In this document: positions 1 through 30,463 of the stretch, in pieces
Layout: every line of letters begins with the position of its first letter
Numbering within the stretch: the first letter of the stretch is position 1
Assembly (NCBI GenBank): GCA_013416795.1
Contig: RQSC01000008.1
Location: 374,743-405,205 of the forward strand
Origin: Prasinococcaceae sp. CCMP 1430
Taxonomy: Eukaryota; Plantae; Prasinodermophyta
Reading direction: 5' to 3'
Length of the DNA: 30,463 bases
Made by a program: the position numbers and the translations under genes
The notes under the pieces: model-generated
Database searches by the model: none
What the model saw: the letters and a program-made list of their open reading frames with translations, nothing else
Told to the model about the DNA's origin: nothing

Positions 1-3000
1 GCGCGCACGCGGCGCCCCACGTCTGCGTCGCCGAGGCGCCATCGAGGCGATACCAGCCGCCGCCCTGCAGCGCGCCGCACGCGTAGCACTGCTCGCCCGC
101 CTGGGGCGTGAAGGTGTTGGCGGGGCAGTCGGCGCAGGACGTCAGGCCCGTCGAGGCGGTGGTCGTGCCGATGGCGCACGCCTCGCAGGTGGACTGGCCA
201 GCCAAGGGCTGGTAAAGGCCCTTGGCGCACGGCTCGCACGTCGACGAGGCGGTGGCGCCTATCAGGGCAGAAGAGGTGCCGGCGGGGCACTCCTTGCAGC
301 CCTCGCCCGCGGCGTCGGCGTAGGTCCCGGCGGGGCAGTCGGAGCACGCTTTTGAGCCAGTGTCTGAGCCTTGGCCCGCCGGGCAGGCGAGGCAGTCCGC
401 CGAGGTTGCGGAGAACGTGGCGGCGTTGTATGTGTTGGCGCCGCACGGTTCGCACTGCCTCGCGTCGCCGCCGTACGAGGCCACGTACATGCCGGGCGGG
501 CACGCGTAGCAGGAGGAGGTGTCGATCGTGCCGGCCGCGCATATCGAAAGCTGGACGGCGAGGGCGCGTACATAGCTATCGACGCCCGAGCCGAACGCGC
601 TCCACGCCGCGCCGTCCCACCTGGCGATGTGGGACGTGCCCGACACGCCGCCGGCCGAGTTGAACTCACCGCCGACGTACAGCGAGCCCGACGAAGCGTC
701 CCACGCGAGGGCGTAAACACTGCCATCAACGCCCGAGCCGAGGGCGCTCCACGCCGCACCGTCCCACTTGGCGATGTAGGACGTGCCCGACACGCCGCCG
801 GCCGAGCCAAAATATCCGCCGACGTACAGCAAGCCCGACGAAGCGTCCCACGCAAGGGCGCGTACTATATCGCCATCAACGCCCGAGCCGAGCGCGCTCC
901 ACGCCGCGCCATCCCACTTGGCAATGTAACGCGTGCCCGACACGCCGCCGGCCGAGCCGAAGTCGCCGCCAACGTACACCGAGCCCGACGAAGCGTCCCA
1001 CGCGAGGGCAAGTACATACAGCCCATCGACGCCCGAGCCGAGCGCGCTCCACGCCGCGCCGTCCCACTTGGCGATCTCGGACGTGCCCGAGACGCCGCCG
1101 AACGACTCGAAGTCGCCGCCGACGTACAGCACGCCCGACGAAGCGTCCCACGCGAGGGCGTATACATAGTCATCGACGCCCGAGCCGAGCGCGCTCCACG
1201 CCGCGCCGTCCCACTTGGCGATGTGGGACGTGCCCGACACGCCGCCGGCCGAGTTGAACTCACCGCCGACGTACAGCGAGCCCGACGACGCGTCCCACGC
1301 GAGGACAAGTACGGGGCCATCGACGCCCGAGCCGAGCGCGCTCCACGCCGCGCCATCCCACTTGGCAATGTAACGCGTGCCCGACACGCCGCCAGCCGAG
1401 TCGAAGACGCCGCCAACGTACAGCGAGCCCGACGAAAAGTCCCACGCAAGGGCGTAAATCCGCGAAAAGCCGAGCGCGCTCCACGCCGCGCCGTCCCACT
1501 TGGCGATGTGGGACATGCCCGACACGCCGCCGACCGAGTCGAAGGAGCCGCCGACGTACAGCAAGCCCGACGAAGCGTCCCACGCGAGGGCGAAAACACT
1601 GCCATCGACGCCCGAGCCGAGCGCGCGGCCATCGACGCCCGAGCCGAGCGCGCTCCACGCCGCGCCGTCCCACTTGGCGATGTGGGACGTGCCCGACACG
1701 CCGCCGGCCGAGCCGAAGTCGCCGCCGACGTACAGCGAGCCCGACGAAGCATCCCGCGCGAGGGCGCGTACGGGCCCATCGACCTCCGAGCCGAGCGCGC
1801 CCCACGCCGCGCCGTCCCACTTGGCGATGTTAGACGTGCCCGACACGCCGCCGGCCGAGTCGAACCAGCCGCCGACGTACAGCGAGCCCGACGAAGCGTC
1901 CCACGCGAGGGCAAGTACATACAGCCCATCGACGCCCGAGCCGAGCGCGCTCCACGCCGCGCCGTCCCACTTGGCGATCTTGGACGTGCCCGGCACGCCG
2001 CCGGCCGAGTCAAAGTCGCCGCCGACGTACAGCGAGCCCGACGAAGCGTCCCATGCGAGGGCGTATACATGGATCCACTCATCCATGCCTGAGCCGAGGG
2101 CGCTCCACGCCGCACCGTCCCACTTGGCGTTGTCACCCGTGCCCCACACGCCGCCGGCATGGAAGAAGTAGCCGCCGACGTACAGCGAGCCCGACGAAGC
2201 GTCCCACGCGAAGGCGTTTACACGCCACCCATCGATGCCCGAGCCGAGCGCGCTCCACGCCGCGCCGTCCCACTTGGCGATCTTGGACGTGCCCGACACG
2301 CCGCCGAACGACTCGAAGGAGCCGCCGACGTACAGCGAGCCCGACGAAGCGTCCCACGCGAGGGCGCGTACATCGGGATCGACGACCGAGCCGAGCGCGC
2401 TCCACGCCGCGCCGTCAGTTAAACGCCACCCATCGACGCCCGAGACGAGCGCGCTCCACGCCGCGCCGTCCCACTTGGCGATCTTGGACGTGCCCGACAC
2501 GCCGCCGGCCGAGCCGAAATATCCGCCGACGTACAGCACGCCCGACGACGCGTCCCACGCGAGGGCGTATACCCGGTCATCGACGCCCGAGCCGAACGCC
2601 GCCGTCCACACGTCCCCTTCATGCAGCATCGCAAAACCTCTCCCATCCCATCCCCCTCCGGCCACCGCGAGCCGCGAGCCGCTCGAGACCGTTCGCACGT
2701 TCGCGCTGGCAGGGAGGACCACCTCCACGCCCATGCCGTCGTCGGTGAAGTTAAGCTCGCCCGCATACGCCCCGCTCGTGCCGAGGCCCGAGCCGAGCGT
2801 AAGCACAATGGACACCGACGCGCCGCCTGCGAGCGATCCCAGGGCGGGCGAGGCCGACATCCACGCGTCCGAAGCCGCAGCCGTCCAATCCACCGCGCTA
2901 GCCGCATCGTTGGTGAGCGTGACCGTCGCGGTCGTGGTCGTGCTGTACGCCATCGTCTCGGACACGCTCCCGGGCGACACGCTGAGGGGCGGTGACACGG

Positions 3001-3576
3001 TCAGCTGCAGCGGCAGCCGGATGGCGTCGCCGCCGCTCGAGCCCACCACCAGCACTGCCGAGTGCGCGCCCTGGGCCAACCCCGACGCGTTCATCCGCAC
3101 CGTCACGCTGGCGCTTTCAGCCGCCACGAGGCCGCTCCCAGAGCTCGCGCCCACCACGCTCGTCCAGGCCTCGCTGACGGTGGCGAACCAGTCCAGAGTG
3201 CCTGAGCCATCCTACCGTTCGTGCGGGACGGGTCGAATGGAGGGGTCAGCGCGGGGTGGCGCGCGCAACAACTGCGGCTCGCTCGCTCTGCCCACCGGCA
3301 ACGGCGCCCTTGCGCGCGCAGCAGCACGCCCGCGCCACCTAAGCCCCCCTCTTGCCCCACGCGAGCGCGGCGCCTCTCCTTGGGCGCGGCCGCGCCGCCA
3401 CGCACCGCGTCCGCGACGAACGTCACCGCCGCCTCGGCCACGTCGGGCCGGTAGGCCGCCAGCGCCAGCGTGTCGGGCGTCCCCGCTCCGAACGCAAGCC
3501 GCGTTGTTGCGAGTGCTCCTTGCGCGGCGCTGACCGCGGCGAGGAGCAGGAGGGTCGGCGCGGCCGGGGATGGCAT
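1..3576 (-). CDS. Large secreted/cell-surface repeat protein: signal peptide, 2 BACON-like Ig domains, ~14 Rax2-like beta-propeller repeats, Cys-rich (ephrin-receptor-like/GCC2-GCC3) repeats; 3'-partial
   Basis: Exon 1 is 3576-3406 (MPSPAAPTLLLLAAVSAAQGALA..., signal-peptide-like). Intron 3405-3212 has a GTGCGT donor, a GCTGAC branch near 3245 and a TAG acceptor, phase 0. By hand translation exon 2 is open from 3211 to position 1 (>1127 aa total). It reads DGSGTLDWFATVSEAW...VDWTAAASDAWMSASPALGSL (Ig/BACON-like), then repeats WSALGSGVDGxVxALAWDASSGSLYVGGxFxSAGGVSGTxxIAKWDGAA, then CYACPPG/CLACPAG/CSDCPAGTY/CKECPAGT/CEPCAKG. The ORF track lacks it because no stop falls in the window. Confidence 0.88.
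560..2620 (-). repeat. Intragenic tandem array of ~147-150 bp (49-50 aa) beta-propeller blade repeats
   Basis: There are 13 copies of the YVGG motif (+ strand CCGCCRACGTAC near 670, 817, 967, 1116, 1264, 1410, 1550, 1722, 1870, 2020, 2172, 2322, 2525) and 14 complete xD..[VI]xA loops. DNA identity between copies is very high outside a few variable sites. Confidence 0.95.
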
Positions 3577-3960
3577 GATGGCGCTCTTTGCGCGCCGCGC
3601 GGGGGGCGACGGGCGGCGCGCGGCGCGCGCTGGAGAACTTGCAACCCTTCTTCTTTTTGGACAGGGAAGTGTCCAAGACCATCGTTCTCTTCAGAGTCTT
3701 CAGTCTTCAAGCTCTTTGGTTTCCCGGGTTCGTGTTTTGAGTGCCTTGAGTTGTCTTGCAGACGCTGAACAAGGTCGAATGAGTCTTGGATATCGAGCAA
3801 CCCAAACAGCCCTTCATCCGGCCCTTGCTGACCGAAAGGAAAGTAAGTTGCGTCGGATTGTCACACCTTCCTCAACCTTGAGTGTAGGCGGCGCGAGCGA
3901 GCTCGCGGACACGGCGCGCGGCCCCTCCCGCCCCTCGCGCGCCCTCGCGCGCGCTCCCTC

Positions 3961-4046
3961 ACACACACGCATGCACGCACACACGCACACACGCACATGC
4001 ACACGCACACACACACACGCGTACGCACATGCACACACATACATGT
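3961..4046. repeat. Alternating purine-pyrimidine (CA/CG/TA) low-complexity tract upstream of the EMC3 acceptor
   Basis: The run acacacacgcatgcacgcacac...catacatgt alternates purine and pyrimidine throughout. Confidence 0.85.
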
Positions 4047-4072
4047 CATGAACACACGCACGCGCGCCCCAG

Positions 4073-4796
4073 GAGCACGGCGTGCTTCGCAAGGAGACGC
4101 AGAGCGTCAACCCGCAGGCGGCGATGATGTCCGACCCCACGATGATGATGGACATGCTGAAGAAGAACGTGCACATGATTGTGCCGCAGATGCTCACCGG
4201 CGCGTGGGTCAACTTCTTCTTCAGCGGCTTCGTCATCGCCAAGATCCCCTTCCCGCTCACGCAGCGCTTCCGCACCATGCTGCAGCGCGGCATCGACCTG
4301 CAGGTGCGCGCCGCGCGTGGCGTGGCGTGCTCGCGCGCGCATGCGGCGCGTGCGTGCGGGCCGCGCGCGCGCGCGGTGTGCTCGGTGTGTGCGCGTGCGA
4401 GCGAGCGCTTCCGTCGGCTCGCAAAGGCGCCAAGAGATGCGTGCTCACGCATCCGGTGCCTCCTGGGCATGCAAACACACGCGCACGCGCGCCTTCGCCC
4501 CGCAGTCCCTGGACGTGACGTACGTCTCCAGCCTGAGCTGGTACTTCTTGAACCTGTTCGGCCTCCGCGGCCTGAACCAGCTGCTGCTGGGCGCGAGCGC
4601 CTCCGAGGCGATCGACGACACCAAGCTGATGGGCATGCAGCAGCAGATGATGATGGGCGCGGGCATGGACACCTCCAAGGCGTACGCGGCGGAGCTTCAG
4701 CAGATGGAGCTCATGAGGCACAGCACCGCCGCCATGGAGGGGTTCGAGGCGCGCGCGGCGGCGACGCTCGCCGCGCTCGAGCGGCGCGGGGGGTGA
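4073..4796 (+). CDS. EMC3: ER membrane protein complex subunit 3 (EMC3/TMEM111), 5'-partial
   Basis: Exon 4073-4303 (EHGVLRKETQSVNPQAAMMSDPTMMMDMLKKN...AWVNFFFSGFVIAKIPFPLTQRFRTMLQRGIDLQ), intron 4304-4505 (GTGCGC..GCAG), exon 4506-4796 (SLDVTYVSSLSWYFLNLFGLRG...TGA). These are hallmark EMC3 motifs. The N-terminal ~80 aa were not found. Confidence 0.92.
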
Positions 4797-4894
4797 GCGC
4801 ATCGGGGCGTGCTGCTGGTGGTGTGTGCGTTGGTGGGGTAAGTGAGTGGGGGGCGTAATGAGGAACGGAAGAGGCCAGCACTCTGCCACTCTAG

Positions 4895-5035
4895 ATGCGC
4901 GCGCGCGCGCGCGCGTATGTGTGTGTGCGCGCGCCCGCGCGTGTGTGTGTGCTTGCGCGAGCGCGTACGTGCATGCGTGTGCGCAGTGCGCGTGCGCGCA
5001 TGTGTGCCCGCGCGTGTGCGCGAGCGTGTGCGCGG
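4895..5035. repeat. (GC)n/(GT)n alternating purine-pyrimidine tract between EMC3 and ORC6
   Basis: atgcgcgcgcgcgcgcgcgcgtatgtgtgtgtgcgcgcg... is seen directly in the sequence. Confidence 0.8.
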
Positions 5036-5234
5036 GCGCCGCTTTGAGGGCGTATGTACACAGGGTTCGCATCCTGCGGCTCGGCGGCCCAGCGATTGAT
5101 CGGTTTCGCACCCGCTTCGAACCCGGTTCAATCCTCCCCTCCGAACCGGTTCGAACCACCGCAGACCGGGGAAGACATCCGCCTTCACCCGGTTTCCGCA
5201 GGGAGGGCGATCGGAGTTTTTGCAGCGCGCGGGC

Positions 5235-5243
5235 GGCGGGAAA
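5235..5243 (-). promoter_or_regulatory. E2F-like site (TTTCCCGCC) ~190 bp upstream of ORC6
   Basis: GGCGGGAAA on + matches the TTTSSCGC consensus, and replication-licensing genes are established E2F targets in plants. The motif is short and also occurs elsewhere in the window. Confidence 0.45.
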
Positions 5244-5431
5244 CGCGCGCCCGACGCCGCCATTCATTCAATTCAATTTGATGGCAGTGTGTATGCCAAC
5301 GATGCGGAGGGCGCGCGCCACACCGCGCGCGCGGCGCGCGGCGTGCGGGCGGGAGTGGGCAGCGTTCTCGGCCGGGTGAGAGGGACGGGAAGGAGGGTGG
5401 CAGGGCGGGTGGGAAGGATTGTCGGGGGGCG

Positions 5432-6547
5432 ATGGATGTGAAGGCGGTGTGCGCGCGCCTGGGCGTGCGCGACGCGCGCGTGCGTGAGCGTGCGGAGGAC
5501 CTCGTGCTCGAGAGCAGGGCCGCCGGCGGCAGCGGCGCGCTTGGCGCCGCCGAGATGGGGCGCAGCGCGGCGTGCGTGGAGCTGGCGCTCCGGCATCACA
5601 ACCTGCCCGCGGAGCGCACCAAGCTGCAGAAGCTGAGCTGCCTGCCACCCAACGCGTACCTCAACGCGCTGCGCGCCATCTCGAGCGCGCTGCGCGTGCC
5701 CGATGCGGTCGCGGTCGACACGGACGCGCTCGCGGTGCGCCTGGGGTGCATGCGCTCGCGCGGCACGGCGCGGCGCGTGCTCGGCAAGTACAAGGAGCGC
5801 TTCGTCCGCAAGCTGCCCGCCGCCCGCAGGAGGGGCTGCGACTTCTCGCGCGCCACGTTCGGCGTGGTTGCGCTCTTCCTTGCCGCGAAGAAGGATAAGC
5901 TCAAGGTCGACTGGCGCGAGGCGTGCGAGGCCACGGGTGTTGACGAGGACGACTTCCAGAAGGTGCACAACTCGATGCGCGACCTCTGCTACGACCTCGT
6001 GGGCGGGGGAGAGAGGGCCGGCGGCGCCACCACCAAGGAGCAGGCGCGCAGCGTCAAGCGCCACCGCGATCTCATGGATGCCACCGACTTCGAGGCTGCG
6101 GCCGCAGGCGATGGGAAGGGCAAAGGGGCCGCCGCCGCGGCGACCGCCGCAGGGGAGGGCAAGCGCAGAGCGGCCGCAGTGGGTGCCACGCGCGCCGAGC
6201 AGCCGCGGCGGCAGCACACCAGGCCGGGCAAGGACGCAGGCGGACCGCCGCCGACGCGCGCGACGGCGTCAGGAGGGACGCGCGAGCCAGCCGCCTCCCG
6301 CGGCGCGGATGAAGAGAAACGAGGCGCCGCAGCTGCCGTAGCGAGGGCGCGGGCGCACACGCAGGGCGGAGCAGGGCCGAGCGGCGTAGGGAAAGCGGTG
6401 GTCGGCGGCAACGGCGGCGATGCCGAGCGCTCGGCGTCGGTCGCTGCGGCACGCGCGCTGCTCGCGTCCGCGCCGCCGCCCAAGAAGAAGAAGGTCAAGC
6501 AGGCCAAGCTCTCCTTCTTCAAGGCCGCCGCAACCGCGCAGCGGTGA
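5432..6547 (+). CDS. ORC6: Origin recognition complex subunit 6
   Basis: Single-exon 371 aa ORF. ACVELA, LAVRLGC, YKERFVRKLPAARRRGCDFSR, AAKKDKLKVD and SMRDLCYD match plant ORC6 motifs. An Ala/Gly-rich low-complexity tail follows. Confidence 0.9.
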   Translation: MDVKAVCARLGVRDARVRERAEDLVLESRAAGGSGALGAAEMGRSAACVELALRHHNLPAERTKLQKLSCLPPNAYLNALRAISSALRVPDAVAVDTDALAVRLGCMRSRGTARRVLGKYKERFVRKLPAARRRGCDFSRATFGVVALFLAAKKDKLKVDWREACEATGVDEDDFQKVHNSMRDLCYDLVGGGERAGGATTKEQARSVKRHRDLMDATDFEAAAAGDGKGKGAAAAATAAGEGKRRAAAVGATRAEQPRRQHTRPGKDAGGPPPTRATASGGTREPAASRGADEEKRGAAAAVARARAHTQGGAGPSGVGKAVVGGNGGDAERSASVAAARALLASAPPPKKKKVKQAKLSFFKAAATAQR

Positions 6548-6956
6548 CCGAGGAGGGCGCGCGCTTGTCCCGCGGCACGAATAATACGACCCTCACAGCG
6601 CACGCACGCGGCCTGCGCCTGTCGCAAGCGTTGCCGGGGCCAGTAGCACCCCCAGCACCCAGCACACCCGAAACACACACACACTTACCGCGCGCACGCT
6701 TGCGCGCTGGAGCAGCGCGTGCGCTCCGTCCAGGCCAGCTGCGAAGGCACCGCGAACGTTAGATGTCCATTAAAACCCGAACGGCAGGATTCTATTTTGC
6801 CGCCCCTGCTACCACTTGGCTCGCGATCGTTGCTTTTCGCGCCGCTCTATGCACAAGTTGCGCGGCTGTAGCTGCTGGCGCCACAGTTGGGGTAGGTCCG
6901 CCGACGCCGCTCGGCGCGGCGGGAGTGCCCGTGGTTGTTTGCATGCCCCCAGGCGT

Positions 6957-8411
6957 TTACGCGACGGCCTTGCCGGGGGCCACATCCTCCGTGTAGTACG
7001 CCGAGCCGCCGTGCTCGGTCGAGTCGAGGCCCTCCATCTCCTCCTCAGGCGATGCGCGCAGCATGTCCATCCTCTTGAGCGCGTAGAAGAGCAGGCCCTG
7101 CGTGGCCATCACCCACAGGAAGATGACGATGATGCCGACGATCTCGGCGGCCAGGAGCTTGCCGTTGCCGCCGTAGAAGATGCCGACGTCCTGGTCGCTC
7201 GAGTAGGCCTGAGCGACGTACTTGTCCGCCGCGAAGAGACCCACGACGATCAGGCCCCACGCGCCAGTGCAGCCGTGCAGCGCGATGGCGTCCACGGGGT
7301 CGTCGACGCGCAGCTTGTACAGGATGAACCACTTCGAGAAGAGGAAGACCAGCGCGCCGACAGCGCCCGCGATGATGGCCGCCCACGGCTCGAGCGTGGA
7401 GGTGCCGGCGGTGATGGCGACGAGGCCCGCCAGCGAGCCGTTGCAGCTCGTGACGAGGTCCCAGGTGCCGGTCTGGAACTTGCGCATGAAGAGCGTGGCG
7501 AGGCCCGCAGCCGCGCCCGAGAGCGTAGTCGTCACGGCGCAGCGGGCCACCACGTCGGCGTCGCTCGTGCTGGCGACGCCGAGCTGGGAGCCCGGGTTGA
7601 AGCCGTACCAGCCGAACCAAAGCAGGAAGGTGCCAAGCACGACGAGGGTGGCGGAGTGGCCGGGCATGTCAGCCACCTGGCCGTCCTGCGTGAAGCGGCC
7701 GATGCGCGGGCCGACCATGTACGCGCCGGCGAGCGCCGCGAAGCCACCCGTCATGTGCACGACGCCGCAGCCGGCGAAGTCGATCATGCCGTTCTTGAAG
7801 ATGGTCTTGTCGAAGTCGTTGGGGAAGGCGGTGAGCCAACCATCGCCGTCCCACACCCAGTGCACCACCACCGGGTACACGAAGCCGGTGAGGACGACCG
7901 AGTAGATCAGGTATGCGGAGAACGCCGTGCGCTCGGCCATCGCGCCCGACACGATGGTCGCCGCCGCGGCGGCGAACGCCCACTGGAAGAGCCACTCCTC
8001 CCAGCCCCTGTCGTTCAGGAAGTCGTGCAGGCCGTGGTGTCCAGCGCCGATGAAGGCCTTGGCATCCGAGTTGGGGCCGTACGCGAAGCCCCAGCCGAAG
8101 ACGTAGTACGCGATGGCGCCGGCGCACACGTCGATGACGTTCTTGAGCAGGATGTTCATGGTGTTCTTAGTGCGCACGGAGCCCGCGCACAGCATGGCGA
8201 AGCCCGCCTGCATGAGGAACACGAGGTAGGCTGAGGTGAGCAGGAAGGACGAGTTCACCGCGCCCGCGACCTCGGCGCTCGCGGCCGCCTGCTGGCACGT
8301 GAAGAGCAGCGTGGCCTGCGACGCGGCGTCTGCCTCTCCGATCGAGAGGAGGACCTCTTCCGTCAGCAGGTCCTCCGGGCATGCCGCCGTGATCTGGTCG
8401 AGGATCGCCAT
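6957..8411 (-). CDS. AMT1: Ammonium transporter, plant AMT1 type (484 aa)
   Basis: Motifs FLMQAGFAMLCAGSVRTKNTMN, FQWAFAAAAATIVSGAMAER, YPVVVHWVW, DFAGCGVVHMTGG, LWFGWYGFNPGS, DDPVDAIALHG and the C-terminal GLDSTEHGGSAY. The start is placed at ATG 8411; the extension to 8822 in the ORF track is low-complexity leader. Confidence 0.96.
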   Translation of the reverse strand: MAILDQITAACPEDLLTEEVLLSIGEADAASQATLLFTCQQAAASAEVAGAVNSSFLLTSAYLVFLMQAGFAMLCAGSVRTKNTMNILLKNVIDVCAGAIAYYVFGWGFAYGPNSDAKAFIGAGHHGLHDFLNDRGWEEWLFQWAFAAAAATIVSGAMAERTAFSAYLIYSVVLTGFVYPVVVHWVWDGDGWLTAFPNDFDKTIFKNGMIDFAGCGVVHMTGGFAALAGAYMVGPRIGRFTQDGQVADMPGHSATLVVLGTFLLWFGWYGFNPGSQLGVASTSDADVVARCAVTTTLSGAAAGLATLFMRKFQTGTWDLVTSCNGSLAGLVAITAGTSTLEPWAAIIAGAVGALVFLFSKWFILYKLRVDDPVDAIALHGCTGAWGLIVVGLFAADKYVAQAYSSDQDVGIFYGGNGKLLAAEIVGIIVIFLWVMATQGLLFYALKRMDMLRASPEEEMEGLDSTEHGGSAYYTEDVAPGKAVA

Positions 8412-9181
8412 GGTAACCGCTGGGGAGGGAGGCGTGGAACCTCTCCTCGGCGGCCCACCCGCGCGTGTCGGCACGTGCGGAGTGTGGCGCGCGCGCCCCA
8501 CCCGGCCGGGCCCGCCCCCTCCCCCCCCGCGCGCGCTCGCACGCGCGCGCGCAGAGCCTCGCGCGACGCCCCGGGTGGAGGGGCTTCGCGGAATCCCGCA
8601 GAATCCTGTGCCTCTCGAAGCCATCATCTCCCACCGATCCTGCGCGCGCCGATACCGCGCCGATACAGCGCCGGCGCCGGCGCCGCGCCGTCTCCCGGCC
8701 GTCTCCCCGCCTGCGCCGAGCCGCCGCCGCCGCAGCGCGCGGGCGACGCTGCGCGCAGGACGCGCTGCGGGGCAGGGCGCGCGCGCGCCTCGGGGAACGC
8801 CGATTTCCCAATCCATTTTCAATAGGAAATCAATTTAATGACACGTCAAATGTATGCTATAAAACAACAGAATGTGTAAATTGAAATGGTTCACTGCGAA
8901 ATATTTCGTCGGCCGCGGCCGCGTTCGCGCTGTCGCGTGTGGTGGCCGTCGCCGTCGCGGTTCCCCCGCGCGCGCGCCGGGTTCGCGCGCGGCGGCTCGC
9001 GCCGGGCCGCTCGTACGCCCTCGGGTGATGGAGGATTCCACCAGTGGGTTCCACCGAGCGCGGCTCGCGCCTCCGTCGGCGCGCAGGCAGCGCCCCTCCC
9101 GTCGCCAGACGCCGGGCCCAGCACCAGAGCCGGGCGAGGGATCCCACGTGCGTCGACGCCCCAGAGAAAAAGATCCGTTGC

Positions 9182-9219
9182 GGATTGTGCAAAGGATTGT
9201 GCAAAGGATTGTGCAAAGG
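9182..9219 (+). repeat. Perfect 12-bp tandem repeat (GGATTGTGCAAA)x3
   Basis: Three exact copies at 9182, 9194 and 9206, followed by GG. Confidence 0.95.
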
Positions 9220-9792
9220 TGGCACGCCTCGGTCGGACGGGGTCGGTCGGACGCGCGCTTTGATTGAGTGAGAGTGCTGCGCGAAGCACCCTGGCATGAC
9301 GGGGCCACGTATGATACATTCATTCGTCTGCCGCCGAAGGGGGCGGGAGGGGGTGTGGGTGTGGGTGGGGATGGGGGCGGCAAGTCGGATGCGCAGAGTG
9401 GGTGGTTGGGGGGGGCGTCGCGCGTCCGCGTGGGGGCTCGCATGTGGGCTGGTCGGGCGTCGCCTGTTTGGTTTGTGGATGCGTGGCGGGTGGGTGGGGG
9501 GCGGACCGAAGGAGGGCATGGGGATGGGGCGCCCGCGGCGGCCGAACTCGGCTGCGTTGAGGGACGACCTAGGGGCAACGTGCGGTGCCGCGCCGCGCCG
9601 CGTCGCGCCGCACAGACGGGGCGCGCGGTCCGTCCCTGCGACGCGTGCGCGCTGCATGGACGACTGGGCAGAGACAGCGCGCGCAGGGCGCGGCGCGCAG
9701 GGAATGGCCCGAGGACGAAGTATGCTTACGATGCTAAAAGTTCTTTGCCCCCCTGAGGGGGAAGTCGGTGCGGCGCACTACGAGACGGGACC

Positions 9793-12700
9793 TCACGGCG
9801 CGGCCTCAAAGTCGTACTGGGCGAACTCGGACGACGCGAGGAAGGCATCCGGATCAGCCTTGGGCAACGCCACGCCCACCACCGCGCGCCCGGACAGCAG
9901 CGGAACAACGCTCTTGTACGACACCGAGATGGCTTGAGTGTCGAGGTCGAACTCCACCTGGAAGGTGTTGTGTCCGGGGTAGTCCGACACCTTCGATTCA
10001 CTGACCGCTGGGACCTGGGAGTACGTCACGAACGCCTTCGATCCCTCCTTGCTCACGTAGACGTGGCCACCCATCGACACGTCGAGGTTCGCGTACAGCG
10101 CGGAGATGGCGAACCCAGCCGAGCGCTTGTTGCTGAAGTGCGTGTCCAGGCCGGGGCTGAGAGACTTCTTGGACTTCCCCAACGCCACGTATCCCTGCGC
10201 GCCCACGTAGAACTTTTTGAAGCTCTTCACCTTGCCGGCCTTGCCCTTCTTGCCGGGCTGGTACGACTTGAACTTGCCTCCGGGAATGGACACCTTCACC
10301 GCGCCGCCCTTGCGCAGCTTCTTGGCGTAGTTCTTGCCCGTCTGGGCGTACGTTGTGTGCGGCAGGACGTAGGCACTGCCATCGAACTCCAGTCCCTGCT
10401 CCGTGACACTCCACGTGTCGCCGCCCGGGCGAGGCGTGAAGGTGAGGCGCTTGCCCTCGAGGGAAGTTGTGGAGTTGATAATGCCGGTCGGTAGACCGCA
10501 GCTAGGCAGGTACACGAAGTCCGACTCGGCCGCCGCGCAGCTGCGCGCGACGGGCATCGAAGGCCTGGTGGGCGCGCACACGCACGTCGGCTCTCCCGTG
10601 GTCGGGTCGAGCGGCGGCGAGCACGTGAGCGTGCCCGTGCGCACGGGGCGTAGCAAGGGGGCGCCCGTGGCGTCGGTGTGGTACTCGTCGGTGCGCGCAC
10701 CGCACACCACCGAGCCAATCGGCGGGCAGCTCACGTCCCAGTCCTCCTGCGTGTACGCATCGTCGCCGCACTCGGCCAGCTCCGCTGGCTGGTCGGCGAG
10801 CGCGAGCTTGGCGGCGCCCCAGAGGTCGGCGTCGACGCTGAGGATCTTGTTGGCTGTGGCCTCGACGTTGGACGCCTCGTCCTCGTAGCCGGTTCCGCCC
10901 CAGGCCGCGGGGTTCAGTCCAAACACGCTGCCCGTCTGCGCAGCGGCGTCAATGTACGCCTTCACCTCCTCTGGGGTCGCATCAGGATACGCCTCGAGCA
11001 CGAGCGCCGCCACGCCCGCAACGAAGGGCGTCGCCATCGATGTGCCGCCAAGCGCTTCCGTGCAGGTGTCGCAGGGCTGCTTGGCGGCGTCCAGGGGGTA
11101 CGCGCTCAGGATGCCCGTGCCCGGTGCATAAATGTCGACGCAGCCGCCCCAGTTGGAGTAGAGCCCCTTCGAGTCGTCCACGTTAATCGCAGCGACGGTC
11201 ATGGGGGCGTCAGCCGATGCCGGAGTCGTGGTGCACGCGTCAATGTCCGCGTTTCCCGCAGCGACCGCCACGAACACGCCGGCGTCCACGAGGCTCTCCA
11301 CCACGCCATTTGCGGTCTCAGAGTACGACGACCCCAGCGACATCGTCGCCACCGCAGGCGCGCCGCCGGTGAGCTCTTCAAGGTTATCGATCAGGTACTG
11401 AACGCAGCGCGCGGTCATCGCAGTGTTGCCGGAGCCGTCGTCCTGGAGCACTTTGAGGGCGTGGATGGTGACGCCTGGTGCCACCCCCCACGTTGTCCCG
11501 CCGACCGCCCCCGCGACGTGCGTGCCGTGGCCGTTGCCATCGGTCTGCGTGGTCACAATATCTGCGGAGGTGCAGTCGGCACCCGGACCTACCCGCCCTG
11601 TGAACTCTTCGTGGGTTTCGAGCACACCCGTGTCGAAGATGAAGGCGTGCACGCCAGCGCCAGTGAGTGCCGTGCCGTCGGTGGGAAGCTTCCACGAGCC
11701 GGTGGATTCGTCGTACGTGATGTCTCCTTCCGGCTGGTCGAGGCGGTCAAGCGCCCACGCCCACTCCTGCTTGCTCCACGCGGGGCCACCGTTCGTCGAG
11801 TACGCGCTCTGCTCGCAGGCTGGGATATCGCCACAGATCTCAGCACTCACAGCGCCATCGACCTCGATAATGCACCACGGCCTTCCGACACCGAAGAGGT
11901 CGCCCGGGTTGCGGCAAAACGGTCCGTCCTCGAGGCCGGCGCCAGGAAATCCCCTGGACGTGAGCTCGAGGCCACCAAAGGCGAGCGCCGGGGCCCGGTT
12001 CTCCAGGTCAATGCAGTTGTACGTAGCGCCGTTCTTGGTGATGGTGCCATGGGTGCCGCGATATGAGGCGGCCTTGTCCGTGATGAAGTAACACTCGGTC
12101 GCCCCGCCCTCCAAGCTCATCTGGGCCAGAGCGCGGCCATTGTCACCGTCGCGCTTGGCCTCGGAGCGAACCTTCGCAGCGTCCTGCGCCTTGCTCACCT
12201 CCGCGTGTAGGGCCTGCTTGGCCTCGGCGGGGAGTTCGGCGAGCGAGCGCTCGCGCTTGAGAGCGGCGCGGCGCCGGCGGCCGTGCGAGGTGCTCGCCAC
12301 CTGCGCGTGCACCTCGCCAAGTCGACGCATGTGCATCGACAACGCGTGCTCGTGCGACTCGATGAGGTGCGCGTGGTCGTGGTACGCAGGGGCGGTCACA
12401 CGACTGTCGGAGGCGACGGCCTCGAGGCCGAACGGCGAGGCGCCCGCATCGCAGTCGCCCGCACTCGCCGCGCGCTGCGCGAGGATGAAGGCGCCGAGGC
12501 CTTCCTTGGAAATGGTCGCAGCGGCAACGCCCGTGGTCGCTGCGCTCGCCGCAGCCGCCTCAGCGCCGCCTGTGCACGCGCCGCCGTAGCCGGCAAGCGC
12601 CGCGCACAGGCCCGCAGCGTCGGCGTCGGCGTCGGCGTCGAAGCGGAAGATCCACTCGTCTGCGGCGCCGTTCTCAAGCGCCGTCTCCGGGTTCCCCAAC

Positions 12701-13215
12701 GCAGCGTCGGGCAGCCCTTCAACTGGCAGCAGGCATTCGATGGTCTCCGCGACGAGCTGGGCGGCGAGAGAGCCGTCTGCTTCGCCGGTGATGAGGCGCG
12801 CGTCGACGGCGCCCGTGTGCACAATGTTGTCTACAGCGCCCTTGACTCTCTGCACGCCACTGGTGTCGGTGTCAACCTCGCGCACAAGCTCCACGACCGC
12901 AAATGTGAGACCGAAGTTGGCCAGGAGGAACAGGAAGACGACGACGGACAGCACGCCGACCACTCGCAGGAGCCTCTGTTTCTGCTCCCGCGTCTGGCGG
13001 TAGAGGTTGGCCGCGCTGTAGAGCTCTTGCAGTGAGATCGTGCCCGAATTGTCCAGGTCGAAGGCCTGCAGCGCCCCCTGCAGCTCGGGGGGCAGTGCGT
13101 CGTTGTTGTAGGCCATTTCGCTGCTGTCGCCCGACATGAACTTGATCGATTTGGTCGGGGCAAGCTTCGAATCGGTGCTCGCCGAGGGCACGGCGTCATC
13201 GCCTCCGCGCCCCAT
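9793..13215 (-). CDS. Type II membrane multidomain S8A (proteinase K-like) subtilisin: EF-hand, TM, kringle, S8, Cys-rich linker, NIDO-like domain (1140 aa)
   Basis: Start at MGRGGDD (ATG 13215). EF-hand loop DLDNSGTISLQEL; hydrophobic helix VVGVLSVVVFLFLLANFGLTFAVV; kringle-like CYF..YRG..C..FCRNP..PWC..C; catalytic FDTG, HGTHVAG and GTSMATP plus oxyanion AAGN; C-terminal FYVGAQGYV..ISALYANLD..GHVY..VTY..NTFQVEF resembling NIDO. Confidence 0.9.
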   Translation of the reverse strand: MGRGGDDAVPSASTDSKLAPTKSIKFMSGDSSEMAYNNDALPPELQGALQAFDLDNSGTISLQELYSAANLYRQTREQKQRLLRVVGVLSVVVFLFLLANFGLTFAVVELVREVDTDTSGVQRVKGAVDNIVHTGAVDARLITGEADGSLAAQLVAETIECLLPVEGLPDAALGNPETALENGAADEWIFRFDADADADAAGLCAALAGYGGACTGGAEAAAASAATTGVAAATISKEGLGAFILAQRAASAGDCDAGASPFGLEAVASDSRVTAPAYHDHAHLIESHEHALSMHMRRLGEVHAQVASTSHGRRRRAALKRERSLAELPAEAKQALHAEVSKAQDAAKVRSEAKRDGDNGRALAQMSLEGGATECYFITDKAASYRGTHGTITKNGATYNCIDLENRAPALAFGGLELTSRGFPGAGLEDGPFCRNPGDLFGVGRPWCIIEVDGAVSAEICGDIPACEQSAYSTNGGPAWSKQEWAWALDRLDQPEGDITYDESTGSWKLPTDGTALTGAGVHAFIFDTGVLETHEEFTGRVGPGADCTSADIVTTQTDGNGHGTHVAGAVGGTTWGVAPGVTIHALKVLQDDGSGNTAMTARCVQYLIDNLEELTGGAPAVATMSLGSSYSETANGVVESLVDAGVFVAVAAGNADIDACTTTPASADAPMTVAAINVDDSKGLYSNWGGCVDIYAPGTGILSAYPLDAAKQPCDTCTEALGGTSMATPFVAGVAALVLEAYPDATPEEVKAYIDAAAQTGSVFGLNPAAWGGTGYEDEASNVEATANKILSVDADLWGAAKLALADQPAELAECGDDAYTQEDWDVSCPPIGSVVCGARTDEYHTDATGAPLLRPVRTGTLTCSPPLDPTTGEPTCVCAPTRPSMPVARSCAAAESDFVYLPSCGLPTGIINSTTSLEGKRLTFTPRPGGDTWSVTEQGLEFDGSAYVLPHTTYAQTGKNYAKKLRKGGAVKVSIPGGKFKSYQPGKKGKAGKVKSFKKFYVGAQGYVALGKSKKSLSPGLDTHFSNKRSAGFAISALYANLDVSMGGHVYVSKEGSKAFVTYSQVPAVSESKVSDYPGHNTFQVEFDLDTQAISVSYKSVVPLLSGRAVVGVALPKADPDAFLASSEFAQYDFEAAP

Positions 13216-13291
13216 CTCCGCGCGCGCGCCGTGGCCGCCTCGCCCCCCAACCGCCGCGCCGACTACGGCGCCGTGGCGCGCCGCCGCCGCC

Positions 13292-13408
13292 NNNNNNNNN
13301 NNNNNNNNNNNNNNNNNNNNNNNNNNNNNNNNNNNNNNNNNNNNNNNNNNNNNNNNNNNNNNNNNNNNNNNNNNNNNNNNNNNNNNNNNNNNNNNNNNNN
13401 NNNNNNNN
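13292..13408. other. Assembly gap (117 N)
   Basis: Run of N. Confidence 1.
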
Positions 13409-13601
13409 CCGCCAAAAAAAAAAAAAAAAGCTAACAAAAAATCCCCCCGGCCCCGATACCGGCACGGCACGGCGCGCGCGCATACTTGGGGTGAGAATCC
13501 GCAGAGCGCGCGCAAAGTACCTCAACATACGTAAGATACAAACCCTACATAGTTAAGGTTTGGAGCGGCGCGGAAGCCCGCCCTGCTGCGGCCGTGGTGC
13601 G

Positions 13602-13627
13602 GCGCGCGCGCGCGCGCGCGCGCGCGC
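13602..13627. repeat. (GC)13 dinucleotide run
   Basis: Seen directly in the sequence. Confidence 0.95.
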
Positions 13628-14048
13628 CGCGCCGCGCGGGGGAACCGAGCGCCATCAAATCGAATGCGTCGTCTGCCGAGCCTATTCGAACTGATCTGGG
13701 AGAGGCGCTTCACCAAATAGAATCTAATGCATGCGGATACAATGCGATCTGATGGAGGAAAAGAAAGCCATCAAAGTGAAAGCGTGGTCTGCGGAGCAGT
13801 CAGATCGCAGTGGATGCGCGATCGCGCCCCCTCGCAACGCGTCAGATAGACCCGTTTTTACGATAACCGTAAATATATTAAACCGGAAGGCGGGACGGAC
13901 GTAGCGCCGCGGCGGGAGCGACTGCGCGGTGCAGTGCCGGACGGCGCGCGCGAGGACGCCCCCCCCATGGGCGGCGCGGCGTCCTCCCTTGCCTCGGAAG
14001 GTGGGGGGTGCCCCGCATGCCTGAGGCCCGGGGTGGGCGCGGCTCCTC

Positions 14049-16644
14049 TCAGCGCCGCCCGCCCATCTTGAGCTTCTTCTTCAGTCGGTCGCGCACCGAC
14101 AGCTTCGGGGGCGCCTTGGCCTTGGGCGGCGCCCGCGCCTTGGGCTGCTTGGCGGGGCCGTTCGAGCTCTCCTTGCGGGACAGGTCGAGGCCTGCCCCGT
14201 AAGAGAAGTGCGCGGCACAGATCGTCAGTCTCAGCGCGCCGTCCTTGGGGAGATTGTCGGCGCACCGAACAGGCGAGCGGCTGAGCGAGGCGCGCGCGCG
14301 CAGATGCAAGCGTACCGTCCCGATCGGCGTCGAAGGCGTCGTTGTCCAGCTGCATGTCCTGGGCCGTCGGGAGGCTCGGCGAGCCGGTGACCTCCTGAGG
14401 TGGCTTCCATTCGCCCCCGTCCGAGGTCCCGAGGCGCGCGCCAGCAGCCTTCGCGGCAGACTCGCCGGCCACCCCTTTGGAGCTCTTGACGCTGATCTTC
14501 GCCTTGAGGTTGAGCTTGAGCTTCACAGGCGCCTTTGGGTTCAGCGCTGAAGCCTGCGCCTGTTCCTCCTTCGCTGCCTTGGCGATCTCCTCGCGCGCGT
14601 TGAACCACTCAGCCATCTTTTCCATGCCACGATCGATCGCCTCCTGCCCGAGCTCCGCGTACAGGCTTTCGACCACCCCCCTGGCTTCGAGCTTGGTCAT
14701 CAACGCGCCCGTGGTGCGTTGGCCGAGCCATTGCTGCAGAGTCAATAAGAGGCAAGGAAGCCCCGCCATCTCCGTCTCTGTGATTGAGCCAGAGATGCTG
14801 TTGCCATCACTCGCACCGTTGGGCACGGGCAGGCTAGCGCGGGCCGCGTCTGGCATGGCCGGCTCTGGCATCTCCGCCGCGGCAAGGTGCACGCCCCCGT
14901 CCTGTGCAACGCCCTGCACCTTGGCGTCGGCTGGCGTCTCGTCCGAGCCCTGCCCGGCGTCTCCTCCCTCGCCCGGCCGCTTCTCCTGCTGCGTTCCGCC
15001 GTCCCCCTCCTCCTCATTCTCCTGCTGCTGCTGCTGCTGCTGTTTTTGCTGCGTGTCGGCCGATGGCGCGGCCTCTGGCACCGCTGTCTTGATCTTCAGC
15101 GTGATCTTTGGCCGCGTTTGCGCGGGCGTTGGCTCCGCCGCGTCCGCGGACCGGTCGTCCCCATCCTCGCCGGCAGTGCCGCCTGCGCCCGGCGCCCGGC
15201 CGGCAACGGCAGTCGCAAGGGCGTCTGACGCACCACCCTCGCCCACGACCTCCTCAGCTGCTGCTACTGTCGCCTCGCTGGCCGCACCCGCCTGGGGGGC
15301 TCTGTCCTGCGCCCCGCCGCTGGCTGGAGGCGTCTCCTGCTTGACACGTTCCTCGCCCTCGGGCCTTTGGGCCACGGCCGTTGCGGCGCCATCCGCCCCC
15401 GATATCTTCAGCTTGAGCTTGATCGCCTTGCGCTGCTTTGGCGGCGGCTCGGCGGCGCCCTTGGCGTCGTTGTCGCCCTCGCTTGACGCGCCCCCTGCCG
15501 CTGCGGGCTTCTTGAGAGTGAGGGCCAGCTTGCGCTTTCCGGGATTCTTGGCGGCGTGCAGCAGTCCAGCGTATCGATCCGCGGCGAACCACATGAGCTC
15601 ACGGTAACGCGGGTAGCGGAAGGTGCTCTTCACGCCCAGCCTGTCTTCCATGCTCCAGCACGCCAGCTGCACGAAGAGATCATGGCCGTGGAGAAAGTTG
15701 CCCCCAATGACCACCGAGTCCTCCTCGGTTGTGACCGCGTGCGGCCAGCCGCCGGGCAGGAAGACGGTGTCGCCCGCGCCGACCTCGACGCGCATGCAGT
15801 CGTGCGCCGAGTCCGCGTAGAACGTCGTGCGCTGCCGCGACGAGCCCGCCCATGCCTCGAACGCCGCGTGGTTGGCAGCGTCAGGTGGCGCGAGCAGGAA
15901 GGTCTTGTGGCCGCTCAGGACGTGGTACCATACCGAGGACCCGCCGAAGTCCACGTGAAAGTCCGTGTAAGCGCCCGCGGGGCTGAGCAGTGCGTACAGC
16001 AGCGCCGACGGGGGCTCTTGCGCCGGCGGGGGAGGCCACACTTGCTCGACCAGGTCAAGCTCGCGCACGAGCGCCGGGATGACGATCTCCTCGTCCAGAA
16101 GCGTGCCCTTCAGTGGCAGGCTCACGCAGTTCAGCAACAGCTCGCGCTCGGCCGCGGGCGCCTCCAAGTAGGCGGCGTACTGCTCGAGGGTCTGGCGTGG
16201 GCCAGGCTCCTGCGTGGTGCACTCGATGGTGTCCACGGGCGTGTCCGGGCCGACCGCGGCGACGATGCCGCGCAGCGTGAGGAGCGCCTCGTCCGCCGGG
16301 AGCGCCATGCCCAGGCCCGCGGCGCCGCCTGCGGCGGCCGACACCACAATGGGCTCGCGGAAGCCCACGCCGGTGCGCCGCAGGCTCTCGAGGCGGACGT
16401 CGTGGGCGGCCATGCGCCGCGGCTCCCCCTTGGACGCTGCCGCGCGCAGACGCTTGCTCAGCGCGGCCGGGTCGATCTTCGGCGCGCCCGTCCTGCGCTG
16501 CTTGCGCTTGCCCCCCCAGGCCGCAGCGCCCGCAGCGGCCGCCGCCGCGTCGAGCTCGGCGTAGAGCTCCTCCTCGTCCGACGACAGGCCATCGAGCTCG
16601 TGGTAGTTCACGCGGGTCCGCTCGCGCATGGGGTACGACGACAT
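14049..16644 (-). CDS. JmjC histone demethylase, JHDM1/KDM2-KDM7-like, without recognisable PHD/CXXC (823 aa)
   Basis: Exon 1 is 16644-14316. Intron 14315-14192 is GTACGC..CTGAC..GCAG, phase 1. Exon 2 is 14191-14049. The joined CDS is 2472 nt and in frame. YTDFHVDFGGSSVWYHVLSGHKTF and GGWPHAVTTEEDSVVIGGNFLH supply the HxD...H iron ligands. Confidence 0.92.
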
Positions 16645-16959
16645 GCCGTGCAGCGCGCGTGTGTGTCTGGGTGGGAGGGGTGCGAGGGCTGGAAGGGAGG
16701 GCGGGGGGAGGAGGCGCTGCCGCGCCTGTTGGCGGGCGCCCCCGCCGGCGCCGCCCCCCCGCCCCCCCCGGCGGCGCGCCGAGGCGCGCTCCTCTGAGGA
16801 GCTCTCCGAGGCGCCCGAAGTCCCGCCCGCGGACACCCGCAGGCCCCGCCTCGAAGGCACGTACAAAGGGGGGGGGGGGGGGGAGAGAGCGCGCTGTGGC
16901 ACGCACCCGCTTCGAACGCGCTCGCAACAGCCGCGCTGCGCTCGGGAGCATTCACACGT

Positions 16960-17045
16960 GCCTAATTAGGGTTCATAAATCACATCACACTACAAATGAT
17001 TCTTGTTACGGTTAGAATGTACCCTAATTCGACAAACCCTAATGC
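16960..17045. promoter_or_regulatory. AT-rich divergent promoter core with telo-box-like motifs
   Basis: Lies between the divergent JmjC and PPO-like starts. Contains TTAGGGTT 16966-16973, ACCCTAA 17021-17027 and AAACCCTAA 17034-17042. Confidence 0.6.
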
Positions 17046-17218
17046 GTGCCCCCGCGCGCGAGGGCTGCGCCGGGCGCGTGCGGGCGGCGCGGCGCCACAG
17101 CGGCCCCTCCCCTTGCACCCCGGGCCGCCCAGCCATCCCGCCGGGCCCGCCGCTCTTTCGGCCGTGACCGGCAGGCGCGGCCCCGGCAGCGCTGCCCCGC
17201 CGCCCCCCGCCAGCGATC

Positions 17219-19978
17219 ATGGCGGTGCGGGGCGGGGCGGATGTGCCCACGGTCGAGGTGCGCGCGCGTGAGGAGGTGTGCGGTGGCGGGGGCGGTGGCA
17301 ACGGCGGCAACGGCGGCGGTGTCCGGCGGTGGCTCACGCGGCGGGGTCGCAACAAGGAACGGGGCGCCAACGAGGACGACGGCGCTGTGAAACCCATCGA
17401 CCCCACGTTTGCCACAGCCGCCGGGACAGGGGGAGCAGCAGCTGCATTGGATGCCGCGCACGCGGCTGCAGCGCCGGCGGTGAACGCCGGCGTTGAGCGC
17501 GAGCCCCCGCAGCTCGACAAGTACACGCGGCGCGCGCTGGAGGCGCGCGCTCTGGTTGCCGAGCGTGACGCGGCGATTGCCGAGGCCGCCGCCGCTAGGC
17601 GCCGCGCGGAGCTGTCAAGGCGCTTCGCAGAGGCGGACGCGATGCTTGGATCGCCGGTGACACGAGCGGCGAGCGCTCTGGGGCCGGCAGTGTCGCGCGC
17701 GGCGGAAACGTGCACGTCATGCGCGTTGGACGCGTGCGCCCGCGCCTCGCGCGGAGCGCGGGAGGCCGTTGGGTCCGTCGGCGCCGCGACGGGCGTCGCA
17801 CGCGCGACCGAACCCATCGATGTGTCCGCTGAGGCCGCCGGCGCGAGCAGGCGGTCGCCTCTGGGGCGCGTGGCAGTGCTGGGCGACGGCCTGGCCGCGC
17901 TCGCCGCGGCACACCACCTCGCTCGCGCGGGCTGCGTGGTCGCCGTCTTTTCCGCCGCCAACGGCAGTGACGCGGCGGATGAGATCCTCACCCGACCGCT
18001 CGACGGGCCGAGCGACGCGTCTGAGGGCGGCTCGGGGGCGGTCTGGGACGCAGGTGCTGCCGAGCTCCCCAACACGCGCGCCATCGCACGGCTCGTCTCG
18101 GACATGGGGCTCGAGGCCGCGCGTGTGTGGCGCGCGAGTGGCGCTAGCCGGCTCCGTACGGCCATCGCGCACGCCGACGGCGGCGACAGTGGTGCAGAGA
18201 CGGCAGCGACGGCCGACGGCGGCAGCGGCGAGGGCGACAGCGGCGATGGGGATGGCGGCGATTGCCGCGATGGCAGCGTGCGTGCTGCTGCTGTGGTCAC
18301 GCCCGTGCCCCACACGCTCGCGGACTTTCTCTGGTGGCCTGCGCTCACCCCGGGCGCCAAGGCGCGCGCGCTCGTGGCGCCACTGCTGAGCGGTCTACCG
18401 GCGCTTCGGCGCGCCTGGGACGGACAACGGGGCGGCCCCGGCGAAGAGGAGGCGGGCGCAGGCGCGGGCGCGGCGGACGGCGCGCCCAGGAAGCGCGCGC
18501 GTAGACGGCGAGCGAAGGCGAGGCTCAGCGTGCGCGCATTTGCGGAGCGCTCCTTCGGCGCCGCCACGGCGGATGCGCTGGCGCCTGCTTTGTGCGCGGC
18601 GCTGATGGCGTCACCGGAGGCGCTCGCGGAGCTGCCAGCCGCGGGCGCGCTGCCGCGCGCGTGGCTCGTCCCGCGTTCGGGCGTCGGCGTGTTGGAGGTG
18701 CTCAAGTGGGCGCACGAGGCGAGCGCGGCCGCCGGCGGCCGCGTGGGATCGGCGGCGGCGGCGCAGGCTGGCGCGCGCGACGCCATCACCGCCGCGCACA
18801 CGCCCTGGTACGCTCGCAGGCGCACGAACGGCACGCGCAGGGCCTTTGCGCTCGCGGGTGGCAACGAGGCGCTCCTCTTCGCTCTGCGCGGCTCCCTCGG
18901 CGAGGGCGCGCTGGCGCCGTCGTCCCAGCCCGCGCACGCGCTGTCGCATGACCCCTCGAGCGGGTCGTGGCGCGTGCTCGGTCATCACGGCGTTTTGGGC
19001 GGTGGCAAGCTCGATCCCTTGTTCCAGGAGAGCTACGACGCGGTGGTGGTTGCGTGCGACGCGAACGCGCTACGGGGCCTGCGCATCGACGCGGGCGCCG
19101 CTCTGAACGAGGGGGCCAAGAAGTTCGCCAAGGCGTTCGACCAAGGAAATGCGGCTGCTGCTAGCGGCCGAGGAAGGCGCACCGAGGCGCGAAGCGTCGC
19201 GCTCGCCCTGCCGCACGGCGTCGATGCGCTGCCCAATGCGCGTGACACGCTCGCCTACGCCGTGGTGGCGGAACCCGACTGGTGGTGGGCGCGTGGGAGC
19301 CGGGAAGGTGGCGCGTGCGTCGTGTGCCCCTCTGAGCAGCAACGTGCGTCGGGTGGTTACGTCGACGCGGAGGGCGTCGAGCGAGGGGTTGTGATGGTCC
19401 GTGTCGCGGGGCGGGCGGACGCGGGCGCGGACATTGCCGCCGCGCGCGCCGCGGTGGGCGCGCTGCTGCCGCCGGGCACCGGCGAGTGCGAGCCGATCGG
19501 GGAGGTGCGACTGCGGGCGAGAGGGGGCGCGCTGATGAGCGCGCGTGCGCAGGCCGCCGGTGGGGTCTTGTGCGAGGGCGCGGAGGCGTTGGGATTGTAT
19601 TTGAGGGCGCCTCTGGCCGGATGCTCCGGTTGTGCCGGTGTTGGCGCCGGTGCTGGAGACGGCGATGGTGGCGGCGACGCCCATGCGTCGCGCACCGCGG
19701 CTGCCGTCGATGCCGCCGTCGGAGCGGCGCTGCAGGTGGTCGTCGAGCGCCGTCACCGCCTCAGAGCGAACCGTGGCACTCCTGATGACGACGGCGTCGA
19801 CGACGACGAGCGGGCAGGCCTGGACAACGCGCGTCGCCAGGCCGCTTCCTCGCCCTCCTCCGCTCCCTCTTCGAGCGCCCTCAAGCAAGAGCCCTCGCGA
19901 GCTCCCTCCTCGTCCGGCGAGGCCGAGGGGGCGAGCCGCGGGGGAGGCCGCGCGCGGTCGTTCGAGCAGGCCGCGTGA
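17219..19978 (+). CDS. Protoporphyrinogen oxidase (PPO2/HemY)-like flavoprotein, highly degenerate, with ~215 aa N-terminal extension
   Basis: RVAVLGDGLAALAAAHHLARAG, VWDAGA, LVSDMGL, LSVRAFAERSFG, FALAGGNEAL and SYDAVVVA align by eye in order with plant PPO2 motifs (VAVVGAGVSGLAAAYKL, IWDEGA, LLDDLGL, SVSEFFQRHFG, FSFKGGMQ, YDAVIMT). Confidence 0.7.
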   Translation: MAVRGGADVPTVEVRAREEVCGGGGGGNGGNGGGVRRWLTRRGRNKERGANEDDGAVKPIDPTFATAAGTGGAAAALDAAHAAAAPAVNAGVEREPPQLDKYTRRALEARALVAERDAAIAEAAAARRRAELSRRFAEADAMLGSPVTRAASALGPAVSRAAETCTSCALDACARASRGAREAVGSVGAATGVARATEPIDVSAEAAGASRRSPLGRVAVLGDGLAALAAAHHLARAGCVVAVFSAANGSDAADEILTRPLDGPSDASEGGSGAVWDAGAAELPNTRAIARLVSDMGLEAARVWRASGASRLRTAIAHADGGDSGAETAATADGGSGEGDSGDGDGGDCRDGSVRAAAVVTPVPHTLADFLWWPALTPGAKARALVAPLLSGLPALRRAWDGQRGGPGEEEAGAGAGAADGAPRKRARRRRAKARLSVRAFAERSFGAATADALAPALCAALMASPEALAELPAAGALPRAWLVPRSGVGVLEVLKWAHEASAAAGGRVGSAAAAQAGARDAITAAHTPWYARRRTNGTRRAFALAGGNEALLFALRGSLGEGALAPSSQPAHALSHDPSSGSWRVLGHHGVLGGGKLDPLFQESYDAVVVACDANALRGLRIDAGAALNEGAKKFAKAFDQGNAAAASGRGRRTEARSVALALPHGVDALPNARDTLAYAVVAEPDWWWARGSREGGACVVCPSEQQRASGGYVDAEGVERGVVMVRVAGRADAGADIAAARAAVGALLPPGTGECEPIGEVRLRARGGALMSARAQAAGGVLCEGAEALGLYLRAPLAGCSGCAGVGAGAGDGDGGGDAHASRTAAAVDAAVGAALQVVVERRHRLRANRGTPDDDGVDDDERAGLDNARRQAASSPSSAPSSSALKQEPSRAPSSSGEAEGASRGGGRARSFEQAA

Positions 19979-20119
19979 GCCGCGGCGGCACCGAGCCGAC
20001 ACGCTTCTTCCGTGCTCCAGTAATTCCAAGGCCAAAATCCCTTCCATCTACGACTCTGGTGCACCCACGCGAGCTCAAAAGTGTGCGTGTGTGTGTGCGC
20101 GCGCTTGTGTGTGTGCATG

Positions 20120-20308
20120 TTACTGGTCACCGTGGCAGCGGCGGCGGCGGTCCTGAGTCCGCGGCGCGTCGCTCCCGCGCGCGCGCGCGCCCTCGGCCAG
20201 CGCGAGCCTGTGGCGGAGGCCGCGCGGCGTGGCCTTGCCGTACCGCGCAAAAGTGTCCTTGCGCTTGTCCTTGCCGCGGCGGCGCTGCGCGTGTTCGCCG
20301 TCCATCAT
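20120..20308 (-). CDS. Possible small basic protein (62 aa), uncharacterised
   Basis: MMDGEHAQRRRGKDKRKDTFARYGKATPRGLRHRL... uses mostly GC-ending codons like the real genes here. I recognise no homology. Confidence 0.22.
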   Translation of the reverse strand: MMDGEHAQRRRGKDKRKDTFARYGKATPRGLRHRLALAEGARARGSDAPRTQDRRRRCHGDQ

Positions 20309-21147
20309 CCCTCCCCGTTTCCTCGGCCGCGGCGCCCGTCCCGTGCGCGCCCCGCCGCGCTGCTCACCCCCTCCCGCTCCCCCGCGCGCCGCTCGCCGGC
20401 CGCGCCTGCGCCGGCCCCTGGGAAATTCCCGCCTCTCCCCGGACGGTCAGATACCGGACGCGATCCGGCGCCGCACCGCCACGCGCGCGCAGTGTGGCGC
20501 GCCCCGCCACTCGACATCTCCACATCCCCCACCCCTACCCCTCCCGACACACACACACACACACACACACACACCACCCCCTACCCTTGCGCCCCCCCTC
20601 CACACACCACACACACACCACCCCCTGCCCCGGCGCCGCTACGGCAGCAGCGGCAGCTTCCGGCCCTTGCCGGGGCCTGCCCAGGTGGCGCGCCCCTTCG
20701 CACCAACCTCGCGTCGTCCGTGCCCCTTCGCAACAAAACGCGCGCGCGCGGGTGCATTTTGCTAATAAAAAACGGATGAGGAATGTCAAATGCGAGCGCG
20801 AGAGGGAAAGGAAGCGAGCCGCGAGGCGAGGGCAGGGCGCGTTTCGGCGGAATTGCGCGCGGTCGAATCTCAAACCGTCAAACGGGTCGAGAGAATTTTT
20901 GGAGGCCTGCCAAGCACCTGTGTTTCAATGCATTCATCTTGAGCTCATCGTCACCAACGGGAGACTTTTCCCGTGGCGTGTGTTTTGATGTGTGTGTGTG
21001 GGTACGCACACGTTGGTCGTGTGCGCCCGTCGGGTGCGCGCGCGCCCCTTCGCGCGCCCCTTCGCGCGCCGCGCGCGCGCGCGCGGGGGCTTCCGGAAGC
21101 TCCTGTCGCAACCCTCCAAAGCGCGGTTCTGAACGGGTTCCCCCACG

Positions 21148-21213
21148 TTTTTTTTTTTTTTTTTGGATGCCGCCTGCCTTACGCCAATCGTCGCGAGCCG
21201 CGGCGCCGCTTGC

Positions 21214-21267
<54 letters not shown>

Positions 21268-21320
21268 GATGTGGGTAGGTGGGCGGGTGTGGTGGAGAGC
21301 TGCCCGCGGCGCCGCTTGCG

Positions 21321-21355
<35 letters not shown>

Positions 21356-21490
21356 AATTTTCATTGCATTTTATTTTTTGTGGATGCCTCCTCGCTTTCC
21401 CTTTTCGTCGTGAGCCGCGGCGTCGTTTGCGCTGCATTTTTATTTTTATTTTTATTTTTGCTGCCGCGGCTTCGCTGCGTTTTTATTTTT
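21148..21490. repeat. Poly-T tracts (T17, T51, T29) separating three related 50-54 bp GGATG...CCGCGGCGYCGYTTGCG units
   Basis: Units at 21165-21214, 21267-21320 and 21382-21431, with a partial fourth at 21463-21479. Confidence 0.85.
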
Positions 21491-21952
21491 GTTTTATGTG
21501 GGTTTTATGACCGTTTTATTTTTCATATTGTGGAACGAAAACATCCATCTGCAAATATGTGTACTGTATTGGAATCTATGAGACCGCGTTTCGCGGTGTC
21601 GAATTTCCGCCTTTTTTTTAGGCGACGGCGGCGGGAAAGGGGCGTGCGCACGCGCGCGTTGCGGCGATCGGCCGCGCGGCCGATCGGCGCGGCGCGCGCG
21701 GACCCCCGGTGAAGCCCCCATTTCGCATCTGAAATATAAATCAACATGATATCACAAGTACTATTTTTGGAGGGAGTTTGTTACGTCGATTGTCGGGGCA
21801 AGCAAAGGGGCGCTTTCGCTTCCCCCGTCGTGTGGCGCGATTCGAATTCGCGGCGACGGAATTCGGCGCGCGGCGGCCGCGCGGCGGCGCCGCGGGACGC
21901 ATCTAAACGAATGGCGCGACTTTCCGCCGGGGGCGCGCGCGGGAAAAGCGCG

Positions 21953-21966
21953 GTGTTCTAGAACAC
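21953..21966. promoter_or_regulatory. Heat-shock-element core in a 14-bp palindrome (GTGTTCTAGAACAC) upstream of HSP70
   Basis: Contains nTTCnnGAAn, the established HSF-binding inverted pentamer pair, directly 5' of the HSP70 gene. Confidence 0.65.
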
Positions 21967-22013
21967 GCGCGCGGCGCGCGTGGCGGAGAGCTCCCGGCTC
22001 ACCTCTGCCAGCC

Positions 22014-22014
22014 N
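22014..22014. other. Single N, probable scaffold junction
   Basis: Sits between the HSP70 promoter and the 3' half of its intron, where exon 1 should be. Confidence 0.8.
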
Positions 22015-22103
22015 GCCGCCGCGCGCCGCCGCGCGCGCGCGAACGCGCGAGGTGGCGCTCGCCGATCGCGTGCTGACGGCCGCCGCCGCCCTTGCCTCCC
22101 TCC

Positions 22104-22134
<31 letters not shown>

Positions 22135-22138
22135 ACAG

Positions 22139-24033
22139 AGATCATCGCCAACGACCAGGGCAACCGCACGACCCCGTCGTACGTGGCCTTCACCGACAGC
22201 GAGCGCCTGATCGGCGATGCCGCCAAGAACCAGGTGGCGATGAACCCGATCAACACCGTCTTCGACGCCAAGCGCCTCATCGGCCGCAAGTTCTCGGACG
22301 CGGCCGTGCAGTCGGACATCAAGCTGTGGCCGTTCAAGGTCGAGTCCGGCGCGGCTGAGAAGCCCATGATCAAGGTGACCTTCAAGGGCGAGGAGAAGCA
22401 GTTCGCCGCCGAGGAGGTCTCGTCCATGGTGCTCATCAAGATGAAGGAGATCGCCGAGGCCTTCCTGGGCAAGGAGGTCAAGAACGCCGTCGTCACCGTG
22501 CCGGCGTACTTCAACGACTCGCAGCGCCAGGCGACCAAGGACGCCGGCGTCATCGCGGGCCTCAACGTGATGCGCATCATCAACGAGCCCACCGCCGCCG
22601 CCATCGCCTACGGCCTCGACAAGAAGGACTCGTCGGCGGGCGAGCGCAACGTGCTCATCTTCGACCTCGGCGGCGGCACCTTCGATGTGTCGCTGCTGAC
22701 CATCGAGGAGGGCATCTTCGAGGTCAAGTCGACCAACGGCGACACCCACCTCGGCGGCGAGGACTTCGACAACCGCCTGGTCAACCACTTCGTCCAGGAG
22801 TTCAAGCGCAAGAACAAGAAGGACATCACCGGCAGCGCCCGCGCGCTCCGCCGCCTGCGCACCGCGTGCGAGCGCGCGAAGCGCACGCTCTCGTCGACCG
22901 CGCAGACCTCGATCGAGATCGACTCGCTCTTCGAGGGCATCGACTTCTACTCGTCGATCACCCGCGCGCGCTTCGAGGAGCTGAACATGGACATGTTCCG
23001 CCGCTGCATGGACCCCGTGGAGAAGTGCCTCCGCGACGCCAAGTTCGACAAGGCCTCCGTGCACGACGTGGTGCTCGTGGGCGGCTCCACGCGCATCCCC
23101 AAGATCCAGACGCTGCTGCAGGACTTCTTCAACGGCAAGGAGCTGTGCAAGTCGATCAACCCCGACGAGGCCGTCGCGTACGGCGCCGCCGTGCAGGCCG
23201 CCATTCTGTCGGGCGAGGGCTCGGAGAAGGTGCAGGACCTGCTGCTGCTCGACGTGACCCCGCTGTCGATGGGCCTGGAGACGGCCGGCGGCGTGATGAC
23301 CGTGCTCATCCCCCGCAACACGACCATCCCCACCAAGAAGGAGCAGGTCTTCTCGACCTACGCCGACAACCAGCCGGGCGTGCTCATCCAGGTGTACGAG
23401 GGCGAGCGCTCGCGCACCCGCGACAACAACCTGCTGGGCAAGTTCGAGCTGTCGGGCATCCCGCCCGCGCCGCGCGGCGTGCCGCAGATCACGGTGTGCT
23501 TCGACATCGACGCCAACGGCATCCTGAACGTGAGCGCCGAGGACAAGACCACCGGCCAGAAAAACAAGATCACCATCACCAACGACAAGGGCCGCTTGTC
23601 GAAGGATGACATCGAGCGCATGGTCCAGGAGGCCGAGAAGTACAAGGCGGAGGACGAGGAGCACAAGAAGAAGGTGGACGCCAAGAACGCCCTCGAGAAC
23701 TACGCGTACAACATGCGGAACACCATCAAGGACGACAAGGTGGCCGACAAGCTCGACGCGGCGGACAAGGAGACCATCGAGAAGGCCGTGGAGTCGACCA
23801 TCGAGTGGCTCGACGCGAACCAGCTGGCGGAGATCGACGAGCTTGAGGACAAGCTCAAGGAGCTGGAGGGCATCTGCAACCCCATCGTCAGCAAGATGTA
23901 CGCGGCTGCTGGCGGCGGCGCGCCGGGCGCCGAGGGCGGCATGCCGGACATGGGCGGCGCGGGCGGTTTCGGCGGCGCGGCTGCGCCCGACGCCGGCGCG
24001 GGCGCCGGCCCGAAGATCGAGGAGGTCGACTAA
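22139..24033 (+). CDS. HSP70: Cytosolic HSP70, 5'-partial (exon 1 absent from the assembly)
   Basis: Acceptor CAACAG at 22138, then (E)[47 protein letters not shown] and C-terminal GPKIEEVD-stop. The N-terminal GIDLGTTYS segment is not in the window. Confidence 0.98.
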
Positions 24034-24160
24034 ACAGGACGCCCCCTCCTCCCCCTCTCCCCCTCATACCCCTCACCCTCCCGTACATTTAAAACACATG
24101 CTTGAACCACCATTTGTTTGTGACTCCGTTGGACCACGTACGGCGCCACTCCCCACACCC

Positions 24161-25096
24161 ATGACACCCCGCACCCGACCCGTTCCCGTCCCCTCAAGGC
24201 CGCCTCGCCTCGCGTGCGGGCAGGCCGCCACCGCACGAAGGGCGCGCGCGCGCGCCCCCCCCACGCTCGCTCCGCTCGGCGCGCTCGGCGCGTCGCTGGC
24301 GCACGACGCGGGCGCCGCGCGGCACTGCGTGGTGCTCGTCGAGGGGGCGTCCAAGCGCCCGGGTGACGACGCAGGTGCGAACGCGGCGCTCGCCGAGTCC
24401 CTTACGACGCCCCCAAATGCCCTCAATGCCCATTCTGGACTTCGCGTAGACGCGCGCGCTCACAACTCCCTCTCACGGGCCCCCTCACCCACGCAACACG
24501 CGCCGCTCGCCGCCCCATAGCGGAGCTCCTCGACGTCGTGGCCTTCGACTACCTGCCGCTCGACCCCGACAGGGCGCTGCCCGCGCTCGTGCGCGCCGTT
24601 CCTGCCGAGACAAGGGAGCGCGCATGCCGAGCGCGGCGAGAGCGGGACGAGGACGGCGCGCCGCGCCTGTGCCTGGACGCGGCGTCCGCCGGCGCGCTGC
24701 GGCTGCGCGGAGAACCGGTGCGCCTCGGTGAGGCCTCGCCGGACGCGCTGGCAGCCGCGCGCGCGTTCGCTCGCGCGTGGAAGGAGGCCGACGGCGGTGC
24801 GTGCGCCGCCCTACTGCGCCAGGTCGCAGGCCCTCGATGGCGAGCGAGAGCGCATTCCGAACGCACGGCGTGCGAGTGCAGCCCGTGTGCACGCGAGAGC
24901 GCGTCTGACCCCCACCCCACCCGATCCCACCCCACCCCCGACCCTCCTCCCAGGCCTCAGACTCAACGAGCGCGACTGCAGGCACTTCGCCGCAGGCGTC
25001 GCTGCGGCGGCTCTCTCGAGCGGCGGCGGCACCGGCGGCAGCTCCGCGGCGGCGTGCGCCGCGCAGGCGCTGGGTCTCTCTCGCCCCCGAGCGTAG
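24161..25096 (+). CDS. Uncharacterised 210 aa protein with His...DCRH motif (PPPDE/permuted papain-like; plant homolog family)
   Basis: Exons 24161-24374, 24521-24796 and 24954-25096 (GTGCG donors, TAG/CAG acceptors, CTGAC branch at 24905) join in frame to 633 nt. Motifs RHCVVLV, VVAFDYLPLDP, AFARAW and LRLNERDCRHFA resemble, from recall, a plant uncharacterised family (QHFMVII..VFDFQP..FNKSW..LRVG.HDCRHY). The start codon is less certain. Confidence 0.72.
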
Positions 25097-25117
25097 CTCC
25101 TCGCCCCGAAAATTTAT

Positions 25118-26402
25118 TTACATGATCTCCAGGCCGGCCTGGATCTGCCCCCACCCGATGAGGCGCCAGTGTTTGTCCACGCGGCGCGACAGCGCGACCT
25201 TCTCGCCGGCCTTGGTGCACACCGGCGAGGTGAGCACCAGCTTGGCGAGGTCCCCCTTGACGGCCGCCACGCGCGCGCCCGTGCACATCGAGCCGATGTT
25301 GAGCATGAGAACCTCGTTCTTGCTCAGCTTGGACACCTTGGACTGCTTCTCGCTGCCCTGCGTGCGCACGCCCAGCAGCCTGCGCAGCAGGAAGAAGTTC
25401 ACCTCAAGCTCTGTGAACACCGCCGGCAGGTGGCCCGGCTCGCCCAGCACCTGGCCCACCAGCCTGTCCGCGCGCGTCAGCGTGGGGTCGATGGTCGTGC
25501 CCACGCCGATCAGACCACCCGGCACCGCGTACTGCAGCTCGTTGCTCTCCGCGAAGAGCGACACGATGCGCGACATGATGGGCGTGCACTTGATGCGCCC
25601 GTCGTTGTCCTTGCTGACGATGCCGGGGCGCACCTCGACCTTCTGGCCCATGCGCAGCACGCCCTGCAGGATGGAGCCACCCGCCACGCCGCCCTGGATC
25701 TCGTCCACCTCCGCGCCGGGCTTGTTGACGTCGAACGAGCGGATGACGATCATGTTGGGCATGGAGGTGAAGTCGCGCACGGGCACGGGGATCTTCTTGC
25801 AGATGTACTCGGCGACGACGTCGATGTTGTACTTCAGCTGCGCGGAGATGGGCACCACCGGCGCGTCGTCGGCGATAGTGCCCTTGACGAACTTGCGGAT
25901 GGTTTCGTGCTGGTTCATGGCGGCGGCCTCCTGCACCAGATCGATCTTGTTCTGCAGGATGATGATGTGCTTGAGCTTCATGATCTCGACGGCGGCGAGG
26001 TGCTCCGAGGTCTGCGGCTGCGGGCACGACTCGTTGCCAGCGATGAGCAGCAGCGCGCCGTCCATCACGGCGGCGCCGTTAAGCATGGTAGCCATCAGAA
26101 TGTCGTGACCGGGGCAGTCGACGAACGACACGTGCCGCTGCAGAACCATCTTCTTGTCCTCGAAGCCCGGGACCTCGCACATGGGCGAGTCCTCCTTGGC
26201 CGAGCCGTACGTGCGGTAGCACTGCGGGCGCGGGCAAGCGTCGTCCTCGCACTTGTAGATCTTGGCGTTCGCGTAGCCGAGCTTGATGGTGATGTTGCGC
26301 TCGAGCTCGTTCTTGAAGCGGACGGTCTGCACGCCCGAGATGGCCTTCACGACGGTCGACTTGCCGTGTGCCACATGGCCTGCGCGTGAGCAAATGAGGC
26401 AA

Positions 26403-26452
<50 letters not shown>

Positions 26453-27149
26453 GGGGGAGGGCGCACGCAAGCGCGTGGCGGAGAATACGGGAGCGCGGCG
26501 CGCAGCAGAGCGCAACGCGACGACGGCGCTCATGACGTCAGCGCCGCGCCGACGCGCGCCCATGGGGACCAATCGCCTCGCCCTCATCGGTGCGCTCACG
26601 CGGCCGCCGCGGCTGGCGCTGTGCCGCCCCGCCCCGCCTGCAGCGGCGCACGCAGGCGAAAGCACCCCCGAGGACATGACCGGCGCGACCGCATCGCAGC
26701 GCACGCCTCCGTGTCCGCCCCACACCTCGCCGTCCCGCCCTGCTCGCGCCCCCACGGCCGGCCGCTCGCCTGGTGCTGCATGCAATGCATCGCGTCGCCC
26801 CTCGGCCGGCTCTGCCGCGCGGTGCGCCACGGGCCTCGGCGAGGGCCCGCCCGCGAGCGCGGGCGCCGCATACATTGACAATGGTGACGGATGGACGCGC
26901 GGGCGTGCGGGTGGCGTGGCGGCGCTGACAGAGCGGGCAGCGGCGGCGGCCGCTGGCGCCGCCGCCGGCGCGCCGGCCCAGGAAAAAAAACAAACCCTAC
27001 GGCGGCCGCCGGCGCTCCTCCCGCGCGCACGCACCGATCGTGCCGATGTTGATCGTCGCCTGGCGCGAGATGACCTCGGGCGTGAGCGGCGTGAGCGAGC
27101 CCACGTCGAGGTTGTCCAGGGACTGCACCGACAGCCCGTCCGACGCCAT
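25118..27149 (-). CDS. EIF2S3: Translation initiation factor eIF2 gamma subunit (458 aa)
   Basis: Exon 1 is 27149-27035 ([18 protein letters not shown]). Intron 27034-26380 is GTGCGT..GCAG. Exon 2 is 26379-25118. Motifs [46 protein letters not shown] and HWRLIGWG. Confidence 0.98.
26403..26451. repeat. Poly-G49 (poly-C on the transcript) near the eIF2-gamma intron acceptor
   Basis: Seen directly. The length may be a sequencing artefact. Confidence 0.85.
26992..26999 (+). promoter_or_regulatory. Telo-box (AAACCCTA) at the 5' end of the eIF2-gamma intron
   Basis: Exact motif. Telo-boxes are established in the 5' regions of plant translation-machinery genes. Confidence 0.55.
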
Positions 27150-27681
27150 CTCCTCCGAAGGGGCGGAGAGGGGAGGGGAGGGGGGAGGCGCGCCGCGCGC
27201 GCGGTGTGGTGGCGCACCCGCGCCGCATTGGCCGTAAAAATTGAAAAATAAAAATACACCGTCAAAATGCACGCGAGCCGCAGGTCAAAACGAGACCCCT
27301 TTTTTCCCTCGCCGCGCATTTCCCGCGAAAAAGGCCGACGGAAAGCTTTTAAAAAAAAAGGCCCCGCGGGGCGCATGCACTTATTCGTCCGACGCGGCGC
27401 AAAAAAAACAAATCAAAGTCATCAAAAATCAAAATAAAAAAAAATCGGGCGCCGCCGGCGGCGCCATCCATTCGCCGCGCCGGGGGCAAAATTCGCCTCG
27501 CGCGTCAGGATTCATTTTGACGTATCTTAGAGCTCTCCCGCTCTCCCGTGGGGGAAATCTTGTGTTGATGGCGCTTGATGCGCTTGATGGCGGGCGCCAC
27601 AGAGCGCGCGCGCGGCGCTCAACCCCCCCCCCTCCCTTCCCTCCCTTCCCTCCCCCTTCCCCCCTCAGGAGGGAGCGCGCG

Positions 27682-30463
27682 ATGGCGCCCGGCGCGCCGT
27701 CGCAGGTGCTGCCGTCCAAGGAGGCGGGGCTGTTCAAGCAGATTGGTGCGCGCGCGCGGCGGCGGCGTTGCGGGCGGGCGGGCGGCGGAGGGCTCCGCGC
27801 GAGCCGAGCAGTGCGCGCGGCCGGTGCGCGCCTAGGGCCGCAGGCCGGGGGCGCTGCGCGGCGCACCGCCGAGGTGGAGCCGCCACAACGCACCGATGCC
27901 CACCGTTCGCCTGGCTGACTCGCTGTGCCACCACTCGTCGCCGCTGCATCGATGCACCGCCCGCCTGCCCGCCCGCCCGCCTGCCCGCTTGCCAATCCTG
28001 CCGCGCCAAACGCGGCGCGCCCGGCCCCACTCTCCTCCCCTATTCCCCCCCGCACCCCACCACCACCACCGCCACACAACACACACACACCCTTCACTCT
28101 ACCCCCTTCCCCTCCCGACGCACTGGCACGCGACAGTGAAACTCTACGAGCAGAAGCAGTACAAGAAGGGGCTGAAGACGGTGGAGCAGGTGCTTAAGAA
28201 GTGCCCCCAGCATGGCGAGACGCTCGCGATGAAGGGCCTCATCGTCTCGTGCCTGGGCGACGAGCGCAAGGAGGAGGCATACAAGCTCGTGCGCGAGGGC
28301 GTCAAGTACGACGTGCGCTCGTACGTGTGCTGGCACGTATACGGTCTGCTGTACCGCGCCGACCGCAACTACGCGGAGGCGATCAAGTGCTACCGCAACG
28401 CGCTGCGCCTGGAGAAGGAGAACGTGCAGATCATGCGCGACCTCTGCCTGCTGCAGGCGCAGTGCCACGACTGGGAGGGGTTCGCCGAGACGCGCCGGCA
28501 GCTGCTCGTGCTCAAGCCCAGCCAGCGCAACAACTGGATCGGCTTCGCGGTGGCGCAGCACATGGCGGGCAAGCACGCGGAAGCGCTGGACATCGTCGCG
28601 AAGTACGAGGGCACCCTGGAGTCGGTGCCCCCGGAGGGCGAGGAATACGAACACAGCGAGCTGCAGATGTACAAAAGCATGGTCCTCGAGGAGAGCGGCG
28701 ACAAGGCCGGCGCGCTCAAGCTGTTGCAGGAGCAAGAGAAGCACATCGTCGACAAGCTGGGCCTGCAGGAGGCGACGGCGCGCCTCAAGGCCGAGACGGG
28801 CGACAGCGAGGGCGCCGTGGCGGCGTACGCCGCGCTGGTGGAGCGCAACCCTGACCACCTGGGCTACCACGCCGCTCTGCGCGAGGCCAAGGGCCTCGCT
28901 GGGGACACGCCGGGCTCGGAGGCCAAGGCGGCGCTTCTCGCGCTTTACGCAGACCTGAGCGCGCGCCACCCAAAGGCAGTGGCGCCCCGGCGCCTGCCGC
29001 TGGACTTCTTGGATGGGGAGGACTTCGAATCCGCCCTAGAGCTCTACATGCGCCCTTTCCTGACCAAGGGCGTGCCGTCGCTGTACTCCGACCTGTCAAA
29101 GCTACAGGAGGACCCCGCGCGCGCCGCGATCATGACGAAGGTGATCGCCGCCACCGTCGACTCGCTGCGTGCGGGCAAGGGTTTCGCGGGCCCGGCGCGG
29201 GAGGGCGAGGGCGCGCCTGGCCCGGCGACGCTCATGTGGGCGCTGCTGCTGCAGGCGCAGCACCTCGGCCTCGGCCTGTCGCCGCCGCGCTTCGACGACG
29301 CGCTGGCTGCCATCGACGAGGCCATCGCGCACACGCCCACCGTGGTGGACCTGTACGTGGCAAAGGGCGACATCCTGGCGGCCGCCGGAGACGACGAGGG
29401 CGCGGCCGAGCTCTGCGACGAGGCGCGCTCGATGGACCTCGCCGACCGCTACCTGAACTCCAAGGCCGCCATGATGATGATGCGCGCGGGCAAGCCGGAG
29501 CTCGCCGAGGAGCGCGCGTCCATGTTCGCCAAGGACCCCGACGGCGGCCCGCAGAACAACCTCTTCGACATGCAGTGCATGTGGTACGAGCTCGAGGCGG
29601 GCGCCGCGTGGGAGGAGCGCCGCGACACGGGCCGCGCGCTCAAGAAGCTGCTGGCGGTGGAGACGCACTACAACGACATCGACGAGGACCAGTTCGACTT
29701 CCACTCGTACTGCCTGCGCAAGATGACGCTGCGCGCGTACGTGAAGATGCTGCGCATGGAGGACAGGCTGCGCGAGAAGGAACCCTTCCGCAGGGCTGCC
29801 GCGGGCGCGGTCCGGCTTTTCTGCGGCCTGCACGACGTGCCCGCGGCAGAGCAGAACGCCGCGGCGGAGGAGGCGCTCTACGCGGGCATGAGCGCCATCG
29901 AGCGCAAGCGCGCCAAGCAGAAGGCGCGCAAGGAGGAGCAGCGCCGCGCCAAGGCCGAGGAGGCGCGCCTCGCCAAGGAGGCGGCGGACAGGGAGGCGGC
30001 GGAGGCGGAGGCCGCCAAGGACGGCAAGGAGAAGCGCCCGTCGGCGCCGCCCAAGCCCGCCGACCCCGACCCGCACGGCGCCAGGCTGGCCGCCACGGAG
30101 ACGCCGCTGGACGACGCGCTGCGCCTGCTCAAGCACCTGGAGGCCACATCTGCGTCGCTGCCGCTCACGCACGCGCTCTCGCACGACGTGCACTCGCGGC
30201 GGGACAAGCCGCTGCTGGCGCTGGTGGCCGTCAAGAAGGGCGTGGCGCTCGACGCGGCCGACCCGGACGTACACCTCGCTGCCACACGCTTCTTCGCCAG
30301 GCACGGCGCGGACGGCACCGCGGGCGGCGTGGAGGGCCCCATGGTGGGGGCGATCGCCGCCGAGGCGGCCAAGGTGCTGGGCGGCGCGGCGAGCGCCCTC
30401 GAGTACGCGCGCGCGTGGCAGGCTGCCAACGGCGGCAGGAGCGTCGCGCACGCCGCCGCCGCG
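27682..30463 (+). CDS. NAA15: N-alpha-acetyltransferase 15, NatA auxiliary subunit; 3'-partial
   Basis: Exon 1 is 27682-27745 (MAPGAPSQVLPSKEAGLFKQI). Intron 27746-28136 is GTGCGC..ACAG. Exon 2 starts at 28137: VKLYEQKQYKKGLK..HGETLAMKGL..VCWHVYGLLYRADRNY.EAIKCY, later KGVPSLY, MDLADRYLNSK, DMQCMWY and EDQFDFHSYCLRKMTLRAY. It runs off the window. Confidence 0.96.

Follow-up and report, generated by a model that had tools for sequence, protein, structure and literature searches.

The minus-strand gene described here probably encodes a ligand-binding surface receptor, in which the blades of a β-propeller array are homogenised by gene conversion while selection retains or promotes between-blade differences at approximately eight codons per blade. 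Its parts come in the order of a putative signal peptide, a BACON-like Ig domain, two tandem Rax2-type propellers and ephrin-receptor-like Cys repeats. Exchange between blades, by unequal recombination and by short tracts of gene conversion, would hold the scaffold uniform even in its choice of codons and would carry loop 'cassettes' from blade to blade. The gene was found in a eukaryotic alga with a G+C content of 70% and is cut by the start of the window, the whole 30,463-nt stretch of DNA that was analysed.

Gene structure and propeller array

Two exons were identified on the minus strand. Exon 1 (3406..3576, minus strand; 171 nt, phase 0) was read directly from the sequence, with an ATG at 3576 and GTGCGT directly after the exon. 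Its product begins with a hydrophobic, signal-peptide-like N-terminus MPSPAAPTLLLLAAVSAAQG, which was recognised by eye rather than by a predictor, followed by the beginning of a BACON-like Ig domain. A Pfam scan of exon 1 alone returned no match. The 194-nt intron (3212..3405, minus strand), with GT..AG borders and a pyrimidine-rich 3' end, is predicted from the sequence and not from RNA, because the exon joining preserves the frame and completes the BACON-like domain. Its acceptor is the TAG immediately upstream of the long open frame. The stretch was present in no RNA run among the runs listed. Exon 2 (2..3211, minus strand) is a single open frame of 1070 codons. This exon leaves the window at its start, so the C-terminus of the protein is missing.

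The Pfam scan of the gene identified BACON_2, Rax2 and Ephrin_rec_like only. The BACON_2-type Ig-like domain (PF19190; E 1.3e-9, 38.3 bits against a cut-off of 25) is located at 2759..2986 on the minus strand, corresponding to aa 76–151 of the exon-2 translation. The propeller repeat array (554..2620, minus strand) was matched in four stretches by the Rax2 C-terminal propeller family (PF12768; 98.6 bits against a cut-off of 28.8). C-terminal of the propeller, Cys-rich ephrin-receptor-like/TNFR-like repeats (2..541, minus strand) were matched in three stretches by PF07699 (E 2.6e-19); a weak match to PF23091 was also seen in this part. The same scan matched no WD40 family, showed a NACHT/STAND (NLR) architecture to be absent, and left the DUF5122 repeat (PF17164) under its gathering score, with 17.5 bits against a cut-off of 27. 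The NCBIfam scan of the protein returned no match, and no chain was matched in a PDB sequence search. Long ORFs also run across the array on the plus strand and in the other minus frames (573, 431 and 432 aa). As stop-poor frames of GC-rich repeats that contain no repeat motif and match no family, they were dismissed. The protein would be receptor-like and either secreted or displayed at the cell surface, with this region as its putative ectodomain; its membrane part, if any, would lie outside the window.

The array consists of 13 full units of 46–58 aa (u0 and u2–u13), the fragment u1 and the terminal partial unit u14. TRF scores it at approximately 2000 at periods of 150, 297 and 459, and a 36-nt scaffold pattern occurs 13 times in the array compared with 0 in shuffles. 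The mean pairwise blade identity is 0.78, against a median of 0.57 and a maximum of 0.75 among the homologues listed. The fragment u1 (2417..2470, minus strand) is in frame and comprises the first 18 codons of a u3-like blade, which u3 itself matches almost exactly at the DNA level. An interpretation of these 54 nt as an intron was rejected, since they contain no in-frame GT..AG pair and are much shorter than the 194-nt intron of the gene. The D-A loop of u7 carries an exact 27-bp tandem duplication (1601..1653, minus strand; ALGSGVDG-R/S; TRF 2.0 copies, 100% match). Neither u1 nor this duplication was included in the preliminary description of the region. The fragment appears to be a scar of unequal recombination, and fragment and duplication together may reflect ongoing instability.

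In the AF2 model of the array (mean pLDDT 86.9), each unit has four strands, and the four-stranded blades are predicted to take the propeller arrangement of the PF12768 family. Model residues 18–387 match single seven-bladed WD40 propellers (Z ~29, rmsd 2.4–2.7 Å over ~280 residues, 10–20% identity). The first seven-bladed propeller is accordingly placed at 1484..2593 (minus strand; u0 and u2–u7; protein aa 207–576). The best structural match of the whole model is the 14-blade 2ymu (TMq 0.53; aligned over 15–701), from which the second propeller is placed at 554..1483 (minus strand; u8–u13 and partial u14). The tandem propeller proposed in the preliminary description is thus recovered in the model, but a second set of seven full blades is not supported: the second propeller has six full units and a fragment. 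The fragment u1 is modelled with low confidence (pLDDT <50 at model residues 75–85), and a local pLDDT dip also marks the 27-bp duplication in u7.

Variable positions, mosaicism and diversity

Variation among the units is focused at eight strong alignment columns (15, 16, 25, 27, 43, 45, 54 and 55) and is weaker at columns 37 and 47, in agreement with the focus on a few loop positions noticed earlier. In each blade, the hot residues comprise two or three preceding V and one following it, two around the F that follows GG, and two before IAKW. The length of loop 1 varies among the units. All the variable strings reported earlier were recovered exactly: 14 loop strings (DRVYA, PDVRA, GWRVNA, EWIHVYA, GLYVLA, GPVRA, GSVFA, RIYA, GPVLV, DYVYA, GLYVLA, GDIVRA, GSVYA and SYVRA), 13 strings after YVGG (YFGS, SFES, YFFH, DFDS, WFDS, DFGS, SFDS, VFDS, EFNS, DFES, DFGS, YFGS and EFNS) and seven dipeptides before IAK/NAK/IAR (SK, GD, SN, SH, RY, SE and SY). 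The reported richness in aromatic and charged residues was also confirmed, with aromatic residues making up 29% of the hot columns vs 13% of the scaffold and charged residues 34% vs 10%. The proposed preference for A/T-rich codons is weak. Third-position GC is 0.81 in hot codons compared with 0.885 in the scaffold, and the lower GC at codon positions 1 and 2 of hot codons results from the amino acids used; this preference was rejected as evidence of recent mutation or hypermutation.

Judged from strand topology in the AF2 model, the hot columns lie next to strands A, B and C: where A begins, where B ends and where C begins. All strong hot columns are therefore predicted on the D-A/B-C loop face, a placement that follows from the β-meander topology and not from measured exposure or clustering, and that is consistent with the earlier proposal of variable sites on one face. 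The hot residues are probably located at the surface of the modelled protein. Loops of the opposite face, the A-B loop (DASSG) and the C-D loop (WDGAAW), are constant, and the moderately variable column 37 sits at this opposite face. With the hot codons all on the D-A/B-C face, each blade would present a different aromatic/charged patch on one face. A rigid, near-symmetric scaffold with differing patches would be the design expected of a large binding surface that is multivalent or asymmetric, and we infer that this face binds the ligand.

The scaffold had been described as near-clonal and almost invariant even at synonymous sites, which proved too strong: the units differ at 10–34 of ~147 nt (7–23%), and the synonymous diversity of the array is 0.15–0.18 per site. 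Several non-adjacent blades have patches of identical DNA in common, namely loop 1 of u5 and u11, columns 42–47 of u6 and u11, columns 40–56 of u8 and u11, columns 42–55 of u9 and u13, and columns 42–45 of u0 and u12. Blade u11 is a combination of u5, u6 and u8 patches. Among 406 informative site pairs, 176 (43%) are incompatible, and the PHI permutation test is significant (p=0.0016). Synonymous codons are column-specific (GCG vs GCC for Ala; AGC, TCG or TCC for Ser; the rare GTA, retained by 11 of 15 units), indicating a scaffold of shared descent rather than codon bias. The array is a mosaic of recombined blades, and its synonymous divergence is moderate. Gene conversion and ongoing concerted evolution fit this better than a single clean amplification does; the recent amplification suggested earlier is not supported.

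Owing to these incompatible site pairs, diversity tests on preset columns were used instead of tree-based dN/dS. The hot columns were preset from the within-protein entropy in 107 homologues, and the test is a diversity-based one, not a recombination-aware site model. Nonsynonymous diversity (piN) is 0.487 at the six preset columns and 0.615 at the top three, whereas piS elsewhere is 0.155 (bootstrap 95% CI 0.10–0.21; maximum 0.27 in 10,000 resamples). The difference is 3–4-fold uncorrected, with a JC-corrected ratio of ~4.5–7 (Mann–Whitney p=0.001), so the excess of nonsynonymous over synonymous diversity anticipated at the variable sites was borne out (0.49–0.62 vs 0.155). Synonymous diversity within the hot codons is 0.38 vs 0.15, the former value being inflated by NG86 path averaging. 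Beside the hot columns, synonymous diversity is not significantly raised (Spearman −0.22, p=0.19), and hence the mark expected of long-maintained differences under conversion is not seen. We infer that the nonsynonymous excess at the hot sites stems from selection and not from local hypermutation.

Alternative explanations

The array may also be an arms-race receptor under population-level diversifying selection, with loop alleles and repeat numbers that differ between isolates and a virus, bacterium or glycan as ligand. We consider this unlikely, though more probable than the other alternatives. The trio of features of the Podospora model is present, namely concerted evolution, cassette reshuffling and an excess at surface sites (Paoletti 2007, PMC1805685). 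Moreover, in two runs labelled organism B, the sole unitig covering loop 1 of u2 (2367–2375) reads PKVHA and not PDVRA, a replacement by four changes in 9 nt between identical flanks of 31–39 nt. Approximately 950 nt of unique unitigs near this variant match with at most one difference, with 0 differences in the 326-nt unitig that covers the intron, and a similar replacement is found in loop 1 of u5 (1913–1926) in one run. However, the variant unitigs are only ~70–150 nt long, and another, similar gene of the genome may be their source. Over half of the compared contigs (Logan; short pieces of ~100–330 nt over the array) fit two places. The hot loops of u0, u10 and u13/u14 match the window with at most one difference in the compared runs, and the uniquely placed unitigs of four runs (four studies, two organism labels) have at most one differing base relative to the window, and so give no sign of allelic diversification. 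No environmental copy was retrieved by the metagenome scans, and neither these nor the word-indexed and representative protein searches retrieved any relative, or any orthologue, above 61% identity.

Relaxed constraint by itself, under which folding holds the scaffold and the hot columns are freely drifting surface loops without selected diversity, is improbable. The hot columns are also the least conserved ones family-wide, as would be the case for unconstrained loops, and the whole-array piN/piS is 0.76, lower than 1. Neutral sites, however, cannot exceed the synonymous level, and the preset columns do so 3–4-fold (uncorrected) in this gene, with an excess in all five genes examined. Furthermore, conversion tracts carry the hot columns along, so neutral hot sites would be homogenised with their neighbours.

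Targeted or local hypermutation, whether DGR-like, repeat-induced or in indel- and slippage-prone loops, would make hot spots without selection, and a raised local mutation rate would yield an equal nonsynonymous excess. The length variation of loop 1 and the slippage duplication are compatible with such a process, as are the raised synonymous diversity within hot codons and the two- or three-base differences in many of them. We nevertheless regard it as very improbable. Every class of substitution occurs at the hot sites (S>W 20, W>S 11, S>S 10, W>W 5), unlike the single-base signature of DGRs or RIP, and columns 43, 45 and 55 are without indels. Equal amino-acid positions are hot in homologues of 45–65% GC from unrelated organisms, which points to the protein and not to a DNA motif. 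A DGR target was judged against by the presence of all substitution classes and by the eukaryotic, intron-bearing nature of the gene.

Least probable of all is a collapsed or chimaeric assembly of several paralogous repeat genes. In its favour, 150-bp repeats are hard to assemble, every listed run contains at most 76% of the sampled words, short unitigs map to multiple places, and the array includes an odd blade fragment and a 27-bp duplication. Against it, the frame is open over 3.2 kb (2.1 kb of repeats included), all units are distinct, the unit count agrees with the 13–14 of homologues, and unique unitigs of independent runs match with at most one difference at 537–651, 1044–1162 and 2489–2607.

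Relationship to other repeat propellers

The array belongs to a large family, with at least 37,847 related cluster representatives. Variation at the hot positions is a trait of this family and not specific to the gene, as 107 homologues vary at the same positions. Each homologue carries its own scaffold signature. Bacterial and metagenomic Rax2/DUF5122-type surface proteins (T9SS-sorted, Ig-like, cadherin-like; e.g., P0005, P0019, P0021 and P0032) share 39–61% identity over the whole array and have 12–14 units of the shared design WDGxxWSALGxG..V.ALA...LY.GG.F..AGG....IAKW. They also share the hypervariable positions and the hot-site excess over synonymous diversity; at the DNA level, four distant bacterial/metagenomic homologues have piN_hot of 0.61–0.68 and piS of 0.33–0.44. 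These proteins differ from the algal one in their prokaryotic context, in their other flanking domains and in their less homogenised blades, as the piS values indicate. The position after GGxF is mostly Thr in the bacterial homologues, whereas it is an extra variable site (column 45) in the algal gene. Many homologues are annotated as DUF5122, and homologue P0017 has a weak Ephrin_rec_like match. To our knowledge, Rax2/DUF5122-type proteins have neither a known ligand nor a solved structure.

The closest analogue may be the concerted evolution and surface-site selection of the fungal HET-E/NWD WD40 repeats. WD40 repeats of the HET-D/HET-E/NWD proteins show 'high internal conservation', with blades that are reshuffled and kept near-identical via concerted evolution and exchange of repeat units, and nonsynonymous change exceeds the neutral level at a handful of codons per repeat, located on the interaction face (Paoletti, Saupe & Clave 2007, PMC1805685; Chevanne et al. 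2010, PMC2873952). The algal array is similar in its between-repeat exchange and, by the diversity-based test, in having a few codons per repeat above neutral. Inter-locus exchange, repeat-number polymorphism and allelic hypervariability are further features of HET-E/NWD. The algal gene encodes a Rax2/PF12768 propeller without a WD40 Pfam match, comes from an alga and not a fungus, and lacks RIP; its protein is predicted to be extracellular with BACON and Cys-rich repeats, whereas HET-E/NWD are cytoplasmic NACHT/STAND receptors. The array thus resembles the Podospora NWD type in mode and is not a member of the NWD family.

Highly repetitive β-propellers, with blades of >60% pairwise identity, include the WRAP domain of Nostoc Npun_R6612 (PDB 2ymu), and Pereira & Lupas (2022, PMC9218822) attribute such blade identity to fresh amplification from a single blade. 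With 78% blade identity and 14 units arranged as two tandem propellers like 2ymu, the algal array falls within this class. WRAP has no synonymous differences, whereas the algal array consists of recombinant mosaic blades with piS of 0.15–0.18. Text searches of Pereira & Lupas (2022, PMC9218822) returned no mention of Rax2/DUF5122 or of variable positions. BT4663 (PDB 4a2l/4a2m), one of the Bacteroides hybrid two-component sensors, and GH74 xyloglucanases also have two tandem seven-bladed propellers, which are extracytoplasmic and carbohydrate-recognising. They rank high in Foldseek against the algal model, but their TM-scores of 0.3–0.4 and identities of 10–18% indicate fold likeness only.

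The gene by itself reveals no new mechanism. Its hot columns provide defined residues for mutation or swapping in binding studies, and the array is a natural template for consensus-propeller binder design. A broader reading, which we hold as tentative and rather doubtful, is that the Rax2/DUF5122-type double propeller is a widespread binder platform with a constant scaffold and programmable loops, shared by bacterial and protist surface proteins in their tens of thousands. Its cassettes would be shuffled by conversion, perhaps between paralogues, with three top-face positions under selection, and the algal members would be fast-evolving receptors for viruses, bacteria, mates or glycans. If so, the platform would be an extracellular counterpart of the high-internal-conservation repeats of fungal NLRs. 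Under the main reading alone, the gene would be a clean case of two forces acting together, with conversion homogenising the modules and selection favouring differences at defined surface codons, so that nearly identical units make up a binding surface. The regime of the fungal intracellular WD40 repeats would then also hold for another propeller family, for an algal receptor outside the cell and, from the family-wide analysis, for a very large number of surface proteins in bacteria.

The propeller-repeat gene and its surroundings

The window has a G+C content of 67–77% and carries CA/GT-type microsatellites and intron-containing eukaryotic genes. The main exon of the propeller-repeat gene (minus strand, 2–3211) is an open frame of 1070 codons that extends past the window start. 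A putative 194-nt GT..AG intron (3405–3212, minus strand) joins it in phase to an upstream exon of 57 codons (minus strand, ATG at 3576) with a hydrophobic, signal-peptide-like start. Among the 20 public sequencing runs containing window words, none is recorded as RNA. Pfam predicts a BACON_2 domain (aa 76–151) in the protein, then the Rax2 C-terminal propeller (PF12768), which scores 98.6 bits with a cut-off of 28.8, and finally, towards the C-terminal end, three Ephrin_rec_like Cys repeats. A DUF5122 match stayed under the Pfam cut-off, and an NCBIfam search of the protein returned no match.

On the plus strand, an exon encoding an EMC3/TMCO1-like membrane protein domain (PF01956; E 1e-20) lies at 4082–4306, in an EMC3 gene evidently interrupted by introns holding GC-rich microsatellites. 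Imperfect CA/CACG and GCGTGT-type microsatellites (3960–4061 and 4897–5039; TRF periods 6–26) are located on either side of this exon. Such microsatellites are typical of eukaryotic non-coding sequence. An ORC6 homologue (5432–6547, plus strand) with ORC6 and ORC6_2nd cyclin-like domains ends in a long low-complexity Ala/Gly/Lys-rich tail. The 1-kb bins 13001–14000 and 21001–22000 have a GC of 0.55–0.57 against a background of about 0.70, the latter with a strong AT skew (−0.43).

TRF reported a single array at 558–2416 with periods of 150, 297 and 459. Splitting the minus-strand array (554–2620) at DGAAW delimits 13 full units of 46–58 aa (u0 and u2–u13, numbered N-to-C), a partial unit at the end of the array (u14) and an in-frame 18-codon fragment (u1) whose DNA is nearly identical to the beginning of u3. 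Unit u7 contains an exact 27-bp duplication. Stop-free ORFs of 200–570 aa in the wrong frames overlap the array on both strands (352–3533); these by-products of a repeat with 70% GC could lead gene callers astray.

Codon counts by alignment column are nearly invariant in the scaffold. Ala is written GCG or GCC according to column, the Ser codons AGC, TCG and TCC are likewise column-specific, and a rare GTA is retained in 11 of 15 units, indicating that shared descent rather than codon bias accounts for the uniformity of the scaffold. The variable columns are 15, 16, 25, 27, 43, 45, 54 and 55. Aromatic residues make up 29% of hot sites, those varying most between blades, versus 13% of the scaffold, and charged residues 34% versus 10%. 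Every variable-loop string listed in the preliminary description was correct on re-reading. Its term "near-clonal", however, is too strong for units that differ pairwise at 10–34 of ~147 bases, with a synonymous diversity of 0.15–0.18, and its argument from A/T-rich codons is weak (GC3 0.81 in hot codons versus 0.885 elsewhere).

Diversity and predicted position of the hot columns

Because selecting hot columns within the array itself would be circular, they were taken from the peaks of within-protein entropy across the blades of 107 homologues. The peaks fall at HMM positions 15, 34, 18, 46, 42 and 14, corresponding to columns 16, 43, 27, 55, 51 and 15 of the algal gene, respectively, and the two variability profiles are correlated (Spearman 0.58, p about 1e-5). 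As the blades recombine, a diversity-based test was used rather than tree-based site models. In the algal gene, piN is 0.487 at the six pre-chosen columns and 0.615 at the top three, compared to a piS of 0.155 over all other columns (bootstrap 95% CI 0.10–0.21; maximum 0.27 among 10,000 resamples), giving a JC-corrected ratio of about 4.5 to 7. Mean diversity is 0.48 at positions 1/2 of hot codons versus 0.13 at four-fold sites (Mann–Whitney p = 0.001), and the scaffold has a piN/piS of about 0.5–0.6. Hot-site variation thus exceeds the neutral level, as had been proposed.

An AF2 model of aa 190–890, built from an alignment of 71 sequences, has a mean pLDDT of 86.9 and a pTM of 0.60; its only low-confidence regions are the N-terminus, the u1/u2 junction and a dip around the duplication in u7. 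A sequence search against PDB chains gave no match. Among fold matches to the whole model, 2ymu ("a highly repetitive propeller structure") ranks first, followed by the BT4663/BT4673 sensor double propellers and GH74 enzymes. The protein belongs both to PF12768 and to the highly repetitive propellers. Model residues 18–387 (u0, u2–u7) superpose on single seven-bladed propellers (Z about 29, rmsd 2.4–2.7 Å), and the second half of the array comprises six full units and a fragment.

DSSP on the unit alignment assigned four strands per unit: D (columns 5–8), A (25/26–32), B (37–43, running on to column 47 in four units) and C (56–59). A four-stranded meander places its D-A and B-C connections together on one face, opposite the A-B and C-D connections. 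Judged from this predicted topology, every strong hot column sits at the A entry, B exit or C entry, and all would therefore share the D-A/B-C face, in agreement with the proposed single variable face. The opposite A-B (DASSG) and C-D (WDGAAW) loops are invariant across blades. In units with a one-residue-longer loop, the model lengthens A and B into a protruding hairpin of mostly hot residues.

A mosaic array and its possible copies

The DNA alignment revealed identical patches, including synonymous variants, common to non-adjacent blades: u5/u11 (loop 1), u6/u11 (columns 42–47), u8/u11 (columns 40–56), u9/u13 (columns 42–55) and u0/u12 (columns 42–45). Unit u11 thus combines patches shared with u5, u6 and u8 in a three-way mosaic. 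No single tree fits 176 of 406 informative-site pairs, and compatibility is greater between near than distant sites (PHI permutation p = 0.0016). Added to the u1 blade fragment and the exact 27-bp duplication in u7, this pattern points to an array probably shaped by ongoing gene conversion and unequal recombination, rather than by the one recent, clean amplification of near-clonal units suggested earlier. No significant rise in synonymous diversity was found close to the hot columns of the array. The hot-site differences may be old ones preserved or new ones favoured.

The 20 public runs (16 studies, two organism labels), searched as Logan contigs, contain 61–76% of sampled window words, in pieces of about 100–330 nt over the array. 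Unitigs of four runs are identical to the window, or differ from it once, at 537–651, 1044–1162, 2489–2607, 2659–2930 and 3086–3411, taking in the loops of u0, u10 and u13/u14 plus the intron. Replacement unitigs coincide exactly with loop 1 of u2 (2367–2375; runs X10 and X18, read as PDVRA to PKVHA) and of u5 (1913–1926; run X4), and may represent alleles or fragments of another, similar gene of this genome. Over the BACON-like region (2830–3079), alternative unitigs with many differences and partial to majority depth appear in all four runs, suggesting that the genome holds further, paralogous BACON-like copies. In three of the four runs, a unitig joint links 436 to 3027, skipping 2590 nt. 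Two metagenome scans for environmental copies of the array found nothing.

The same regime across the propeller family

The family is very large: 7800 of 8000 scored candidates match, and at least 37,847 cluster representatives match at E up to 0.001. The few relatives named in the sources are bacterial (Bacteroidota, Verrucomicrobiota, Planctomycetota and one Syntrophobacteraceae genome) and include a T9SS-sorted protein. Homologue P0017 has a weak Ephrin_rec_like match. The top identity of any homologue to the algal protein is 58–61%, and thus no orthologue is on record. In the metagenome contig of the bacterial homologue P0005, a 13–14-unit propeller is fused to an FGE-sulfatase domain and adjoins a Ser/Thr kinase gene; another homologue (locus L005) adjoins a BTAD/NB-ARC/TPR STAND-type gene.

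Homologues typically have 12–14 units and vary at the same positions as the algal protein, while each carries a private scaffold signature (e.g., ALAVSGSDLYAGG, ALAVDSSGNLYAGG and ALAVVGSDLYVGG, versus ALAWDASSGSLYVGG in the algal protein). Column 45, usually Thr in homologues, is an extra variable site in the alga. At the DNA level, four homologues (GC 45–65%) show a piS between blades of 0.33–0.44 and a piN at four hot positions of 0.61–0.68, compared to 0.17 and 0.57 in the algal gene. Of this family-wide regime, the algal gene is the most homogenised case.

In Podospora, the WD40 repeats of het-d, het-e and NWD genes are under concerted evolution, with four residues of each repeat under positive diversifying selection at the interaction surface (Paoletti et al., 2007; PMC1805685). 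The algal array works alike, combining concerted evolution with putative selected surface residues, but it is not an NLR. In text searches, Pereira and Lupas (2022; PMC9218822) mention neither concerted evolution nor hypervariable positions, and neither Rax2 nor DUF5122, and a literature search on DUF5122, PF12768 and PF17164 yielded one structure-prediction paper only. Collectively, these results confirm that the feature is real and that the original observation holds with two details overstated. Its interpretation is partly supported: hot sites on one face above the neutral level are upheld, and clonal recency and the A/T-codon argument are not; an arms race and a viral, bacterial or glycan ligand would be hypothetical. 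The main value of the finding is that the pattern extends over a very large surface-propeller family without a described function.

Follow-up and report, generated by a model that had tools for sequence, protein, structure and literature searches.

Subtilases are among the best-studied proteases, and it is textbook knowledge that members of their proteinase K branch (MEROPS S8A: proteinase K, aqualysin I, the Vibrio and Serratia proteinases, and the ProteinT/PAM proteases) need an adjacent I9 propeptide for folding. These enzymes are secreted, and the I9 propeptide, which ends in its own cleavage site, lies directly before the mature N-terminus. Some S8 groups (mycosins, TPP II, and intracellular subtilisins) work without I9. 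In the protein described here, from the marine green alga Prasinococcaceae sp. CCMP 1430 (Prasinodermophyta), the catalytic domain is of the proteinase K type, while a kringle occupies the position of the propeptide, any I9-like module lies about 200 residues upstream, and an N-terminal transmembrane anchor carries an EF-hand.

The analysed window is a stretch of 30,463 nucleotides with a GC content of 0.67-0.70. Its ORF list contains dozens of long ORFs, and high-GC DNA yields many spurious ones. The features of the locus, with the basis of each, are the following:

9793..13215, minus strand: complete intronless coding sequence, 1140 aa plus stop (ORF list and translation)
13000..13092, minus strand: single EF-hand, aa 42-72, with a Ca-binding loop at aa 53-64, predicted cytosolic (Pfam EF-hand_1, PROSITE-type pattern)
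12892..12963, minus strand: single transmembrane helix or signal anchor, aa 85-108 (Kyte-Doolittle maximum 2.59)
12667..12891, minus strand: juxtamembrane stalk, aa 109-183 (invariant alignment columns)
12391..12666, minus strand: compact alpha/beta module, aa 184-275, candidate divergent I9-like prodomain (AF2 model, structure and profile matches)
12100..12372, minus strand: His-rich, then basic helical linker, aa 282-372 (motif positions)
11815..12093, minus strand: kringle, aa 375-467, with six Cys and the CRNP and PWC motifs (Pfam in relatives, family profile)
11767..11814, minus strand: kringle-to-catalytic junction, aa 468-483, with conserved C-E-x-S-A-[YF] (alignment)
10816..11766, minus strand: peptidase S8A catalytic domain of the proteinase K type, aa 484-800 (Pfam, PDB phmmer, VIA)
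10498..10770, minus strand: eight-Cys beta-rich linker, aa 816-906 (Cys positions; pLDDT 75-90)
9796..10473, minus strand: NIDO-like C-terminal domain, aa 915-1140 (hhalign via related domains)

The coordinates of the original prediction and all the modules it listed were thus located in the protein, and its domain order (EF-hand, transmembrane helix, stalk, kringle, S8, Cys-rich linker, NIDO-like domain) is borne out by profiles, motifs, and the structure model. The EF-hand, kringle, and NIDO each fall under the Pfam cut-offs in the window protein and are backed by family profiles and relatives.

The minus-strand frame is open over 9793..13515, with the start ATG at 13215 and the stop at 9793, and translation of the 1140 codons reveals no stops and no frame breaks. 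An N gap at 13292-13408 is spanned by near-identical Tara scaffolds (99.4-99.6% DNA identity). In one of these, L002, an in-frame stop precedes the coding sequence and the next ATG is that at 13215, which is therefore taken as the start. The full length is kept in the alignment with relatives P0002, P0003, and P0030. Judged by its sequence, the locus is a genuine single-exon gene with one uninterrupted ORF for a membrane-anchored subtilisin-type protease. A transcriptome protein of Prasinoderma singulare corresponds to residues 642-1161 of P0002, so the 3' half of this orthologue is expressed. The presence of the EF/TM part and the protease on a single transcript is indicated only indirectly, by the conserved continuous ORF in at least 7 divergent relatives.

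The EF-hand scores 20.2 with Pfam EF-hand_1 (E 3.9e-4), under the curated threshold of 25.4. Its loop at aa 53-64 fits a PROSITE-type pattern, any match to which arises in 75 of 20,000 shuffles of the protein (0.4%), and the loop recurs at the same place in five of six relatives. In the AF2 model it is flanked by helices (aa 43-50 and from aa 62 onward), giving the canonical 12-residue loop with flanking helices, and the exiting helix continues directly into the transmembrane helix (H62-112). Neither the pattern nor Pfam detected an EF-hand pair in the Prasinoderma-type proteins, which carry one loop only. Among the distant relatives, P0222 has two EF loops and P0114 has EF-hand pairs (Pfam 1.5e-13; three pattern matches; EF-hand_7 at 51.3 bits). 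The transmembrane helix stands at the same place in all relatives. Five Arg/Lys and one Glu flank it on the N side, four Asp/Glu and two Arg on the C side, and this charge bias favours the N-in orientation. No N-terminal signal peptide was found in the 1140-aa protein. The proposed type II topology thus stands as a prediction, which relies on the positive-inside rule, the absent signal peptide, and the single helix at aa 85-108; the N-terminal tail would be cytosolic and the disulfide-rich remainder lumenal or outside.

The S8 domain is matched by Pfam (E 6.2e-37, 127.9 bits against a cut-off of 21.8), and it is modelled at pLDDT above 90. The catalytic residues D528, H563, and S726 and the oxyanion Asn N655 are present, and all four are conserved in all relatives. 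Superposition of the model on 8c4z gives a VIA Z of 43.7 and an rmsd of 1.9 A over 274 aligned residues, and a phmmer search of the PDB retrieves 8c4z at 1.8e-52, aqualysin at 3.7e-50, proteinase K at 3e-35, PCSK9 at about 1e-32, and subtilisin Carlsberg at about 3e-26. Assignment to the S8A proteinase K subfamily agrees with the triad order, the oxyanion Asn, and the closest sequence relatives, which are of the proteinase K type. The claim of an intact proteinase K-like domain is therefore well founded in the complete triad, the Pfam match, and the structural match.

Downstream of it, the predicted Cys-rich linker was found at aa 816-906 with its eight Cys. It takes the place of the TSP1 repeat of related algal S8-NIDO proteins, and hhalign of the linker against those repeats gave no significant match (P 0.35). 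The C-terminal domain is not matched by Pfam NIDO (PF06119) at E up to 1 in the window protein, nor at up to 10 when the domain is taken alone, and P0003 scores 17.8 bits, under the cut-off of 25. Four of the 14 aligned homologous domains match Pfam NIDO, the best at 5.5e-10, with P0070 at 32.9 bits against the cut-off of 25. The NIDO-like domains of the window subfamily align to that algal group by hhalign at 99.7% (E 5e-27), and the first match in an Atlas feature search is a NIDO cluster (score 0.89). By these profile links the C-terminal domain qualifies as a homologue of bona fide NIDO, the connection being transitive and not direct, and the NIDO-like call of the original prediction is upheld in this form.

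The architecture occurs in only a few 50%-identity clusters among 1.84 billion representatives; Prasinoderma singulare is among them, as are marine eukaryotes at a greater distance, with 2-4 EF-hands. A literature search found no paper on the EF-hand/TM/kringle/S8/NIDO architecture. The full module order is kept in P0002, P0003, P0030, P0031 together with its next ORF, and P0222; P0114 has the same order without a detected NIDO-like end. The order recurs in one ORF in relatives from contigs with a GC content of 0.60-0.68. In the S8 tree, the catalytic domains of the EF-kringle proteins form one clade (split) with SH-aLRT 98. Sequence comparison thus indicates a rare architecture that a small clade of marine eukaryotic proteins has conserved. 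Of the 60 other proteinase K-type relatives placed in the tree, 45 have I9, which makes an ancestor with I9 likely.

Kringles are domains of about 80 residues whose six Cys follow a 1-6, 2-4, 3-5 pattern around a CRNP...PWC core; here the six Cys lie at positions 375, 401, 434, 448, 461, and 467, and six relatives retain the CRNP and PWC motifs. With Pfam kringle (PF00051, cut-off 34.3) the window protein remains under the threshold at 20.5 bits, while P0003 (34.7) and P0030 (46.0) pass it. The family profile retrieves plasminogen (6.9e-36), HGF (3.8e-26), and tPA K2 (4e-14) from the PDB, and single kringles at 1e-14 to 1e-8. The Cys pattern, the motifs, the profile, and the two relatives above the cut-off together confirm the kringle call. 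With its last residue at C467, the kringle is followed from aa 487 by the mature-type motif WALDRLDQ, which aligns with residues 5-8 of mature proteinase K-type enzymes, so the kringle does lie directly upstream of the mature-type N-terminus, as predicted. No I9 propeptide was found by Pfam immediately upstream of this N-terminus, where the kringle adjoins instead. In the junction, C-E-x-S-A-[YF] is conserved in five relatives and the loop 469-481 has low pLDDT; the motif is a candidate processing site. On the other side of the kringle, the linker at aa 282-372 contains three predicted helices of low confidence in the AF2 model, and the basic sites noted originally (RRL, RRRR, and KRERS) were found in it as MRRLG 296-300, GRRRR 312-316, and KRERS 320-324. 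The basic cluster is retained in relatives at positions that are not identical.

Between the transmembrane helix and the kringle, the stalk is conserved at the amino-acid level down to about 40% identity, with invariant motifs and four conserved Cys. Its juxtamembrane part, where VKG...HTG.VDARL.T and E.CLLP are invariant across alignments, is modelled mostly at pLDDT below 55, with one helix at 144-161. It is followed by a conserved four-Cys alpha/beta module (aa ~184-275), which in the full-length AF2 model has pLDDT 74-93 and the order strand-helix-helix-strand-helix-strand. Compared with the beta-alpha-beta-beta-alpha-beta sandwich of I9, the model shows a helix in place of one expected strand. 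A model of the stalk alone was poor (mean pLDDT 54.6, core 70-86). Directly after the last strand of the module stands a conserved [ST]-A-P-[AS]-[YH]-H (aa 274-279).

The original prediction stated that the protein has no I9 prodomain, and at the Pfam level this is correct, as Inhibitor_I9 gives zero matches anywhere in the protein. Beyond that level it is not supported as stated: the signals from the module are weak but agree in direction, with subtilase propeptides and I9 inhibitors heading its match lists. In a Foldseek search of the PDB, the matches at ranks 1, 3, 4, 5, 10, 11, and 16 are subtilisin propeptides, POIA1, and the PAM protease prodomain, at non-significant E values of 1.1-5 (none below 1.1), and after VIA reranking of this list the propeptide-type matches stand at ranks 1, 2, 4, and 8. 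In a VIA search against 48,161 representatives, 8 of the top 50 are of the subtilase propeptide type, with weak Z values of 3.5-4.4 for propeptides and POIA1 and at most 4.8 for any match. Five to six of the 10 ESM Atlas rows belong to S8, I9, or Fervidolysin_NPro clusters, though the query contained no S8 sequence; their TM values are 0.30-0.46, all below 0.5. These structural matches are individually non-significant and stand level with those to RRM, ClpS, and other ferredoxin-like folds. Three hhalign comparisons with I9, with progressively better alignments, gave P 0.2, 0.099, and 0.03; the first two yielded nothing, and the third, against a profile of 106 I9 sequences, is weak but covers 81-87 columns in register over the whole of I9. 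The module lies about 200 residues away from the catalytic domain, a spacing not known from any characterised I9. The structure model thus goes about half way towards the stalk folding as a divergent I9 domain, with I9-like folds heading the lists by weak matches, and the models suggest that the stalk probably hides a very divergent prodomain. The view that the kringle stands in place of a prodomain is not supported as stated, since the I9-like signals in the stalk imply that a divergent prodomain is probably present and was separated from the catalytic domain by insertion of the kringle.

We therefore favour, at a probability of roughly 60%, the reading that this early-diverging marine green alga encodes a type II pro-subtilase anchored in the membrane, with a divergent I9-type propeptide in the stalk and an inserted kringle. 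The module would fold and inhibit the catalytic domain in cis, by a docking that is presumed, with the kringle and the helical basic linker inserted between the two. Processing may occur autocatalytically at the conserved APAY/H after the module or at SA[YF] after the kringle, or be performed by a convertase at the basic cluster. After such cleavage the prodomain would stay behind on a stub in the membrane, and an active ectodomain, kringle-S8-NIDO or S8-NIDO, would be set free, which the kringle and NIDO may dock on wall or matrix glycoproteins, with a putative role in wall or matrix remodelling or in protein scavenging. The EF-hand may couple trafficking, dimerisation, or release to cytosolic calcium. 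Calcium regulation, processing, and shedding are putative.

A different explanation is that the enzyme truly has no prodomain, that the stalk module is a spacer or ligand-binding domain, and that the kringle, or nothing, handles folding and latency. The zero Pfam matches to I9, the null or marginal profile comparisons, the fold matches below significance and tied with generic ferredoxin-like folds, the kringle abutting the mature-type N-terminus, and the S8 groups that function without I9 all agree with it. However, subtilase propeptides top three libraries despite the very large ferredoxin-like pool, the I9 alignment is in register end to end, A-P-A-[YH] is conserved after the last strand, where I9 propeptides have their cleavage site, and the closest S8 relatives nearly all bear I9; we consider this explanation possible, though on the unlikely side.

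The protein could also be a PCSK9-like binding protein that cuts itself once, keeps the prodomain-like module bound, and serves as a membrane-tethered adhesion protein or receptor via the kringle and NIDO. Its S8 domain and that of PCSK9 belong to one proteinase K subfamily (Z ~39), several binding modules are attached, and a tethered prodomain could remain in place. This is very unlikely in view of the intact and universally conserved triad and oxyanion Asn, an identity of 40-46% to active bacterial enzymes, above the 31-32% to PCSK9, and an active site that bears no mark of blocking. Still less credible, to the point of being nearly negligible, is an artefact of the gene model, in which the ORF fuses an EF/TM gene with a secreted protease gene or is a chance open frame in 70% GC DNA. 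Long spurious ORFs are common in such DNA, and the sole transcript-derived protein found covers only the 3' half of the orthologue; against this stand the conserved TM-to-kringle stalk, the recurrence of the order within a single ORF in at least 6 divergent sequences, whose contigs have a GC content of 0.60-0.68, and the unbroken frame.

On the pro-subtilase reading, the clade would be a natural experiment on how far apart a propeptide and its protease can lie: a kringle is placed between the catalytic domain and a propeptide-like module that is hard to recognise as such, and the whole hangs from a signal anchor bearing a calcium loop. The protein is also a candidate wall- or matrix-remodelling or protein-scavenging enzyme in Prasinodermophyta. 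It lends further weight to the view that "animal matrix" modules of the kringle, NIDO, and TSP1 types serve at the surface of early-diverging marine algae, which grow as matrix-embedded colonies and are sufficiently abundant to be present in the Tara Oceans metagenomes. A broader scheme of subtilase control, not described before, which we regard as speculative and doubtful, would place a prodomain permanently tethered to the membrane beside a cytosolic calcium sensor with a kringle between prodomain and protease; one cleavage would both activate and release the enzyme, and calcium would gate this step via EF-hand-driven dimerisation or trafficking. Such a system, with an independent origin in early green algae, would be a subtilisin-fold counterpart of the animal type II transmembrane serine proteases.

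The type II transmembrane serine proteases (hepsin, matriptase, corin, and enteropeptidase) follow the same logic as predicted for the algal protein: a cytosolic tail, a signal anchor, a stem of binding modules, a protease on the C-terminal side, and zymogen activation by stem cleavage. This likeness is an analogy and not membership, because their protease has the trypsin fold (S1) and the algal one is S8; the parallel would thus be an independent, subtilisin-based one. The kringle itself is homologous to those of the S1 proteases plasminogen, tPA, uPA, prothrombin, and neurotrypsin, and we know of no type II transmembrane or kringle-bearing S1 protease with a cytosolic EF-hand or with NIDO after the protease.

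Among subtilases, the catalytic domain is 40-46% identical to the proteinase K-type enzymes and has in common with them the D-H-S triad, the oxyanion Asn, and a conserved Cys pair (Z 41-44, rmsd ~1.9 A). PCSK9 is likewise a eukaryotic multidomain member of this subfamily with a Cys-rich C-terminal part, and it keeps its prodomain attached, but it is soluble, has a Pfam-level prodomain directly upstream, lacks kringle, NIDO, and EF-hand, and acts by binding and not by catalysis. The algal S8-TSP1-NIDO proteases (P0238 of Diacronema lutheri; P0070, P0091, and P0125) have a proteinase K-type S8 domain followed by a Cys-rich module and at least one NIDO, and the NIDO-like domains are homologous. 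They differ in having no EF-hand, N-terminal transmembrane helix, stalk, or kringle, their Cys-rich module is a recognisable TSP1 repeat, and their S8 domains fall outside the EF-kringle clade. The apicomplexan sheddase SUB2, S1P/SKI-1, and Chlamydomonas sporangin act at the membrane or the algal cell wall. By description, they come closest as functional precedents for a role at the surface or in wall remodelling. SUB2 and S1P are type I proteins, anchored at the C-terminus and equipped with classical prodomains, sporangin is soluble, and none of the three is known to have an EF-hand, a kringle, or NIDO.

The window has a GC content of about 70%, and long chance ORFs are abundant in it. The minus-strand ORF at 9793-13515 encodes 1140 residues when read from the ATG at 13215, with recognisable domains over its whole length (translation, Pfam). 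The features around it are the following:

6960-8822, minus strand: gene for an ammonium transporter (Pfam 4.4e-126), the next gene downstream of the protease and on the same strand
13292-13408: assembly gap, a run of 117 N, just upstream of the protease gene
13861-16902, minus strand: gene for a JmjC/cupin protein, an ordinary nuclear neighbour
21961-23664, minus strand, and 22183-24030, plus strand: overlapping Hsp70 (Pfam 8.7e-239) and NAD-GH (2.9e-141) matches on opposite strands
25121-27376, minus strand: eIF2-gamma gene, an ordinary nuclear neighbour

Two Tara Oceans scaffolds (L001 and L002), 99.4-99.6% identical to the window across the protease gene, bridge the gap. Because L002 carries an upstream in-frame stop and the equivalent of 13215 is the first ATG thereafter, this codon, proposed as the start in the original prediction, is the likeliest one; on the Tara scaffolds a longer product was called (P0001, 1187 aa), which initiates at GTG. 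Upstream of the gene, the stretch 13292-13660 comprises the 117-N gap, some 20 consecutive T and, near 13600-13650, a (GC)n tract. Past the protease stop, the intergenic stretch 8720-9400 aligns only piecewise to the Tara scaffold, at 93-96% identity versus 99.4% over the gene, and contains a short tandem repeat read as repeated LCTI or CAKD in ORF translations. GC falls to 0.57 within 13001-14000, and 13292-13660 is probably the promoter and 5′ region common to the protease and the JmjC gene. The neighbouring genes in the window gave no sign that the protease gene lies in a mobile element or a foreign island. The NAD-GH match was rejected as a second gene, this being a known artefact family antisense to Hsp70. 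The adjacency of protease and ammonium transporter is retained on L001, which says little since this scaffold is from the same species, and a tie between the pair and nitrogen scavenging is speculation.

The catalytic part of the protein (aa 484-800) is a proteinase K-type S8A domain with an intact active site (D528, H563, N655 and S726). It matches 8c4z (1.8e-52) and aqualysin (3.7e-50) in the PDB, its model superposes with Z 43.7 and an rmsd of 1.9 Å over 274 residues, and it alone was reported when the full-length model was used in a VIA structure search; NCBIfam gave nothing on the protein beyond distant S8 models under their cut-offs. Ahead of it, the kringle (aa 375-467) has all six cysteines. 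The Pfam kringle score of the window protein (20.5 bits) is under the cut-off of 34.3, which the relatives P0003 (34.7) and P0030 (46.0) exceed, and a six-sequence profile of the family's kringles recovers those of plasminogen (6.9e-36), HGF, tPA, uPA, prothrombin, ROR1/2, Kremen and apolipoprotein(a). Since model residue 484 aligns to residue 5 of mature enzymes, the kringle stands where a propeptide normally ends, as had been proposed. The S8 domain is followed by a beta-rich linker with eight cysteines (aa 816-906), whose reading as a divergent TSP1 repeat is unsupported (hhalign P 0.35). The C-terminal NIDO-like part (aa 915-1140) has no direct Pfam match; it aligns to domains of other algal S8 proteins, 4 of 14 of which match Pfam NIDO (best 5.5e-10), and the two groups of domains match profile to profile at 99.7% (E 5e-27). 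Its first feature match in the ESM Atlas is a NIDO cluster (0.89), which is a lead only.

At the other end, aa 53-64 form a canonical EF-hand loop between helices. Pfam EF-hand models reach E 4e-4, under their cut-offs; the PROSITE-type pattern is present here and, at the equivalent position, in five of six relatives; of 20,000 shuffles of the window protein, just 75 gave any match to it. Among the distant relatives, P0222 has two EF-hands ahead of the membrane helix and P0114 at least three (Pfam 1.5e-13). It is likely that the ancestor had an EF-hand pair of which Prasinoderma retained one, which suggests pairing by dimerisation. One hydrophobic transmembrane helix (aa 85-108) is continuous with the exiting helix of the EF-hand in the AF2 model. 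Five Arg/Lys precede it, four Asp/Glu follow it and a signal peptide is absent from the window protein; from this charge bias and the absent signal peptide, the N-terminus is predicted to be cytosolic, giving a type II topology.

A profile search over 1.84 billion representatives yielded 133,582 S8 proteins, which were screened for the architecture with module HMMs. The full arrangement occurs only in the cluster of the window protein, in P0030, in P0003, in P0031 taken with the next ORF and in the P0034/P0222 cluster, and partly in P0114. The architecture, which the original prediction did not recognise, is thus rare. Searches of the literature for kringles with subtilisin or subtilase in algae brought up no description of a kringle-subtilase, and the single paper found for kringle and Prasinoderma merely cites the genome paper. 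The closest distinct relative, P0002, is 74% identical over the whole length and falls into the same 90% cluster as UniRef A0A7S3B5C1 from Prasinoderma singulare, a fragment 99% identical to P0002 residues 642-1161; because this fragment derives from a transcriptome, the part of the orthologue from S8 to NIDO is expressed. In P0031, on L004, a 74-nt gap (2533-2607) interrupts S8, and the remainder of S8 is encoded by the next ORF together with the Cys linker and the NIDO-like domain; the gap is probably an intron, without a counterpart in the Prasinoderma gene. The contigs of P0003 and P0031 have a GC content of 0.68, like Prasinoderma (69.8% in the published P. coloniale genome; PMC7455551). 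Judged from its closest distinct relative and its GC content, the window probably stems from P. coloniale or a very close Prasinoderma. Those of P0222, P0114 and P0030 lie at 0.60-0.63, and therefore the family is also carried by other organisms. The JGI contigs that carry distant relatives showed no poly(A) tails.

The two-stretch matches P0032-P0068 were mostly rejected as relatives in architecture, being tandem double-S8 proteins. A quick maximum-likelihood tree was built from 71 S8 domains, leaving out P0001, P0031, P0034, P0064, P0069, all double-S8 proteins and weaker matches. A branch with SH-aLRT 98 sets all the EF-kringle proteins, together with the N-truncated P0063, apart from the rest, and I9 is present in 45 of the 60 other non-NIDO relatives. 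The S8-TSP1-NIDO proteins (P0238 of Diacronema lutheri, P0070, P0091 and P0125) are placed elsewhere, outside the EF-kringle group. P0070, a related algal protein of 1157 aa from a metagenome, joins Trypsin_2, S8, TSP1 and NIDO in a single chain; in P0091 and P0125, S8 and TSP1 are accompanied by several NIDO-like repeats and a transmembrane helix at the C-terminus.

The stalk between membrane and kringle (aa 109-372) is conserved, with invariant motifs and four cysteines, and it is here that the predicted RRL, RRRR and KRERS basic sites lie. Its juxtamembrane part (aa 109-183; window 12667-12891) keeps invariant VKG, HTG.VDARL.T, E.CLLP and GDPET even in P0222 and P0114, despite which its pLDDT in the model is below 55. 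The P0222 stalk also contains a long Asp/His-rich run (DHDDHD...).

The original prediction held that the protease has no I9 prodomain. As regards direct sequence models this stands: Pfam I9 is absent from the window protein, and our I9 HMM matched 0 members of the EF-kringle family. With hhalign, comparison of the entire stalk to five I9 domains yielded no match (probability 0.3%). Against 106 I9 domains, a five-sequence stalk core reached P 0.099, limited to a short stretch, and seven stalk sequences reached P 0.03 over 81-87 columns, in an alignment that matches WIFRF to the YIVVL strand, the two helices of the one to those of the other, and GLEAVASDSRV to the last strand, V-x-Y-V-E-x-D. 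In the full-length AF2 model (mean pLDDT 75.4), aa 180-273 are locally confident (74-93), in the order strand 187-192, helix 196-208, helix 217-228, strand 230-234, helix 237-250 and strand 264-273; folded alone, the stalk region has lower confidence (mean 54.6, core 70-86). Foldseek of this module against the PDB found no match at E <= 0.001. Subtilisin propeptides, pro-subtilisin E, POIA1 (an I9 inhibitor) and the PAM protease prodomain nevertheless occupy ranks 1, 3, 4, 5, 10, 11, 16 and 41, with target-normalised TM-scores of 0.41-0.51. PAM protease is among the closest catalytic relatives of the window S8 domain. When the Foldseek list was realigned with VIA, pro-subtilisin E came out on top (Z 4.4; 60 residues at an rmsd of 3.1 Å) and prosubtilisin BPN′ chains came next. 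Among 48,161 representatives scanned exhaustively with VIA, the 50 best include eight prodomains of subtilases, kumamolisin or PCSK9, none of them above Z 4.8. Of 10 rows from the Atlas shape search, the query for which was free of S8 sequence, 5-6 are clusters of S8, I9 or Fervidolysin_NPro; the Atlas feature search with the module gave nothing usable. Each of these results, the profile alignment included, is weak by itself, and generic ferredoxin-like folds tie on score. Since these results converge, we put the probability that the module is a divergent I9-type domain at roughly 60-65%, and to this extent the claimed absence of a prodomain is not supported. Overall, the predicted protein is confirmed and its original interpretation is supported in part.

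Two further motifs, [ST]-A-P-[AS]-[YH]-H immediately past the last strand of the module and C-E-x-S-A-[YF] past the kringle, are conserved and may, judged from their sequence, serve as autoprocessing sites. We suggest a type II protein with a cytosolic tail, in which a tethered prodomain would act in cis, cleavage at one of three candidate sites would activate and release the protease, the kringle and NIDO domains may target it to wall or matrix glycoproteins and the EF-hand could provide a calcium input. Subtilisin propeptides end in Ala and an aromatic residue at P2-P1, and both conserved motifs resemble such ends.
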